Notes: generated by a model not told the origin, from the letters alone. 64,000 nucleotides of DNA from a virus (IMGVR_UViG_3300037851_000452:1-64000); one strand, 5' to 3'; shown: positions 1 to 64,000, numbered from the stretch's first letter. Numbers and translations: made by a program.

Positions 1-400
1 TCGAAAACGGCCCGCAAGCTCCTAGGATGATAGAATCCAACCATGATTCTCCCGCCGCAAGATGGGAGAAGAGAAATACGAACACCCCTATTCCGAGTGT
101 AGAGAAACGTATGACGGTTTTTCCTCTACCACTTCTGAAGAAAGAGGATGCTAGCTTTGTTAGGCTCAAAAGAACCTTGAATACGGCCGCCAGGAGGGCG
201 AACAGGGCAAGGTTCCTCTTAGTCCTGTCCGTCTCCTTCGTGAGCTTGAAGTATTCGTTCTTAGCCTGAACCAGCTCCTCGGAACTAACAGCACACTCGG
301 CGGGAATAGATTCCACCCCCAACGTATTGGATTCCGCGTAATGGGCCTCATATGAGCCCGCCAGGTGGACAAAGCTACTAAAAACCACCGAGAAGAGCAT
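1..400 (-). CDS. Partial (runs off window) multi-TM membrane protein, possible holin
   Basis: Not in ORF track. ATG at 400 with GGAGAG SD right after the fibre stop. Reads MLFSVVFSSFVHLAG...NLALFALLAAVFKVLLSL...FSTLGIGVFVFLFSHLAAG...IILGACGPFS, open to the window edge. Confidence 0.65.
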   Translation of the reverse strand, partial: MLFSVVFSSFVHLAGSYEAHYAESNTLGVESIPAECAVSSEELVQAKNEYFKLTKETDRTKRNLALFALLAAVFKVLLSLTKLASSFFRSGRGKTVIRFSTLGIGVFVFLFSHLAAGESWLDSIILGACGPFS

Positions 401-409
401 ATTTCTCTC

Positions 410-3400
410 CTACTGTTGAGGAACAGCATCCAAACGCTTTTCCAGAGCATCGACCTTAGCCAATACCGCCTTGAGAGCTCCGTAAAGCATAGCGTACACC
501 TGGTCCGTATTAAGTCCTTTGCAGTCGGTAAGTCCGTAGGCTGGCCTAGAATTAACCGACTTCGGAAATATCTTCTCAACGTCTTGGGCAATCCAACCCA
601 GTTTTTTCCTGTCTGGTATAAACTCTTCAGACAGGCCATCTATGCCCACCTTCCAGGACCACCTCTTAAGATCCAGCTCTCTAAAATTAGAAAGGCACAG
701 CTCGTAGTCAGCCACCTCTATCTCATCCTTAACCCTCTCGTCAGAGGCAGTAATGGTCCACGTATTAGTGGAAGGCTTTCCCGCCGAGTCAGAGGCTAGT
801 TCTAAAGAGTAGGAGGGGGTTATGGATCCTATGGCCACCCTTCCGGATGCTACTTTAATGGCTACGCCAGCAGCATCGGCGTTACTGACGTACAATGCCG
901 CAGCACCGGTTGACGCGCAGCTAAAATAACCACCGCAGCCTGTTCCTTCGTTATACCCCAAGACCCCAACCCCCCCAGAAGAGGAGTTGCTTTGATGACC
1001 GTAAACCCCGACTTTTCCATTAGACTTTCCATAAACCCCATAAGAGTCTGATACTGAAGCGGCGGCAGAGTATCCATAGACCCCTGTGCCTCCATTACCG
1101 TAACCCGCCACGCCTATACCGCCGGATGCGTTATCCGCCACACCCTCTACGCCCGCAGCGCTGGAGTGGTACGCCGCAACGTACCCGTAAACCCCCTTGG
1201 CATTAACATTACCCGTATTTAGATTCTCTCCCCAGACCCCTCTAGCTGCGCTTAGACTGCCAACTGTGCCCTTAATTGCTGCGCAAGTAGTAGAAGGGGA
1301 CGCTACCTCTCCATAAACCGCGTACTGATACGTAGGACTTCCACTGGTACCCGTCAGACGCACCTTGATACCAACTGCGTCGGTATCCGTAGTAGAAGAC
1401 TCGCAATATACGCCTACGGGAGAAGAAGGATTCAAAACCACGTAACCGTCGTTACCTATAGTCATTCTACGTACAAGAGCGGTAGTAGCATTCGATACAG
1501 TGTAAAATCTAAGCTCGCACCCTCTTGCAGAAGAAGTCCAACCCTCTGTTGCGACCCCAGATACAACCGCTCCACTAGCGTAGCTTGAAGCGTCGTACTT
1601 ACCCCTAATGGCAAGACCACCAATAGTATCTGAGGAAGAAATAGCTCCTCCGGACCTAGAGCGGCATGCAGAAAAATAAGATCCATCCCCAACACTAGTG
1701 GAATCTATGTAGGAGTTAACGGCGAACTCCCTGTTGTCCCCCAGAAGAGATACTTTAATGTCCCCGCCGCTGCGTAGCTCTAACGCCCCGGACTCGTTGA
1801 CCGAATCTATCCCGTACAGTTTAGCTATTTCATTTGTATCATTACGAAGACTCAGACCCTGGTTTTGAACAGCGCTCTTCAAAGTAAGAAGTATAGATGG
1901 TGTATCCGAGTAGCCAATACCTACGTACCCATTGGCCGCAATTCTCATTCTCTCAGTAGGGGATGCTTCCCCGTCCCGAGAAGTGTAGAACGCGAGCCTA
2001 GCAGGCATGTCACCAGCGCCAGTACCCCCATCTACGAGAGCAAAGATCCACGCTCCCGGGTACATGCTCCCGCCGTACGAACCCTGAAACGCCAAGCCAC
2101 CTAAAGAGTCCCCGGAAGCAACGTTGGTGGGGGATGCAAGAGTGCCTTTTGACCTTCTAAAAGTAACGAATGTGGTCGATGAAGTAGGGTCGTTACTTGC
2201 CCCACTAATTATCGTGTTGTTGGCACTTCCCTCTGTGACAATATGCAGCTTAGCTGCCGGAGCCGCCGTGCCAATACCGACGTTACCGCTTCCAGTTATA
2301 AGGGCGTAGCTGTTACTAGACGAGAAGTATCCGCCCACGCCAGTGTTTGAGGTTGAATAAACCCCATAACCACTTCCGCTAATAGCGTACACACCTTGGC
2401 CAGATGAGGACTGTCCGTAAACACCATATCCAAGTGTGGACTCCCCACGTACCCCGTACCCAACGCCCAAGCTTAAGTCTACCCCATGAACTCCGACTCC
2501 ACCGGCGGACAGAGTATCCCCCTTAACCCCCGTCGTAAGTGATTGAGAATGAAGCTGAGCTGAAGGCGAGGCAAGAGGTGGGTCTCCAATAGACACCTTT
2601 CCCAGAGAAGTTATTCTAAGAGTCTCGGACCCATTAGACATAGTAGAGGCCCCTCTTCGATACTGGAGGTCCCCACTACCAGGCAAGTAACCTAAGACCC
2701 CTCTTTCCCCTACACCGTCTTCTGAAAAATAAATCCAGGGTGATGCCCCAGCTCCTGACCTAAGAGTAAGCTTGGCAGGCTGGTTAGAAGATCCATTCCA
2801 GCACCCATGAATGGCCAGACCTTTAGACACTACAGCCTGATACTCATCCGATCCTTGAACCACCAGCAGGTCTGAAGGCGTATTGGATCCCAGGTTCCCG
2901 ATTCTCACGGAGTCAGCGTAGACATTTCTATGCCTACCTGGACGGTCGGACTCATCGTAAGCATAATGCTCAGCCGTAATAAGTCCGTAAGCGCGCTCCA
3001 GACTGTACCTAGCGTCGTTGTAAAGGTACGAGGATATGCTAGTAGCGCTAGGGCCAATGATAGCCAGTATGGCGCGCTCTAGGGTGTCATCTACCTCCTC
3101 CTGACTTCTCAACTGCGCAGCCGCCAGAGCTCCGACGTCCGAATCTAGTATCCCCCGAAGGGTAGACATGGTCTTGTAGAGAACCGTGTACGTCCCTGCC
3201 GGAGGTGCTTTGTCTAAATGAACTCGAACGTTGTAGAAAAAGTCCCCGTCCGTCTTTATGACTAAGGCCCCAAGAGTGCCCGTAGTGTTTAAGAAGACGG
3301 AGCTCCAATCAGAGCCCAAGAGCTCCAAGGTCTCGTCGTCAATTACGGACTTAACCCGGTAGCTCCCATTGTTGCTGTAAGGAGTAGAAGTAGAGTGTCC

Positions 3401-4645
3401 CGATATGGTGACCAGGTCTCCAGCAAGAAGTCCTGCCGAAGTAAAAGACGCCCCAGAGCAGACGACCCTATTGTTCAGGTCAATGCGAGAGATGGTCGTA
3501 GAAGCCACCTTGGTTTTTTGAACCTTCTCCACCCGGTCGCTGGGAGAAGACACGTCGTACAAACCGTCAACCCGGACGGTCCACGGAGTAAGGACCTTCT
3601 TCTGAACGCTGATGCTCGGGGTAGTGGTTATAGTCACCACCGCCCCGTTAGAGTCCACGTTAGATACCCTGACGGTAGTTCCACTAACGTATTCGATGAT
3701 CTTAAGAGGAGCTCCAGAAAGAGTTCCCAGGTTGGCGTGTGTGCCAACAAGGTACTTGTCCTGAGTTGCATCAGAGGCAGAAAACACAGAACCCGAAGCA
3801 ACAAACTGAATGCCCTCACCCCCAGAAGAGGCTGTTGGGCTATAAACACCTGTTGTAGCTGCTCCGTCGTTAACGAACTCCCGAACTACTACCTCTCCGT
3901 AGTCACTGTCCAAAAAGGACACTACATTCTCGAGGTCGTCTGCGTCAGGTAACGGAGAAGGGCCAACTAGTCCCGTAAAGACGCTATCTGCCAAGTCGAA
4001 AGAGGTATCTGTCCCGTTCATAACTACGGAGACCTCTTTCAAGCCGGCCAGACGCTTATGCTCCAAGAACCCGTGGTTCCTATCCAGATTCCAGGCAAGC
4101 TGAAAAATAGACCTGTTGAACGCGGACGACGAGATGCTCTCGCCTTCTGACCAGGCCAACTGCCTATAGGGAATGCGCTGCTTGTACCAATCCACCATGG
4201 GGGCCTCAGTAGGCTCCCCACCACGGCTCTCCATCCCCGAGAAAAGCCCTAGCTTGTACAAGACGTCTTTTGGGCTGGAGGCGGGGTCCGTGTAGATGCC
4301 CACGAAGCTCGACTCTCCAACGGTCGGGCTCTCTATCCGCAAGAACCCATTCTCGTTCTTGGCTACGGTGGACCCTACCGCCGTGTTAATGGTTGAGATC
4401 ACCGTAGCCAGGCTCAGTAAACCAGAGCCCACGAACGGTATGGAGTACGTCGTACCGTCTATCTTAAGGTCAAAAGAACGACCTGCGATATCATAGCCCG
4501 AGCCTTCCCTTACAAGGCCAAGGACAGATGCCTGGTACTTCACCAGACCCGGCTTAAGACCGGCCGTAACGCCAGACAAAGCCGGCTGGTAGAGCCAAGA
4601 ACCAATCATCGAAGGAGCATCTAAGTAAGAAAAAGGCTGGGCCAT
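410..4645 (-). CDS. Long tail fibre with C-terminal peptidase S74 intramolecular chaperone
   Basis: GNVGIG/ERMRI fibre motifs and G-V-Y-G repeats. C-terminal SDERVKDEI...LGWIAQDVEKIFP...coiled coil matches the S74 domain. Confidence 0.85.
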   Translation of the reverse strand: MAQPFSYLDAPSMIGSWLYQPALSGVTAGLKPGLVKYQASVLGLVREGSGYDIAGRSFDLKIDGTTYSIPFVGSGLLSLATVISTINTAVGSTVAKNENGFLRIESPTVGESSFVGIYTDPASSPKDVLYKLGLFSGMESRGGEPTEAPMVDWYKQRIPYRQLAWSEGESISSSAFNRSIFQLAWNLDRNHGFLEHKRLAGLKEVSVVMNGTDTSFDLADSVFTGLVGPSPLPDADDLENVVSFLDSDYGEVVVREFVNDGAATTGVYSPTASSGGEGIQFVASGSVFSASDATQDKYLVGTHANLGTLSGAPLKIIEYVSGTTVRVSNVDSNGAVVTITTTPSISVQKKVLTPWTVRVDGLYDVSSPSDRVEKVQKTKVASTTISRIDLNNRVVCSGASFTSAGLLAGDLVTISGHSTSTPYSNNGSYRVKSVIDDETLELLGSDWSSVFLNTTGTLGALVIKTDGDFFYNVRVHLDKAPPAGTYTVLYKTMSTLRGILDSDVGALAAAQLRSQEEVDDTLERAILAIIGPSATSISSYLYNDARYSLERAYGLITAEHYAYDESDRPGRHRNVYADSVRIGNLGSNTPSDLLVVQGSDEYQAVVSKGLAIHGCWNGSSNQPAKLTLRSGAGASPWIYFSEDGVGERGVLGYLPGSGDLQYRRGASTMSNGSETLRITSLGKVSIGDPPLASPSAQLHSQSLTTGVKGDTLSAGGVGVHGVDLSLGVGYGVRGESTLGYGVYGQSSSGQGVYAISGSGYGVYSTSNTGVGGYFSSSNSYALITGSGNVGIGTAAPAAKLHIVTEGSANNTIISGASNDPTSSTTFVTFRRSKGTLASPTNVASGDSLGGLAFQGSYGGSMYPGAWIFALVDGGTGAGDMPARLAFYTSRDGEASPTERMRIAANGYVGIGYSDTPSILLTLKSAVQNQGLSLRNDTNEIAKLYGIDSVNESGALELRSGGDIKVSLLGDNREFAVNSYIDSTSVGDGSYFSACRSRSGGAISSSDTIGGLAIRGKYDASSYASGAVVSGVATEGWTSSARGCELRFYTVSNATTALVRRMTIGNDGYVVLNPSSPVGVYCESSTTDTDAVGIKVRLTGTSGSPTYQYAVYGEVASPSTTCAAIKGTVGSLSAARGVWGENLNTGNVNAKGVYGYVAAYHSSAAGVEGVADNASGGIGVAGYGNGGTGVYGYSAAASVSDSYGVYGKSNGKVGVYGHQSNSSSGGVGVLGYNEGTGCGGYFSCASTGAAALYVSNADAAGVAIKVASGRVAIGSITPSYSLELASDSAGKPSTNTWTITASDERVKDEIEVADYELCLSNFRELDLKRWSWKVGIDGLSEEFIPDRKKLGWIAQDVEKIFPKSVNSRPAYGLTDCKGLNTDQVYAMLYGALKAVLAKVDALEKRLDAVPQQ

Positions 4646-4660
4646 TGAAGTTCCCCTTAA

Positions 4661-5242
4661 TTAGAGACGGAGCTCCCAACGAAGCTCCAACGAAAAGTCC
4701 ACAGTCTTAGTAATGCCTTCAAACGCTTTGTAGGCAGCAGGAGGATTAGTCCCAAGAGACGGGTTCAACGTGGTAAGACCCCCAACGGTATACTCTACGT
4801 CCTCAGTACCACCCATGCTGGCAGGGCTGACGTCTCCGAAAAGGGCAGCCTCAGTAATCACGATCGGACCGCCCAAGCTAATCTCAGTTCCAGAGAACGT
4901 CCGAATGAATCGAACCGAGGTGGACGTCGGAAACTCTACGGACTGAACTGGAACCAAATAGATTCCCGTAAGTACCGGAGTAGGAGCCGCTAAAGATGTC
5001 AGGGACGTCACTTCAAGATTGGCCCCCGTACCCACTCCAAACCAGCGAATACGTCGATGGGTGTACGGAACGTCTGTGGCTGCAATAGTTTGCCAAGCCA
5101 GTAGCTTGGCAATCATGTTCTTGCCAGTAGTGGTAAAGACGTTGTGTCCCTCACGGCGGTCAACTATCTTTCCACGTTCACGAAGAATGGCCTCAAAGTT
5201 TGATTCAAGGCCAATGTCTCTCATCGGGTCAGAAAACTTCAC
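4661..5242 (-). CDS. Baseplate/tail-collar fibre-attachment protein
   Basis: HNVFTTTGKNMIA...FGVGTG...ITEAALF pattern typical of fibre-collar N-terminal domains; lies between wedge and fibre genes. Confidence 0.6.
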   Translation of the reverse strand: MKFSDPMRDIGLESNFEAILRERGKIVDRREGHNVFTTTGKNMIAKLLAWQTIAATDVPYTHRRIRWFGVGTGANLEVTSLTSLAAPTPVLTGIYLVPVQSVEFPTSTSVRFIRTFSGTEISLGGPIVITEAALFGDVSPASMGGTEDVEYTVGGLTTLNPSLGTNPPAAYKAFEGITKTVDFSLELRWELRL

Positions 5243-8200
5243 GACTTCCTCCGCTCAATAGCGTACTGGTACTGCGTGCCGGGGTCACTAGTAAAGGGCT
5301 GATACACGGCCAACGCCGTCCCGCTGGCTGACGTTATGGTAAAAGACAACCCCGTGTTGGGGGCTCCGGACGGGCCTGTTATGTGCAATCGATCTCCCTG
5401 CAAAACCCCCAACCGTAAAGGAGACGCAGAAGGTGGTCCCTCAAACGAGAACGGGGCCCCTGAATATGCGGGGTCCAAAACGAAGGAGGAGGCGGGTATC
5501 ACGTAGTTAACCTGGGCCGCGCTGTAGTAAGTGGAGCTCTTGATACCAGCAAACGCCGTGGCTACGGTAGAACGAGAAGACATACACCAATAATTCACCG
5601 CGTACGACGTGGGCATAGTCAACTCGGTCCAGCTCGAACCTCCGTCGGAAGAAACATATGCTTTTGGAAGGTCGCTGATAGAAGATACGGCCGATACAAC
5701 CAGGCTCCCGTCGTAGTAGATGCCTGCTGAAACTATGTTCTTCAGGCTCGACGGAACCGTTGACGAAGACCAGCTGACCCCGTCACTAGAAGTGTAGTGA
5801 GCAGCAATATACCCGTAAAGGTATCCGCTCCCAAAAGCATGCCACTTAGAAGTACCGCTGTTCCAAAACACGGAGTAGAAATATAACTCAGCGGCAGCGC
5901 CTAGATCGTAAGGACCTCCCCAAGTAGACCCGCCGTCAGTAGAAACGTAGGAACTGGGATTTCCTGACCCAGCTCGGCACACTATAGCCACAACTCTACC
6001 ATCAGGCTTAGCTGCAATGGCTGTGCCTACCCTTTGACTAAGAGACCCTAATTGAGCGGGGCCGCTCCATGTAGACCCATCGGTGGACGTAAAAACTATG
6101 GGGTATCCAAAATCGTCGTCGGTTCCTATAGCAAACCACTTGCTGTGGAACGGCGAGTAGCAAACCCCCATCAGCTTTCTTCCGGTACCCCCAAAACCTG
6201 CCCAGCTTGTCTCAGACCACGAAGTGCCGTTCGTAGAAGTCCAAGAGGCCACGTTGTTTCCGGCCTTTCCAACAATAACCCAGCGCCCTGCCTGGTCATG
6301 AGCAATATCCCTAGGGTGCGTGTCTGAAGTGCTAGAAATGGCCGCGTATGACCAGCTCGACATATTGGTGGTTCTGAAGATGGAGGGGTTTCCAGCACCA
6401 CTCCCTCTAGCACACATGATCCACGTACCCTGCCCGTTATTAGCCATCTTCGCAAAAGAGTTATAGGCGTTTGGGGTCGTATTCTCATACAGGTACGTTC
6501 CTACCGACCCAGAACTCGCTCTTAAGTAGTTGTTAGAGGAAGAAGACCCCAAGATACGACAAGAGGCAATTTCCGTCTGGTCAGGAAGATGAACCACCGC
6601 CCTTCTTTGAGATGCCTCGTTTAGGCCTGCAATGTAAGACCTGTCTATGTAGGCCACTCCAGCGCTAACATAGCCCTTAACCAAGTATCTTCCGTCGCTA
6701 CGAACATCGTAAGACCGTGAAATGGGAATGTAGGTACCTACCAACTCCGGAAGAAAGGCGTCTTGGGGATTAGTAGTGGAGTTAGCTACGAACGAGTTTA
6801 TACATATGAGGGACGCGGATAAGTGGTGTGAATGGCACCCAGCAACCATTCGGGGAAGAAGACTGGGACGTACAACCCTAAACAGTAGACCAGAAGCGGT
6901 AGACAAAGACGGGGTACTTCCGTCTAGGTTGCGCAGCCGAACCTGGGTCTCCGATATGGACGGAGGAACAAACGGCGGACCTGGGCTAGCCGGTATCAAA
7001 GCCTCGACCAGGTACTCTCCATTGTTGGTCGCTGACTCTATTACCAAAAGGTCCCCAGGGCCTACGGAATTGCTGACGAACTTGGCGGAAGCAGAGGTCA
7101 CTATGTTGTTGGAAGCAGAAGCCTGAAGGTCGTCCCCTATCACCAGGGGATTAACATCCCTTCTAACTACGCAACAAGTCAAATTGTCCCCCTCTGGAAT
7201 TCCCACCAGAGACGGAGAACCGACCTCGTAGTAGTCAGCTGCTAGGTCCGCTCTCTTAAGAGATACAGTGTTGCCATCAATTATTGAGTCGATCTCATAC
7301 GCTGAGGGGTTGTTCTTGTACGAGCCATCTTGCGCCGAAGCTACCACCAAGAGGTCACCCGGCTGAGCTGGAAGAGCGGAGGAAATGAACCGTCTCACCC
7401 GGATAAAAGAACCCCACCCAGTAGGGGTATAGGCCTTATACGTTCCAGAGTCGTTGTATACCCTAACGTCCCTAAGCATTCTCGGGGTCCTAGTATGGTA
7501 GGACCGGTCTGCCATCAAGCGAGAGGTCTGATCATCGGGATAGTATACGGCGTCGTCGTTATAGTTCTTAGAATACCCAGCCGACCATAGAGTGAACCCC
7601 TGCCCATTCTCGTCCGAGGTTTTCTTTACGGCCTCCGTTCCAAAAGGAGCGTCGTAAAGAACCATGCCCCCGCTTCCACCAAGAATGTGCTCAAACTCTA
7701 GTTCGTCTTCCAATTCCTTTATGGCAGCGACCAGGACGTTAGTGTATGTGGCCTTGATTTGACTAATAAAGTCAAACGCCAAGGCTCTAGCCTCTTCAGA
7801 AAAGACACGACTGTCCACCGACACATAGAACGAGAAGAACTTTAGTATCTCCATTCCGTAGAAGGCGCGCTTCCACCAGTAAGGGTCTTTTACATAATCA
7901 GTTACCTCTACACCCCTCGACAAGGGAGAGAATCGATCAACTATATCCCCCGCTGCGTACTCTGACCCCGTGGCCGAGTTGATCTCCAAGCCAACAGACA
8001 TGGGGTAGAAATAGAACCTTCGTACCCCAAGCTTTCGGTCATTATCATCCAGGTCTTCTACTAGGATTCTTCCCAAATCAGACCCGTAGATGTCCTTTGA
8101 AAAATACGGAGATACTTCCAGAACCACTCCCCGCTCCTCAGAGAACGGTAGTCCCAAAAGTATCTGAAGACCCAGACGGACGTTCGCTAAAGTTGGTCCT

Positions 8201-10035
8201 GTAGTGTACGAGTAGAATAAACCCTTCACCGCGCTGAGATACGATGTCTTGGTTTGTCGAAGGTCAAAGTCGTTCTTCAATAACCCAACCAGGCGCCCAA
8301 AATTAGTCTCAATGGCAGAGCTGTTGTCGTAAAAGACGCACTCTGCCCACCAGGCTTCTGGGGAAGGGTCGGTGGGTTTGAATATGCCTGATAAGAACTG
8401 TATGGATCCCCCCTCAACAATGTAGTCTAGATTCTCTCGAAGGACTACGGGAGGGTCTTTTGGGGTCTCTTGAAGAGCTGGTACGCTGACTAAAGCCTTG
8501 TCTACAACTAAGACGCTGTTGTGAATTACCTTCTTGGCCCTAAAAGATATGCGGTAGGTGGAAAAAGGACGGGCGCTTAGATTTATTCCTGTAGGCATAA
8601 ACGCAATAAGAGCGTTGGCCGCTTTGGTGGCATCCGTGTCACTCCACTCAGGAGGCACTATCTTCAGATCTCTCACTAGCTGAGTGAACAACGGCCTAGA
8701 GTACGCTTTCTCCCCGGCAACGAGGTCCTCTATCTCGAACTCAAACCCTAGACGAGAGCCCCGAACACCTACTACCTGAGCTCGAATCTCTGCATGTAGT
8801 CCGGTATCGTTACGAGCAACGTCAAATACCAGAACGTCCCCGGCTCGTACCCCAGATGCCTCCAGGTTCAGCCCAGGTATATGCAGCAGGTTAGGTATTC
8901 TCCAACTGACGTTTACCTCTCCGTCAGGTACCTCGTTCTCCACTACGGATGCCGAAGAATAGTAACGAGTTACTGTGTATGAAACCCCAGAAGACCCCAA
9001 GAACGATACTGACGACCCGTCAGTTGCCGTCACTGTTAAAAGAGTTGCAGATACTCCGGACACCAGATAAGTCCCAGAATCAGACCCAGAAAGTATCTGT
9101 ACTTGGTCTCCAGCTTTGACTCCGCTGTTTACAAAATCTGCGGATAAAGAAGTCAGTTGGTTTGACAGTGCTGTTGTAGAACCGTCGGAACCGTCACACA
9201 TTTTCAAAGGGATAGTGCCTACGCTTCTTATAGTGTAGCACCCGCCATTGGCTACGATGACTCTACCCTTAGGACCGTAGTTACCTTTTAGAACTGTAAA
9301 ATCGCTTTTGGTAACGCTGCCTACGGAGCCAAACTCTACATAGATGTTGGAGGTAGTGCCTACGCCGGGTTTTACTCCTGGAGTGCCGGTGTACCCACTA
9401 GTTCCAGAATCGTTCTTGCCGACGATTATTCTCTGGTCAGCATACTCGTACAGTTCCGTGATCGAAGACAGCTTCTGCCACCGCCTCTGCCTATTTGACT
9501 GTATAGTGGCAATGGATTTGTCGTAGTCGGCCGACCATAGCTTTATCAGCTCTGCGCCTATTAGCTGCATGGTGGACGACCAGATAGAGGTAATCACCTC
9601 CCGATCTTCCACGAGAGACCAAAAGTTGGAGATGTAGTCCCATAAGAACCTGGACTCCGGAACGATGTTCTCCCCGCAGGGTACTCCAGAAAGCTGGATG
9701 CCTATCGTGGCCGTCACTGGGGAGCTGATAAGGTCGCCGTTGGTTACCGTAAGCTCTACAACGTAAAAACCCGTCTTGTCTGGAGTGAACGATACCGCCG
9801 CGCTGTTTGGTCGGATGTCCCTAAAACTGGAGTCCTCTAAGAGACTACCCAACGGTACTTGAACAAATCGCCACTTCCAAAACAGGCGCTTCTTGTTCGG
9901 GTCGTAACTCTTTCGGCCGTCCAGCTGAATGATGGAACCGACGACAGCGTCTATGCGCTGAGCAGCTAATACGGCTACAGGTATTCTTACCGGGCTTCCG
10001 GTCTCGGCAATGGTCAGTTTTCTTGTAGTTGTCAT
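5239..10035 (-). CDS. Large baseplate wedge-like protein with N-terminal PKD/Ig domain and Asp-box beta-propeller
   Basis: N-terminal IQLDGRKSYDP...FTPDKTGFYVVELTVTNG (PKD-like); central GPTLANVRLGLQILLGLP and FISQIKATYT wedge-like segments; six (S/T)xxGxxW-like Asp-box repeats near the C-terminus. Confidence 0.7.
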   Translation of the reverse strand: MTTTRKLTIAETGSPVRIPVAVLAAQRIDAVVGSIIQLDGRKSYDPNKKRLFWKWRFVQVPLGSLLEDSSFRDIRPNSAAVSFTPDKTGFYVVELTVTNGDLISSPVTATIGIQLSGVPCGENIVPESRFLWDYISNFWSLVEDREVITSIWSSTMQLIGAELIKLWSADYDKSIATIQSNRQRRWQKLSSITELYEYADQRIIVGKNDSGTSGYTGTPGVKPGVGTTSNIYVEFGSVGSVTKSDFTVLKGNYGPKGRVIVANGGCYTIRSVGTIPLKMCDGSDGSTTALSNQLTSLSADFVNSGVKAGDQVQILSGSDSGTYLVSGVSATLLTVTATDGSSVSFLGSSGVSYTVTRYYSSASVVENEVPDGEVNVSWRIPNLLHIPGLNLEASGVRAGDVLVFDVARNDTGLHAEIRAQVVGVRGSRLGFEFEIEDLVAGEKAYSRPLFTQLVRDLKIVPPEWSDTDATKAANALIAFMPTGINLSARPFSTYRISFRAKKVIHNSVLVVDKALVSVPALQETPKDPPVVLRENLDYIVEGGSIQFLSGIFKPTDPSPEAWWAECVFYDNSSAIETNFGRLVGLLKNDFDLRQTKTSYLSAVKGLFYSYTTGPTLANVRLGLQILLGLPFSEERGVVLEVSPYFSKDIYGSDLGRILVEDLDDNDRKLGVRRFYFYPMSVGLEINSATGSEYAAGDIVDRFSPLSRGVEVTDYVKDPYWWKRAFYGMEILKFFSFYVSVDSRVFSEEARALAFDFISQIKATYTNVLVAAIKELEDELEFEHILGGSGGMVLYDAPFGTEAVKKTSDENGQGFTLWSAGYSKNYNDDAVYYPDDQTSRLMADRSYHTRTPRMLRDVRVYNDSGTYKAYTPTGWGSFIRVRRFISSALPAQPGDLLVVASAQDGSYKNNPSAYEIDSIIDGNTVSLKRADLAADYYEVGSPSLVGIPEGDNLTCCVVRRDVNPLVIGDDLQASASNNIVTSASAKFVSNSVGPGDLLVIESATNNGEYLVEALIPASPGPPFVPPSISETQVRLRNLDGSTPSLSTASGLLFRVVRPSLLPRMVAGCHSHHLSASLICINSFVANSTTNPQDAFLPELVGTYIPISRSYDVRSDGRYLVKGYVSAGVAYIDRSYIAGLNEASQRRAVVHLPDQTEIASCRILGSSSSNNYLRASSGSVGTYLYENTTPNAYNSFAKMANNGQGTWIMCARGSGAGNPSIFRTTNMSSWSYAAISSTSDTHPRDIAHDQAGRWVIVGKAGNNVASWTSTNGTSWSETSWAGFGGTGRKLMGVCYSPFHSKWFAIGTDDDFGYPIVFTSTDGSTWSGPAQLGSLSQRVGTAIAAKPDGRVVAIVCRAGSGNPSSYVSTDGGSTWGGPYDLGAAAELYFYSVFWNSGTSKWHAFGSGYLYGYIAAHYTSSDGVSWSSSTVPSSLKNIVSAGIYYDGSLVVSAVSSISDLPKAYVSSDGGSSWTELTMPTSYAVNYWCMSSRSTVATAFAGIKSSTYYSAAQVNYVIPASSFVLDPAYSGAPFSFEGPPSASPLRLGVLQGDRLHITGPSGAPNTGLSFTITSASGTALAVYQPFTSDPGTQYQYAIERRKS

Positions 10036-12227
10036 CAGGGGGACTCAGCCTCAACCAGGCAAATCAAGGAGCTATCGAACCTGTTTAGGATTTCCTCTTC
10101 AGTCAGATTCGGAAAAACCTCCCCATCGTAGCCAGAAGAAACCGAGTTTCGCAATAAATACCAGACGCTCGAGGAGGTATGATCGTCGGAAACGCTGCCG
10201 AACTCAATACCAGAAAAAGCCCCTATGGCTAGTGGCAAGGAGACTTGACTTTCCGGAATGTGGATGCTGGTTTTCTTCGAGTTGTCTATCCAAAGGCTTA
10301 GGCCCTTGCCTATCTTTTTCTCCAGACGGTACAGATGAGAGCGGGTCCAATCCACGACGGCGTAGGTACCGTCCACAGAGGGGAGTCCCGCTCGTATAGA
10401 CCACAGATTAGCCTCGTAATCGTCATCCGTGGCAATATACACAATCTTCCCAACAGACGGTCCGCCATCTGCAAATACTAAAGTGCACTGGTAGGTCCCA
10501 TCCTGAACCCGGGCTATTATTCCAGTGTTCTCCCTAACCGGAGATACCTCTCCCCCAAATCCGTAGGATTCGATCTGGCTAAGAAACTCGACCATGAAAC
10601 CGTAGCCAGACGTAAAAGACGGCATGGACTTCTTGAAATAGAGGTGATCCGTAGTGGATAGATCCTCTATTCGCATTCCAGATGTCGAAAGAAGAGAAAC
10701 GGTGCCTCCAGAACCATCCTGGGTCCAGGGAGACGCGGGTAGTGACGTAGACTCCCAATACTCTAGCTGGGTAGAGTACCTAATCCTACCAAGGAACAAA
10801 GAGGCACTAGCTGCGCAAGCAGCTAAGTTGTGGCGTACCCCCAACGACTTCTCTATCTCAGAAGACTGCATGGACGAGTAGGGCGCCGATATAAGATCTC
10901 TCTCGTAGTAGGACCCGTCTGAATTGTCCAAGCTAATGACCCGGACATTAGAAGCGGGGTCGATTAAGATCCTGTAATTACGAAGTGTTTCCCACCCAGT
11001 AACGTACTGAGAATAGTTTGTCTCAGACTTTGGATTGGCCCCGTTTTGTATTCCAATAGCCTGAGACCCCGAACTGTACACGAGACCAAAAACCACCTTC
11101 TTCGTTCCGTCGTCTACAAAGAACTCCATGCCTGAGGAACCACTGTCCTCTTTACTGCGAACGTATCCCGACATCTCCACATCTATCAAGATTGCCTGTC
11201 CAAGGACCTTAGGTTCCCTTCGATAGAACCCAAAACTGTTTTGGCCGTTAGAAACCATCTCCACTGTATTGTTCTGATATACAATCTCGACACCTTCAGA
11301 ACCCGGGATCTTCATCCAGGAGTGCCGGCTCTCCAAAAACGAGCTGGAGGACGTATGCTCTACGGCCTCATCCGATTCTAAGAACCCAGTATGTCCTCCA
11401 ACAAATACGCCATTTATGATAGGCGTGGACACTTCGTTATACAGGTTCGCAGAGTACCACCGACTGATGCTCGTTGTTGCCGGATACCCATGACCGAAGT
11501 ACAGAGAGGGCTCTACGGCTGGGACCTCTTCCTCAGGCAAACTGGGTAGATCACTGATCTTCCCATCTACAAGCAAAGTGTCTGGGACATCTGTGTCTGG
11601 GGAAGAAGACGCGTACAACCGAACTCGGTCTAGCTCCTGATGCCATAGAAGATAGTACGTGTGTACCTTCCCCTGGTCCCAATCGTACGAAGCAACATAC
11701 GACGGACTCGGAGGTGACGTAGTCAAAAAAGCGGCGTCATGAAGTTGAACCACTCCACCAGAATAGAACTTTACAGCTACGCCCTTACCGTCCGCTTTCA
11801 GACCAATGACTACCCCGCAGAATCCTAGACCGTCAAAAGTCACGTCGCTGACGGACATTTTCAAGGATACAGACGCGATAAGGGGGTAACCCCCAGACCA
11901 GGGAGAATAAAGACCTCCCCCCTCGTATACGCCCTTTACGTTACCCACAGACGGTTTTTGTATCTCTAGATATCCAGCTCCAAGAAAACGGGTGGATTCC
12001 TCTTCAGGAAATCCAGACAGGGCTTTGAACAGGAACGGAGACCTAGAATTTTCTTCCGGAAGAACGTCACCACTCCAGTACGTTTTTCCTATCCCCAGAT
12101 GGGTGTTTATCGAAGATCGAATGACGTAGTTGTCCTGGTCCCGTAAACTGAACCTAGACTTCTGCTGTATTTTAGCCAAAGTCCTATGTGCCGGACTTAC
12201 GTTAGTAACAAGGGGAGTTGACACCAA
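10035..12227 (-). CDS. Baseplate-associated beta-sandwich (ConA/lectin-like) structural protein
   Basis: 730-aa beta-rich ORF with repeated DW...H.Y.L motifs. Start may be GTG 12224 behind an AAGGAG SD. Confidence 0.55.
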   Translation of the reverse strand: MVSTPLVTNVSPAHRTLAKIQQKSRFSLRDQDNYVIRSSINTHLGIGKTYWSGDVLPEENSRSPFLFKALSGFPEEESTRFLGAGYLEIQKPSVGNVKGVYEGGGLYSPWSGGYPLIASVSLKMSVSDVTFDGLGFCGVVIGLKADGKGVAVKFYSGGVVQLHDAAFLTTSPPSPSYVASYDWDQGKVHTYYLLWHQELDRVRLYASSSPDTDVPDTLLVDGKISDLPSLPEEEVPAVEPSLYFGHGYPATTSISRWYSANLYNEVSTPIINGVFVGGHTGFLESDEAVEHTSSSSFLESRHSWMKIPGSEGVEIVYQNNTVEMVSNGQNSFGFYRREPKVLGQAILIDVEMSGYVRSKEDSGSSGMEFFVDDGTKKVVFGLVYSSGSQAIGIQNGANPKSETNYSQYVTGWETLRNYRILIDPASNVRVISLDNSDGSYYERDLISAPYSSMQSSEIEKSLGVRHNLAACAASASLFLGRIRYSTQLEYWESTSLPASPWTQDGSGGTVSLLSTSGMRIEDLSTTDHLYFKKSMPSFTSGYGFMVEFLSQIESYGFGGEVSPVRENTGIIARVQDGTYQCTLVFADGGPSVGKIVYIATDDDYEANLWSIRAGLPSVDGTYAVVDWTRSHLYRLEKKIGKGLSLWIDNSKKTSIHIPESQVSLPLAIGAFSGIEFGSVSDDHTSSSVWYLLRNSVSSGYDGEVFPNLTEEEILNRFDSSLICLVEAESP

Positions 12228-12247
12228 AAACTCCTTATCTGTAGTCT
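12218..12247 (+). promoter_or_regulatory. Sigma70-type promoter for antisense Zn-ribbon gene
   Basis: TTGACA (12218-12223), 18 nt spacer, TAGTCT (12242-12247); ATG at 12254. Confidence 0.55.
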
Positions 12248-12253
12248 CGGAGC

Positions 12254-12565
12254 ATGTTTGAGAGCATGAACCAAGACCTTGTCCGACAAATCCTTCAAGG
12301 ACACACAGACATAATTACACCTGAAGCCAAGTCAGAGGAAGCGTGGTTCAAAAGTCTCCACTGCCCGGTTTGTGGAAGAAAAGAATGTAGGAAAAGAGCT
12401 AAAATACCTCGTCCAGGGGAAGGTATAGAGCTAAACGGCGTTCTTTTCAAAGGAGATGCCTACTGTCCAGAATGTGGAACGACGTTTGACCCGTATACCA
12501 GAGTTGTGTCTTCCACCGAGGCCTCTCTTATCCACGGATCAGAGTCAGCCCCTCTCCAACCTTAG
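12254..12565 (+). CDS. Small Zn-ribbon protein
   Basis: CPVCG and CPECG pairs; fills the gap between two minus-strand baseplate genes. Confidence 0.7.
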   Translation: MFESMNQDLVRQILQGHTDIITPEAKSEEAWFKSLHCPVCGRKECRKRAKIPRPGEGIELNGVLFKGDAYCPECGTTFDPYTRVVSSTEASLIHGSESAPLQP

Positions 12566-15500
12566 CAAAGAACGCCGAAATTCTTCCTGTACCGTTGTAA
12601 GGCACCTCGTTCAATCCACCTAAGACGTTTTGGGACCTGTCGGCGACCAGCTTACGAGACAGATCGTGTGTGACGGATACTATCTCTATCGGATGCGTAA
12701 TGGAGTTAGCGCCCCGTCGAATCAAAAACGCCTCTAAGTCCGAAACCTCCAACGGAGTCAACGCACCCAGCCCATTGATATAGTCCTCTAGGTCTGCCCC
12801 AACCTCTTCCGTAGACACTCCTCCCGCGTATTGGAAGGTGGCGAGAATAAAGGAGGGCAGAAAATGCCTAGCCAGCGGGCTGGCGTTTATGGGTCTGTCC
12901 AAATCAGAACGAAGCATGTCGTTAATGACCCGGACAATAGAAGACACCTCGTAATTAACCTGCAAATTCCTACCGCTAATCTCCGTAGTATTCTCCGGCA
13001 GGTCGCTGTTTCCTACAGGAAGGAATCGTCTGTCAAACACCAGAGACACGCCTTCGTATGGAGAAAAAGCCAGATTCTCATTGTCTACCGAGTACGTGTA
13101 CCCATCTACCGAAACTCCGGATACAACGGACATACGAGAGTCGGCCTCCAGATTCCACGAGTCCCCAGAACCGTCAGACTCTACTTCGATCTCTAAATAG
13201 TAGAGGGACCCGTCGAAATTGTCCTGCATCTCCGTAGAGCTGATGCGGTAAACTGACGGCCTCTTTACTACGAAAGGACACCGGTAACTTGGGTCTAGTT
13301 TACCGGAGTGTGTGCCGTCGGATTTGAGAGTAAGCATACGAGTAGACCCGTGGATTCCTCCCCATATCCTATAAGGCATGTCGTCCCCCGTTACGGGGAA
13401 CGGTGTGCTAGAATAGATAGTGGCTGTCCTACCGGACGAGTCAGCGCTAAGAAAATACACACCCCTATTTGGACCTGCTAGAACCTCTAACAAGTCTCCC
13501 CTAGAAGCGCCCATCACGAAAGATGACAACGCATCTTGAAGAGTATTAGTAGCCGTGACGCTACCTCTCCGTACCCCCACCACTTCAGCTCTTTTGGTTG
13601 CTACGGCGTGCACAACGAACTGTTTGGGAACTGCCTTGTAAATTCGGAAAGGCTGCTCAACTACAGAGTCCAAAGATGTACGAACCCATGAGAATTGGCC
13701 TGAAGAAAGAACGTCTGGAAAGACGTATGCGGGGCTCGCAATAGAGGTATCAACCACTGCGGCCTTATCAGCCGTAATGATGTCTGTAATCTCGTAGGTA
13801 CCGTCGATGTCACCCCGCAACGACTCGAACAGCGTTAAGAAGTGGCCTATCTGAGTTCCAAATTGAGTCCAGTCTGTCAGGTCCGTGATCTTTGTGTAAG
13901 GTCCCGACGCAGACATGGTAGCGTCACGAATAGTTCCTGAATCTCCATAATAGCTTTCAGTAGTCGTAGTCATAGAGGCGCTGATACGAAGCGTCTTACT
14001 GTCTATGACTTCCTCAATAATGTATTCTCCTGCATCGGGGCCACTGTCGATGATTAGGGTTTGACCCTCCAAAGGACCGCCATACAAGACGTTGTTCATC
14101 GCCAAAAAGTCTATTTTGGAGTTTGGTGGAACGTGGACTCTATTAGAGCCAGACAAGGTCCTAAGACCAGCAGGCTTTCCGAAAATACCAAGGGTAGAAA
14201 AAGATTGTCCTGAAGAATCCCTAAACTCAAGCTCTTCGTAGATGTCCAGAACGTCGTTCTCGAGAATCTCAAGACCAAAAACGCTGTCCAGAGAGGGGTC
14301 AGTCAGCTCCACAATAGAGTGGTACTGTCCTCCTCCGATAGAGTAGGTCTTAACTGTCTTTAGGTCTCTGGGGTTACTATCCTCTGAACCACGAGCAGGC
14401 AAAATTCGATATCCGCTGACGTCGGAGAACCTCAGGTCTTTAGACTCCGTACCAGTACCATACCGAAGCCTTCCACCAGACAGTCCTGTACGAATCTCAA
14501 CGCTGGTAGGCTCGGTAAAATACAGCCGGGCGTAGCCAGAAGAAGCCAAACCCACAGAGTAGTGGATAGGGGATTCTACGGCCTTGAACTCTGTACCCCC
14601 AGAAGATACGGGCTCTACTCGGATATAGCTGTTGCTGGGAAGTCCCCCGTCTAGCCCAACTGCCTGTATCGTGTAAGAGCCCGAGCTTGGACCATCAAGA
14701 ATGTTAAGACGATGCCCGGGCAAGACCCCCTCTGCCTCGAAATCAGTAACGAGGTCCACCAGATCAACAAGATTAGCCTGAATCGCCCCAGTATAGCTCT
14801 CTACCACTGTGCCTTCGGCTCGATTGGATAGCTTACCGACGATTCTGGCATCGACGGTGTCCCCGTACGGGATAGAGATTCCTGTAGGCTGGGAGTTAGA
14901 GTCCAATAACTCTATGCTCTTTACTCGAACTAAAGGCCTATCAACTCCAGCAAAGGCTTTGTAGACAGAGAATGTTTGAGCAAATGCTGTATTCTGAACC
15001 GACCTGTCTAGAACTACCTGGGTCCCGTAAACAGTAACGACGGAATACGTTCCAGAATTGTCGCCTTCCAAAATCTCTAACGTGTCTCCGGTCTCAACAC
15101 CTGCCAAAAGAAAGTTGGTTGAGGCGGTGGCCGTTACGGTGGTATCTCCGGCTACGGAAGATAGGTCATCTCCGCTAAAGATGGACCCCAAAGGGATCTT
15201 AACCACCTTAGGAGCAACTAGGTCTAGGTTGAGCTCGTCGTCTACCCGATATCGAAGACCTGACCCCAAAAAGATTCCAGAGGTTTCTAATGTCCGGGTC
15301 ATTGCCCGGTCTAGAATGAGGGTGTCGTTGTTATTGAGCCAAGACAGCACCCTTCTGATTGTGTAGATTCCGGCGTCATCTCCTGTTTCTACGACTACGG
15401 AATCCCCCACTGACGCTCCCACGGAGATGAAGTTGACGCCAGACGGTATGGCCAGATCTCCTAGGTTTGGAGAATCCGCAGCTACCGCAAAGGTGCTTCC

Positions 15501-17264
15501 GTCACGATCTCTAACCCGGGACTTGGGACTTACCGACTCTAGAAGACGGTAGGACAGCGTAAAGGCTCCCCCTGTGCTAGTAAGGGTCCCTACTCCACCC
15601 CTTTCGTGATCTACAGAAGTATCCACTCGAATACGTGCGCATCTTGAACCCCCAAAATACTCTTCCCCCAGAAAAGACGATATCTCAAGGGTTCCCCAGT
15701 CCGATCCTAAAAGCTGAATGTATCTTCCAACATCGTCCTCGGATGGGTACCAGGCGGTAGCAGACCCGTCGGCGAGCTTAATGACCACCTCGTTCAAAGT
15801 GGACAAAACGTTGCCCAAACGGTCGTTCGTAGGTACGGCCGCCCCGCTCGTAATCTTTTCAGTGACCTGAACACGATGCTCAGAAACGTCTCCAAAACTT
15901 TCCAGGTCCACCCCAAATCTCAGAGGATTGCCGTCCCTAATTCCCTCTAAAGATATGCTTCGTACGGAAGGGTCTCCCGCTCTAATGAAAACGTCTACCG
16001 CCCCTCCGATATGGACCTCTCCGTCCTTTATCTCCACCTCTCCAGCCATAGTCGTAGGCTGAATGATGCCTCCAGGGATGTCTGAAAGAGTGATACCGCC
16101 AACGGGGGATTTAATCGTACCAACAATATCCGTAGCGCTAAACCCAGGGTCCTCATTCACTCGGATCCGAGTCCCAGTCACTACCTCTTCAACAACCCTC
16201 TGGACATAGGTCCCTGACAAGACATCGGGCAGCTCTACGGTGTCTCCTACAGAAATACCGGCAGACGAGAATGAAGAATAGCCCGACCCATCTACACCCA
16301 GGATAGATACGGCTGGTGGAGTGGATGACACCAAGTCCACGTACAAGGACCCGCTGGTCACATCCGCTCGAAAATAGGCGTACGGGGAAGACTGACTGGA
16401 CCCCTTAATGATGTCCCTCTTCATTTCAGGGTCGCCAAACCCAATGGCTTGAATAAGGCGCACGCTGTCGAAGTCGTCCAACAACCTAGCTCTAATGCCC
16501 CGAAGAGTCACCAAGGACTTCTCCGTGAGGCTATTCTCTATACGCTCGAGATAGTCAGAAGTTTCTTCCTTATCCGCCCCCTCCTCAAACGAACTCTTGT
16601 TAGTGACCTTCACAACCGAAGGGAAGTTCTCGATCCCAACCAGAGTATTAGAGGCGATGTTGTAATCAGATCCCTCGCTCTCGGCCTTTACCACTATATC
16701 AAAAAAGTAAAGGTTGCTCTCCAAATTGAAGAGCATTCTGTCGGCCAAGATGCCCTGCGTCTCGACCGGATAGAACCGCAGCCCGTCCCCTGTAAAAACG
16801 GCGTTGCTGGGCGTGATATAGGCGTACTGGGGCGCCGAGAAGTAAAGACGTGCTATCCCTATAGCGTAGCCCCCCGTACGCCTCCTAACAAAGAAATTGG
16901 CCCCAAGGTTGTCAGCCTCACGCTCATTAAGCGTGTCTGGGTTGGCAAAGGACTGGTTCAATGATATCTGCTGGATTTGCCGCCTAAACGCGGATAGCAA
17001 GACTTGGTTAGGCTTAACGACCAAGTCGTCTAACGGCTCTCCGTCTTGAAGGACTAGGTCTGGGAACTCCGTACGCAACCGACTCAGAATGAAATCTCTG
17101 ATTGGTGTGTTATAGGGGTCAGGACCCAAACGGTCTAAAAGGGGCTGTATGACTGCGGCATCAAACGACGACCCGACTGTGGTGTCGATGCTGGAGTCGT
17201 AAGCTTTAACCCTCTCCTCAATGAATAGGCGAAGGTCGTCCATTTCAGTCAGATCGAGAGCCAT
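12528..17264 (-). CDS. Giant baseplate J/gp6-like wedge protein
   Basis: Baseplate-J-like N-terminus (ADNLGANFFVRRRTGGYAIGIARLYF...VKAESEGSDYNI...VTNKSSFEEGADKEETSDYLERI) with many inserted beta-barrel repeats. Confidence 0.8.
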   Translation of the reverse strand: MALDLTEMDDLRLFIEERVKAYDSSIDTTVGSSFDAAVIQPLLDRLGPDPYNTPIRDFILSRLRTEFPDLVLQDGEPLDDLVVKPNQVLLSAFRRQIQQISLNQSFANPDTLNEREADNLGANFFVRRRTGGYAIGIARLYFSAPQYAYITPSNAVFTGDGLRFYPVETQGILADRMLFNLESNLYFFDIVVKAESEGSDYNIASNTLVGIENFPSVVKVTNKSSFEEGADKEETSDYLERIENSLTEKSLVTLRGIRARLLDDFDSVRLIQAIGFGDPEMKRDIIKGSSQSSPYAYFRADVTSGSLYVDLVSSTPPAVSILGVDGSGYSSFSSAGISVGDTVELPDVLSGTYVQRVVEEVVTGTRIRVNEDPGFSATDIVGTIKSPVGGITLSDIPGGIIQPTTMAGEVEIKDGEVHIGGAVDVFIRAGDPSVRSISLEGIRDGNPLRFGVDLESFGDVSEHRVQVTEKITSGAAVPTNDRLGNVLSTLNEVVIKLADGSATAWYPSEDDVGRYIQLLGSDWGTLEISSFLGEEYFGGSRCARIRVDTSVDHERGGVGTLTSTGGAFTLSYRLLESVSPKSRVRDRDGSTFAVAADSPNLGDLAIPSGVNFISVGASVGDSVVVETGDDAGIYTIRRVLSWLNNNDTLILDRAMTRTLETSGIFLGSGLRYRVDDELNLDLVAPKVVKIPLGSIFSGDDLSSVAGDTTVTATASTNFLLAGVETGDTLEILEGDNSGTYSVVTVYGTQVVLDRSVQNTAFAQTFSVYKAFAGVDRPLVRVKSIELLDSNSQPTGISIPYGDTVDARIVGKLSNRAEGTVVESYTGAIQANLVDLVDLVTDFEAEGVLPGHRLNILDGPSSGSYTIQAVGLDGGLPSNSYIRVEPVSSGGTEFKAVESPIHYSVGLASSGYARLYFTEPTSVEIRTGLSGGRLRYGTGTESKDLRFSDVSGYRILPARGSEDSNPRDLKTVKTYSIGGGQYHSIVELTDPSLDSVFGLEILENDVLDIYEELEFRDSSGQSFSTLGIFGKPAGLRTLSGSNRVHVPPNSKIDFLAMNNVLYGGPLEGQTLIIDSGPDAGEYIIEEVIDSKTLRISASMTTTTESYYGDSGTIRDATMSASGPYTKITDLTDWTQFGTQIGHFLTLFESLRGDIDGTYEITDIITADKAAVVDTSIASPAYVFPDVLSSGQFSWVRTSLDSVVEQPFRIYKAVPKQFVVHAVATKRAEVVGVRRGSVTATNTLQDALSSFVMGASRGDLLEVLAGPNRGVYFLSADSSGRTATIYSSTPFPVTGDDMPYRIWGGIHGSTRMLTLKSDGTHSGKLDPSYRCPFVVKRPSVYRISSTEMQDNFDGSLYYLEIEVESDGSGDSWNLEADSRMSVVSGVSVDGYTYSVDNENLAFSPYEGVSLVFDRRFLPVGNSDLPENTTEISGRNLQVNYEVSSIVRVINDMLRSDLDRPINASPLARHFLPSFILATFQYAGGVSTEEVGADLEDYINGLGALTPLEVSDLEAFLIRRGANSITHPIEIVSVTHDLSRKLVADRSQNVLGGLNEVPYNGTGRISAFFAKVGEGLTLIRG

Positions 17265-17271
17265 ATCAACC

Positions 17272-17928
17272 TCACAGGGCTAAAGAAGCCACAGCATCGC
17301 GCCCAGCCATGCTCGTCACCGAGACCTTTACGCGGGCTTCCATCTCTTTCTCATACACATTCACGTCTACAAGGTCTGCCGTAAGCAATCGCTCATCCAA
17401 AGGAAGATTGCTGTGCATAAGCTGGGCAGAACGTATCTGGCTAGACGTGCTTTGTACTGTCATGGATATAGCGCTAAGAACCTGGTCCATTTTGCGACTG
17501 GTCATTACCTGTCCAACTATTTCCTGAAGGCCGCCCCCGCGCTCTGGATTAAAAATGTCCGAGCCGGGGCTCTGAAGCATCCATTTGGTAAAAAGTTGAA
17601 CGAGCTTAAGGATTCCAGAAACAGTCCTTGTCTTCGACCCAAAAGAGAACGATACCCTAGAAGCAGCCGCCGTCTTGGTAAAGTTACTGCTTACCACCTC
17701 AATAGAAGATATCTGATTACGAGCCCCAGAAGGCAGCTGAGCCAAGATTCGGTTCTTGTTTAATATAATGAACTCGGGACACTTCAGCTCGTTGACGAGT
17801 ACCTTTTCCACACTCAGAAAATCTTCCCCGTAGATATCCAGAGTAGTTTCGTCAAACCCGTTGGCAAAGCTTACGCTAGATACCGGGATGAGGTCTCTGA
17901 ACTTTACGACTTCCAACTGGACCGACAT
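17272..17928 (-). CDS. Baseplate wedge gp25/GPW-like protein with N-terminal IPT-like domain
   Basis: SGILKLVQLFTKWMLQSPGSDIFNPERGGGL...LDERL gp25-type pattern; directly upstream of baseplate J. Confidence 0.7.
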   Translation of the reverse strand: MSVQLEVVKFRDLIPVSSVSFANGFDETTLDIYGEDFLSVEKVLVNELKCPEFIILNKNRILAQLPSGARNQISSIEVVSSNFTKTAAASRVSFSFGSKTRTVSGILKLVQLFTKWMLQSPGSDIFNPERGGGLQEIVGQVMTSRKMDQVLSAISMTVQSTSSQIRSAQLMHSNLPLDERLLTADLVDVNVYEKEMEARVKVSVTSMAGRDAVASLAL

Positions 17929-17954
17929 ACATCCGTCCCCTCTCCCGTTTAGGG

Positions 17955-18395
17955 TTAAGCTGGACCAATCTTATACAGAACAGATACCTCGCTAGTATCT
18001 ACCTCAAGGCTAACCTCAGCCGCCTCCGTGTACTCTTTAGCCCCCGCGACCTGACTAGGTTCCATGGCCTTTACCTGGTCGATAACCGAAACCAGGTCGT
18101 TACTAAGGGCTAAAATCCTGTCCAATTTAGTTGGTCGATATGTATCCGAACCGCCAATGAAGTTTACACGCTTAGAGGGGTCCAAACTAGCCGGCTTCTT
18201 TTTCTTTGGGTCGTACGAATACGGGGTGTACTGGCTAGCGTTGGACCGGGAGCTCTCCCCATTACGTTTAATTTGGTCTCCCATCAGCTCTTCCATCGTT
18301 ACCGTAGCAAACGCGGAGTTGGCTTCCATACTCCGAACAAAGGAGTACGAATCCGCCAACACATCTCGTATCTTTCTAATAGTCTCTTCAGCCAT
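17955..18395 (-). CDS. Hypothetical protein (baseplate cluster)
   Basis: Co-oriented 146-aa ORF tightly packed in the operon. Confidence 0.6.
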   Translation of the reverse strand: MAEETIRKIRDVLADSYSFVRSMEANSAFATVTMEELMGDQIKRNGESSRSNASQYTPYSYDPKKKKPASLDPSKRVNFIGGSDTYRPTKLDRILALSNDLVSVIDQVKAMEPSQVAGAKEYTEAAEVSLEVDTSEVSVLYKIGPA

Positions 18396-18396
18396 A

Positions 18397-21396
18397 TCAG
18401 GTCTCTGCTAGGTCCTGACCATCAGTGTCAGAAAAGTCCAAGTCGGGGTCTGTAGTATAATTGAACCCCGAAGCTGAATCTATTTCGTCTCGTACAATGG
18501 CGCCTTCGGATGGGACACCAGGAAGGTCTCCTGACACAATCCTAGAATAATGAAGAATGGACCCGCTGTAAGAACCTGTCTCTTCGTTTGTAGAGAAAAA
18601 GTCTCTCAAGTATCCAGACAGAAGAAGGTCTACTGCCCGCTCGTATCTTCTATCCAAAAAGGCGTCGATCATCTTGTCTACCGGGTCAATAGAGCTGACT
18701 ACGTAGGGGTTCAACGACCCAGTAACTGTTAAGCTAGCAGTAGGAACAGAGGTCGTGTACTCGTCCTCTCGTTTTATCTCTTCCGAGATAATCGACAATA
18801 AAAGAGCAGAGATGTTCTTGGCTTGGTTTCTAGTAGACAAAAAGCTTTGTCCGGGAAGGATAGCCGATGTTATAGCGTAGTCCAGCTCGTTGAGGTTCTT
18901 GTTAAACCCGTACATGCCAAGAAGAGACTTAGAAGATAGTAGCGTAGTAAGTTTACCGCGCAAGATCTCATATGAGTTTGAGTAGTACCCCAAAATAGAA
19001 AACGACGCCTTCTCTATGTTGGACGGCAGTCCGCTCTCTAAAGTGAGCCGTGACCCGTCTACAGAACTAATAGATACGGAATTCGGATAACTGGTTATCT
19101 TAAGCAGGTCACCGGGAACCACGTTGGAAAAAACAAGAAGGGAGCCTAATTTGTCTACCGCCTCAAAATACGGTATGGCCGCGTACACTGGTCCAGATAC
19201 AAAATCTAGCGTAGTGGGTGCCTCTACGACTTCGACGAAGTCACCCCTCTGGGCAGTCAGCGTTTGTATTCTGACCACCTTTCTGAATATCCGGTATCTA
19301 AGACCGGACTCATTACCAACAAATAGCTTTCTACGAACCGTCAATGACGTAGTCCCTACAGTATCAATGCTGTAAGAGCCTAAAGCGTTTACCCCACTGG
19401 TTATTTCAACCTGGTCCCCCACCTTGACGCTAGAAAAATCAGCAGAAGAGTCAGACAGCGTACTGGACCATGTAGTAGACTGCATGGAACTTCCAGAAGC
19501 TATCTCAGAAACAATGACTGCTGCCGACGCGTAATTTGAAAAAGACGGGTGGGCGTTCAAAAGACCAACCAGGTCTTCTGGTTGGAGGACTCTGTAAGAG
19601 CTAAACTCCCCAATCCGCATACCCAAAGTTTCGTGAGACGAGCTCCAGACTACGTCATAAGAGCCTGCAGATTTAGAGAACACGTTAGACACGGAAATGG
19701 TAGGGTTAGACCAGCTACGAGGACTGAAAGATATCTTGTTTGCATTTCCCGGAGACGGAAAAGCCTTTACGTGAAAAGACAGAGCGGCGTACGGGACGTT
19801 GATGTCATAATCACCTTGAAGGCTCTCTATATCCGATACCAATTCGGACGCTGTTCTGACTCCCGAAGTAAACCTGGCGGTTTTAGTTGTTGGTCCTATC
19901 TTTGCGGACAAGCCGACCACCATGTCTGACAATGCAGGGTAGAATTTGGCCTGGTTGGAAGACGAAGACGTGCTGTACCCATGCAGAGTGGCTGCTCCAC
20001 TAGGATTGACCACTCCAGGAACAACCTCCACCAAAGCTTGAGTAGAAGACAGGACGTCCAATATCTCTACTCTTGATGTGCCGTACTTGATGTAGTTCCC
20101 TATATGATCCTGTCTAAATCCAAGAGACCCCAAGTCTCCTACCAAGGAGAATCCGGTAGCCGTTAACAACTTAGACGTCGGGCTGTATGAGGATATGGTT
20201 AAGGATTGAAGAGTTTCTAACTCAACTATGGATCTCCCGTTATAATCCTCCGGGCGCATCGAGTTCGGAGTGTTAAACGATATAGGAGACCCCAAATGCT
20301 TAAATCTCAAAGGCAGCCTGTTAGAAAACACCGCTGTGTCGAGACTACTCAAAGTAGCGGAAGAGCTGTACTGAGCTGGGTCTACCGTCATGTGGATACG
20401 GTCATTGACCCCAGAGGATATGGAGAACGGGCCGTCTATCCTGGCCGGAAGAGTGGAACCACCTACTCCAGAAAGCGGTACCGTAAATGATCCGCTCTTA
20501 AAGTTCAGGACAATGTGGTCCAAGTCGAATCCAATTTCCCAAGGCCCAGGAGATGAATCGACGTACGGTATCTCCCCGTCACCTGTAACCCTGCCATAAT
20601 GCTTTAGCTCAGCAGGTATGGGATTGTTGGGGGTTCTTATCTTTACTTCTTCAGGATTCTTGAAACCAGACAGCAAGGATACGGCCACCTTGCTAGACAA
20701 AGACTTCAGAAGGACATATCGGCTGCTGGCGATATTATCTGTAGAGGAGCTCTCTTTGATAATCTGGTCTATCTCGTCCAGACCCTGCTGTATCGAAGAA
20801 AGAGTTGTCTTAGAAACCGCCGAAGGGAGGTCTAGGGACTCAAAAGATGTTAACAGGTCCCTTAGGTTATAGAGACTGTTTAACAGAGACTGGTGTACCT
20901 CTTTAAGACGCTCCAGATTGTCCTTCAACAGATTTCTTGCGTCTTCTTTAGGGCGACTCAAAACACCAGAAGCAGACACTACGTTCTTGCGGTAGTTCTC
21001 CGAGAACCTGTCTATGTACTTATCGAACCTGGAAAGCTCCGGTCTATTCTTTAAAGACTGAGCTGCGTCTAAGGCCAGAATGGCCGTCTTGGCGTTGGAC
21101 AGGCTAGACGTATCAGACACTGGAGTTCCCTGCTGACCCAGCTCGTCCAAGAGGACCAACATGTCCTCCAAAAGATCTACCTCAGCCTTAGCCAGGGATA
21201 TTAGCCTGTTTCTTACAAGAAAGGCCACGTAGAAGATAGAGTCCGGGTACATTAGAAAAGTTATCCCGGCCATCTCCAAGAGCTGAGCGTATTCTTGGCT
21301 GGTGTTCAGAACCCCAGCCTCTTTCACCGGCTCTACCTGAGCTCTGAATAGCTTAGCGGACTCGGAAAACAGTTCCGCGTCTGTGTAGTTAGGCAT
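18397..21396 (-). CDS. Large virion structural protein (helical termini, beta-rich core)
   Basis: 999 aa; carries the FSSVKVGDQVEITSG...GSYSIDTV barrel repeat shared with baseplate proteins. Confidence 0.65.
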   Translation of the reverse strand: MPNYTDAELFSESAKLFRAQVEPVKEAGVLNTSQEYAQLLEMAGITFLMYPDSIFYVAFLVRNRLISLAKAEVDLLEDMLVLLDELGQQGTPVSDTSSLSNAKTAILALDAAQSLKNRPELSRFDKYIDRFSENYRKNVVSASGVLSRPKEDARNLLKDNLERLKEVHQSLLNSLYNLRDLLTSFESLDLPSAVSKTTLSSIQQGLDEIDQIIKESSSTDNIASSRYVLLKSLSSKVAVSLLSGFKNPEEVKIRTPNNPIPAELKHYGRVTGDGEIPYVDSSPGPWEIGFDLDHIVLNFKSGSFTVPLSGVGGSTLPARIDGPFSISSGVNDRIHMTVDPAQYSSSATLSSLDTAVFSNRLPLRFKHLGSPISFNTPNSMRPEDYNGRSIVELETLQSLTISSYSPTSKLLTATGFSLVGDLGSLGFRQDHIGNYIKYGTSRVEILDVLSSTQALVEVVPGVVNPSGAATLHGYSTSSSSNQAKFYPALSDMVVGLSAKIGPTTKTARFTSGVRTASELVSDIESLQGDYDINVPYAALSFHVKAFPSPGNANKISFSPRSWSNPTISVSNVFSKSAGSYDVVWSSSHETLGMRIGEFSSYRVLQPEDLVGLLNAHPSFSNYASAAVIVSEIASGSSMQSTTWSSTLSDSSADFSSVKVGDQVEITSGVNALGSYSIDTVGTTSLTVRRKLFVGNESGLRYRIFRKVVRIQTLTAQRGDFVEVVEAPTTLDFVSGPVYAAIPYFEAVDKLGSLLVFSNVVPGDLLKITSYPNSVSISSVDGSRLTLESGLPSNIEKASFSILGYYSNSYEILRGKLTTLLSSKSLLGMYGFNKNLNELDYAITSAILPGQSFLSTRNQAKNISALLLSIISEEIKREDEYTTSVPTASLTVTGSLNPYVVSSIDPVDKMIDAFLDRRYERAVDLLLSGYLRDFFSTNEETGSYSGSILHYSRIVSGDLPGVPSEGAIVRDEIDSASGFNYTTDPDLDFSDTDGQDLAET

Positions 21397-21868
21397 AAGC
21401 AGCTACCTGCCAAGAAACTAAAGGCACTTTGTGTATCTGGGAATGCTTTCTAACCACAGCCGGCTCTTGTATGGCTGTGAACTCCGAGAGCATTCTGGGA
21501 TAGAAAGGCAAAGAGCATCGACAATTAGTCCAAGAGCCAGTCTCCTTTACCGATATCTCTACCTCTTTCTGAAAGAAGTCCCCCTTGAACGACGAGGTCT
21601 CCAGCCTCTTAATATCCGAACGGGTCAGCTTTGTGGTCATCCTCCGAAGATAGTCTGGGTCCCAGTTGAACATCGCACAAACTTCTTCAAAACTGTATCC
21701 GTTGTCATACTCTTGGTCTTCGGTAAACACGTAATTGAATGCGTACTGCCACTCCATTTTGAACTCGCCGCACCCCTTGTAGAGCACGTAGTCAAATACA
21801 GCTCTTCTAAGAACGGCAGCCCATAAAAGTTTAACCCTAGGAGGGATGTCTTTTACTAGATGAATCAC
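21389..21868 (-). CDS. Uncharacterised helical protein (LWAAVLRRA...SFEEVC...DPDYLR type)
   Basis: Motif pattern recalled from a family of small uncharacterised phage/bacterial proteins; overlaps both neighbours. Confidence 0.6.
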   Translation of the reverse strand: MIHLVKDIPPRVKLLWAAVLRRAVFDYVLYKGCGEFKMEWQYAFNYVFTEDQEYDNGYSFEEVCAMFNWDPDYLRRMTTKLTRSDIKRLETSSFKGDFFQKEVEISVKETGSWTNCRCSLPFYPRMLSEFTAIQEPAVVRKHSQIHKVPLVSWQVAAYA

Positions 21869-23127
21869 GCGGTGACCTCCACAGATAAAACAGGGGCGAT
21901 CAGCGCCGGAACGTCTGGTACTCTGGGAATGTACGTATCGGGGACTCTGGAGAATGCGATAGTGGTAGTTCCTGGAGCCCGGCCATCCACCCTGAAAAGA
22001 CCCTCTTGGGTAATGCTTACGTCAACTAGGGACGGGGAAGCTACAGTCCAGGAAATAAACTTCTCAATCCAAGGCTTGCCAAAAGTCTCCTGGTCGTTAG
22101 AACCGATTATCTTTATGGAGCGTTCGATGAATCCCCCAACAGATAGGGTAATCGGGTCGGTAGAGCCTAGTACCACCGACTCTGAGTACGGATAGAGGAC
22201 GTCTTCTAGCTTAGCCCCCGCGGTTAGAGGGACCACAACGGCTGCGGACGAAGGCCACATGGAGTCTGACCACCCAAGAACATCAACGTCAAAAACACCC
22301 CCGTGGGGTAGCATGACCTCGAGGTATCCGGACTGGTCAGTAAGGACCGTAACCTCACCCATAAGTATCTGACGCTGAACGATGGCAGGCGTAGACTGAC
22401 CAGTTCCACCAGACAAAATGACCGAGGCAATTTGAGGCCGCGGAGTAAAACGAACACGGGCTTTCGCTATAGCAGCCCCACTGGGTAAGCACAGGTACCC
22501 GGATATGAGGCAGTAGTCTGGGACAAGTGATTCTGGAATGACTGCGGTGTGTGCTTGAAAATCAAAATCGTTAGTGGCTCCCACAGGAAGTGGATCCAGG
22601 ACCAAAAACTGTTGGGTTGGGCCGTTAAGAAAGGTCCATCCCGTCTTAAGGAACCTGGCTATGTACGTCGTGCCAGAAGGAGAGCCAGACAAAGACAGCT
22701 CTACGTACCCGTCGGCGTCTGTAAGAGACTCCGTCATAAAGTTGTCGAGACTGTCATATAGCCTAATCAGACAAGATGGTACGGGAGCTGGAGTCGGGTC
22801 ATCCGTGACTGTCCTCAACCGTACTAATGACCCGGTCATTCCAACATGGCCAACCGCCGTAAACTCATTCGGAGGAGATGGCGGGTCAGTTACAGAAAGC
22901 TCTATGCTGGCTCCAGGAAACGATACCCCTAGTTTGAAGAGTCGAGCAGTGTATAAGACAGGGGATACGTCTCCCAAAAGGGAAACAATAAGCTCCCCAG
23001 CAATGTCCGTTACCCCCTCAGTGACAAAGGCGTTAAGCCCGTCGAAGACCTGTACCAGAACTCCACTAATAGGAGCCGGCGCTACCTGATCGTCTACCGT
23101 ACGTATAGTTACACTTACCAAGGCCAT
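21865..23127 (-). CDS. Virion accessory protein: tandem transthyretin/carboxypeptidase-regulatory-like domains plus Big_2 Ig domain
   Basis: Repeats ...VTDIAGELIVSL, ...LTDADGYVELSL and ...LTDQSGYLEVML; C-terminal SWTVASPSLVDV...GRAPGTTTI. Confidence 0.65.
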   Translation of the reverse strand: MALVSVTIRTVDDQVAPAPISGVLVQVFDGLNAFVTEGVTDIAGELIVSLLGDVSPVLYTARLFKLGVSFPGASIELSVTDPPSPPNEFTAVGHVGMTGSLVRLRTVTDDPTPAPVPSCLIRLYDSLDNFMTESLTDADGYVELSLSGSPSGTTYIARFLKTGWTFLNGPTQQFLVLDPLPVGATNDFDFQAHTAVIPESLVPDYCLISGYLCLPSGAAIAKARVRFTPRPQIASVILSGGTGQSTPAIVQRQILMGEVTVLTDQSGYLEVMLPHGGVFDVDVLGWSDSMWPSSAAVVVPLTAGAKLEDVLYPYSESVVLGSTDPITLSVGGFIERSIKIIGSNDQETFGKPWIEKFISWTVASPSLVDVSITQEGLFRVDGRAPGTTTIAFSRVPDTYIPRVPDVPALIAPVLSVEVTA

Positions 23128-24071
23128 TAGATTGTCCTACGCGGTGCAACAGGGAAGGGAAGAATGCTGATGCTGAACGGGTCTGGGGCGGAGCTCATGA
23201 CGGACATCAAGTCCGCCTCCGAAGCATCAGGTATCACGATGGAACGGATAACTCCTGTACCCTCAAACACGACCTTGACCTTTAGCCCCCGAACCAAAGA
23301 AACCTCTGCGTGTCCTGAGTTGCTTGTCTTTATTGTGATAGGCTCTCGGTTCAGACCGACCTGATACCCTTGAACAGTAAAGAGTTCGTACTCTGGATAA
23401 AAAGATATCTCCTGGTTTGGCACAGAGATACCTCTTGCGTCTACCAGGTCTACTTTTACCAAGCACAGGTTGTCCGCGTCCACCAGGGTGCTGACGTCGC
23501 CCTCAAACGGTGACGAGTCGTTGCTCTCTAGGGACGAGGCGGTGTTGTAGAACTGCGCCTTGTAAAAGTATCCCGCCTCACCGTCGTTATCGACGTAAGT
23601 GTAGTTAGCGATGTTTGTAGTAAGCGGTATATTTGTATCCTCTCCGATGTCCCTCGTACCATCTGCCCATCCAAAGGAGGGAGCCGCACTACCACCCACT
23701 ATCTCTATTCGAGATATGGTCCCTGTTCGGGTGCTGGTGAGCTTGAGGTGGTTGGAGTCGTCGGAGGCTACGGTGGCGCCTAGGACAGAGTTTATGTAGT
23801 CCGCGGCCTGGGTCGTAGTTAAGGGGGCTATCCCGGGAAACAGAACGCTGTACATGTCCTCACGGTCTACGTACAGCTGAAGAGTCTTGCCCCCAACGTC
23901 ATAGGTACCGGACGACGGGGCTCTTAAAGAAGCCGGAGCTGCCGCATTGGCAGTAATAAGGCTGTACGAGCCGCCTACTCCGGATGTGGATCTCTTTATA
24001 CGAATGACGTTAAACGACAATAGGACCTGATTAACGTCGGTCACACTGATGCTTAGACGTACAGCTCCCAC
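23127..24071 (-). CDS. Virion accessory Ig/Fn3-like protein
   Basis: YTYVDNDGEAGYFYKAQFY Fn3-like segment; C-terminal transthyretin-like domain (KTSNSGHAEVSLVRG) paralogous to the neighbouring gene. Confidence 0.6.
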   Translation of the reverse strand: MGAVRLSISVTDVNQVLLSFNVIRIKRSTSGVGGSYSLITANAAAPASLRAPSSGTYDVGGKTLQLYVDREDMYSVLFPGIAPLTTTQAADYINSVLGATVASDDSNHLKLTSTRTGTISRIEIVGGSAAPSFGWADGTRDIGEDTNIPLTTNIANYTYVDNDGEAGYFYKAQFYNTASSLESNDSSPFEGDVSTLVDADNLCLVKVDLVDARGISVPNQEISFYPEYELFTVQGYQVGLNREPITIKTSNSGHAEVSLVRGLKVKVVFEGTGVIRSIVIPDASEADLMSVMSSAPDPFSISILPFPVAPRRTI

Positions 24072-24092
24072 GAGACCGCTCCTTAAAAGATT

Positions 24093-24377
24093 CTAGGGCT
24101 CTTCAGATCCACCGTCTATACACGGGACCTGATCTCCTGCCTCTACTATTATAGGAACTGGGGTCTTGACGATAGAGGCTCCTGTAATTCCAGGAACCAT
24201 GGAGCTGGGAGACAGAGATTCGGCCCCCACTATGACCGGGACAGGCGTACTTGCTACAGCAGCCCCAGTAATCGTAGGTTTTTCTGACTCCACGTCCGTA
24301 ATCGAGGGCCCAGGACCGTATATCACGCCACCCATTCTTCCGGGGCATAAGTACCCGCGGGTGGCTAGACTGATCAT
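24093..24377 (-). CDS. Small Pro-rich repeat protein
   Basis: Six P-x-I units; ATGA-coupled to the upstream gene. Confidence 0.55.
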   Translation of the reverse strand: MISLATRGYLCPGRMGGVIYGPGPSITDVESEKPTITGAAVASTPVPVIVGAESLSPSSMVPGITGASIVKTPVPIIVEAGDQVPCIDGGSEEP

Positions 24378-25018
24378 GGGTAAATCCTCTTCAGAACAAA
24401 GGACTTGTTAACCCCCGACTCGTAGTCGGCTTTGATCTCGAATTCTGCCAAACGACCCAATGTCTCGTTTCCATCTGGAGAGGATGGGACTCGGCTTGGG
24501 TGGTCGAACATCCTAAGTCTAGCAGATCTGAGAAGAGACCCCTCGTATACCTGTCGGTCCAGCATGGAATTGTGGTGCAGAAGGCCTTTGACCAGCTCGA
24601 GCTGTCCCATGATGGTGTCGGACCCTATCAATATGGGGTCTGGCTGGGCGTGGGGGATGTAGACTTCGTTTGTTATTACGTGTGTCTCGGCCGCAAATCC
24701 TACCGGGGAGGATTCGTGCCTGTAGTAGATAACATAGATAATCTCTAGACCGACCTTCGTCTGCTCGAACAGATATGAGTACATACCAGGGGAGTTGGCT
24801 GGGTCAATCTCCGCCAAGGGGTGCCAATAGGGTCCGGGAACGAAAGAAGAGCCGTTCCAGTAGTAGTTGTCCAAAGGAGCACCGTGTGTTTCTTGGTAGC
24901 GCCTAATGGATACTTCTGGGTGCTTTCCTACCGACCCGGACCCGCTTGGATCGACAAGGGAGAGCACCAACGGTATGTCCGCCGTAGTTGGCCACCGTAT
25001 ATACTCTTCCCTGGACAT
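24374..25018 (-). CDS. Hypothetical virion protein (Ig-like N-domain)
   Basis: LAEIDPANSPGMYSYLF resembles 39539-40000. Confidence 0.6.
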   Translation of the reverse strand: MSREEYIRWPTTADIPLVLSLVDPSGSGSVGKHPEVSIRRYQETHGAPLDNYYWNGSSFVPGPYWHPLAEIDPANSPGMYSYLFEQTKVGLEIIYVIYYRHESSPVGFAAETHVITNEVYIPHAQPDPILIGSDTIMGQLELVKGLLHHNSMLDRQVYEGSLLRSARLRMFDHPSRVPSSPDGNETLGRLAEFEIKADYESGVNKSFVLKRIYP

Positions 25019-25020
25019 TC

Positions 25021-25260
25021 CTAGTTACCCTGCGCCTCTTCCTGAGGCTGATTGGGGAGCTGGATGGTTCCCCGGGCCAGGTCTACAGAGGCCTGGCGAA
25101 GACTGATGCCCAAACGGGCCTCCACCCGATGCTCGATATCCAGCTGCTCCTTGGCGATGGCCTCTGATTCCAGCCGAACTTGGGTCTCCAAAAGTTGTCG
25201 CCGCAGCGTAATGTTACGGAGCTCTAGGATCTCTTCTTTGGTCAAGGCATGGTCAGACAT
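25021..25260 (-). CDS. Small coiled-coil protein downstream of fibre
   Basis: SD GGAGAG; heptad pattern. Confidence 0.6.
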   Translation of the reverse strand: MSDHALTKEEILELRNITLRRQLLETQVRLESEAIAKEQLDIEHRVEARLGISLRQASVDLARGTIQLPNQPQEEAQGN

Positions 25261-25274
25261 TCTTCTCTCCTACG

Positions 25275-25604
25275 TTAAGACAAGGTTCCTGCCGCAATCA
25301 CGTTTGCGTCAGCAAGATGCTGGTATAGCGCTCTTTTAACCGCGTCGTAAGTAGATTCCCCCTCATTTGGTTCCGAATTTTCTACCAGGCTGGTGTAAGA
25401 CGCTCCCGTAATTTCGTGAGCCACGGCCTTGCTCTTTGGAACCAGACCCGGAACCCAATTCCCCTCTACCGTATTCCCATACTGCAGGTATACGATAATC
25501 CTGCCGTTGAGAATGTCCTGGTCAAATCGAACAATCCGCACCTGGGTATAGTCCGAAGTGTCCATGTCGCCGACGTCGATCGCTGTCGTAAGCTGCCAAG
25601 GCAT
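25275..25604 (-). CDS. Putative tail-fibre assembly/chaperone protein
   Basis: Start reassigned to ATG 25604 (MPWQL) behind GGAGGAG; immediately follows the long fibre. Confidence 0.55.
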   Translation of the reverse strand: MPWQLTTAIDVGDMDTSDYTQVRIVRFDQDILNGRIIVYLQYGNTVEGNWVPGLVPKSKAVAHEITGASYTSLVENSEPNEGESTYDAVKRALYQHLADANVIAAGTLS

Positions 25605-25630
25605 GATAATTCTCCTCCAAAACAAGAATG

Positions 25631-28600
25631 TTACTTCTGAACAAGAGCCTCTAGGTCTTTTACCTTTTGAGCTAGTTCTTGAACAGCCTTAACCAGGTAC
25701 TTGACGAGTATGCTGTCTCCGACCAAGTACTCGTCCCTATCTTTGTCATGGGATACCAGTTCCGGAATAACATCCATTACCTCCTGAGCCACGTATCCGA
25801 TGGACTGAGGCGGTAGCTTATTGTCTTTCCACTCAAAAGCGCGCATCGGAAGTCGGCAAAGAAGGTCCAAGGCGTTGATCTGAGTGGGGCGGATATTATC
25901 CTTCCTACGTGCGTCCGACGCCGAAGCAAACCTGGCGTAGGGGCTCGACGTAGAATAGTCGATATAGGCTATGTTCTCATAGGCACTATCCTGCAAAGCA
26001 ATCCATCGAGCGTCACCCGACGTACCACTTCCGGCAGTGATGTCCGGGCCACACGAGATTGCGATACCGTACCGATTAGCGTTAGACCCCGCATTGAGGA
26101 ACGTTGCCGAATATCCGCTTGCGTACGTCGTGGTACAGTAAATACCGTAGTTAGAAGAAGCGGCAACGTAAATGCCCAAACCCGCACCACTGTGCTGGAA
26201 CTGACCTGCCTTAGAACTGGTATTGGTAGAACTGCACTTTCCTAAAATTCCGTAGACCTCTCCGTTGCCCTTAGTCTCTCCGCAAACCGCGTACTGGTAG
26301 GCCGTAGTTGAAGTTGTTTCAGAGTATATACCAGCTCCAGCAGAAACAACGTGCAAAGACGACCCTAGAGCACCGGAGGTTCCGATGCCTATATTGCCTC
26401 CCAAAGGATTAAGAACAATGTCTCTGGCCGTATTAGAAGACGTCCTACCCTGAAGATACAGAGGGTAGGGTGAGGTGTCTTCTAGCCCAATAGCTATCTC
26501 TGAGTTTTCATTCCTCAGAATTTGCCCAGAAGCGGTGCCCCAAGTGAGGCTGACATTTGTGGTGTTTGGACAATACGCATGGAAGTACGCCGATGGCGTG
26601 ACCCCAGACAACCCCACCTTACCGTCGTAGGTGATATGGAGCTGCTTGCTCCCAGAGCCAACCCCTGATTGTGCATTAGTCCAGACCTGGAACCCGGAGT
26701 AAGCGCTGGCCTTCAGATCGTCAGTCTCTCTCGTAAGAGAGTAGACTACCGTGCTGCCGCTACGCCCCTCGTACCCCTGATCATCTCCACTGCACTCATT
26801 GATAATGTTCCCGCCAACCCACATTGTGTAGGCTGTACGAGACAGGCGTACGACTTCAGTAGAGCCTACAACAAACCTAAGATCTCCTACGTTCCCGCTA
26901 CCCGCAGCATTGGTACCAACAAGGCTCATGTATGCTTGGTACGAGGAATCCGAAACCAGAACGTATGCGGTATCGTTCGATGAAGGGCCATTAACACCGC
27001 GAACAGATATTCCGTTAGTGTTGTCCGTGCTTTGAAAATATGCAAAGCCTCCGTCAACCCCTGACCCTTTTACGTGTAGCTTGTAAGACGGGGATCCTCC
27101 AATGCCCACCTTATCGCCAAACTCAACAAGGCCGGTGCCGGTCTTTAATGCGTAGCTAAGAGTGCCGCCAGCCTGGTTATCAACATAGATTCCGTAGGTA
27201 TTTGTAGTGTAGGTAGCAGACTGCTGTCCGATACGGATGCCATAGGCGTTAGTACACGCCCCTCCGCTAGGTAGGAAGTTCTCAATCTTGATTCCGTAAG
27301 AATCCGTCACAGAACCATTAGACATGGTCCTGTATAGAGTTAGGTTGCTTACAGTAGACGTAGTTCCCCCAGACCCAGAAATATCGGCCCTCAAAAAGGC
27401 GTTTACAACACCAGTAAGGGTGCCCGTTGTATGGCTGGCGCTTATGTATGAGTTGATGTTGTATCTGCTAAATGCCTCAGCTGCAGTACAACTGAGGTTG
27501 TTATACATACTGCAATAGTCTGCGCTTATGGCTCCAAGAGACGTCTTGTCAGTCTTTATACCGATAGAACTGACTGGGGCAGCACCGACCCCTAAATTAC
27601 CAACAAGGCGTAAGTCATCCCCAAAGCGCACTTGTCCAGTGCCGGTGTAAATGGCGTAATTTGTAGTTCCTCCAGATTGGTTGCCAATGTAAATACCGTA
27701 GTTTGTGGTTACAGTGCTAAGAGTGTTGCTCAATGACCCAATGTTGATACCGTACGAAGTTCCTATTGTCCCGCCATTAGAAAGGCTACGGCTGATCTGC
27801 AGACCTGTCGAAGACGTCGCGCTCCCACCGAGTATGGTCTCCAAAATAATATTGTGCCCTACGATTTCCGACAGAGTCCCGGTCGTATGTGTCGTGCTAA
27901 CAACTGTGTATATGCCCGTTCGATTATACGCCTCTGCGGTATCAGCGGATACGCCACACCAAATTCCGTAATAGTGGGCGGTCAATGCGCCAACTTGCTT
28001 CTGAAAGTTGATGCCCTTGTTCGATACAGGGGCCACATGCACGCCAAGGTTACCCCCAAATTGAACTAGCCCGGTCCCCGTCTGCAGTGCCGTGTTGGAC
28101 GCTGAACTCGTCGAGAAATACCCCCCAACGCCCGTGCTAGAACTCGACCCGTACACAGCGTATCCGGTAGACGTAGATCCCTCAACGCCACGACCAGCGT
28201 TACAGGTCCCGTAAACACCTACGGCGCTGGTGGACGATGATGCAGCTAGCCCGTACACACCGCGCGTGTCTCCCGACGCGCCCTGATGTGACCCGTAGAC
28301 TCCTGCGGATCCGCTAGTTGTTGAATTACACTGACCAAATACCCCGTACGTGATCCCCGTTGCACCGCTAGCAACGCCCTTAACACCCGTCGAGGCATTC
28401 GTAGTAGAGGCCACGGCACCGTGAATTCCGTAGGACTCTCCTGTTGCAGCGGTGGAATAGCCCCATATAACGGGGGTAGTCGTTGCTGTATCGTTCACGC
28501 CTATGATAGCGCTATTTGACCCGGAGTAGCTGGCCTGTATAACAGCGGAAGGAGAGGTAGTCCCCACCCCCAAACGCTTGTTGGTGTTGTCCCAGAATAG

Positions 28601-31600
28601 GCCGCTGTCTCCGCCGAACGCCGTGCCCCCAGAATTGAATTGGACATAGCCGTTCAACCCGCCCGGTGTTCCCGAACCCGTAGCCGTCAAATCCAACCAC
28701 GAAGTGCCGTTATAGAAGTACAGTTTGTGGTCAGTCGAGTTGGGGTAAATGTACCCTTCCGTAGGTGACCCGGGGGTTGAGGTTGGCGTAAGTTTCCACG
28801 CGCCGTCTTTGGTAATGCGTGCCTTCTCGGTCAAGGACCCGGCATTGGACGTCAGAAATGTCAAATCGGCGCTGTTATCGGCCCCGGTGCGAATTGTTGA
28901 GATACGAGCGACGTAGTTGTCAACGCCACTGGTGTCTCGATGCACAAAGGCGGCACTGACCCCGAAGCCATCAACCATGGCTGCGGTGCAGGTGTGTCGC
29001 ATTTTGACCGAGTCTCGGACTATGTTCGTTGTGGCTTGCCTCACCTCTCCGTAAAGCGGCGCCGAAGATGTGTCGGACGACACAACACGGCCGCGAACAC
29101 CATACACGACACCAGTCGTACCCGATGCGTAGCCGTACGCTCCGGCAGCGTCCTCAGTAGTGCTGACCGTCACGCTGTAGCAGCCGTAGGTCTCGCCCGT
29201 GACACCGCTACAAAGACCCCGAAGCGCCGCGGCGCCATCCGACAGAACGGAACTGTCAAGAGCTCCAGAGACTCCGTAGGACACCGTATTCGATTGGCAG
29301 ATGCCTCGAACGCCCGACGACCCGGCCAACGCGGCCGAGGAAATGATACCTCGAACGCCCTGTACGACGCCGGCACCCGTTGCCTGGCCGTACACGCCAG
29401 CGTAATCGGTGGTCGTGTTCGAGTTGGACGCAAACACGCCATGCTGCCCATCGGTCACTGCCGATACTTGCAGACGTGCCGATGTCGGTGTCCCCGTACC
29501 TACCCCGAGATTCCCTCCAAGGCTGTTAGCGCAGAAGTACGTATTGTTAGTTCCGTCGCAGGAAATCTGAGCCACGCTTGTGGTCGAGCCGTCCCCGGCA
29601 AAGAACAATGCTCGTCGGCTTCCCGTAGTATTTGTATTTCGGAAGAAGTAGAACGTGGCGTTGTTCGCCGAAGGGGGGGTTGAGGCCTGTAGGATGATGT
29701 CAAAATAGAAGATGCTGTCCTTGTCCGTCGAAGCATACTTCTGGATGTAGGCCGAGTCTCCTGTGCCGAAGGTGCTTTGCAGCCGAAGTGACCCAACGGA
29801 CGCCCCAGTGTCGTCACTATCTACAAGACGTAAAGTTGGGTCCGAGGCTTCGATATGCACCACCGAATTTGGGCTGCTCGTACCTATACCAAGACGCCCC
29901 TCTTGAGTCAGGGTCATACTAACGGTTGGCACGCTGGTCGCGCCCGGATCGTTAGGCGTAGTACAGAAATCAAGCGCCATCCCACCGTCGGTGTCGGCAG
30001 CGTAGGTCTCTGTCGCTCGCCCAACAATGGCGGCAAGAAACTTCGGGTTCTCGGTCGTAAAGTTAGAGTCGGTAGACATGAACTTGATCGCCGGAGTGTA
30101 CTTCGACGACGTGTTCATCCCTCCGCTGCACAACTCCAGACCATACATGAGTCGAGTCAGGGCGCTTAGGCCAACGGAAGTATCGTTCAAGCGAATTCTA
30201 GTTCCGCCACCAGTGCCGTACACTTCCACGTCTGTAGCAGGTGACGACACGCCGACACCGAGTCTGTTGTTAACCTCGTCGTATGCAGACGTTCCAAGTA
30301 AGACCTTACCCCTAGTAACGTTAGACGTGCTCTGCAACGTCAACGTACCGGCCGCCGCGGTCCCACCAATAAGAGTTTGATTTCCGACGCGGCCCGCAAG
30401 CAAAGCGTACTGCGTGTGGTCGTCGTCGGACAGGCCCGAAAGGGCCCCATGGTCCGCGCTGACGCCCGTAAGGCTCACCCACGCCCCACCCTTGCGCCCC
30501 TCGAAATCCGTACCCGTCCAGCGAATAGTCCCATTCGCTGTGCCAGACGCGGTTCCGATCTTGATGGCCCCGTTGACCTCAAGAAGTTCGGCCGCTGGAG
30601 ATAGGCCTATACCTACAAGACCACCAGAAGTGACCCGCAAACGCTCTGTACCGTCCGTCAAATTGGTGGCGCCAGTACGGTATTGAAGATCCCCGCTGCC
30701 CGCAGCATACCCAATGACTCCGCGCTCAGCGACGTTATTCTCCGAGAAGTATATGTACGGGCCCTCAGTTGACTCGGATCGAATTGCTAAAAAGGCCTTC
30801 TTAGAAGAGCACAGCGGCCCGTAGATCAGCATCGAATGGCCGCAGACAAACCCCGCCTCAACAACGCTATTCTCGATTACGATCTGACGGTTGAGGTGCA
30901 TCTTCCCGTCTATGTCAACCCTATAACCGGAAGCCGGTGACGCAACCCCTATGCCCACGTTCCCATCAGAAGTGACAAAAACCCGACCAGTGTTGCCCGT
31001 AAGGATCTCAACGGCCGATGCGTCTTGGCCGCCTATACGAAGGTTCCCGGTTCCTCGGTGAAGGATCTCCGAAACAGCATTTGGGCCGGTGTTGGCCCTA
31101 ATGACTCTTAAACCGTAGTCTGTATATGTACCGTCTGATACAAAGTCGATGTACGAGTATCTGTTTCCGGTACCGCTTCCGCCAATTTCAATCTCTGATA
31201 CGCCGGTGTCTATAGTAGACACCTTCATAGAAACGTTACCAGAATTTTTAGAGGTAACGTTTCCAGCGACCTCTAGTTTCGATGACGGTGAAGACGCTCC
31301 GATACCGACATTTCCGGTTCCGGTTATTAAGGCATAGCCCGACGTAGAAGTAAAATAGCCCCCTATACCGGAGCTGGTGCTGCATCCGTACACACCGCAA
31401 GAACTAGCGTTGGAAGACCGAGCCTCTCCCCACACCCCGTAAATGATTCCGGTAGCTCCAGCGGCAATAGAGTAAACACCCTTCGCGTTGTTACCCGCGC
31501 TGTTATTACCGGCATACAGTCCGTAGATTTCTCCAGTGGTGGCCTGAGCATAGGCCTGAACGGCGCAAGCCCCGGTAGTAGTAACGGCAGCAGTTATGGA

Positions 31601-32755
31601 TCCAACCACACCGCGAGTCTCCGCGTTTCCAGACGCTTCTCCTAGAATTGCGCCCTTGTACTGTGTGGTGTTGTTAGTCTCTACAAAGAGAGCCCATGGG
31701 TCCCCGTTTGCATAACGTTTGACGTGTACAAAGTGGCTAGGGTTGGTGATGCCTATGCCTACGAATCCGGTTCCAGTTATAGACAAACGAGTTGCCGACG
31801 CTGTCTGGTCCCAGAAAGCGAACGACCCCGCGTCGCCCAACCCTGACCCCGACCTTAAAGCCCCAATCCACCACTCTCTTCCTCCCGTCCCTCCCTGGGG
31901 CTGGAAAATCATAAGGTTGTTCGGGTCATCTCGACGAATTATGACACCCTGAGAAGAACGAACGTACCCAGCAACATCTACCGAGGTTCCTGGAGAGGCT
32001 GTACCAATGCCCAGATAGTTATTCACCTCATCGTAGGCCGAAGTGCCAAAAAGGATTTTGCCCTTAGTGGCGTTCGCCGTAGACCCTAAAGTCAGAGTCC
32101 CAGAAGCCGCAGTTCCGCCATACAGAGTTTGACCCGATGTACGCCCCGACAAATAGGCATACTGGGTGTGGTCGTCGTCTGAAAGACCAGCTGTGCCCCC
32201 GTGGTCAATCTGAGCTCCGTCTCCACCCACGTGGTCATGAGAGTCTCCGTTAGTTACGCCCTGCGCTGCAGTAGCAAAAGCAGAAGAGTGATTGCCGTCT
32301 AAGAGGTCCGCATTTAGATTCGTAACTACCGTGGTAGAAGACACTGTAAACGGAGCGGTTCCCGTAGTTTGCGTAGCCGTAAGTCGTGTAGTGGTAATGA
32401 CTCCCGTAACGTCCAAAGCAGTGGCGGGGGTGGCGTTGTAAATCCCCAGACGATTGTTGACGTCATCCCAGAATAACTGAGAGCACCCGCCGAAAGATCC
32501 GCCATTGTTGTACTGGACTTGGGTATCAGACCCCCCAGGAGGCGTAGCTCCGGAGCCAGTGCCCGTAAAAGAAATCCAGGCTCCGCCTTTACGACCTTCA
32601 AAGTCCGTACCGGTCCACCGAATAGTGCCGTCTGCTGTACCTGTGGCCGAGCCGATCTTCAGGGCCCCGTTAATCTCTAGCTTCTCTGTAGGGCTAGAGA
32701 TATCCATGCCAATCTTCCCAAGGAAGTTGGAGTCACCATAGATCAGCTTTGCCAT
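25631..32755 (-). CDS. Very long modular fibre (2374 aa) with C-terminal S74 chaperone
   Basis: Many GNVGIG, G-V-Y-G and T-N-Y-G-I-Y repeats; SDARRKDNI...IGYVAQEVMDVIPELV...LVKAVQEL. Confidence 0.85.
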   Translation of the reverse strand: MAKLIYGDSNFLGKIGMDISSPTEKLEINGALKIGSATGTADGTIRWTGTDFEGRKGGAWISFTGTGSGATPPGGSDTQVQYNNGGSFGGCSQLFWDDVNNRLGIYNATPATALDVTGVITTTRLTATQTTGTAPFTVSSTTVVTNLNADLLDGNHSSAFATAAQGVTNGDSHDHVGGDGAQIDHGGTAGLSDDDHTQYAYLSGRTSGQTLYGGTAASGTLTLGSTANATKGKILFGTSAYDEVNNYLGIGTASPGTSVDVAGYVRSSQGVIIRRDDPNNLMIFQPQGGTGGREWWIGALRSGSGLGDAGSFAFWDQTASATRLSITGTGFVGIGITNPSHFVHVKRYANGDPWALFVETNNTTQYKGAILGEASGNAETRGVVGSITAAVTTTGACAVQAYAQATTGEIYGLYAGNNSAGNNAKGVYSIAAGATGIIYGVWGEARSSNASSCGVYGCSTSSGIGGYFTSTSGYALITGTGNVGIGASSPSSKLEVAGNVTSKNSGNVSMKVSTIDTGVSEIEIGGSGTGNRYSYIDFVSDGTYTDYGLRVIRANTGPNAVSEILHRGTGNLRIGGQDASAVEILTGNTGRVFVTSDGNVGIGVASPASGYRVDIDGKMHLNRQIVIENSVVEAGFVCGHSMLIYGPLCSSKKAFLAIRSESTEGPYIYFSENNVAERGVIGYAAGSGDLQYRTGATNLTDGTERLRVTSGGLVGIGLSPAAELLEVNGAIKIGTASGTANGTIRWTGTDFEGRKGGAWVSLTGVSADHGALSGLSDDDHTQYALLAGRVGNQTLIGGTAAAGTLTLQSTSNVTRGKVLLGTSAYDEVNNRLGVGVSSPATDVEVYGTGGGTRIRLNDTSVGLSALTRLMYGLELCSGGMNTSSKYTPAIKFMSTDSNFTTENPKFLAAIVGRATETYAADTDGGMALDFCTTPNDPGATSVPTVSMTLTQEGRLGIGTSSPNSVVHIEASDPTLRLVDSDDTGASVGSLRLQSTFGTGDSAYIQKYASTDKDSIFYFDIILQASTPPSANNATFYFFRNTNTTGSRRALFFAGDGSTTSVAQISCDGTNNTYFCANSLGGNLGVGTGTPTSARLQVSAVTDGQHGVFASNSNTTTDYAGVYGQATGAGVVQGVRGIISSAALAGSSGVRGICQSNTVSYGVSGALDSSVLSDGAAALRGLCSGVTGETYGCYSVTVSTTEDAAGAYGYASGTTGVVYGVRGRVVSSDTSSAPLYGEVRQATTNIVRDSVKMRHTCTAAMVDGFGVSAAFVHRDTSGVDNYVARISTIRTGADNSADLTFLTSNAGSLTEKARITKDGAWKLTPTSTPGSPTEGYIYPNSTDHKLYFYNGTSWLDLTATGSGTPGGLNGYVQFNSGGTAFGGDSGLFWDNTNKRLGVGTTSPSAVIQASYSGSNSAIIGVNDTATTTPVIWGYSTAATGESYGIHGAVASTTNASTGVKGVASGATGITYGVFGQCNSTTSGSAGVYGSHQGASGDTRGVYGLAASSSTSAVGVYGTCNAGRGVEGSTSTGYAVYGSSSSTGVGGYFSTSSASNTALQTGTGLVQFGGNLGVHVAPVSNKGINFQKQVGALTAHYYGIWCGVSADTAEAYNRTGIYTVVSTTHTTGTLSEIVGHNIILETILGGSATSSTGLQISRSLSNGGTIGTSYGINIGSLSNTLSTVTTNYGIYIGNQSGGTTNYAIYTGTGQVRFGDDLRLVGNLGVGAAPVSSIGIKTDKTSLGAISADYCSMYNNLSCTAAEAFSRYNINSYISASHTTGTLTGVVNAFLRADISGSGGTTSTVSNLTLYRTMSNGSVTDSYGIKIENFLPSGGACTNAYGIRIGQQSATYTTNTYGIYVDNQAGGTLSYALKTGTGLVEFGDKVGIGGSPSYKLHVKGSGVDGGFAYFQSTDNTNGISVRGVNGPSSNDTAYVLVSDSSYQAYMSLVGTNAAGSGNVGDLRFVVGSTEVVRLSRTAYTMWVGGNIINECSGDDQGYEGRSGSTVVYSLTRETDDLKASAYSGFQVWTNAQSGVGSGSKQLHITYDGKVGLSGVTPSAYFHAYCPNTTNVSLTWGTASGQILRNENSEIAIGLEDTSPYPLYLQGRTSSNTARDIVLNPLGGNIGIGTSGALGSSLHVVSAGAGIYSETTSTTAYQYAVCGETKGNGEVYGILGKCSSTNTSSKAGQFQHSGAGLGIYVAASSNYGIYCTTTYASGYSATFLNAGSNANRYGIAISCGPDITAGSGTSGDARWIALQDSAYENIAYIDYSTSSPYARFASASDARRKDNIRPTQINALDLLCRLPMRAFEWKDNKLPPQSIGYVAQEVMDVIPELVSHDKDRDEYLVGDSILVKYLVKAVQELAQKVKDLEALVQK

Positions 32756-32758
32756 CGC

Positions 32759-33019
32759 TTAAGCTCCAATGGGCGGTTGAACCAAAGTCACTTGGATCTT
32801 ACCGTTAGAAATGTCAGACCACAGCTTAGAGGGGTTACTCTCTGTAACCAGCCTCCGGGCTGCGTCGAAATCTGCATAGTAGGAGGCAAGATCGGGGTCG
32901 CATAAGTCTATAGCTTCCCCGTTAGACACGGACAAACCACCCAGCTCCTCTACGTTGTACGAGGACCCGGATGCGTTGGTGATCAAAACTATCCCGCGGT
33001 CAAAAAGAGACCCATCCAC
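32759..33019 (-). CDS. Hypothetical protein
   Basis: Start reassigned to GTG 33019 behind GGAGG at the end of the upstream gene. Confidence 0.55.
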   Translation of the reverse strand: MDGSLFDRGIVLITNASGSSYNVEELGGLSVSNGEAIDLCDPDLASYYADFDAARRLVTESNPSKLWSDISNGKIQVTLVQPPIGA

Positions 33020-33021
33020 GA

Positions 33022-34497
33022 TTACCTCCGAGAGATACGGCACCCAGTTCCAACATGGTACGCATAATCCCCAGCGGATCCAAGATTGGCCCAAGTCACG
33101 TCGTTTGTACCATCTACCGTCACAGCCCCAGAAGCCCCAGTAATGGTAGGAGTGAAATTGTAGATGTTGACAACGTTATCCACCCCAGACGCATTGAGAC
33201 CCCACCCCGTATTACCAGAACCGGCTAAGGATGTTTGAAGGACCAGCTTAGTCGGATGGAACAAGACGAAAGGGGCAACTGTGCAGTTATTGATACTGGC
33301 CGCAATGAGTTCCAGCTCTGAATACTGAGAGTAAACTCCGCGGGCAGCGCTGTCCACGTAGAAGTCGGATATGGATATCAATTTGGTGTTCTGCAAAAGA
33401 AGACCGTAGGTAGAGCTCCCCCTAATCCAAAGCCCAGTCAGAGCAGAACCTGTGCATAGTATGTTCGCAAAGTACACCCCGTACGAGGTACAGCTACTGG
33501 CCAACCACCCCCTAGCTGCAACGCTCAGGTTGACTGAGTGGAGTAGGTAAAAGCCGTAGGTCGCCGACACCGCAGATACTTGATTCAGGTTAACGTACAC
33601 GCACTGCTGAACCAGTACTCCGTACGTTCCTCCGGAAGTCCCAACGCGGGTAAGAGACACCCTTCCTGGATTGTTTATGGCAACTATGGGGTAAGACCCA
33701 TTCGTAGCCTTCATGTCCAGTATAGACACGCCGGCTGTATTACCCTCCACGTAAATGCCCGTAGAGTTCGCCTGGGCTGTATTAAGAACTACATTGGGGT
33801 CCTCGATATTGAACCCCGCACCATTACCTATGGAGGGGCTAGCAGGAGAGGCTAGATAGATTGTGTCCGTGGTGTTCTGCGCGATAACCAGAATCTGCCC
33901 GGCACCTGTACCGGAAGTTACGTTTAGGTATCTTCCCACCAGGTTATTGGCAGTCCACCCTGCTCCGGTAACAACAACGCTTCGAGAACCGCCCGTCGTT
34001 ATAGTCCCGGTATTAGGACCCGTGGTCAGGCTCGATAATGACCTTCCCCCGCTAATAACAATAGCGACACCGCCAGGTCCGGAGGCATCCATAGACGCCA
34101 GGAAACCCTGCACGGAGAACCCAGTATAGTTACCCGATGCTACGTTTATGGTAACTAAATGTCGTATCCTGGACGGAAGAGAGTCTAAGGCCGCTTGAAT
34201 GGTAGCAAACGGATAAGAGGAATAGGTCCCTCCGGGTATGAACGATGGTCTGTTGGCGGATGGTGTATCCGAACCGCTGGACGCGTTGACCGCCAAAGTA
34301 ACGGCGGAGATCGTATCTCCACCTCGTCTAGGATTGAAGACTCCGTCCGCATCCCGCATAGCCCACATGCGGTCATGGTAGGTAACAGACCCAGCCTCAG
34401 CAGGGTCCCCAACCGCTACGCCGTCGTCATCCACCGAGCCTAGAGTAAGTTTCCACTCTTGAAGAGCCCCTGGGTGTCTGTCCGGAGTGCGACCCAT
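33022..34497 (-). CDS. Tailspike-like right-handed beta-helix protein (possible depolymerase)
   Basis: VNASSGSD...PFATIQAALDSLP...TINVASGNY cap motif followed by xxYGxxx beta-helix rungs. Confidence 0.7.
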   Translation of the reverse strand: MGRTPDRHPGALQEWKLTLGSVDDDGVAVGDPAEAGSVTYHDRMWAMRDADGVFNPRRGGDTISAVTLAVNASSGSDTPSANRPSFIPGGTYSSYPFATIQAALDSLPSRIRHLVTINVASGNYTGFSVQGFLASMDASGPGGVAIVISGGRSLSSLTTGPNTGTITTGGSRSVVVTGAGWTANNLVGRYLNVTSGTGAGQILVIAQNTTDTIYLASPASPSIGNGAGFNIEDPNVVLNTAQANSTGIYVEGNTAGVSILDMKATNGSYPIVAINNPGRVSLTRVGTSGGTYGVLVQQCVYVNLNQVSAVSATYGFYLLHSVNLSVAARGWLASSCTSYGVYFANILCTGSALTGLWIRGSSTYGLLLQNTKLISISDFYVDSAARGVYSQYSELELIAASINNCTVAPFVLFHPTKLVLQTSLAGSGNTGWGLNASGVDNVVNIYNFTPTITGASGAVTVDGTNDVTWANLGSAGDYAYHVGTGCRISRR

Positions 34498-34527
34498 GTG
34501 AATGACTCCTGATTAGCAGTGGAGAGA

Positions 34528-35034
34528 CTACGAGCTCTTGGCCTTGTTCAATCGGTCAGAAAACCGGGCCACGTTATCTACAACAGACTCCTTAGCGGCC
34601 TCTGCCTTCCTCTCTGCCGCAATACCCGGTCCGGGATGTTGGGGTACCGCCTCTTTTTCTGCCTCGGCTTTTTCCTCTTCCTTCACCGCGATTAAGAACT
34701 TCTGCTCGAGAGTTTGCATAGCCCGAGACAGACCCGTAAGCTGGCCGTTGCACACTCCAATATTCACGTTCGTTTCCTCTAGCAGGGAGCTAATCTTCTC
34801 CCTAAAAGAAGAAACCACGGCCTTGGCAACAAAAAGGTCGTCACCATTGCACTCACCTTTCTTGTGCCGCTCTTCCCACTCAGACTCTACGGCTTCGGGG
34901 ATTAGAGATACGGCCTCCTGAACAACGGCTTTGGCCCCTACGGCCTTGTAGGTAGCCTGCATGGCAGACTGAATGGCCACGGCAATGTCTTTGCCCATAC
35001 CCTGTAGAATGGCTTTCTTGTCTTGGTTTTCCAT
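34528..35034 (-). CDS. Hypothetical helical/coiled-coil protein
   Basis: True start likely ATG 35034 (MENQDKK); the upstream extension in the ORF track is the hairpin sequence. Confidence 0.6.
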   Translation of the reverse strand: MENQDKKAILQGMGKDIAVAIQSAMQATYKAVGAKAVVQEAVSLIPEAVESEWEERHKKGECNGDDLFVAKAVVSSFREKISSLLEETNVNIGVCNGQLTGLSRAMQTLEQKFLIAVKEEEKAEAEKEAVPQHPGPGIAAERKAEAAKESVVDNVARFSDRLNKAKSS

Positions 35035-35056
35035 ACCCCAAACTATAACGTGGAAG

Positions 35057-35092
35057 GAGGGGCGACGAAAGCTCAAGCCTCCGCCGCCCCCC
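35057..35092 (-). terminator. Strong 16-bp RNA hairpin (terminator or stabiliser) after the 689-aa gene
   Basis: GGGGGGCGGCGGAGGC-TTGA-GCTTTCGTCGCCCCTC; four G:U pairs work only on the minus strand; weak U tract. Confidence 0.65.
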
Positions 35093-35123
35093 ACAGGATG
35101 TAGGTCTAAGTCGAAAAGGCTAG

Positions 35124-37193
35124 TTATGCCGAAGGCGTGCCGTGCCGGACCACCGTGATGACGTCGCCCGTCTTGAGGTCAAACTCAAACTTGATGTGGC
35201 CCGAGCCAGGAGTCGTCCCCGGGTACACGTCGTTGTTGGTGCTGGCGTCGACGCCACCACGCATGAGTTGGCCGTTGAGGTACACGTCCACCTGGCTGGC
35301 AAAAGCCAGGCCGGCAAACGACGGGAGAGCGGCGTCGATGTTTCCGGCCCCTGCCGCGTAATCGAGGTCAGTGTTGGCCGTAATGTTCTGGTTAGCAACC
35401 GCCGTGACCTTCAAGAAAGCAGCCTTCTTGTCGACCGCGACAATGCCGCCCAAAATAGAGGCCTCGCTACCGGCCGAGGTCTCGAAATCGCTCCAGTCAG
35501 CCGAAGAAGCCGCAAGCTTGATACCGTCCGCCACAGACCACGTAGAGCCTGCGCGGTAACCGTCTGTCAGATAACAGTCGGTCCCAGCGGCCAGCTTGAG
35601 GGTGGTGCTCGTGCCAGCCACCTTCAAGGCTGACGCATCGACCTGGCCGGCCGTAACACCCACGTTGATCGTGGTGCCGCCCGTATCAGCCTTGATGCCG
35701 TTCAGGAAATCGGCGTCGGTCTGGTTGTTCACATCGAACGTGTCGCACGTGAACGCAACCGTGTCTCCGCCAGACGTCGGGGCCACAGACACGAGGTCGC
35801 GCCCACCATCGCTGGTCTGGAGCTTCCACGTGTAGGTGTCCGTCACGCGCCAGTCGATGTTCCGGTCGGTCTGCGTCACTGCCCCGCTTTGCTTGTCCAC
35901 GACCGCGTTCAGGTCGCGGTTAGCAGCGAAGGTGATGCCCTCGAGCAGGCTCAGTTCTCCACCGACAGCAGTCTCGTAGTTGTTCCAGTGGAGATTGCTC
36001 GTCGAAAGCGGGATGCCATCGGTGATGCTCCAGTTCGATGAGGCTCGGTAAACGTCGGTCAGATAGACCGTACCGTTGGTGGACTTCAAATACAAATGAG
36101 CGTTCGTTCCTGTCGCGTTGACGCGCAGGAACGTGGCGCTCTGAATGATTCCGTTGTCAACGGTGATGTAGTTCGCGCCGCTCGAGTCGAAGACGGCACC
36201 GTTGGCGAAGTCCGCGTTGTTGACGTTGTTCACGTCAAGAGTGTCGCAGTTGATCTCGACCTCGTCGCCGGCGACAGCCGGGGCGAGCATGAGCATCGAC
36301 ACTCCGCCGTCGCTCGTCTGGAAATTCAACGACTTCGTGTCGTCGATGCGCCAATATACGTCGGTCGCTTGAGTCGCAGGCGTGGTGCTCTGGTTGTCGA
36401 TGGCGTTGTTCAACGTCACATCAACGCTGGCCGTGGCATCAATGAATGCACCGGACAGAAACGCCTGCTCCGGAACCGAGTCGAAGTCCAAACGACGGAC
36501 GTAGCTGTAGTTGATTGTCTTGCCGGCAATATCGGCGACCGGGCAAGCAATCAGGTCATCGCCGTTCGTGTTTTCGATAACGAACGAGATCTGAACCTGC
36601 TTCGTGGTGTCACTGAACGTGTCGCCATCTACGGTTCCGGACTCGGCTTGCAGCAAGCCGTAGACCTGCTTGCCACCAGACAAGATCACGTCGCCCGTAG
36701 ACGCATCCCGAACAATGACCAGGTTCTTCGGGTTCAGGGCGTTTACGCCCGACACCTCGTTAAGAGAGTGCGAGCCCACGTCACCAGCAAGAACGGCAAC
36801 AACCGCGCCACTGGCCGTTCCTGCGCCAACTGCGGCAGTCTCGCTAGGAGCCTCGCTGCTCGCTACAGAAAGAACTTCCCAGTTCTGAGCCGCAGTAACG
36901 GTGATGTCCGTGAGGACCTGGGCTCGGAATAGAACCTTCTTGGTTTCAAGACCAAGAAGGTCCGTAGCTAGTTGCTCAAGACCTCTCCGAAGCCCGCCGA
37001 CTGACGGAATGTTCTCATACCACTTGACGGAACCGTTCGCGTTGAGGACTCTCGCTAGCTGCGACCGTACCGCATTAAGGTCGCTTTCTAGGTCGGTCGA
37101 CCCGCTCTCCAGTGCGGAACCTGGGGTTAAGTTGTCGGTGAATGTCTTTGACGGCTGAATCTGGGCTACTTGGCGAAGAAACGTGCGTCCCAT
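35124..37193 (-). CDS. Probable abundant fibre/decoration protein with internal tandem duplication
   Basis: GC-rich codon usage; two ~165-aa repeats (QTSDGG...YLTD.YRA.S.WS..DGI.L); C-terminal VYLNGQL...GDVI domain. Confidence 0.7.
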   Translation of the reverse strand: MGRTFLRQVAQIQPSKTFTDNLTPGSALESGSTDLESDLNAVRSQLARVLNANGSVKWYENIPSVGGLRRGLEQLATDLLGLETKKVLFRAQVLTDITVTAAQNWEVLSVASSEAPSETAAVGAGTASGAVVAVLAGDVGSHSLNEVSGVNALNPKNLVIVRDASTGDVILSGGKQVYGLLQAESGTVDGDTFSDTTKQVQISFVIENTNGDDLIACPVADIAGKTINYSYVRRLDFDSVPEQAFLSGAFIDATASVDVTLNNAIDNQSTTPATQATDVYWRIDDTKSLNFQTSDGGVSMLMLAPAVAGDEVEINCDTLDVNNVNNADFANGAVFDSSGANYITVDNGIIQSATFLRVNATGTNAHLYLKSTNGTVYLTDVYRASSNWSITDGIPLSTSNLHWNNYETAVGGELSLLEGITFAANRDLNAVVDKQSGAVTQTDRNIDWRVTDTYTWKLQTSDGGRDLVSVAPTSGGDTVAFTCDTFDVNNQTDADFLNGIKADTGGTTINVGVTAGQVDASALKVAGTSTTLKLAAGTDCYLTDGYRAGSTWSVADGIKLAASSADWSDFETSAGSEASILGGIVAVDKKAAFLKVTAVANQNITANTDLDYAAGAGNIDAALPSFAGLAFASQVDVYLNGQLMRGGVDASTNNDVYPGTTPGSGHIKFEFDLKTGDVITVVRHGTPSA

Positions 37194-37214
37194 TCCCTGT
37201 CTCCTTGTTGGAGG

Positions 37215-37955
37215 TTAAACGGTCGAGTAATCTGCCTCCAGCGCCTCTCCTAGTATAGGAGCAATGGACAACACGATGGTATCGTAGCCAGAACCCAGTC
37301 CGCCACTTTCTTCTATTGTGTAGTCAGGGTCCTCACCTTTAGCCAGACGAGTACCATTCCAGTATACACACTCCGTGTTAGGTATGAATGTCTCTGGAGT
37401 AGTAAAGACCAAGTTCACGCCGTCCTTAGTACCAAGCAGCTGTATGCCGAACTTAAACTTGATCGGAGCGACTATTGAGTAGTCGCATACTATGTTCTCC
37501 TCTTCAAAAGGAGCAAACGCAAACACTATCCTGTCGTAACCAGTGCCCGACCCGCCGCTCTCTTCCGCTATATAATCTTCCGTAGGACCTCTAGATAAAC
37601 GCATGCCTCCTAGGTAGAGACACTCTGTACCGTATATGAACTTGTCCGGTGAGTAGAATACCGTGTTTACGCCGTCCTTAATTCCGTTGAGCGGCATACC
37701 AAAAAGACGGTCTGTAACCGGGGTTGGTCCCGGACCAGAACCTACCGCACGGTAAGTACCAGGAGTGTTGTACCCTTTCTGATAAAGAATCCCCGTACTG
37801 TCTCTTAGATAGAAAGTTCCCTTAGGAGCGTCTTGAACAATGGTAGGTGCCGTAAGAGCATTGGGGTCTCCGTCATACGCGGTGAGGTCCACCGTTAGCA
37901 TGACGGGTCGGCGAGGTAGCTCTCTATTTACAAAGGTCTCGTATGGCGTAGCCAT
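37215..37955 (-). CDS. Virion protein with two GxKDGVN...DY...AP beta-sandwich repeats
   Basis: Clear tandem repeat of about 75 aa. Confidence 0.7.
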   Translation of the reverse strand: MATPYETFVNRELPRRPVMLTVDLTAYDGDPNALTAPTIVQDAPKGTFYLRDSTGILYQKGYNTPGTYRAVGSGPGPTPVTDRLFGMPLNGIKDGVNTVFYSPDKFIYGTECLYLGGMRLSRGPTEDYIAEESGGSGTGYDRIVFAFAPFEEENIVCDYSIVAPIKFKFGIQLLGTKDGVNLVFTTPETFIPNTECVYWNGTRLAKGEDPDYTIEESGGLGSGYDTIVLSIAPILGEALEADYSTV

Positions 37956-39535
37956 TATGCAACTTCCTCAAAGCTGTATAGGTACGCCTCGCCAGTATTG
38001 GAGCTCGCCGCGTTGGTATCTAGCCATATCACTACAGTAGGAGACACTCCGGATGACTGAATGGTATACCCATCCTGCTTAGGAGGAACGGTGCCTATGG
38101 CCCAACTGACAGAAGGCTGGTTAGTAGCGCTCCAAATACCTGCGGTTACCTTTGAGAAGTCCTGAACCTTTACACTCAAGCCTCTAGATATGGTCTGGAA
38201 GGGATCCCAAACAACCGTCCTACCTACGAACCCTCCCAGCTCATACGTGGTGCTTCCGCTGATAACGTTGGTTACTATTCCGGCTAAATTGGTAGCTACC
38301 AAACCAGACCAGCTGAACACCCCCTTCTCGTCTGTGTCTTGAACTCTCAAGAGCCTAGACCACGTAGACGGCCCTCCAGACCAAGACCCAACAAAGACAC
38401 CACGAGCTCCTCCAGAGTCTGGATATAGCGTAGGGGCCTCTATAAGGTTCTGGCTGCTCACTAAAGATATGGAATGGTCTTGAGGAGTGGTTCCGTCGTT
38501 TCCTCCAGACCTAAGTCTAGAAGCGGGCTCTACTACAGAAACCACGGCAGGAGCGTCTGCTATTCGGACTATGTATAGTGTCGAAGTGGAGGCTCCGTTA
38601 GCATTCCGATACGCGGACACCCTAAAATTAGCCACAGAGACGTTGTAGCTTCCCCCAAGCCGGGTAACTGTTTTCAGCCCCTCGTAAATGAAGGGGTTGG
38701 ATATGTCCAATTGAGCGTTGGGAGAGTCGTACAGAATGGAGTCGTAGTAGGATGCAATGTTGACTACCGTAGCCTGCTCAGAGCCTTTCAAAGCCTGCTG
38801 AGATGCAGGGTACGTTGCTTCTGAAACAAATAGCAGCGGGTGTAGGTTGCTGCACCGAACCAGGTTAATCCCCTCAACAGACCCACCAACGTTAGTATCT
38901 ACGTAGTCGGAAAAGGCTCCGGTAGCAGCGTCCCTGACCCTTGCCCTGGCGGGTCTTAGGGTAGAAACGTCCCCCCTGTTAGCTATGGAAATGGGAACGG
39001 AAAAAGATGTACCGACTACGACGGGTATCTGCTGGTACTTGCCGGCCCCGTAATCCGCCACCTCTACCAGGTCGAAGTCCTTATCGGCGGAACCATTAAG
39101 AATAAAGGTGTCGTTCTCCTTAAGCTCGGTCTGAGAACCAGGATACGGCCCGGAGAATAGTAAAGAGGAAAGTATGGGTGGTAGGTTGAGGCTGACTGTT
39201 ACGTACTCTAAAGCCGCAGGATTCCCGTTAGGGTCCGTGGTCTCTACCTCCAACGTACTGGATGGGGCCGTAACATCCACCGAGCCCCTATACATGTCCC
39301 CAACTCTAGGAAGAATAGCCGTAGCATACTCCACCCGCACCCGAGGGTAGCTGCTCTCGATAATGACCCGGACATTAGGGGTGGACGAAGTGCACGAAAT
39401 CAGTAGGGAATTCCCTGGGGGGTCATCGTAGACCTTGTCTACGACCACTCCATCAGACTGGGGCTGGACGTCCGCTACACGAATCCACCCCACCCGATCT
39501 GTAGATGAAGAACCTACGGGCTCTATGCGCGCCAC
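37955..39535 (-). CDS. Beta-rich (multi-Ig-like) virion protein
   Basis: 526 aa; repeated YPGSQTELK / YPASQQALK motif. Confidence 0.6.
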   Translation of the reverse strand: MARIEPVGSSSTDRVGWIRVADVQPQSDGVVVDKVYDDPPGNSLLISCTSSTPNVRVIIESSYPRVRVEYATAILPRVGDMYRGSVDVTAPSSTLEVETTDPNGNPAALEYVTVSLNLPPILSSLLFSGPYPGSQTELKENDTFILNGSADKDFDLVEVADYGAGKYQQIPVVVGTSFSVPISIANRGDVSTLRPARARVRDAATGAFSDYVDTNVGGSVEGINLVRCSNLHPLLFVSEATYPASQQALKGSEQATVVNIASYYDSILYDSPNAQLDISNPFIYEGLKTVTRLGGSYNVSVANFRVSAYRNANGASTSTLYIVRIADAPAVVSVVEPASRLRSGGNDGTTPQDHSISLVSSQNLIEAPTLYPDSGGARGVFVGSWSGGPSTWSRLLRVQDTDEKGVFSWSGLVATNLAGIVTNVISGSTTYELGGFVGRTVVWDPFQTISRGLSVKVQDFSKVTAGIWSATNQPSVSWAIGTVPPKQDGYTIQSSGVSPTVVIWLDTNAASSNTGEAYLYSFEEVA

Positions 39536-39538
39536 GGA

Positions 39539-40000
39539 TCACCCCATTCTATCCCGGAGTCCTTCTAGACTATCCGTAGCTTGGTTGTAGGACTTAGCGG
39601 CGCTCTTGTTGGCCAGGCGGTCTAGCAAGCTGCCCGATGTAACGGCAGCCGTGCCAAGAGTCGGAGCGATGTCAATCTTGTCTACCTGGCTGCTGATGTG
39701 CCTAATGGTGCTAGGACCGCCGTCTACCGCATCAAAAGACTCCCGCCATATCTCTTTGTTAAAGTCTACGAGCACCTGTATCTCGTAGAAGCCTGGAGCA
39801 GGTGGAGTAAAAGATACGGAGTAGTCTCCAGTAGAACCAATCTCGTCTATGACTACGGGAATAGTAGACTCAGCACCGTTAAAGTAGATGCTCACGGTAA
39901 AATCCGAAGAAGACAGGCCAGACCTTTTAGAAAACCCGTCCAGCTCGAACGCAGGAAAGGAGTCGATGGTCAAAAGACCTGGCTCTGTCTGTCGGTTCAT
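39539..40000 (-). CDS. Hypothetical virion protein (Ig-like domain plus helical tail)
   Basis: IDEIGSTGDYSVSFTPPAPGFYEI; ATGA-coupled to the MshEN gene. Confidence 0.6.
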   Translation of the reverse strand: MNRQTEPGLLTIDSFPAFELDGFSKRSGLSSSDFTVSIYFNGAESTIPVVIDEIGSTGDYSVSFTPPAPGFYEIQVLVDFNKEIWRESFDAVDGGPSTIRHISSQVDKIDIAPTLGTAAVTSGSLLDRLANKSAAKSYNQATDSLEGLRDRMG

Positions 40001-40332
40001 TTACCACTCGCCGCAAACGCCTTCATAACTGCCGCCGCTTCCCTAAGAAGAATGGACACGTCTTTTATACGCTCGCGGGCCCTCTGAGCATATAGGCGCG
40101 TAAGCTCCCCCGAGCTATACCGATTCCTCCTAACCTTCTGCTCTAAAAGAAGGTCCTTCAGCTGGTCCTCGGTAATCATTCTTCTGTTCACCAAGACCTG
40201 GCCCAAAGGAAAGCTCTCTTCCTGAGCAGACAGCGCCTCAGATAGCTGCTCCTTGCTAATGAGCCTCTTGGATACAGCCATGTTTCCAATAGAAGTAATG
40301 TCCTCATGAGGAGTAGTTTTTTTACGAAACAT
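39997..40332 (-). CDS. Stand-alone MshEN-like (PilB/GspE N-terminal) domain protein
   Basis: Two 24-aa units SIGNMAVSKRLISKEQLSEALSAQ and PLGQVLVNRRMITEDQLKDLLLEQ. Confidence 0.75.
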   Translation of the reverse strand: MFRKKTTPHEDITSIGNMAVSKRLISKEQLSEALSAQEESFPLGQVLVNRRMITEDQLKDLLLEQKVRRNRYSSGELTRLYAQRARERIKDVSILLREAAAVMKAFAASGK

Positions 40333-40334
40333 GC

Positions 40335-40604
40335 CTACCCCCTGTTTCGATTGGCTAGGTTTTCTATTCTGTCTTCTACCTTATCGAGCTTTCCTCCAAC
40401 CAGAGTAAGTGTATCCATAAAGCCGTGAACGGATTCTTTGACACCTACCAAGGCAGATGTCATCTCGGTAAGGTTGGCTCGAATCTCCGCGTTAAGAGAC
40501 TTGTTGTCTTTACGCTCCTGCCAGTACGCCCACCCCAAAACCAACAAACCCACTACGGCCAGACCGTGGTTTTGAAGCGCCGCTAAGATAAAATCTCCGG
40601 TCAT
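40335..40604 (-). CDS. Single-TM plus coiled-coil protein (BhlA/holin-like)
   Basis: Start likely ATG 40604 (ATGA overlap); GLAVVGLLVLGWAYW then heptads. Confidence 0.6.
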   Translation of the reverse strand: MTGDFILAALQNHGLAVVGLLVLGWAYWQERKDNKSLNAEIRANLTEMTSALVGVKESVHGFMDTLTLVGGKLDKVEDRIENLANRNRG

Positions 40605-40969
40605 ATGTACTTCTTCACTTCCTGGCTTTGAGGCCACAAAAGATGACCAAGAACCAACCCTCCCAGAAACGGAAGGATAGGCACAATGCCGGAAAAGACT
40701 TCAGCTAGGTCCAAGACAAAGCACAGAGCTCCTATTACCCATAGTACGATCAGTCGGACCCACTTATCTTCAACCTTAACTACAGGCCAAAACAAGTGCC
40801 CGCAAACCACCCCTAAAACCAAGGGCAGAAACCAATGCTTGAAAGAAAACGCCAGGACAATCTCGCTTACGGTATCGCCCTTAACGGGGTTGGTTGCTAC
40901 AAAAACGTCCCAAAGACATATGAACGTCGTAGCCGCTATGAGAAACACGATGGTCAGGGTCTTAGTCAT
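40601..40969 (-). CDS. Small 4-TM membrane protein with internal repeat
   Basis: LPLVLGVVCGHLFWP repeated as LPFLGGLVLGHLLWP. Confidence 0.7.
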   Translation of the reverse strand: MTKTLTIVFLIAATTFICLWDVFVATNPVKGDTVSEIVLAFSFKHWFLPLVLGVVCGHLFWPVVKVEDKWVRLIVLWVIGALCFVLDLAEVFSGIVPILPFLGGLVLGHLLWPQSQEVKKYI

Positions 40970-40983
40970 AGCCCTACTCCTGC

Positions 40984-41676
40984 TTAACGAGTCCTGGCCC
41001 TAGCGCCGTAAAAAGACCACGTTGCCTTCAATCCAGTATGTCCAGAATTATGTATGGTTACCTTGTGCTTCCAATGAGGGAGAACAACCTTAGGGCTGAT
41101 ATTAGAAACGTCTATATCCCTCTTTCCAGAACCCAACATGACCAGCTTGTTAACAAACCTGGACAGAGTAACTCCCACCGTTAAAAGATGGTAGTCTCCG
41201 TTTCCAGAAGTTGTAGACACGTCTCCAATGCCTATAGGGGCATTGCTCCACTGCCAGTATCCCGTGTGTTCTGAAGAGGGGACTGGAACGCAGTCTTCCA
41301 GGTCCACGTCGTGAGTTCCGTTGTTGGCGACAGGGACGATTAGAGTGTCTTCTCCTAACGGGCTGTCCACCAGCACACAGTTTCCTGTGTTCGACTCGTT
41401 AAGAGTTACAGAGGTAGCCTCGGCTATAACCTCATAGGACACCCAGTCTCCTAAGACGCCGTTCTCCCAAACAAAGTCTCCACCAGCAAGGCGGTACTGG
41501 TCCTGGTAGTACCACTCCACGTACGAGTTGCCCTCGGCCTCAGACTCCACGTAAAACTCGGGACCGTCTCCTACTGAGGAGTCGTCACCCGCCCCAGTAA
41601 CGTACAAGTAGTAGCCAATAGGAAACATATCTGTAGCGTAGATAGGCTTCCCATCCGATGTTCTAGGAAGAGACAT
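40984..41676 (-). CDS. Hypothetical beta-rich virion protein
   Basis: Co-oriented, SD and tight packing. Confidence 0.6.
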   Translation of the reverse strand: MSLPRTSDGKPIYATDMFPIGYYLYVTGAGDDSSVGDGPEFYVESEAEGNSYVEWYYQDQYRLAGGDFVWENGVLGDWVSYEVIAEATSVTLNESNTGNCVLVDSPLGEDTLIVPVANNGTHDVDLEDCVPVPSSEHTGYWQWSNAPIGIGDVSTTSGNGDYHLLTVGVTLSRFVNKLVMLGSGKRDIDVSNISPKVVLPHWKHKVTIHNSGHTGLKATWSFYGARARTR

Positions 41677-41677
41677 C

Positions 41678-43285
41678 TTACACCCGCACTCCGTACAAAG
41701 TTGATTGCAAATACTTGAAAGTTGTGGCCGTCAAGTTGTCACGCACAGTAACTTTTACCTTGTCCGAAGTTCCAGCCCTTAAACGCATAGAACCTCCTAA
41801 TGAGTAAGAGGCGGTAATAAGGTCATTGGTTCCAGAGAACTCCGTAAACACATTTATGCCGGCGGTAGAGGCGAACTCCAAAAAGTTCTCGTTGATTTTT
41901 ATGGTAGAGATTGTGGCCGTGTCTCCACCATTCACTATCAGCTCTACTAGGATTCCGTTAACCAGAGCGGAGTCTTGGCCGAACTTAGTGCCGTCAAACA
42001 CGATAGAACTTGAGCAAAAAACAAACCTCAACTCGTTTAGCGCAATGTCTATGTCCGCGTCTGCAGCAACTTCAAACACAACGGGGGTAACAGAGCCGTT
42101 GACTAATAGACTAGAGGAAGACCCGTTCAAAAGCTTCTGAGTGTATATGAGCGAAGGGTTAACGGGAGTCTCCGTTCCCAGAGACACTGTGATCGGTACC
42201 GAACTCCCCGCTATTGTCACAGACATTGGGTCAGTAGAAAGAGAACTTCCGACCTCAACCGCGTTTAGGTTCTGAAGATAGACGTCGTCCAAATAAAGAG
42301 ACGTCTGAGAACCCACAGAGCCCGTATTCTCTATACAGCTAGCCACAACTAAGGGCTGGTACGGGCCTGGCAAATGTCGCCGGTGTACGGCTACGATCTC
42401 GCCGTTTATAGATAACGAAGCGGTCTTACCCGAAAAATCCAGCTCGTATAGATGATAGGAACTAGTCCTACCGGCAGAAGGTATGGTCACCTCAGTGATT
42501 TCAGTATCGTTTGCGGAGGAACTAGAGGAGGTTACCAGTTTAACCTTACGATCGTCCGTGCCGTCGAAATACAGAGCCACCCTAGACTGGGCGTTGTCGG
42601 GATCGTCAGTTAACCCGATCCTCGCATTCTGGTTGGCTATTCTTTGCGAGATTTTTGCGTACACAGACAATATCAAAGGACAGAAATCGGCGTCTCTCTG
42701 AACGTAGGTCTTATTGCTGCTAGAAGTTCCACTAGCAATCACCAACTCACTGCTAGACACAGAGATAGAGCCAGTTCCCGTAGTAGTCTTCCAGCGGGTC
42801 CCTGAAGATGAACCGCTGGTAGTAGACCCGCCATAGGGTTCTGACAAAGTCAAAGACGTGTCCGACTCTATAGATTCTACTGGGGCGTAGTAAGATTCTG
42901 ACGCGGAATCTGGCTTTATGTAGTGGCCTGGGATTAGCTCTTCTGTAAACTTAGTTCCAGACCCAGTGACTGTAGAGCTGTTGTTAGTGAAACTTAGTGT
43001 TCCAGTTAAAGAAGTAGTCAGGCTAGAGCCCGTAAAATCCTCTCTAAAGGAACCCTCATCTGTAAGTACCTGAGACCTGGTCCTTAAATGGTTTTCTATG
43101 TCCAGAGTTACGTTGGTAGTCTCCCCTGTAGGTCGGTCTGAGTCTTCAGGGGCATACCCCGTGTACAGGTCTCCGGACACTGGTTGGGGGGTGGTCCCGG
43201 TGGTATCGGTCCTAACCGGATTAGACTCTACGCCCTTTTCCTGGCCGTCTGTTCCAAACAATATGGCAGCCGGAGAATTGCTCAT
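41678..43285 (-). CDS. Virion accessory protein with fibre N-type barrel and ConA-like lectin domain
   Basis: GTLSFTNNSSTVTGSGTKF...SDTSLTL; HLYELDF...SLSINGEIVAVH. Confidence 0.6.
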   Translation of the reverse strand: MSNSPAAILFGTDGQEKGVESNPVRTDTTGTTPQPVSGDLYTGYAPEDSDRPTGETTNVTLDIENHLRTRSQVLTDEGSFREDFTGSSLTTSLTGTLSFTNNSSTVTGSGTKFTEELIPGHYIKPDSASESYYAPVESIESDTSLTLSEPYGGSTTSGSSSGTRWKTTTGTGSISVSSSELVIASGTSSSNKTYVQRDADFCPLILSVYAKISQRIANQNARIGLTDDPDNAQSRVALYFDGTDDRKVKLVTSSSSSANDTEITEVTIPSAGRTSSYHLYELDFSGKTASLSINGEIVAVHRRHLPGPYQPLVVASCIENTGSVGSQTSLYLDDVYLQNLNAVEVGSSLSTDPMSVTIAGSSVPITVSLGTETPVNPSLIYTQKLLNGSSSSLLVNGSVTPVVFEVAADADIDIALNELRFVFCSSSIVFDGTKFGQDSALVNGILVELIVNGGDTATISTIKINENFLEFASTAGINVFTEFSGTNDLITASYSLGGSMRLRAGTSDKVKVTVRDNLTATTFKYLQSTLYGVRV

Positions 43286-44007
43286 GCTATGGTCCTTGTA
43301 CGATAGGTCTCAAAAACCCCAGAGTACGAGATAGAGTCTGTCACTGTAGTTTTGACCGTTGTTCCGTCGCTCTCGTACATCTTCCACACTTCTGAGGTAG
43401 GAAGCTTGTTCGAGTTCCTGGTGATCGACAACTCTACTATCTTCTTCAACTTGGAAGAAGACTCCCACCAAATGACTGAAGAAGGAAACGGGTCTGCGGC
43501 AGGAAGGGTTTCTTTATAAGCCCCAGACGCAAAACCACCAGCAGGGCCATCGTCTATAAAGTGGATTAGGTGGCGTAAAGTCTCATGTCCCGAAGATAGC
43601 CCGTAGTCCAAATCTTCCAGCACCGATTGTAGATTAGAGCTGGAAGAAAACACCATATTCGACGAGTCTACTCCAACGCTAAGCGCCCCAGCCCGATACT
43701 TAAAATCAGCAGTTCCCCCGGTAGCATCTACGATAGACTCTTTGACCGTGAACTGCGTATCGGAAACGACCGAGTCCACCGTATACGTACCCGCGGCGAC
43801 GTTAGACTCTATGTCTACTACGTCGTCCGGACGGACCTGAAAATCGTCGTATTCCAACCCGCCAGATACCGTAACGGTCTTGGTGGCAGAGACTACGCTG
43901 ACTACTGTAACAGAGGACTTGTAGATGTCGTTGCCGTCGCTTAACAGCTCCTCGGCATCCACAAAATCGACATCAGAGACGTCTGACCGGGAGATAGTTC
44001 CAGGCAC
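43282..44007 (-). CDS. Virion accessory protein
   Basis: Barrel repeat (DVVDIESNVAAGTYTVDSV) plus SSNLQSVLEDLD fibre neck motif. Confidence 0.6.
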   Translation of the reverse strand: MPGTISRSDVSDVDFVDAEELLSDGNDIYKSSVTVVSVVSATKTVTVSGGLEYDDFQVRPDDVVDIESNVAAGTYTVDSVVSDTQFTVKESIVDATGGTADFKYRAGALSVGVDSSNMVFSSSSNLQSVLEDLDYGLSSGHETLRHLIHFIDDGPAGGFASGAYKETLPAADPFPSSVIWWESSSKLKKIVELSITRNSNKLPTSEVWKMYESDGTTVKTTVTDSISYSGVFETYRTRTIA

Positions 44008-44010
44008 GAA

Positions 44011-44340
44011 TCACTCCTTGACAGACCCATCGCCCGATTTCTCGTTCAACCGCTCTTGCTCTTCTAAAGCGGCTTTCTCGCTCTGAGTAATGAAACCGTT
44101 GAGCACATTGTAGACCATCGACATAACTAGCGAGAAGGCGGCGGCGTGCCCGTCCTCAAACGATGCCTGCTCTCGAGCCTTTTGAGCGGCGTTGCTATGC
44201 CTAATCCTTTCTCTCTCAGCCTCGTTGAGAATGGATATGAGGGTGGCCTGAAAGAGGTTTGAGTCCTCCTTCCAGTGACCAGCCCTGACTGCTTCTGTAA
44301 GTCTGCCCCTAAGACGAAGAACGTGTTCCGAATGGTCCAT
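44011..44340 (-). CDS. Hypothetical helical protein
   Basis: Likely start ATG 44340 (MDHSEH). Confidence 0.55.
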   Translation of the reverse strand: MDHSEHVLRLRGRLTEAVRAGHWKEDSNLFQATLISILNEAERERIRHSNAAQKAREQASFEDGHAAAFSLVMSMVYNVLNGFITQSEKAALEEQERLNEKSGDGSVKE

Positions 44341-44542
44341 TCTTCTGTTTTTGCGCCAGATAGTTGGCAATTACAAGACACGGCTCACAGAAGATTCCAT
44401 ACGACTTGGACGTCCCGGTTACTGAGAAAAACCGCGTAGGCTTGCCTTGATAAATGGCGTCCTCTGGAACGGGATGCCCCGACTGGCAGATTCTGTCAGT
44501 CGGGGCATCTACCTGAGAAATGGTCATACCTACGTCAAGCAT
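44309..44542 (-). CDS. Small putative Zn-finger protein
   Basis: CxxxH...CxxC; start overlaps the upstream stop. Confidence 0.55.
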   Translation of the reverse strand: MLDVGMTISQVDAPTDRICQSGHPVPEDAIYQGKPTRFFSVTGTSKSYGIFCEPCLVIANYLAQKQKNGPFGTRSSS

Positions 44543-46035
44543 CAGGTCTTCACGAAGTAGCTGATGTGATCGCCTGCCCTAATCTTGGTGTAGGGCGTGA
44601 TAGAGGTCGTTGACGTTTCGTCGTAATCGTTACCACCAGTAACGGGCCCTGGGTCACGAAGCAGGCCTCGCCAAAACACCCAAAGGTTGCGGCCGTTGTT
44701 GGTGGCGTCGATTGTGTACGACAGACTGCCAGGCAGCGTATGCTCCGTGCCTGCGTTGATGTCTGAAGATAACCGCTCGATAGTCCGCACAAAGCTGGTG
44801 ATGCCGGCAATGGCCGTAGCCAGCTCTTGAAGGCTCTCCGTTACCGTATCGCCGCTTCCCAAAATGGCCCCAATGTAGGTCCTGTTGCCAATCTGCGCGT
44901 TGATAGTGTTGAGAGCCTCGACGATGGACGGAGTAACGTCTGGCAGGTCGCTGAAGACGAAGTAGTTGCCCGTATTCGTCAACAGGCCAGCCAGGCTGGT
45001 TGCGCCATCCGTAAAGGCCGCGTCGATGGTGGTGCGGATATCCTTGATGTCCTGAGCAAGGTCCGCATCAGACTGGATACCAGAAGCAAGAACAACCCGA
45101 AGGTCGTTCTCACTCATCTGGTCCATGCGAACGCGGAACCCGTAGAACATGTCAACCGTGGTAGGTTGGCCGGACTCCCAGGTATAGGCTACCGACGTCG
45201 AGAGAGCTGCGCCCTTCGCGACCGCCCTGAACTCCACTTCCACGCTGTTAGGGCTAGTGCTTGTAGAACCTGCTCTCGTACGGCCGTAAATGCGCTTGCC
45301 AGCATCACCACCTGAGAGAACCTCCAAAGCCGACTCGGTGGCCGGGTCAATGATCTCAACGTACGTAGCAACGTGGTCCCCAGCATCGGAACCGTCGAAG
45401 ATCGGCACTCCCGTACGGTCAGTTGCGTCCGCGTGCTTGAGGTTTCCGGTGTCCGTGATGAGCTGGAACGTCGTAGAGGTGGTTACTGACTGCGCCGACT
45501 GCTTACGGTTAACAACCAAAGCCTTGGCGTCCAAGCTCTTCCCGGCCAAGTTGCTCAGATTTGCCGGAACCGAGGTGCCGACAGCCGTGGGCCGCTGATA
45601 GGTAGGAACCGCAGCGTAGTAGTTGACGCCCTTGATAGCGGCGCGGTCGGTTCGAGCAAAGTTGATGTCGTCTTGGAGAGAGTAGGGCTCCCTCTCCACC
45701 CAAGCTATCGTCGGATTTCCGGAGTCAGCGCCTGTGTGTACCGAGCTATCTATCGTAACACTGGTTGCGCTGATGTACGAGTCGATGAGGTAGGTTCCCG
45801 GGTGGTCGCCATTCGACACGGTCAGGAAACGACCAACAGAGGCGGTCGACATCCCCGTAAGGCCTGTGACCGTTACGACGCCGCCGCTTTCGTTGATGCT
45901 GGCAGCCGAGCCCGATTGACCCGATACCGCCGCGCCGAGAGATGAGTTCTCGTCGGCCAGGGTCATGGACGCTGATTTGACCAGTGACCCAGCAATGTCT
46001 AGGGCCTGATCCAGGGCGTTGAACCTTCGGCTCAT
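44542..46035 (-). CDS. Fibre/decoration protein, paralogue of 35124-37193
   Basis: Collinear similarity to the N- and C-terminal domains of the 689-aa protein; GC-rich codons. Confidence 0.7.
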   Translation of the reverse strand: MSRRFNALDQALDIAGSLVKSASMTLADENSSLGAAVSGQSGSAASINESGGVVTVTGLTGMSTASVGRFLTVSNGDHPGTYLIDSYISATSVTIDSSVHTGADSGNPTIAWVEREPYSLQDDINFARTDRAAIKGVNYYAAVPTYQRPTAVGTSVPANLSNLAGKSLDAKALVVNRKQSAQSVTTSTTFQLITDTGNLKHADATDRTGVPIFDGSDAGDHVATYVEIIDPATESALEVLSGGDAGKRIYGRTRAGSTSTSPNSVEVEFRAVAKGAALSTSVAYTWESGQPTTVDMFYGFRVRMDQMSENDLRVVLASGIQSDADLAQDIKDIRTTIDAAFTDGATSLAGLLTNTGNYFVFSDLPDVTPSIVEALNTINAQIGNRTYIGAILGSGDTVTESLQELATAIAGITSFVRTIERLSSDINAGTEHTLPGSLSYTIDATNNGRNLWVFWRGLLRDPGPVTGGNDYDETSTTSITPYTKIRAGDHISYFVKT

Positions 46036-46044
46036 GCAAACCTC

Positions 46045-46371
46045 CTAGGCCGCGTAGTAACTCCCAGTTATTGAGGAGTCTACGTTTGGCGTTAGAGAGA
46101 CGAAGCAGACTTGGTTGTACCCGAAACCCGGAGCGCTTTCCGCTACAAAGTAGTCTCCGTCTTTAGGAGAACGAGTTGGGGAAAACATAAGTCTCCGTCC
46201 GTTGTGGTACACCTCTATGCTAAGCCGTCCCGGATCGTGAAAGAATATTTCCGGAGTTGTGAACACCCTAGGGTCCGCTGTAGGCGATAGAACTACGTCT
46301 GAGCGAAAATACTCCTTCCGTAAAAAAAGGCTGTTAGCCCTATATATAGATAGAGGGTTAAGGAGCTCCAT
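46045..46371 (-). CDS. Single-domain virion protein (VYHNG...DY type)
   Basis: VFTTPE...VYHNGRRL...DYFVAES..G.GY matches the repeats of 37215-37955. Confidence 0.65.
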   Translation of the reverse strand: MELLNPLSIYRANSLFLRKEYFRSDVVLSPTADPRVFTTPEIFFHDPGRLSIEVYHNGRRLMFSPTRSPKDGDYFVAESAPGFGYNQVCFVSLTPNVDSSITGSYYAA

Positions 46372-46598
46372 TACGCTCTCACAATAAAGTCATCCACTTC
46401 CGCTTGAACCAGCTTAGAAATAGCCTCTAGGTTCTTAGTTCCAGCCTCTGACGCTCCACGTCCTTGAAGCACAGAACGAAGAAAACGAACCTCGTTCTCC
46501 AATCGTTCTGATTCTTTTTTAGCCCACTCGTCTACAGCCCTCTTCAACGCGTCTAGGTTAGCGTCTCGAGTTTCCTTTGAAGGGACCCCAGTGCTCAT
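46371..46598 (-). CDS. Small helical hypothetical protein coupled to sigma gene
   Basis: ATGA overlap with the sigma stop. Confidence 0.6.
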   Translation of the reverse strand: MSTGVPSKETRDANLDALKRAVDEWAKKESERLENEVRFLRSVLQGRGASEAGTKNLEAISKLVQAEVDDFIVRA

Positions 46599-47359
46599 TC
46601 TTCCAAGTACTCCTCTAGCTTCTTAGTTATAGAATTCTTAATTCTCGTAACTTTAGATGGGCTGAACCCAAACTTCTTAGCAATCTCTCCAGGCCTCATC
46701 TGGGGTTTACCGTAGTAGCCACCCAGATGGTCAAACACGTTTAGCTCGTCCGGAGTCAGAGTATACCGAACCATCTTTAAGGCATCGGATTCCTTTGACG
46801 GAGATACCGCTGTTGGGTCAAAACTAGAATCCATCCAAGAAAGTCCGCGCTTCTCAGACTCCATTCTTCCAACTTCAGCCTCAGACCACCCAAGCTTCTC
46901 TGACATCTCTAAGGTAGTTGGGTCTCTCCCAAGCTGGTCTTTAAGGGTGGCGTAGGCGTTGTCCCACATACCCGTCTTATAGTACCGGTTCTCCTGAACT
47001 CTAATAGGATCTTGGTATTTGGATATCCAACGCTGAGCCTTTCCCTTGCTCAAGTTGGTGGTTACCCAAGAGCCAAGCTTAGCCCCTTTGTTAGGGTCGT
47101 ATGTCTGCAAGGCTACCACGAACTGCTTTTGGAAAGCGGCGTGCACCGCTTGAGGAGGCATGTCAGCTCGACTAGCCCAGAAGTTTGCGTTCTTTCGTAT
47201 AAGAGGCCTAAAGCTCTGCATCAAAGGCTTTAGGTCCTCAGGATTCTGACCGTTATCTTTCCACTTCTTCCAAAGGTCCAGCTCCCTAAGCTGGGTCTCT
47301 TGAAGATCTGTCGGCCCAGCCATGGCCTCCTTCAAAGAAGTATTTTCGTCGTCGAACAA
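46595..47359 (-). CDS. Phage sigma70-family (group 3, FliA/SigB/F-like) RNA polymerase sigma factor
   Basis: Region 2 ...TYDPNKGAKLGSWV; region 3 LGRDPTTLEMSEKLGWS; region 4 HTH PGEIAKKFGFSPSKVTRIKNS. Confidence 0.85.
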   Translation of the reverse strand: MFDDENTSLKEAMAGPTDLQETQLRELDLWKKWKDNGQNPEDLKPLMQSFRPLIRKNANFWASRADMPPQAVHAAFQKQFVVALQTYDPNKGAKLGSWVTTNLSKGKAQRWISKYQDPIRVQENRYYKTGMWDNAYATLKDQLGRDPTTLEMSEKLGWSEAEVGRMESEKRGLSWMDSSFDPTAVSPSKESDALKMVRYTLTPDELNVFDHLGGYYGKPQMRPGEIAKKFGFSPSKVTRIKNSITKKLEEYLEE

Positions 47360-47377
47360 GGCTAAATCCTCGGGTCA

Positions 47378-48082
47378 TTACGAGTTCAATATCCGGTCAA
47401 CGACTGAAGTAGACTCCCCCGCATAGGGGTGATCTTTCTCGCTCCCCTTTCTACGAAATCCCCTGCTCGTAGTAAACTTGTCTCCTAAGTATTCTTTCAG
47501 ATCAGACCGGATTTCTTCAGCCTCCTCCCTAGGCATATATGGGTACCCGTCTACCCTAGGATGGGACTCCTCCCCCAACCGCATGTCCTCTTCGTTGACT
47601 TCTAGCCTACCGCAGGGACAAACGTCGGAACGGTCCGGTCTGCCAGTCGTAGGGGTGTTCATATTAGAAACACCCTTATCGTAGTCGTAGTTGCTACGAA
47701 GAGTCCTAGACTCGTTTTCCATGCGCAAGTACGCAACCAAAGGGTCTGTGGAATATTCTTCTGAAGAAGCCAGTTTTGGCATGATGTTTCTTCCTCCGGT
47801 GTTTGGCACTATCTCAGAAACGTCAGGGCCAGGAGCCTGAAGCCTCTTCTTTGAAGGATTAGGACCGACCTCAGCAGAATTCTGAGAAGAAGACAGCAGC
47901 TTCTTTGAAAGTCCCAGACTGTCCTGGGTAGGAAACTTGGTACCGCCTAAAACAGGAAGTCGAAGGTCTTGTCCGGGAACGCTTCCGTGCTTGGCCAAAA
48001 AAGTAGAAACACGGTAGGGACGAATGCCCTTTCGTAACTTCCTAGCCAATAAGACCAGAGACTTGGCAGTCTTTTCGGACAT
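47378..48082 (-). CDS. Hypothetical low-complexity protein (possible internal virion protein)
   Basis: Contains EKTA and PKLAS K-x-A sites. Confidence 0.6.
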   Translation of the reverse strand: MSEKTAKSLVLLARKLRKGIRPYRVSTFLAKHGSVPGQDLRLPVLGGTKFPTQDSLGLSKKLLSSSQNSAEVGPNPSKKRLQAPGPDVSEIVPNTGGRNIMPKLASSEEYSTDPLVAYLRMENESRTLRSNYDYDKGVSNMNTPTTGRPDRSDVCPCGRLEVNEEDMRLGEESHPRVDGYPYMPREEAEEIRSDLKEYLGDKFTTSRGFRRKGSEKDHPYAGESTSVVDRILNS

Positions 48083-48089
48083 GTGGACC

Positions 48090-48485
48090 TCAAATCTCTG
48101 TTAGTCTTTCTACTTCTTTCGGACTAGAGGATATCGACGGGGCAACCGGCCCCAAGCTCCTTAATTCCTTCTCAGCTCGAACCCTGTCTCTGGCATCTTC
48201 CAAATTCTTTCTAGAGATAGATAGTCGAGCTGCAGGAAGAAGACCCCCGGTCACCGCCCCAGTGGCCATTCCCGTAGGAACATACCTCTTAAAAGGTACA
48301 CCCGTAGGAAGCCATTTGCCCGTAGATGCCTTGTTAGCTGCCATGCCTATCAAGGGCGTGGCTAAGGCCCCCAAAGCTCCAAACTGGGCAATCTCTTTGG
48401 CCTGTTCCGATGGAGATAGCTCGACCCTCTCAGCTATCTTCTCGAGTTCGTCCAAGAAGGAAGGGACCCAAGAGTCCAAAGTCAT
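48090..48485 (-). CDS. Small protein with FLDELEKIA N-tag and Gly-rich hydrophobic helices
   Basis: ORF track; motif seen. Confidence 0.7.
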   Translation of the reverse strand: MTLDSWVPSFLDELEKIAERVELSPSEQAKEIAQFGALGALATPLIGMAANKASTGKWLPTGVPFKRYVPTGMATGAVTGGLLPAARLSISRKNLEDARDRVRAEKELRSLGPVAPSISSSPKEVERLTEI

Positions 48486-48586
48486 TTCTTCTTCCCGTCC
48501 CTAAGTCTCATCTTCTTGTCTTCAGTAAGAATCCTGTCGTTGCGCTTCTTGATCTCTTCCTTACGCTTCTCTTGACGTTCGCTCAT
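48482..48586 (-). CDS. 34-aa highly charged peptide
   Basis: MSERQEKRKEEIKKRNDRILTEDKKMRLRDGKKK; fills the gap exactly and is ATGA-coupled to the next gene. Confidence 0.6.
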   Translation of the reverse strand: MSERQEKRKEEIKKRNDRILTEDKKMRLRDGKKK

Positions 48587-48587
48587 G

Positions 48588-48800
48588 TCAACCACCCCTC
48601 GTAATTACCTCCGGCGGAGGCTCTTCAAGTGCAATCGGGTTATAGTGAGCGTACGGGGTCTCGTCCTGCGTAAGAAGGTTGCTGTACGGACCTTGACCGT
48701 CAGACATACCTTCCAGGTGTTTTTCCCGAACGCGCTGCTCCTCGTCTAAAATGGAGCTCAGCTCATCAAAGAAAGCCGCCGTTTGGTCAGAGAAAGCCAC
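48588..48800 (-). CDS. Small protein with AFFDELSSI N-tag
   Basis: ORF track; motif seen. Confidence 0.65.
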   Translation of the reverse strand: MAFSDQTAAFFDELSSILDEEQRVREKHLEGMSDGQGPYSNLLTQDETPYAHYNPIALEEPPPEVITRGG

Positions 48801-48801
48801 G

Positions 48802-49227
48802 TCACACTCCTACCAAACCAGTCTTAGAAGATCGAATGTGCTTACACTCGTATCCCGGACTGAGACTACCCCTGAATCTCCAATCCGGACAAGTACACGC
48901 CAGACCTAGAGACGTTTTTCTAACTTCGTAGGATTTACCAGGAGAGGTCATACTCCGTACTTTGGTCAAGGTTTGGCCTTTAGCTAGAGCATGCATTCCC
49001 AATACATGACGAATGAGCTTTTCGTCCGAATTGGGGTGGCGTGATATAGCGTCTACGAAATTGGGATTGCTGGATCGTTGAACCAGTTTGTCCCATTTCT
49101 CGGGTCCGGCCTTTTCAGAGAACTGGTACTCTACGTTTCTCCATACACGGGAGCTGACGTCGCTGGGTTTCTCGGCAGCGATCTTTGTTAGTTCGTCAAA
49201 GAATGCGTGTAGAAATGCAGGTCTCAC
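48802..49227 (-). CDS. SWIM zinc-finger protein with AFFDELTKIAA N-tag
   Basis: YEV...CTCPDWRFR...CKHIR is a SWIM CxC-Xn-CxH motif. Confidence 0.75.
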   Translation of the reverse strand: MRPAFLHAFFDELTKIAAEKPSDVSSRVWRNVEYQFSEKAGPEKWDKLVQRSSNPNFVDAISRHPNSDEKLIRHVLGMHALAKGQTLTKVRSMTSPGKSYEVRKTSLGLACTCPDWRFRGSLSPGYECKHIRSSKTGLVGV

Positions 49228-49448
49228 TGCTGCCCTTGGCCTTCGTACTGCTTTCTAACTTGACGGCCAAGCGCGTAATCTTTAGCCGCCTGCTCTACCT
49301 GCTTTCCCGCTACGTAACCGCCGCCCAAAATAGCAGGCCACTTCATCTTCTTTACTAAGGCAGCAGCCCTTTCGGCACCAACGCCTGAGGCCTCTTTGCA
49401 TAGCTCGATTGTAAGAATCTCGTCCATGAACGCCCGCATAGAAACCAT
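49224..49448 (-). CDS. Small protein with AFMDEILTI N-tag
   Basis: ORF track; KEAS site and Gly-rich segment. Confidence 0.65.
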   Translation of the reverse strand: MVSMRAFMDEILTIELCKEASGVGAERAAALVKKMKWPAILGGGYVAGKQVEQAAKDYALGRQVRKQYEGQGQQ

Positions 49449-49457
49449 AGGACACCC

Positions 49458-52400
49458 CTAACCAGAAAGACCACGACTGATTGACAGCTCTGCCACGTAC
49501 GCCCTGACTCGCTTCCGAGCCTTACCCCGAGGGTCCATCTCTGGAGAGATAGAAAAGCCATCCTTCCCAGGGTTCAATATGGCTTTACGCTTCAAAGACG
49601 CTACCTCCGAAGGAGTAAGGCCGGGAAACAATGCTTTCAAAGCGTCTTTACCCGCCTGTAGTTCCAACCCTTCTCTATTGGGAAGGCGGACATCCGCATT
49701 GTAGTCCCCGAAAGCTCGACTATGGAAGCCTTCCTTGGCCCCCTTGTTTGGAAGTCCCTTATCGTCGAATTCCAAATCCGCGCTACCGAGTACCTGTACT
49801 AGCGTAGCCACAGGACGTTCGGTGTACTCTCTAATAAACTCGTGCATGTTCTGTCCCTTGTTCTTCACAATGGAGTACATAAACGTAATAGAATCTACTG
49901 CCTCTTCTACAGATCCAGGAACCACCCCCACAGAGTCCTTAGACGCTACTCTAGTAGAAGCTAGCTTCTTCCCTTTCTCCGACTCAAGACCCGATATCAC
50001 CTCTTCCGACAGGGCCTTGGCCTGGTCAGACTCTGGGAACATGATTGCGTCCGTTATGGCGCTAGTTCCCAAAAGAGGCTTGTATACTTCTGCAGTGATG
50101 TTCTTGTTCTTCCAAACGTCAGAGTACCATCCAGGCATAAGAGCGTCTTCAATAGACGTGTCGTACGTTACCCGTTCTCCGTACTTAACGGGAGACTGAA
50201 ATTTGAACTCAATACTTGTTGGAAGCATAGCCACGTCGTTTTGCACCAGCCCAGCCACAACCAAAGCGTTCCACGTGGTTTCCGATATTCCGTTGGAGTA
50301 GATTTCTGAATGGCTAAGCTTAGTCTTTTCCTCAGCCTCAGAAGAGCCTACCAGCTTAAATCCGTTGAACGGAGGTATGCCCTTAACAATACCACCCGTG
50401 GTTAAAGCCCCGGACAGATAGTCCAGGGTCAGGTCTAGCTCGTTTTCCGTTGAGACTGGCTTGGTGATTCCAGGAACCGTAACTATCCTAACATCAGAAA
50501 CAGTAGATACAGACCTATTAGTAAGACGCTGAACGTCTACCTTATACGAGATGTATCCGTCCTTAACGCTTTTGGGCTCTCTAAGAAGCATGCCCAAAAA
50601 CTCATCGTCTATTCCTCGTTGTGTTCTACAATAGGCGAGACTGGCAGAAGTAGAGGCCCCGCCCTGGGTTATAGAATGAGAGATGCTGACTATCTTTCCT
50701 AAAAATTGAGAAGGCCTCCACCTAACCCCTAGAACTTTCTCTACGGAAGTAACCACCGCAGCTGCAGGCATAGACGTGTTAATAACCAACGCAGGCAACC
50801 CTAGAACTAGGTGGGGGTTGAATACACATGACACGTTCATTGAACGAGCCGCCCACCGATGCAGGTAAAAGTTAAAGTTAGCCAGCCTCTGCAGATAACC
50901 AACACGGCCTGTTCCCGACTCAGAACCTCCATCCTTAAGGGCTTTGGCGGCCCAACGGTGTCCGTCTGTAACCCACTCAAACTTGGGTATGATTCCGCTA
51001 TGCAGCTCGTGTGGTAACAGGGTCTTAGAACCCTTAGCCATGCTAGCACCAAAGAGATTACCCTTAACGTCTTTGATGGAGGGAGAATAGTATGACGTGT
51101 TAAAATGCTCAGACCCCCTACCAGAACCGACTATCCATCCGGGACCTGCGGTGAGGCAGAGCCTAGACACCTCTCTCATCAAGTTCCTGCTATAAGATAG
51201 CTGGAAGTATTGGTCTGGGAAAATGACGTTGCATCTGGGAGGAGATACCCAAAATGATTCTGGAAGAAGAAGTTGGGTATACATCCTAGAGGGAGAAGAC
51301 GGAGATGTTATCTTCTTGTTAAGAGACGCTCTAGACTTGAATCCGATGACACCGTCTTTTAACAACGTAACCGCCGACGAGATGTTGGTCTGTATGGATA
51401 CGACCACCGACTCTTGGGTCTCTTTAACCACCTGACTCTGACCCACGCTTTGAGCAAACCCTTCTTGGGAAGCTAGGGCATAAGCGTCGTCTACAAAAAG
51501 AGTTGCTTCTTTAAGAGTACGCATGACCTTGTTCTTGTCAGATGACTTAGACTTGGATGTGTTCTCCTGGATTTTGACTAGAGCAGAAGAGGACTCAGAA
51601 AGCTTCATAGTAGCAACGGCCAACTCGTCTCTGGAGTTGGTGTTGACAAAAGAGTTGTACGACGCCGTCAACTGCTCAACCACAGCCTTGCAAGAGTTCT
51701 TAACAGCAACCCCTATTTGATCGTCGAAGAAACCAGGGCTCCAGGTCTCTTTAATACCAGGACCTTTAGACTCTACGTAGTACGGGCACGTATTGGGGTA
51801 GATGTTGTGGAATATCATCTGGCAAATGTGGTTGATGATGTCTCTAAAAGACAGCATCGTACCCATAGACATCATTCCGTTTCGCAGCCAGCTTATAAAG
51901 GCCCGGCTGGCATACAACTTTGCAGAGGTGTCGTCTTTCTCCACAGCCCCCAGCATACCCATCAAGTTGTATCGAAGCTCCGCTATGGTAAAAAAGTCGT
52001 TGACCCCGTTGAACCCCGGGTTGGCGCCGTCCAGGTAACGTATCCCAGAAATAGCCTCCAGGACGTGGATGATTCCTCCTAACAGCCCTTTGGTATTTCT
52101 GTAGTCCGCAGATCGCGGCTTAGTGGTAATGACCTCACCAATTACCCACTGATGTCCCCCTGACACAGAATCGAACGTACCTTCTCCCGCGGCAACAAAG
52201 TTTTTCCTCTTGTCGCTAAACATGTTTCCGTCTGGAGAGTAGTCCGTAAACCACTGGTAGGCCGTGTCCCAATAAGACGACAGGTCCATACACTGAAGAA
52301 CGAGCTGTCTGGTTCCAGGGTCCTTGCCGTAGTTTATCCCTATGACTTCTCCACAGAAAAGCAGACGATATTTCTCGTCAGCAGCGTCAAACCGGTTGCT

Positions 52401-52637
52401 GTTGTCTTCAGAAGTTACTTCAGAGATAGGCCCACCCATAGAGAGCGTAGTGTCCCCTAAGTAAAATAAGGACACGTACGTTCTAGCCAGGAGGTTCAGG
52501 GCTGTGTCTGTAGGAACTATCTGAATGCTGGCTACCGCTGGTTGGTCTGGGCTTGAGTCTACCTGAGCTGATATGACAGGCACTTCTATGCCTTCAAGAA
52601 ATAGACGAAGCCCTAGTGGTGCGTTTTTAGTGGTCAT
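49458..52637 (-). CDS. Baseplate hub-like protein
   Basis: LRLFLEGIEVPV...FCGEVIG...LVLQCMD N-terminal barrel; FNPHLVLGLP...GKIVSISHSI hub C-barrel; follows the TMP and tube-initiator genes. Confidence 0.65.
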   Translation of the reverse strand: MTTKNAPLGLRLFLEGIEVPVISAQVDSSPDQPAVASIQIVPTDTALNLLARTYVSLFYLGDTTLSMGGPISEVTSEDNSNRFDAADEKYRLLFCGEVIGINYGKDPGTRQLVLQCMDLSSYWDTAYQWFTDYSPDGNMFSDKRKNFVAAGEGTFDSVSGGHQWVIGEVITTKPRSADYRNTKGLLGGIIHVLEAISGIRYLDGANPGFNGVNDFFTIAELRYNLMGMLGAVEKDDTSAKLYASRAFISWLRNGMMSMGTMLSFRDIINHICQMIFHNIYPNTCPYYVESKGPGIKETWSPGFFDDQIGVAVKNSCKAVVEQLTASYNSFVNTNSRDELAVATMKLSESSSALVKIQENTSKSKSSDKNKVMRTLKEATLFVDDAYALASQEGFAQSVGQSQVVKETQESVVVSIQTNISSAVTLLKDGVIGFKSRASLNKKITSPSSPSRMYTQLLLPESFWVSPPRCNVIFPDQYFQLSYSRNLMREVSRLCLTAGPGWIVGSGRGSEHFNTSYYSPSIKDVKGNLFGASMAKGSKTLLPHELHSGIIPKFEWVTDGHRWAAKALKDGGSESGTGRVGYLQRLANFNFYLHRWAARSMNVSCVFNPHLVLGLPALVINTSMPAAAVVTSVEKVLGVRWRPSQFLGKIVSISHSITQGGASTSASLAYCRTQRGIDDEFLGMLLREPKSVKDGYISYKVDVQRLTNRSVSTVSDVRIVTVPGITKPVSTENELDLTLDYLSGALTTGGIVKGIPPFNGFKLVGSSEAEEKTKLSHSEIYSNGISETTWNALVVAGLVQNDVAMLPTSIEFKFQSPVKYGERVTYDTSIEDALMPGWYSDVWKNKNITAEVYKPLLGTSAITDAIMFPESDQAKALSEEVISGLESEKGKKLASTRVASKDSVGVVPGSVEEAVDSITFMYSIVKNKGQNMHEFIREYTERPVATLVQVLGSADLEFDDKGLPNKGAKEGFHSRAFGDYNADVRLPNREGLELQAGKDALKALFPGLTPSEVASLKRKAILNPGKDGFSISPEMDPRGKARKRVRAYVAELSISRGLSG

Positions 52638-54967
52638 AGTATGGGTGAAATCTCCGAATCGTCATCTTCGACGCCTATGATTCCTTGAGTGTCTTCTGGT
52701 TCTGGTGCAGGTGTCGAATACAACGCACGTAAGACCGCTGCAATACTTTCTGGAGTACGTTTGTAGACAGACTTAGACCCAACCCGGTATGTAGATTCTA
52801 TGGCGGACTTCATGTCCTCCCCATATACCCGTGGGTCTGGAGAGGTCTTCGCGTAAGTAGAGGTTCTTCCCGTCTCGGTTTTGTAGGCGGAAGTTAAGGC
52901 CTCCCCCTCTACAGCGGTGCGGATCTGACCCTCTTTAATCTGATACTCAGAAGTAGCGCCCACTCTATAGGTGTCTCCTAGAGCGGTCTTTATGTCGGTC
53001 CCGTAAGCCTTTAACTCCTCATCAAGATCTCCGTAAGCAGACTTAAGAAGACTCTCTAAATCTTTAGGGGGGTCCTCGTATACTTTCTTACCATATACCT
53101 CTTCATACGAAGCTTCTTCGTATGAAGCTCCTAAATACTGAGGCCTATTGTATATGAATCCGACGTCAACCTCGGTACCAGCTTCCAGAGCCTGCTGATA
53201 AGTCACGTCACTCTTGGCACCAATCCAGTCTGTGTCTGGAGACACTGACTGGCTGGTCACACCTAGCTTGTTTAACTTGTCAGCTCTTCCAAGCATCGAG
53301 TACTTAGAAGTCACCCCCGTGTCTTGCAAAGATTCTGCTGGAACTGGAAGATCTGAAGACTTAGGCACCAATACCAGCGGAGAGTCAGATACCTTAATCC
53401 CGTTTACAACAGACCCGGTACCGGGTTGAAAAGACCCACCCAACCATCCAACAGGAACCGGCTCTAGTGGAACGGGAGGATTCAACGCGCCGCTAAAAGC
53501 GTTCTCAAACGCTTTGATAGGAGAGGTGAACAAGTTATCCAATCGTAGGGACTGTATGCCCAAGGCCTGCTTAAGTGCCTTCTCTATAGAGCCAGTACGG
53601 ACTACGTCGGATATGGTGTCTGCTATAGCGGCAACCGTCATCACCATCCCAAACGCGGACTTAGCAAATACCACAGCTTCAGCCAGCGTCCCTAGAATAC
53701 CTCCGGCCTCCGCAATCTGGTTGTATAAAGCCAGTTGAGCATCGTACTCCTTAGCCCTAGCAGCTAGTTCCAAAGCGTGCTCTTCAGCTTTATTCCTACC
53801 CAAGTTGTTTCTCTTAAACCTCTTGTCTAAGCTCACTCGTTCTCTGGTGGGGTATTCGTCGTAGTTCTCGAAGATGTACCCCACTGGAGACCCCTTATCC
53901 ACGTTGGAGGTCCACGGAGTAGCGTACTTAGAATACGACGGCATTCTCAACTTTACCGAACCGGTAACCCCTTTGTACTGGCCCGTTGCAGAGTCAAACT
54001 TTTCCCCTAAAGCGTCTGAAGATAAAACCGCGGAGCTAATACTTCCAGCCCCAACAACCGCATTTCCAGCGTTCTGGTAGTATCCTGCCGCCCCAATAGG
54101 CACCCTAACTACTCTTCCCCCAATAACATTGTGTATTGCGTCAGTAACGCCATCCACCAGGCTTACCACGTCGTTAACCGCCTTAAGACCGGAACGTATG
54201 GCAGCAGCAATTCCGCCAGCGGGTTTAGCTGTCAAGTTCTTCAAACGTACTTTAGATGAGCTGGATACGAACTTGGACCGCTGGTCCTCTAGCTCCCTAT
54301 TAAGAACGTCTAGGTCGATGAATGAGTCTTTGCCTGGGAACCTCGTAGAGCCGATGCTTGACCAATCGTAGTATCCCGTAACGAACATCTGTAAGCTAAA
54401 AGGTATAGTGTACGGCTCGTCGGCGGAATCCACCGCAGAGGCCGCTAAAGGATACCCCTCGATGATAATCGTATCGTAACTGATATACGCTCTAGCGTTC
54501 TTCTGAACTAGCTGAGTTCCTCTAAACGATTCGTCGTAGTTCTTCCAGAATTGAGAACGCCAGTTAAAGTCTTCGGTGCTGACCAATAGACCAGAGAACG
54601 TCACTATTCTGGGTCGCTCTCCAAAAAAGTAAACGAAGGGGTCTCCAAACGTTTCAATAATCTGTTGCTTCTCTGCTCTCTGGTCATCTACTCTTTGAAG
54701 TATGTAGTCTGCGTATTCATAAACGAGGCCCCCCTTTCCGCTGTTAGTAGGAGACGTGTCCGAGCTGGATATTAGAGGTATAGCGCTCCCATCAGGATTG
54801 CGAACAGAAAGAGTAGAGTATGTGTCTTCCTTGATTTGAATACCTCTATATGGTCTTCGTATAGGCTTAGTGCCTCCCCAGGCATCGTCCGGTTCTAGGG
54901 TAATGTTAGGGTTGTTCCCTTTAGCTTTCTGTATAGAAAAAGAGTCCGTGCTTAAAAACATGAACAT
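52634..54967 (-). CDS. Tail tube initiator-like baseplate protein with long C-terminal extension
   Basis: EKQQIIETFG..FVYFFGERPRIVTFSGLL...IPFSLQMFV tube-fold-like pattern; synteny. Confidence 0.55.
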   Translation of the reverse strand: MFMFLSTDSFSIQKAKGNNPNITLEPDDAWGGTKPIRRPYRGIQIKEDTYSTLSVRNPDGSAIPLISSSDTSPTNSGKGGLVYEYADYILQRVDDQRAEKQQIIETFGDPFVYFFGERPRIVTFSGLLVSTEDFNWRSQFWKNYDESFRGTQLVQKNARAYISYDTIIIEGYPLAASAVDSADEPYTIPFSLQMFVTGYYDWSSIGSTRFPGKDSFIDLDVLNRELEDQRSKFVSSSSKVRLKNLTAKPAGGIAAAIRSGLKAVNDVVSLVDGVTDAIHNVIGGRVVRVPIGAAGYYQNAGNAVVGAGSISSAVLSSDALGEKFDSATGQYKGVTGSVKLRMPSYSKYATPWTSNVDKGSPVGYIFENYDEYPTRERVSLDKRFKRNNLGRNKAEEHALELAARAKEYDAQLALYNQIAEAGGILGTLAEAVVFAKSAFGMVMTVAAIADTISDVVRTGSIEKALKQALGIQSLRLDNLFTSPIKAFENAFSGALNPPVPLEPVPVGWLGGSFQPGTGSVVNGIKVSDSPLVLVPKSSDLPVPAESLQDTGVTSKYSMLGRADKLNKLGVTSQSVSPDTDWIGAKSDVTYQQALEAGTEVDVGFIYNRPQYLGASYEEASYEEVYGKKVYEDPPKDLESLLKSAYGDLDEELKAYGTDIKTALGDTYRVGATSEYQIKEGQIRTAVEGEALTSAYKTETGRTSTYAKTSPDPRVYGEDMKSAIESTYRVGSKSVYKRTPESIAAVLRALYSTPAPEPEDTQGIIGVEDDDSEISPIL

Positions 54968-54970
54968 GGG

Positions 54971-55198
54971 CTACCTCGCCGTGAAGCGCTCTTTGAGTAG
55001 AAACGCCCTAAAGTTGTCATTCACATCAAAAGGCACTTCTAGCCGAGTAACTAACGAGTAGATCTCCCTCTCCACCAAGTTGGTAAAGATGTCATCTACA
55101 GTCAATCGGTCTACCATCTTCACAGAAGACCTACCACGCTCAGTAGTGGTAAGAGAGAACTGGTACTCTTGACGGGGTCTTGGCTCTAGTCCAGGCAT
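54971..55198 (-). CDS. Small hypothetical protein
   Basis: SD AAGGAG; between TMP and tube initiator. Confidence 0.55.
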   Translation of the reverse strand: MPGLEPRPRQEYQFSLTTTERGRSSVKMVDRLTVDDIFTNLVEREIYSLVTRLEVPFDVNDNFRAFLLKERFTAR

Positions 55199-55209
55199 TC
55201 TAGAACTCC

Positions 55210-58200
55210 TTAAGCCTTTGCTGGGGCAGGGGCATTAGCGGTCATCTGAGTCCCTTGAGACGCTATCTCCTTAGCAAACTCTTTAACATCCTTATTCAAA
55301 GCCTTACCCACCGCTTCCACGAATCGTGTATTGGCTAGGGTGTACATACGAAGCTGCTCTTCCAAACGATTGGTAGTGCCCTGCGGCTCAGAGAGATTGC
55401 CTTTAGTAATTTTAGATACTAGGTCTTTAAACTTTCCTAAGTCTCCAGATTCCTTTACCTTCTTATAGTCGTCTCCTCCCATAGCCTCTAAATCGTAACC
55501 AAGACCCTTCATCTTCTTTTCAAACGAGGCTAGCTCCTTTCGAGACATGGAGCCAACGTCCATTCCGGCTCTCAAGGCTAGTACCTGCCTACCTATAGCT
55601 CCTCCAGACCGAAGAGCTTTCATTTCATCTTTGCTTAAGCCTCTAGCCAGATTCTCAGCCTCAGCGCCAGCCTGCGTGGTTTCTGACGTTTCCAGAACCT
55701 CGTCGGCTCCTCCGCGATAGAGTCTAACCAGGTTAGAAAAAGCCCTTCCAGATTCTTTTCCTAAACCCTCAACCTGATCGGGACCGGAAGCAGCAATCCC
55801 CTGAACCTTTTTGAGTTCTTCCATCTGTACTTGAGCCCCACGAGCCCCTATGTATCTCTCAGAAAGACCCTTAAACTTTTCTCGCCGCTCTGGGGTCATG
55901 TTGTGTTCTAGTTGGTTGATTATTTTGCTTACGTCTCCGCCACCTTTAATACGAGCCAGGTCGGTATTGGCCTCTGCTGCAGTAAGATCCCCCTTTAGGT
56001 ACTTAGCAAAAATATCTGATCCCGGCCCTCCAAATGCTTTCTCTAAGTCCCCCTCTGTAACTCCGCTGTCTCTGGTATCGGTCTGGGCTCCACGCGAGAA
56101 AGACCCCGCTACAGGTGATCCGCCGCCACCAATTCCAGAAAGAATGGAGGTCAACAAGCTTTTACCACCCAACTCAGACCGCATTTCCGATAAAAGATTC
56201 TCTTGGTTTTCTTTCAACCCTTGTATGTCTGTAGGTATACCAATGGCGGCGGCGTCGCTTTTGAAATCCATGGATGCATCCCCCGCGTAGAATCCCTCCT
56301 CAGTCTGGGCCACAGACAAATAATTGAGCTTCTCCCTGTCGCTCATCCCAGAAAAGACATCCCGGTCCTCAGAACTCATAAGTCTAAGGACTTCTTCCTT
56401 ATACTTTCCAGGGTCGGCCTTTCTTACTTTGCTAAGGCTATAGGAGTGTCTACCTATGGTTCGGCTAAGAACTGATTTAACCCTGGACAGCCTGTTCTCA
56501 TTTATACCCAACCCCTCTTTTCCGCCTTGAGCTCGGATATACGCTTGGCGAATACCCAGCTCTACGTCTGCTTGCGACGTTGTAAAACCCCCTCCCATCT
56601 GTAAAGGACCCCCTCCCTCCATAGATCCTATTCCTACGGTTCTCAAAGCTCTAGCCTTAGGGGTCATCTCTTCGCCTATACCCGTAATAGAACCAACGGC
56701 TCCAAAAAGCCCGCCAGTAATACCTCCCGCAGCTACTCCAGCAGCAGTTTTTCCAATCCAGTCACCGCTTGATAATCTACGGGTCATATTCTCCCACGCT
56801 GAGCCAGTGACAAAGTTCTGCCCCCCGTCAGCAGGCATGAACTTGGAAAAATCAGCAGTAAGGGCACCCTCCCTTAGTAGTCTAGACCTCTCCATGACGC
56901 CCATAGGTATTTTTCGCACACGCCCAGTTATCGTATTGGAAATTCTATCTACTAGGTCTCCGGTTTCTGTAGCTATCTTTTCACCGATCTCGTTAATAGG
57001 ACGAACAGTGTCCTCTATCGCCCTATCGAAGGCACCCTTCAAACCGGACAAGCTGTTGTAAGTTTTCGTATTGTGTTCATCAAAAGCTCTAGACATCGCC
57101 GCTTCCATTTGACGAGCCTTCTCATCCATGATTCTAGGAAGGTCATCAGCCATCTTCCCCAACATCTCGGCCTCTCGTGAAGACACACCGAGCATTTGCT
57201 TGAAAAGATGATGTCTAGCCCTCTCGCTTCCCCGAAAACGAGTGTCGGCTATCTTTTGGACTATGGCGACCATAGATTCTATGCCGCCCTCGGCGGCCAG
57301 ATTTTGACCTATCTGCCCCTCTTTCTCCATAAAAGACATTGCAGCTTCGTTACCTGACGCAGATTTCCTCCCCTGTCTCATCAATTCGTCAACCCCAACA
57401 CCCCCACTCAAGAATTGACCAAGCTTTTTCTTATCTATTCCCCCAGTAAAAACTCCCTCCCTGGTCTCCCCCAAACCAACCATCATAGCTCGGCCCGCAG
57501 AGGTGTTCATCAGGTTGGATGTTATTTGGCCCATTCTTTGAGCTAAAGCGGCCTGGCCCTCTTCCCCAGTCAAACCCCCCGTAAACTCTTCAACGTCCTC
57601 GGCAGAAAGAACACCAGCTCTTTGAGCAGCCTGAATGTTCAAGAAGGACTCTCGCCCTATAGTAGCTCCGGCTCTCCGTGTTCCACCCATGGCGTGGGAT
57701 AATTGAGCCCCGACTGCCATGGTCTGCATCATCTGAGGCGCAGCCTGAGGACCAACAGCTTTAGACGCTATAGCTGTTCCTAAAATGTCAGAGGTCTTCC
57801 AGAGGCCCATCTGCCTCATCTGCATATAGGCTGGAGCTGCCTCTTCAAGTGTAGTCCCCATAACTTTTGCCAGGTCTCTAACCTGACTAACTACCTGACC
57901 GAATCGTTGCTTGAAGGACTGTACGTCAGTGATACCAGTGAGAAGACCCATCTGGCCGGCACGGTCCATTAGGTTTTTTAGCTCCTTCATAGACCCCATG
58001 ATGTCGTCGCCAGCCATTTCCCCCAAGGCACCTACGATACCTTTTATGGTCTGGCGGCCCATCTCCCCACCAGCCCTAGCTCCCGGAGCTCCGAACTGCG
58101 GTCCGAAATACTGGTTCGCCATGCTTCCGACGTCAGAGATGTTCTGAACTCCCTGATACACGCTCCCAGCTACTTGCTGAACTGCAAGTCCAGCAGCCAT

Positions 58201-58668
58201 AATAGGAGCAGCGCCAATTGCGGCACCGGCTAAACCACCACCTAAGGCCCCTAAACCAGCTCTAACCCCCCCAGTTCTAAAGGCGTTGCCCAAGACACCT
58301 AAAGTGTCCCCAAACCCCATCCCAGCCGCTCCAGCTCCCCTAGCAAAGCCCCGAGCTCCCTGGGTGAACGGGTCGAATATGTCTAGTGGGCTTCTCCCCG
58401 TACTGGAGAACATTCCGTGAATGCCCCCAGCCACGGCAAGTCCCGTCATAGCCCCAGGAACAGCCATGACCATGCCGCCCGCTATGCGGTTGCCCAGTTC
58501 TCCTGGCCTCTCAGAAGGGTAGGGGTTCTGCATCCCCCCTCCAGCGGCAAGAGCTCCTCTAGGGGCCATACCCGCCATGCCGCCAATCTGGTACGAGAAG
58601 GCGGCTTGATTACCAAACATGGCCGACTGCCCGCCGATGAGACCCGATATTTCAGAACTGGTGTACAT
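55210..58668 (-). CDS. Tape measure-like protein
   Basis: 1152 aa, Gly/Ala/Met-rich, helical, with hydrophobic Gly stretches; upstream of tube-initiator and hub genes. Confidence 0.75.
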   Translation of the reverse strand: MYTSSEISGLIGGQSAMFGNQAAFSYQIGGMAGMAPRGALAAGGGMQNPYPSERPGELGNRIAGGMVMAVPGAMTGLAVAGGIHGMFSSTGRSPLDIFDPFTQGARGFARGAGAAGMGFGDTLGVLGNAFRTGGVRAGLGALGGGLAGAAIGAAPIMAAGLAVQQVAGSVYQGVQNISDVGSMANQYFGPQFGAPGARAGGEMGRQTIKGIVGALGEMAGDDIMGSMKELKNLMDRAGQMGLLTGITDVQSFKQRFGQVVSQVRDLAKVMGTTLEEAAPAYMQMRQMGLWKTSDILGTAIASKAVGPQAAPQMMQTMAVGAQLSHAMGGTRRAGATIGRESFLNIQAAQRAGVLSAEDVEEFTGGLTGEEGQAALAQRMGQITSNLMNTSAGRAMMVGLGETREGVFTGGIDKKKLGQFLSGGVGVDELMRQGRKSASGNEAAMSFMEKEGQIGQNLAAEGGIESMVAIVQKIADTRFRGSERARHHLFKQMLGVSSREAEMLGKMADDLPRIMDEKARQMEAAMSRAFDEHNTKTYNSLSGLKGAFDRAIEDTVRPINEIGEKIATETGDLVDRISNTITGRVRKIPMGVMERSRLLREGALTADFSKFMPADGGQNFVTGSAWENMTRRLSSGDWIGKTAAGVAAGGITGGLFGAVGSITGIGEEMTPKARALRTVGIGSMEGGGPLQMGGGFTTSQADVELGIRQAYIRAQGGKEGLGINENRLSRVKSVLSRTIGRHSYSLSKVRKADPGKYKEEVLRLMSSEDRDVFSGMSDREKLNYLSVAQTEEGFYAGDASMDFKSDAAAIGIPTDIQGLKENQENLLSEMRSELGGKSLLTSILSGIGGGGSPVAGSFSRGAQTDTRDSGVTEGDLEKAFGGPGSDIFAKYLKGDLTAAEANTDLARIKGGGDVSKIINQLEHNMTPERREKFKGLSERYIGARGAQVQMEELKKVQGIAASGPDQVEGLGKESGRAFSNLVRLYRGGADEVLETSETTQAGAEAENLARGLSKDEMKALRSGGAIGRQVLALRAGMDVGSMSRKELASFEKKMKGLGYDLEAMGGDDYKKVKESGDLGKFKDLVSKITKGNLSEPQGTTNRLEEQLRMYTLANTRFVEAVGKALNKDVKEFAKEIASQGTQMTANAPAPAKA

Positions 58669-58694
58669 GTGCTCTCTTTTCCTTGCTCTCTAGG

Positions 58695-58704
58695 AAAATA
58701 GCAG
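58695..58704 (-). promoter_or_regulatory. CTGCTATTTT extended -10-like element upstream of TMP
   Basis: Identical 10-mer also at 59116-59125 upstream of the next minus-strand gene. Confidence 0.4.
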
Positions 58705-58707
58705 AGT

Positions 58708-58736
58708 GAAAAGATGACGTATAGCTTTGGGATAAG
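58708..58736 (+). promoter_or_regulatory. Bipartite promoter-like motif GAAAAGAT-N12-TGGGATAAG
   Basis: Second copy with identical spacing at 61705-61733. Confidence 0.55.
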
Positions 58737-58742
58737 TTTAAT

Positions 58743-58838
58743 GTCGGAGGGCTCGACGTTGGAAAAGTCCGACCATCTGGTCGAGATAAGACCGTTGAGC
58801 CGAAGGAGCTTCCGCAGGGCGCCCGGTTCCGCTCCGAC
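58743..58838 (+). ncRNA. Candidate structured ncRNA A
   Basis: Closing stem GTCGGAG/CTCCGAC; 9-bp stem GGCTCGACG/CGTTGAGCC; GGAGCT/GGTTCC; G:U pairs favour the + strand. Confidence 0.45.
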
Positions 58839-58844
58839 GATATC

Positions 58845-59093
58845 TTAGGTGTTTTTATTAGAGCAGAATGCGTCCAAATGGCCTTTGGACTTTTGGTACA
58901 GGTAGCCCTCGATGGCGAGCCTCTCTTCCTTAGACAAAGGGCACTTCCGAAACTGAGGGTCCACGGAACTGACGTAGTCCGAAAACCTGGAGACTTCTTG
59001 CTTGCACAAGTCTCTCAGCCGATCGGTAGATTGAAGTACCTGTTGCTTTGTTTCTTCGGGCACGTTTAATAGCAAAGAAAAAGTAGGTTCCAT
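58845..59093 (-). CDS. Small hypothetical protein
   Basis: 82-aa ORF divergent from ligase. Confidence 0.6.
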   Translation of the reverse strand: MEPTFSLLLNVPEETKQQVLQSTDRLRDLCKQEVSRFSDYVSSVDPQFRKCPLSKEERLAIEGYLYQKSKGHLDAFCSNKNT

Positions 59094-59144
59094 CCGACTG
59101 TTTTAGCTTACGACCAAAATAGCAGTCAACTACAGGAGTTCAAC

Positions 59145-60563
59145 ATGAGAATGTTCCTTCAAGACAAGGGCCGGACGTCTAAGGCACAGGTGTGGGTCGT
59201 AGAAAGAAAAGGTAACCGGGTCATTACGGAGTGGGGACAGTTAGACGGAGCCCAACAAAAAACAGAGGAGAGCTTCGAGGCAGTTAACGTTGGGAAGTCG
59301 AATGAAAAGAGCCCTGAAGAGGTTGCTCAGGAGTCTATGGACCGGGACATTAAGAAGAAGACCAGAGAGGGGTATCGAGAAGTGAACCCCAAAACACGGG
59401 AGTTCCTGACAGAAAAATCAAGCAGCGAGATCGACTTCGGTGAGCTCCCCCAGAATCTTAGGTTCTTCAAGCCACAGAACTCTATAAACAGCTACATCCA
59501 TAAGAAGATAGAAGAACGGTCCGCGTGGCTACTTAGAAAAAGAGACGGGATGATGCACGTAGTCTCTATTGGAGAAGACGGCGTGCCAAGAATGTTCTCC
59601 TCCAACATGTTACCCGCCCATAAGAATGAACCCGAGGTGCCCTGGCTAACTAGGTACCCGCACCTAGAAGCAGATCTGAAAGGTTTGCACCTACCCGCCA
59701 GAACAATACTTCTAGGAGAGATTTGCACCTGCGCGCATTCGGGGCATAGGGACTCCGAAGGATACGCCAAAGACGACTTCATATACGTTGGGTCCGTAGT
59801 AAAGAGCCTAACTCCCCGAGCCCTAGAGCTTCAGAAAGAGAAAGGAAACCTGGCGTTCTGTATATGGGACGTAGCTTTTTGGGGAGGTTGCTGCTGGCTA
59901 ACGGAAGAGCCGGCGTTCAAGCGTATGAACCATGTTACAGACCTCCTGGAAGAAGGAAGAACTAGGTACATCACATTTCCAGAGGTCATCAATCTATGGG
60001 GTGATGGGTTCACAGTAAGATCTCAAGAAACAAAGGTTCCTGGAGACTATATCTACGGAGAAGCCCGAGACACGGATGAGAAAATAAAGACCATGTTGAA
60101 CTGGGCCAAGAAATTGGGATGGGAGGGATTCGTGGCTATTGACCCGGACATTAGATACGACGATAGGGCCTACAACTTCCACGGGAAAGCAGAGAGGCCA
60201 AAAGAGGTGGTGAAGTTGAAGCCCACTCTAGAGGCCGATTTCATTGTTAGGTGGGACCCTGACAACGGTATTGGAGAGCGAGGCAAGGGAAAGAAGAGCG
60301 GAGGAGTTGGCTCTGTAATGGCCTATCTATGGGACCCAGACGTCAAAGAAGAAGTTCCCGTGTGCAAGGTAGGAGGGGGTCTAACAGACGAGTTAGTTCG
60401 AGAGTTCGCCAACCCAGAACTCTACCCGATGGTCTGGCAAATAGAATTCAGTGAATGGACGGACAAGGGAGCTCTTCGGTTTCCTGAGTTCGTTCGAGTT
60501 AGAGACGACAAGTCTCCAGAAGACTGCACCATCTACCAGAAACCTAACGCGGAGGAAGAATGA
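59145..60563 (+). CDS. lig: ATP-dependent DNA ligase with WGR-like N-terminal domain
   Basis: Motif I KRDG, III LLGEI, IIIa FCIWDV, IV EGFV, V KLKP, VI LRFPEFVRVRDDK; N-terminal EWGQLDG...KKKTREGY; SD AGGAG. Confidence 0.9.
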   Translation: MRMFLQDKGRTSKAQVWVVERKGNRVITEWGQLDGAQQKTEESFEAVNVGKSNEKSPEEVAQESMDRDIKKKTREGYREVNPKTREFLTEKSSSEIDFGELPQNLRFFKPQNSINSYIHKKIEERSAWLLRKRDGMMHVVSIGEDGVPRMFSSNMLPAHKNEPEVPWLTRYPHLEADLKGLHLPARTILLGEICTCAHSGHRDSEGYAKDDFIYVGSVVKSLTPRALELQKEKGNLAFCIWDVAFWGGCCWLTEEPAFKRMNHVTDLLEEGRTRYITFPEVINLWGDGFTVRSQETKVPGDYIYGEARDTDEKIKTMLNWAKKLGWEGFVAIDPDIRYDDRAYNFHGKAERPKEVVKLKPTLEADFIVRWDPDNGIGERGKGKKSGGVGSVMAYLWDPDVKEEVPVCKVGGGLTDELVREFANPELYPMVWQIEFSEWTDKGALRFPEFVRVRDDKSPEDCTIYQKPNAEEE

Positions 60564-60811
60564 GCCCTATCATCGAAAGAAAGTTCATCAGAAAACAACC
60601 GAAGCCTGAAGAACCGGCTCAGACAGTAGAGCTGGACGACACTAAAGTCATCCCCCTCAAAGATCAGAAAGGTAATATACTGTTTAGGGGAACGCTAAAA
60701 GAGATTGTGGAGTGGTCTAACGCGACCTTCGCTCAAAGAGAGGCCGCTAGAGTTTCTGATTCTTGTAGATTCTTTGACACGTCGGGCACTTCTGTCCCTC
60801 CGCAGTCGTGA
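60560..60811 (+). CDS. Small hypothetical protein
   Basis: ATGA-coupled to ligase. Confidence 0.55.
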   Translation: MSPIIERKFIRKQPKPEEPAQTVELDDTKVIPLKDQKGNILFRGTLKEIVEWSNATFAQREAARVSDSCRFFDTSGTSVPPQS

Positions 60812-61440
60812 CTGTCAACGACTTGTCCGTCGGGCACCGAATCCTCTTCATGGCACCCGCAGCCGCACTCGTCCCCCTCCGTATCTGACGGTTCGTCGGA
60901 ACAGCAATCTTCGGCATAGTCTCCTCCAAACTCATTAGGTTCCTGGTCGGTCTTGGCAGAAGATGCCTCTCCGACTGGTAGTGGGGGCAGAGATTCAAGA
61001 TCTCCCCCCATTACCCACGTCCTCATATGCTCCCTAAAATCAGGTCGCTTCTTGAAGGTTTCCCATTCTGAGAACAGGGAATTGATAGCCTCGTACGAGA
61101 TAGGGTCTGCATCCGCCCCAGATACCCGAAGGTTGAGCTCATTAAGAGCCACAACAGACAGTCGAGTAAGAACTGCGAACTGGTCATCGAGCTGTTTGTG
61201 TGCCTCTTGCAGAGCTACCTGGTTCTCCCAGATAGTCTGAATGGCAGACGCCACTGCTCGAAACCTCTCGTCAGTTGGAGGCACTGCTTGGGCCGTTTTT
61301 TCCAAGGATTGACTTTCCTTTTGGGGACGAGATTGTCCTTTTGCCGGCAGGACGGTTAGTTTGATCTGGCGCTTTTCCTTCCTCTTTTGTTCCTTCTGAA
61401 CTTTCTTTTGCATTTGCCTCGTGCTGCTCGACTTTGTCAT
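60733..61440 (-). CDS. Hypothetical protein (basic N-terminus, acidic tail)
   Basis: SD GAGGAG upstream of ATG 61440. Confidence 0.6.
   Translation of the reverse strand: MTKSSSTRQMQKKVQKEQKRKEKRQIKLTVLPAKGQSRPQKESQSLEKTAQAVPPTDERFRAVASAIQTIWENQVALQEAHKQLDDQFAVLTRLSVVALNELNLRVSGADADPISYEAINSLFSEWETFKKRPDFREHMRTWVMGGDLESLPPLPVGEASSAKTDQEPNEFGGDYAEDCCSDEPSDTEGDECGCGCHEEDSVPDGQVVDSHDCGGTEVPDVSKNLQESETLAASL
60747..60917 (-). CDS. Nested 56-aa basic Zn-ribbon-like protein
   Basis: GGAGGAG SD then MPKIAVPTNRQIRRG...CPTD...CPTCQRIY. Confidence 0.55.
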   Translation of the reverse strand: MPKIAVPTNRQIRRGTSAAAGAMKRIRCPTDKSLTVTTAEGQKCPTCQRIYKNQKL

Positions 61441-61702
61441 GTACTTTCTCCTCTACGTACAAGTTTTCTAGATGCTCAATTTGCTCATTCAGTGGATGTA
61501 GCTCTGTTGTAAGTACTCCAGTGATGAACTCCCTAACAATCTGTTGAGGAACCATTTTCCCGTCGGACGAGATACCCTTAGAGGCCTTACGAACCTCGTC
61601 GTCTACAAAGGCTCTTAGGTGATCTACTACTTCTAGCCATATAGACCGGGTATGTCGTAGTTTCTCTACCTTATCAAAGGCTTCCGCAAGAGTTAATGGC
61701 AT
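61271..61702 (-). CDS. Hypothetical helical protein
   Basis: Likely start ATG 61702 (MPLTLAEAF) behind GGAG. Confidence 0.6.
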   Translation of the reverse strand: MPLTLAEAFDKVEKLRHTRSIWLEVVDHLRAFVDDEVRKASKGISSDGKMVPQQIVREFITGVLTTELHPLNEQIEHLENLYVEEKVHDKVEQHEANAKESSEGTKEEGKAPDQTNRPAGKRTISSPKGKSILGKNGPSSASN

Positions 61703-61704
61703 AC

Positions 61705-61733
61705 GAAAAAATCTCCACGACTTCTGGTACAAG
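61705..61733 (+). promoter_or_regulatory. Bipartite promoter-like motif GAAAAAAT-N12-TGGTACAAG
   Basis: Matches 58708-58736. Confidence 0.55.
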
Positions 61734-61739
61734 GCTACT

Positions 61740-61857
61740 GTGCGACCCTCGGCAGCAATCCTCGCGAGATTGGCTGTGGACCTGACCCGGGTTGGGTAGA
61801 GGACAATCGGCCGTGCCGGCTAGCAATGTCCCCGGTTGGAATGAGTGATGCAGGCAC
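61740..61857 (+). ncRNA. Candidate structured ncRNA B
   Basis: Hairpins 61752-61777, 61780-61797 and 61801-61831 enclosed by GTGC/GCAC; G:U pairs favour the + strand. Confidence 0.4.
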
Positions 61858-61865
61858 GTAAAACA

Positions 61866-62558
61866 TTAGCTGGTAATCATCCCAAGAAATCTCTTTTTTA
61901 GGTCTGCTCCAGCAGATAGGTCCTTAATAATGTTCTTGAGGGGATATATCAACGGTTTGCGCTGAACTCTAACCCTGTCCAACCTGTCCAGGTCTGTGGT
62001 GCTCTCGTGCAGGGGGTCGTATCGGATCTCAAACGGAGAGTACTTCAAGTAGATATCCACATCTCCGCCTAGCTGGTGGAACGTATTAACCAAAAGGTCT
62101 GCTAGTTTGGACGGGGTAAGACGTGCCATCTTTTCCCCCACCACGATTGGCATAGACTCCAACTGAGAAGTGCTGCGTCCTTCCTCCTTGGACACTTCAA
62201 TATGCCGACTTTTACCTTCTGGGTCCAAGAACATTTCCCTACCGCAGTGCGGGCAAACAACATGCATGTACCCGAAATTATCAGAAGACATAGGTTTGCC
62301 ACAGTCTTTAAAACCGCACCAATACATCTTCTGATCGCCGCCGCCGTGTAACTTCTTTCCAGACTCCCAGATCAACAGCATCAAAGGGGATGCCACGTGA
62401 GACAAGGTAGACCGATGACGGCTAAAAATAACCTCTATCTTGTACCGGGCAACATAAGGATTAGCAGGCACTCCTAGAGGCTTAGAGAGACGTTCCTTCT
62501 CCGCGGAGGTCAGCACCACCTCGTCTCTAATGCCTGCTGAAACAGGAGTTACGTTCAT
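61866..62558 (-). CDS. Zn-ribbon-containing hypothetical protein
   Basis: CGFKDC...CPHC. Confidence 0.65.
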   Translation of the reverse strand: MNVTPVSAGIRDEVVLTSAEKERLSKPLGVPANPYVARYKIEVIFSRHRSTLSHVASPLMLLIWESGKKLHGGGDQKMYWCGFKDCGKPMSSDNFGYMHVVCPHCGREMFLDPEGKSRHIEVSKEEGRSTSQLESMPIVVGEKMARLTPSKLADLLVNTFHQLGGDVDIYLKYSPFEIRYDPLHESTTDLDRLDRVRVQRKPLIYPLKNIIKDLSAGADLKKRFLGMITS

Positions 62559-62565
62559 GTATCAC

Positions 62566-63078
62566 CTACGACAAAGCAGAAGCGCCTCGACGTCCTGTTT
62601 TAACACCGCCACTCTGCGGAGGTCCTTTACCCACAAGAGGAGCTTCCAGAACCTCAGCCCTAGGAACCGAGCTCTCAAAAGAAGAACAGATGTCCGAGGC
62701 GGCCGTCCTCAGATCACTGGACGCGAAGGAGATCACCCAGGCGTACTTGACGGTACCGTATTTGAGCATGAACTGCTTACCAACAAAACCACGGCAGGAG
62801 TCTTGAGAGTTCTCGAGAACCTGAAGGATAGGAGACACCACCGAGCCGACAAAAGACCTCTCTTTGTCCTTTGATACACGCCCCAGGATATGGATCTGAC
62901 CAATGCCAGACTGAACCTCAACAACCTCAAACAATCGAGTGCTAGCCAAACTGCTAGCTACAGCGTTAGCAATTCCCTCCGCATACTCCTCAGGGCTAGT
63001 CTCTGGAGTATCTGCCTCCTCCTCCTTCCGACTGCCTAAACGGGTGTTCAAAAAATCAAAGTCGGGCTCCATAGTCAC
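62566..63078 (-). CDS. Hypothetical protein
   Basis: Overlap-coupled to the upstream gene. Confidence 0.6.
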   Translation of the reverse strand: MTMEPDFDFLNTRLGSRKEEEADTPETSPEEYAEGIANAVASSLASTRLFEVVEVQSGIGQIHILGRVSKDKERSFVGSVVSPILQVLENSQDSCRGFVGKQFMLKYGTVKYAWVISFASSDLRTAASDICSSFESSVPRAEVLEAPLVGKGPPQSGGVKTGRRGASALS

Positions 63079-63341
63079 CTCCTCAACTCAACAACGTTGT
63101 CCGGAACGTCTAGATCACGTAGGTATTTTGAGTAATCCTCAATCAATCCCTCGCACCTAGCTATCGCCAAAACCAAACCATGAACCACAACTTGAGATGC
63201 CGCCCAACTGGAGAAAACGTCTCTTCTCTCTGGAGGCATCTCGTCACATCTAGAAAGAATGATGGACTTAGCCTCCCTAAAGGCAGCTAGGTCCCTCTCT
63301 ACTTCCTGACGTTCACAAATCACGTCGCTACGAGATACCAC
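63075..63341 (-). CDS. Small helical hypothetical protein
   Basis: ORF track, packed operon. Confidence 0.55.
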   Translation of the reverse strand: MVSRSDVICERQEVERDLAAFREAKSIILSRCDEMPPERRDVFSSWAASQVVVHGLVLAIARCEGLIEDYSKYLRDLDVPDNVVELRR

Positions 63342-63669
63342 GTAGAACCTCGTCTAGGGCCTCTTTGTAAAATAGGTCCTCTGCAGCCGCTTCCTTCTCT
63401 AGAACCGACTCCTCTTCCACTATGACCAAATACCTACAAGGAGCACCCCCGTCCCCAGACGACAAATGCTCTCCCAAAGGGTCACCATTACGTCTTGGAA
63501 TAGCGCAGCACGCCCCTACACCACAGGAACAAGAGCCGCTTCTAGACCCGTCCTCAGAAAACTCGTAAGTGCACTCAGGAGGAATGTAGCTATTTACAGT
63601 CGGGTACTCGCTACACATCTTTGGGCGCATGTCGTAAATAGAGCACCGAGCCACAAGCCTAGTTGTCAT
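63328..63669 (-). CDS. YkgJ/CxxCxxCC-like cysteine-cluster protein (permuted motif order)
   Basis: CSIYDMRPKMCSEYP ... CSCGVGACC ... PCRYL. Confidence 0.65.
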   Translation of the reverse strand: MTTRLVARCSIYDMRPKMCSEYPTVNSYIPPECTYEFSEDGSRSGSCSCGVGACCAIPRRNGDPLGEHLSSGDGGAPCRYLVIVEEESVLEKEAAAEDLFYKEALDEVLRGIS

Positions 63670-63850
63670 AACGAATGTCCTGGCTTTTGTAGACTAGCTG
63701 ATACGGAAAACCAACCAGCCTAACCATGTCACTCACAGGAGATGTACTTTTGCCGCTAATGACCTGATAAGCAAGGTTGCTAAAATAGGGAACATCCCTA
63801 TCACCCCTATATCTGAACAGGTCCATTATTGCCTCGGTTACTCTTTTCAT
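63659..63850 (-). CDS. Small hypothetical protein
   Basis: Likely start ATG 63850 (MKRVTEA), ATGA-coupled to the partial upstream gene. Confidence 0.5.
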   Translation of the reverse strand: MKRVTEAIMDLFRYRGDRDVPYFSNLAYQVISGKSTSPVSDMVRLVGFPYQLVYKSQDIRYDN

Positions 63851-64000
63851 GAGTCCTGGTCCTCTCTCAAAAGAAGAAGAGTCCATTTTATACCGTCCCC
63901 GTCATACCTAATGTCGTCAGACGCCACATACTGTGGTTTCCCCTCGCCTATACGAACGGAGTAAGGAATGCCTCCAAGGTCTTTGATGGCCTCTGGAGGG
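63847..64000 (-). CDS. C-terminal part of a gene entering from the right edge
   Basis: Open frame ...PPEAIKDLGGIPYSVRIG...KWTLLLLREDQDS-stop ending in an ATGA overlap. Confidence 0.45.
   Translation of the reverse strand, partial: PPEAIKDLGGIPYSVRIGEGKPQYVASDDIRYDGDGIKWTLLLLREDQDS

Follow-up and report, generated by a model that had tools for sequence, protein, structure and literature searches.

The question raised by this locus is what is encoded in two gaps of a minus-strand operon that carry the same bipartite motif on the plus strand. The window (the whole 64,000-nt stretch of DNA analysed here) belongs to a phage of about 190 kb. We found that both motifs are located in gaps that are truly non-coding, 58669-58844 (between g82 and g1152; gap 1) and 61703-61865 (between g230 and g143; gap 2). 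These had been described as the two largest gaps, which holds in part: by size, both rank in the top four of the minus arm's non-coding gaps, without being strictly the top two. The motifs themselves, GAAAAGAT-N12-TGGGATAAG-N5-TGT at 58708-58744 and GAAAAAAT-N12-TGGTACAAG-N5-TGT at 61705-61741, were placed correctly by the original prediction, and their spacing is identical. The genes surrounding the gaps are as follows.

55210-58668, minus strand: g1152, a large Gly/Met-rich protein with 69 homologues; gap 1 is on its upstream side in the sense direction
58845-59093, minus strand: g82, a small protein, conserved, with gap 1 on its downstream side in the sense direction and tblastn matches in 18 loci
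59145-60563, plus strand: ATP-dependent DNA ligase (PHROG 114 and Pfam ligase domains)
61271-61702, minus strand: g143, whose translation start region overlaps the putative promoter in gap 2
61866-62558, minus strand: g230, a conserved Cys-rich protein whose stop codon adjoins the 3' side of the putative RNA in gap 2

The ATG of g1152 at 58668 is backed by the N-termini of its homologues. In this stretch of the minus arm, no protein gene other than DNA ligase is on the plus strand, and the opposite-strand position of ligase is conserved. Searches of Pfam and PHROGs gave no match for g82, g143, g235, g230, g170 or g1152, protein atlas look-ups returned no usable function for g143 and g230, and among GenBank phages no DNA or protein match was detected for the region, g230 or g1152. 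In IMG/VR, a single-protein scan gave nothing, and an alignment-based scan gave one locus. The closest relative, P0002 (61% identity, 95-kb contig), was left out of the comparisons. Both synteny and the length of the gaps are conserved; gap 2 measures 148-163 nt in 8 loci. It is absent (-4 to 47 nt) in the distant relatives L027-L043, and the RNA gene proposed for gap 2 thus appears to be an insertion.

We consider it likely that the gaps contain two free-standing plus-strand small-RNA genes, RNA1 and RNA2, which are served by a phage-wide promoter class and give rise to folded RNAs. Each gap would hold one such gene, set backwards into the minus-strand late operon, and each unit would consist of a promoter, TGAAAAG-N14/15-GGnAYAAG, followed by an RNA of 100-120 nt whose 5' end pairs with its 3' end to form a closing stem; 3' of the RNA, most relatives have either a U-run or a hairpin with a U-run. 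To our knowledge, little beyond their proteins is known of large uncultured phages, and here two RNA families and one promoter class would be defined for such a lineage purely by comparison. The proposed elements are listed below.

58707-58736, plus strand: putative RNA1 promoter, -35-like TGAAAAG (58707-58713), 15-nt spacer and -10-like GGGATAAG (58729-58736); PWM score 23.9
58742-58839, plus strand: RNA1, a three-way-junction RNA of about 98 nt (covariance model R2, covariation, G:U strand signal)
61704-61733, plus strand: putative RNA2 promoter, -35-like CGAAAAA (61704-61710), spacer and -10-like GGTACAAG (61726-61733); PWM score 19.6
61739-61860, plus strand: RNA2, about 120 nt, made up of a multi-helix domain (5', closed by P1) and a hairpin domain (3')

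As for the promoters, the originally proposed pattern matches twice in comparison with 0.02 times in shuffles, a result that is circular because the pattern was built from those same two sites. The motif is supported independently by 23 more instances, found in relatives, and by other sites of the same genome. The consensus emerging from these is TGAAAAG-N14/15-GGnAYAAG-N5-TG, with a fixed distance to the RNA: the interval between the -10 box and the RNA is identical in 25/25 instances, comprising 14 RNA1 and 11 RNA2 loci. Transcription of both RNAs is predicted to start at the TG, about 5-6 nt past the -10-like box. In loci L007 and L021, where other genes part RNA1 from g1152, the motif remains beside RNA1. 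A PWM scan of the genome at a score of at least 18 returned 10 matches as compared with 0.34 in shuffles. The same motif is found in the same orientation 16-140 nt 5' of about ten plus-strand ORFs at 69.7-101 kb and, at the point of divergence close to 69.7 kb, on the minus strand as well. As all other plus-strand matches are intergenic and positioned 16-140 nt before plus-strand ORFs, they fix the direction in which the motif is read. They also mean that the promoter is not dedicated to the two RNAs, as had been supposed. In the late-region DNA of relatives (410 kb), motif matches are almost exclusively RNA1 and RNA2 sites, all of them antisense. A scan of IMG/VR with the strict promoter pattern gave 113 stretches, approximately the number expected by chance, and serves only as a specificity control; neither RNA was present in any of 80 loci (776 kb) drawn from these matches. 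A search with the sense-strand promoter class TCTGnTAnnTT gave no further upstream sites.

The promoter consensus provides a way of approaching how transcription is organised in a phage group with its own sigma factor, which is encoded within the window:

46595-47359, minus strand: divergent sigma-70-family protein (Pfam Sigma70_r3, PHROG 351), candidate reader of the promoter class

Homologues of this protein are present in 4/5 related phage contigs. Its best, weak similarity is with SigB/F/G (E 1.3e-07) and FliA (1.4e-04), far below curated cut-offs. It is the leading candidate for driving the promoter class, and a link with group-3 sigma factors is plausible. Group-3 promoters include the sigma-28 type, TAAA-N15-GCCGATAA, and the SigB type, GTTTAA-N12-14-GGGTAT. 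The phage motif resembles them partially in its A-rich -35, in a -10 that opens with GG and in the ATAA core; yet, its consensus TGAAAAG/GGnAYAAG with an invariant final G fully matches neither sigma-28 nor SigB promoters. The motif does not fit a primary (group-1) sigma-70 promoter, in which the second base of the -10 hexamer is A, the sixth is T, and a TTGACA-like -35 stands at 16-18 nt: a consensus scan of 58600-62000 gave 0 sites, and the -10-like box ends in G in all 25 instances and all plus-arm sites, so that the T needed by primary sigma factors is absent.

Both RNAs show structures with compensatory changes. Covariance model R2 detected RNA1 in 13 distinct relatives, and model R1 detected RNA2 in 11 distinct sequences (window copy 41.6 bits, E 1.4e-07); all the phages holding them are metagenomic, of about 130-200 kb. 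In RNA1, 91.3% of cells are paired in comparison with 74.9% in shuffles; in RNA2, the values are 90.3% and 79.4%, with two-sided changes at 20 pairs. For either RNA, 0/500 shuffles reached the pairing or covariation score, and slid controls were 48% paired at most. The TG opens the closing stem of a multi-helix fold at both loci, as originally described, and neither covariance model matches the locus of the other, in line with the reported lack of obvious shared sequence. With regard to strand, the original claim that the G:U pairs work only on the plus strand stands as a bias: G:U cells outnumber A:C cells 31:9 in RNA1 and 42:10 in RNA2, an excess somewhat inflated as the structures were predicted on the plus orientation, while in helices predicted on both strands the ratio is roughly even. 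On account of these ratios, we place both RNAs on the plus strand, antisense to the operon.

The reverse assignment, under which the conserved structures would serve the minus-strand mRNA (for processing, translational control as an operator, or stabilisation) and the plus-strand promoter motif would be coincidental, seems very improbable. Helices of Watson-Crick pairs can be drawn on both strands, an operon surrounds the elements, and RNAalifold gives 27 pairs for RNA2 in the gene orientation; its energy, however, is -32.2 kcal/mol on the plus strand as against -23.0 kcal/mol in the gene orientation. Read as minus-strand mRNA, 31 and 42 G:U cells would turn into A:C mismatches and pairing would drop to about 81%; moreover, the closing stems rely on U:G pairs, the motif orientation is validated by the plus-arm genes, and the A-runs past the upstream stop codons would have no role on the sense strand. 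To the possibility that the gaps encode small proteins we give almost no credence. Such ORFs do occur in the window (a 44-aa plus-strand ORF at 58714-58848 and minus-strand ORFs of 43 and 50 aa at 61735-61866 and 61674-61826), but tblastn of the short ORFs against 21 related loci gave no match at E 1e-3. The overlapping short ORFs thus show no conservation at the protein level, and the loci are judged non-coding for this reason. Furthermore, relatives have these frames interrupted or displaced, the gaps in the alignments do not keep to multiples of three, and the substitution pattern is that of base-pair covariation.

Taking together covariation, the strand signal and the promoter motif, which stands at a fixed upstream distance in 25 instances and has its direction validated at plus-arm genes, we regard it as highly probable that the two RNA genes exist, on the strand and with the promoters proposed. 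In this respect, the proposal of two small plus-strand RNAs that are structured, conserved and undescribed is upheld. Rfam 15 gave no family at gathering threshold over the window; in E-value mode, matches over 58600-61950 and to the best-conserved copies (L012) were chance-level and far below gathering. ARAGORN found 0 tRNA or tmRNA genes in the window. Identity with vrRNA, whose features include tandem 5-nt units with GGY/NN or a fixed base at every fifth position (VIPR; bioRxiv 10.64898/2026.04.26.720920), was rejected, as neither RNA gave a 5-nt phase signal above shuffles.

In RNA1, P1 joins the 5' and 3' ends, P2 carries an inner hairpin and a conserved AGACC, and P3 ends in an apical loop of 15-17 nt. 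The window copy folds better than shuffles on the plus strand only (z -2.4, in comparison with 0.06 on the minus strand), and model R2 run on five whole related contigs gave weak matches only (E at least 0.03). The window copy of RNA2 is the most divergent and weakest member of its family, with 22/31 consensus pairs formed; neither of its strands folds more stably than shuffles (z +1.3 to +1.9), no U-run lies close by, and its support is comparative. A hammerhead, suggested by CTGATGA in two relatives, was dismissed as the motif is not conserved. Regarding 3' ends, a run of at least 4 T occurs within 40 nt downstream in 19/25 RNA instances. In relatives, RNA1 is followed either by a hairpin with a GNRA loop and then a T-run (GNRA hairpins being present in L003, L008, L009 and L019) or by a T-run directly past P1. 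A strict terminator scan returned nothing after RNA1 in L009, since the T-runs start 3 nt past the stem, and in the window only one weak site:

58872-58896, plus strand: weak terminator-like hairpin with TTTTGG, 3' of RNA1 and antisense within the 3' end of g82

Terminator-like sites in the surrounding region are not more numerous than in shuffles.

The 3' signals bear on the idea that a plus-strand transcript, with RNA1 as its 5' leader or attenuator, runs antisense through g82 into DNA ligase and has the downstream hairpin and U-run as a regulated terminator. The ligase gene is indeed the only plus-strand protein gene nearby, the RNA1 promoter is the nearest upstream plus-strand promoter of its class in the window and all relatives scanned, merely 51 nt separate the divergent starts of g82 and ligase, and RNA1 keeps to the ligase side when insertions occur. 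However, one or two genes of the opposite strand intervene between RNA1 and ligase, the distance being 306 nt in the window and 0.7-1.4 kb elsewhere among the relatives, and strong hairpin and U-run units stand 3' of it in the four relatives with GNRA hairpins. In addition, RNA2 shares the same architecture without any plus-strand gene downstream for about 8 kb, and no ligand-binding family was matched. Hence, a ligase leader is improbable.

How the two RNAs would act is a further matter. It is possible, and we propose it tentatively, that they work in trans as folded molecules and not merely as mRNA complements. We infer this from the conservation of unpaired junction and loop sequences, from RNA1 keeping its structure away from g1152, and from RNA2 being a clade-specific insertion. 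According to the competing explanation, the RNAs are plain cis-antisense regulators that pair with read-through operon mRNA or block it by head-on transcription, timing the expression of g1152 and g143, with folds serving only stability and initial loop contacts. We consider this unlikely, even though both RNAs are antisense in operon junctions. In 11/11 loci the RNA2 -35 and spacer coincide exactly with the Shine-Dalgarno and start codon of g143; in the window, they form the reverse complement of its GGAG Shine-Dalgarno, spacer and start codon, and the RNA1 promoter stands back-to-back with a conserved extended -10-like element, CAGTCTGGTAGGTTG, directly 5' of g1152. Against it, the RNA bodies are confined to the spacers and do not overlap a ribosome site or coding sequence in the manner of OOP or CopA; the Shine-Dalgarno and ATG of g143 are overlapped by the RNA2 promoter only. 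RNA1 is intact in L007 and L021 although inserted genes part it from g1152, a perfectly complementary target needs neither conserved unpaired motifs nor a covarying palindrome, and distant relatives handle the same gene junction without any gap. On our main reading, firing of the promoters against the operon, and in the case of RNA2 over the g143 ribosome site, would probably also dampen or time the downstream late genes.

Antisense RNAs with their own promoter and terminator are found in phage lambda (OOP) and P22 (sar); they are short, simple one- or two-hairpin RNAs that overlap the coding or ribosome-site sequence of their target. Like these, RNA1 and RNA2 have their own predicted promoter, are read against a phage operon and end near the stop codon of an opposite-strand gene. 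In contrast, they are 100-120-nt multi-helix RNAs with a terminal closing stem, confined to spacers, RNA1 having a palindromic loop, and there is no sequence relation with OOP or sar. In Pseudomonas phages LUZ19, LUZ24, YuA, PAK_P3 and phiKZ, transcript mapping revealed antisense RNA species with defined start sites over late/structural regions, mostly of unknown function and not reported as conserved folded families (PMC10914365). That other phages possess such RNAs is consistent with the cis-antisense explanation, and the promoters are likewise set against the coding direction; RNA1 and RNA2 differ in being predicted RNAs, defined by covariation across uncultured phages.

The palindrome of RNA1 is found in the apical loop of P3:

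58817-58824, plus strand: palindromic 8-mer GGGCGCCC, candidate kissing-loop dimerisation site

At the aligned position, 11/13 distinct relatives have GGGCGCCC, GGACGUCC, GAGCGCUC, GGGGCCCC, GGGAUCCC, GAGUACUC or GAGGCCUC, and the remaining 2/13 have 6-nt palindromes. The palindrome is perfect and unpaired in most MFE folds. We determined that it varies by two-sided changes only: within this helix 4, pairs 86/91 and 87/90 switch between GC and AU, and the central adjacent pair 88/89, which cannot pair intramolecularly, shifts in step as CG, GC, AU or UA. Because all variation is by paired changes, central bases included, self-pairing of RNA1 through this 8-nt GC-rich loop into a kissing-loop homodimer is suggested, and we hold it to be somewhat probable. 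The broader view that RNA1 is an obligate kissing-loop homodimer and that both RNAs are trans-acting effectors of the phage-sigma regulon, binding a host or phage protein or RNA instead of regulating their neighbours, is doubtful. Loop palindromes form RNA-RNA dimers in the HIV-1 dimerisation initiation site (DIS) and in oskar mRNA, with which RNA1 shares a perfect GC-rich palindrome in an apical loop, flanking unpaired purines and self-complementary variants; in RNA1, however, the palindrome has 8 nt and not 6, the loop is 15-17 nt long, the carrier is a small phage RNA and not a genome or mRNA, and the dimer is predicted. We know of no DIS-like device in a bacteriophage small RNA. A covarying palindromic loop of this kind represents a sequence-only signature of RNA-RNA self-association and, were the dimer confirmed, dimeric small RNAs would join the phage repertoire along with a compact natural dimerisation module. 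The prohead RNA (pRNA) of phi29, of about 120 nt, builds a ring on the portal of small podoviruses by means of two mutually complementary loops. RNA1 resembles it in being a phage RNA with a predicted promoter of its own, in the pairing of its 5' with its 3' end, in its three-way junction and in the proposed loop contacts between RNA copies. Yet, the two have no sequence match, and RNA1, from a far larger phage, has one self-complementary loop that would allow dimers only.

The contig to which the window contributes its initial 64 kb is a single 105,845-bp IMG/VR phage contig of freshwater origin with a CheckV completeness of 55%. Minus-strand genes extend from 0.4 to 69.7 kb, with the DNA ligase gene at 59145-60563 as the sole exception, and plus-strand genes follow from 69.9 kb on. 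Two intergenic regions on the minus-strand late-gene side (the minus arm), originally taken for the two largest gaps, turned out to be among its four largest non-coding gaps, and each holds a predicted small RNA (genes are named by product length in aa):

58669-58844, gap 1, between g82 and g1152 (1152 aa), with RNA1 at 58742-58839 (+)
61703-61865, gap 2, between g230 and g143, with RNA2 at 61739-61860 (+)

In the best-supported view, as judged from the sequence, RNA1 and RNA2 would be two autonomous small-RNA genes. The border of gap 1 depends on the g1152 ATG at 58668, which is backed by the N-termini of homologues; the public call (P0001, 1122 aa) begins 30 codons late (58578-58668).

No match among cultured GenBank phages was found for the region, g230 or g1152. 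Metagenome and IMG/VR scans with g1152 and g230 alignments retrieved, from sediment-site phages of about 130–200 kb, 43 related loci (L numbers), which keep the gene order g113-g88-g170-g230-[gap 2]-g143-g235-ligase (opposite strand)-g82-[gap 1]-g1152-g75-g777. In eight loci gap 2 measures 148–163 nt, and its conservation equals that of the proteins on either side. In the distant relatives L027-L043 g230 abuts the next gene, and RNA2 is thus a clade-specific insertion. Gap 1 is longer in relatives than in the window because an extra ORF of 90–113 aa comes after g82, but the last ~180 nt ahead of g1152 are homologous among them. This ORF, absent from the window, lies between g82 and RNA1 in L001, L010, L011, L012, L015 and L021.

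As originally proposed, the two RNAs share no detectable sequence: the covariance models of RNA2 (R1) and RNA1 (R2) each miss the other's locus, so the RNAs represent unrelated families. The Rfam search suggested for both loci returned no family for either RNA, and ARAGORN found nothing. The 13 distinct copies of RNA1 have one common architecture of three helices:

P1, pairing the 5' and 3' ends
P2, with an inner hairpin and a conserved AGACC
P3, with an apical loop of 15–17 nt

Paired cells make up 91.3% of the RNA1 consensus vs 74.9% in shuffles (0/500), and the covariation score is 0.61 vs 0.29. The window copy beats shuffled folds on the plus strand only (z -2.4 vs 0.06 on the minus strand).

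For RNA2, R1 recovers 11 distinct copies; neither the rest of the genome nor unrelated viral sequence totalling 776 kb yields a further match. The RNA2 consensus has 90.3% paired cells vs 79.4% in shuffles, and two-sided changes occur in 20 of the 31 pairs; no shuffle out of 500 reaches either value, and a slid-register control gives 48% paired at most. RNAalifold yields -32.2 kcal/mol and 33 pairs in the window's plus orientation vs -23.0 and 27 pairs in the gene orientation. The window RNA2 is the most divergent copy (41.6 bits, 22/31 consensus pairs formed); a longer hairpin of its own replaces helix 3, and folded alone it is no better than shuffles.

The claim that the G:U pairs of these folds work on the plus strand only was supported. 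Consensus helices contain more G:U than A:C cells (31:9 in RNA1, 42:10 in RNA2), although these structures were predicted on the plus strand and, where a helix is predicted for either strand, the two kinds of cell are about even. The minus-strand reading lowers pairing from ~91% to ~81%, and the closing stems depend on U:G pairs, with CG-UG-UA series seen. The G:U pattern and the promoter direction speak against a sense-strand mRNA element. Short overlapping ORFs were also rejected as genes: they lack homologues in relatives, their frames are unconserved and indels do not come in threes. A VIPR guide RNA was discarded for want of a 5-nt periodicity.

The P3 loop of the window RNA1 carries the palindrome GGGCGCCC (58817-58824). 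At the same aligned position relatives have GGACGUCC, GAGCGCUC, GGGGCCCC, GGGAUCCC, GAGUACUC or GAGGCCUC, and two further copies have 6-nt palindromes in this loop. Scored as four pairs, the 8-mer undergoes two-sided changes only, and its central adjacent-base pair occurs as CG, GC, AU and UA. Adjacent bases cannot pair inside one hairpin, and a palindrome would be superfluous for binding sense RNA or DNA of perfect complementarity. Selection for self-complementarity therefore suggests that one RNA1 molecule pairs with another, as a predicted kissing-loop dimer. In L011:5500-5665 and L001:9808-9971 (-), the promoter is kept at the RNA1 position and the RNA behind it is missed by the RNA1 model. 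That of L011 has a closed stem and a hairpin, then UUUCUU; RNA1 may be replaced or highly diverged in both.

The bipartite motifs postulated upstream of the RNAs are both present at the stated positions, with identical spacing, and all 25 instances read TGAAAAG-N14/15-GGnAYAAG, then 5 nt, then the TG that opens P1. Since the two-site pattern was built from those very sites, its shuffle test is circular. A weight matrix built from the 25 sites was run over the whole genome and gave 16 matches at scores of at least 15 (2.2 in shuffles) and 10 at scores of at least 18 (0.34 in shuffles). Besides the two RNA sites and an RNA1-internal match, we found:

69765, 73306, 79165, 92437, 94087, 94541, 98448, 100822 and 101271 (+), other matches
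69741 (head of the minus arm) and 100496 (-), minus-strand matches
74761, a weaker match (score 14.7)
L051:5741-5801 and L052:8437, 10087, 10541, 14448, 16496, 16822 and 17271, TGAAAAG-N15-GGTATAAG sites of this class in the numbering of pieces of the same genome (69.7–101.3 kb), overlapping with those above

The other plus-strand matches are all intergenic and lie 16–140 nt ahead of plus-strand ORFs; the motif is thus a general directional promoter class that is not reserved for the two RNAs. Its TGAAAAG-N15-GGTATAAG sites are intergenic in the plus arm, and where the arms diverge near 69.7 kb they point both ways. Among relatives, late-region DNA totalling 410 kb yielded almost only the RNA1 and RNA2 sites, all antisense. 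Read in reverse complement, the -35 of gap 2 also forms the g143 start codon with its spacer and GGAG.

The RNA1-internal match (58761-58790, +; GGAAAAG-N15-GAGATAAG, score 18.1) is probably due to chance, since relatives have AAGACC without the full box. Stable 5' hairpins would open several plus-arm transcripts (z about -5 to -6 for those at 94577 and 98485). At L051:15165-15295 (genome 79165-79295), a promoter of this class (score 21.0) is succeeded by one 5' hairpin, another hairpin of 19 bp and seven consecutive U (z -5.5), an arrangement that resembles a third small RNA (~95 nt) or else an attenuator ahead of the ORF at 79253. The block TCTGCTATTTT (58680-58706, -), situated between the promoter of RNA1 and the start of g1152, has the form of an extended -10 (TGnTAnnnT) when read in gene orientation; it may serve g1152 as a promoter placed back to back with that of RNA1. 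A near-identical block, CAGTCTGGTAGGTTG, occupies the equivalent site in L002, L003, L005, L008, L009, L010, L013 and L019; no other copy of this form was found ahead of minus-arm genes.

The -10-like box ends in G at every site; primary sigmas need T at that position, and a strict sigma-70 consensus scan of 58600-62000 found no site. In its GG...ATAA form the box is reminiscent of group-3 promoters. The phage sigma (46595-47359, -), kept in four of five related contigs, is a very divergent sigma-70 relative, nearest, at weak similarity, to SigB/F/G and FliA. As for the 3' ends, a T-run follows within 40 nt downstream (+ orientation) in 19 of the 25 instances, preceded at four RNA1 loci by a GNRA-loop hairpin. 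On the other strand the T-runs read as A-runs just past the upstream stop codon, for which no role in the sense strand is evident. The strict terminator scan gave only a weak site in the window (58872-58896) and did not call that of L009.

RNA1 could alternatively be the leader of a transcript that runs on into the ligase gene, as none of the relatives has another such promoter upstream of its ligase; against this, RNA2 has the same architecture without a downstream plus-strand gene. RNA1 and g1152 are set apart by further inserted ORFs in L007 and L021, though the motif remains beside RNA1. This retention of uncoupled RNA1, together with its palindrome, the conserved unpaired motifs and the nature of RNA2 as a clade-specific insertion, suggests that both RNAs would act as folded molecules rather than simple antisense RNAs. 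Interference with transcription in cis, or pairing with read-through mRNA, seems less likely to us but is a serious rival, especially for RNA2. Among phages, small and antisense RNAs that have a promoter of their own are known, e.g., lambda OOP. Twenty antisense species have been mapped in Pseudomonas phages (PMC10914365). The kind of RNA is therefore already known, while the two families, the promoter consensus and the covarying RNA1 loop, predicted to be DIS-like, are new.

Elsewhere in the minus arm, the g82 and ligase starts are divergent and 51 nt apart (59094-59144), and 169 nt lie between the convergent ligase and g235 genes (60564-60732), so the arm is unlikely to be one transcription unit there. 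A 171-nt gap at 44371-44541 (-) contains a long perfect hairpin in the gene direction (GCCCCGACTG...CAGTCGGGGC), perhaps a site of termination or processing that lies between g119 and the 497-aa gene.
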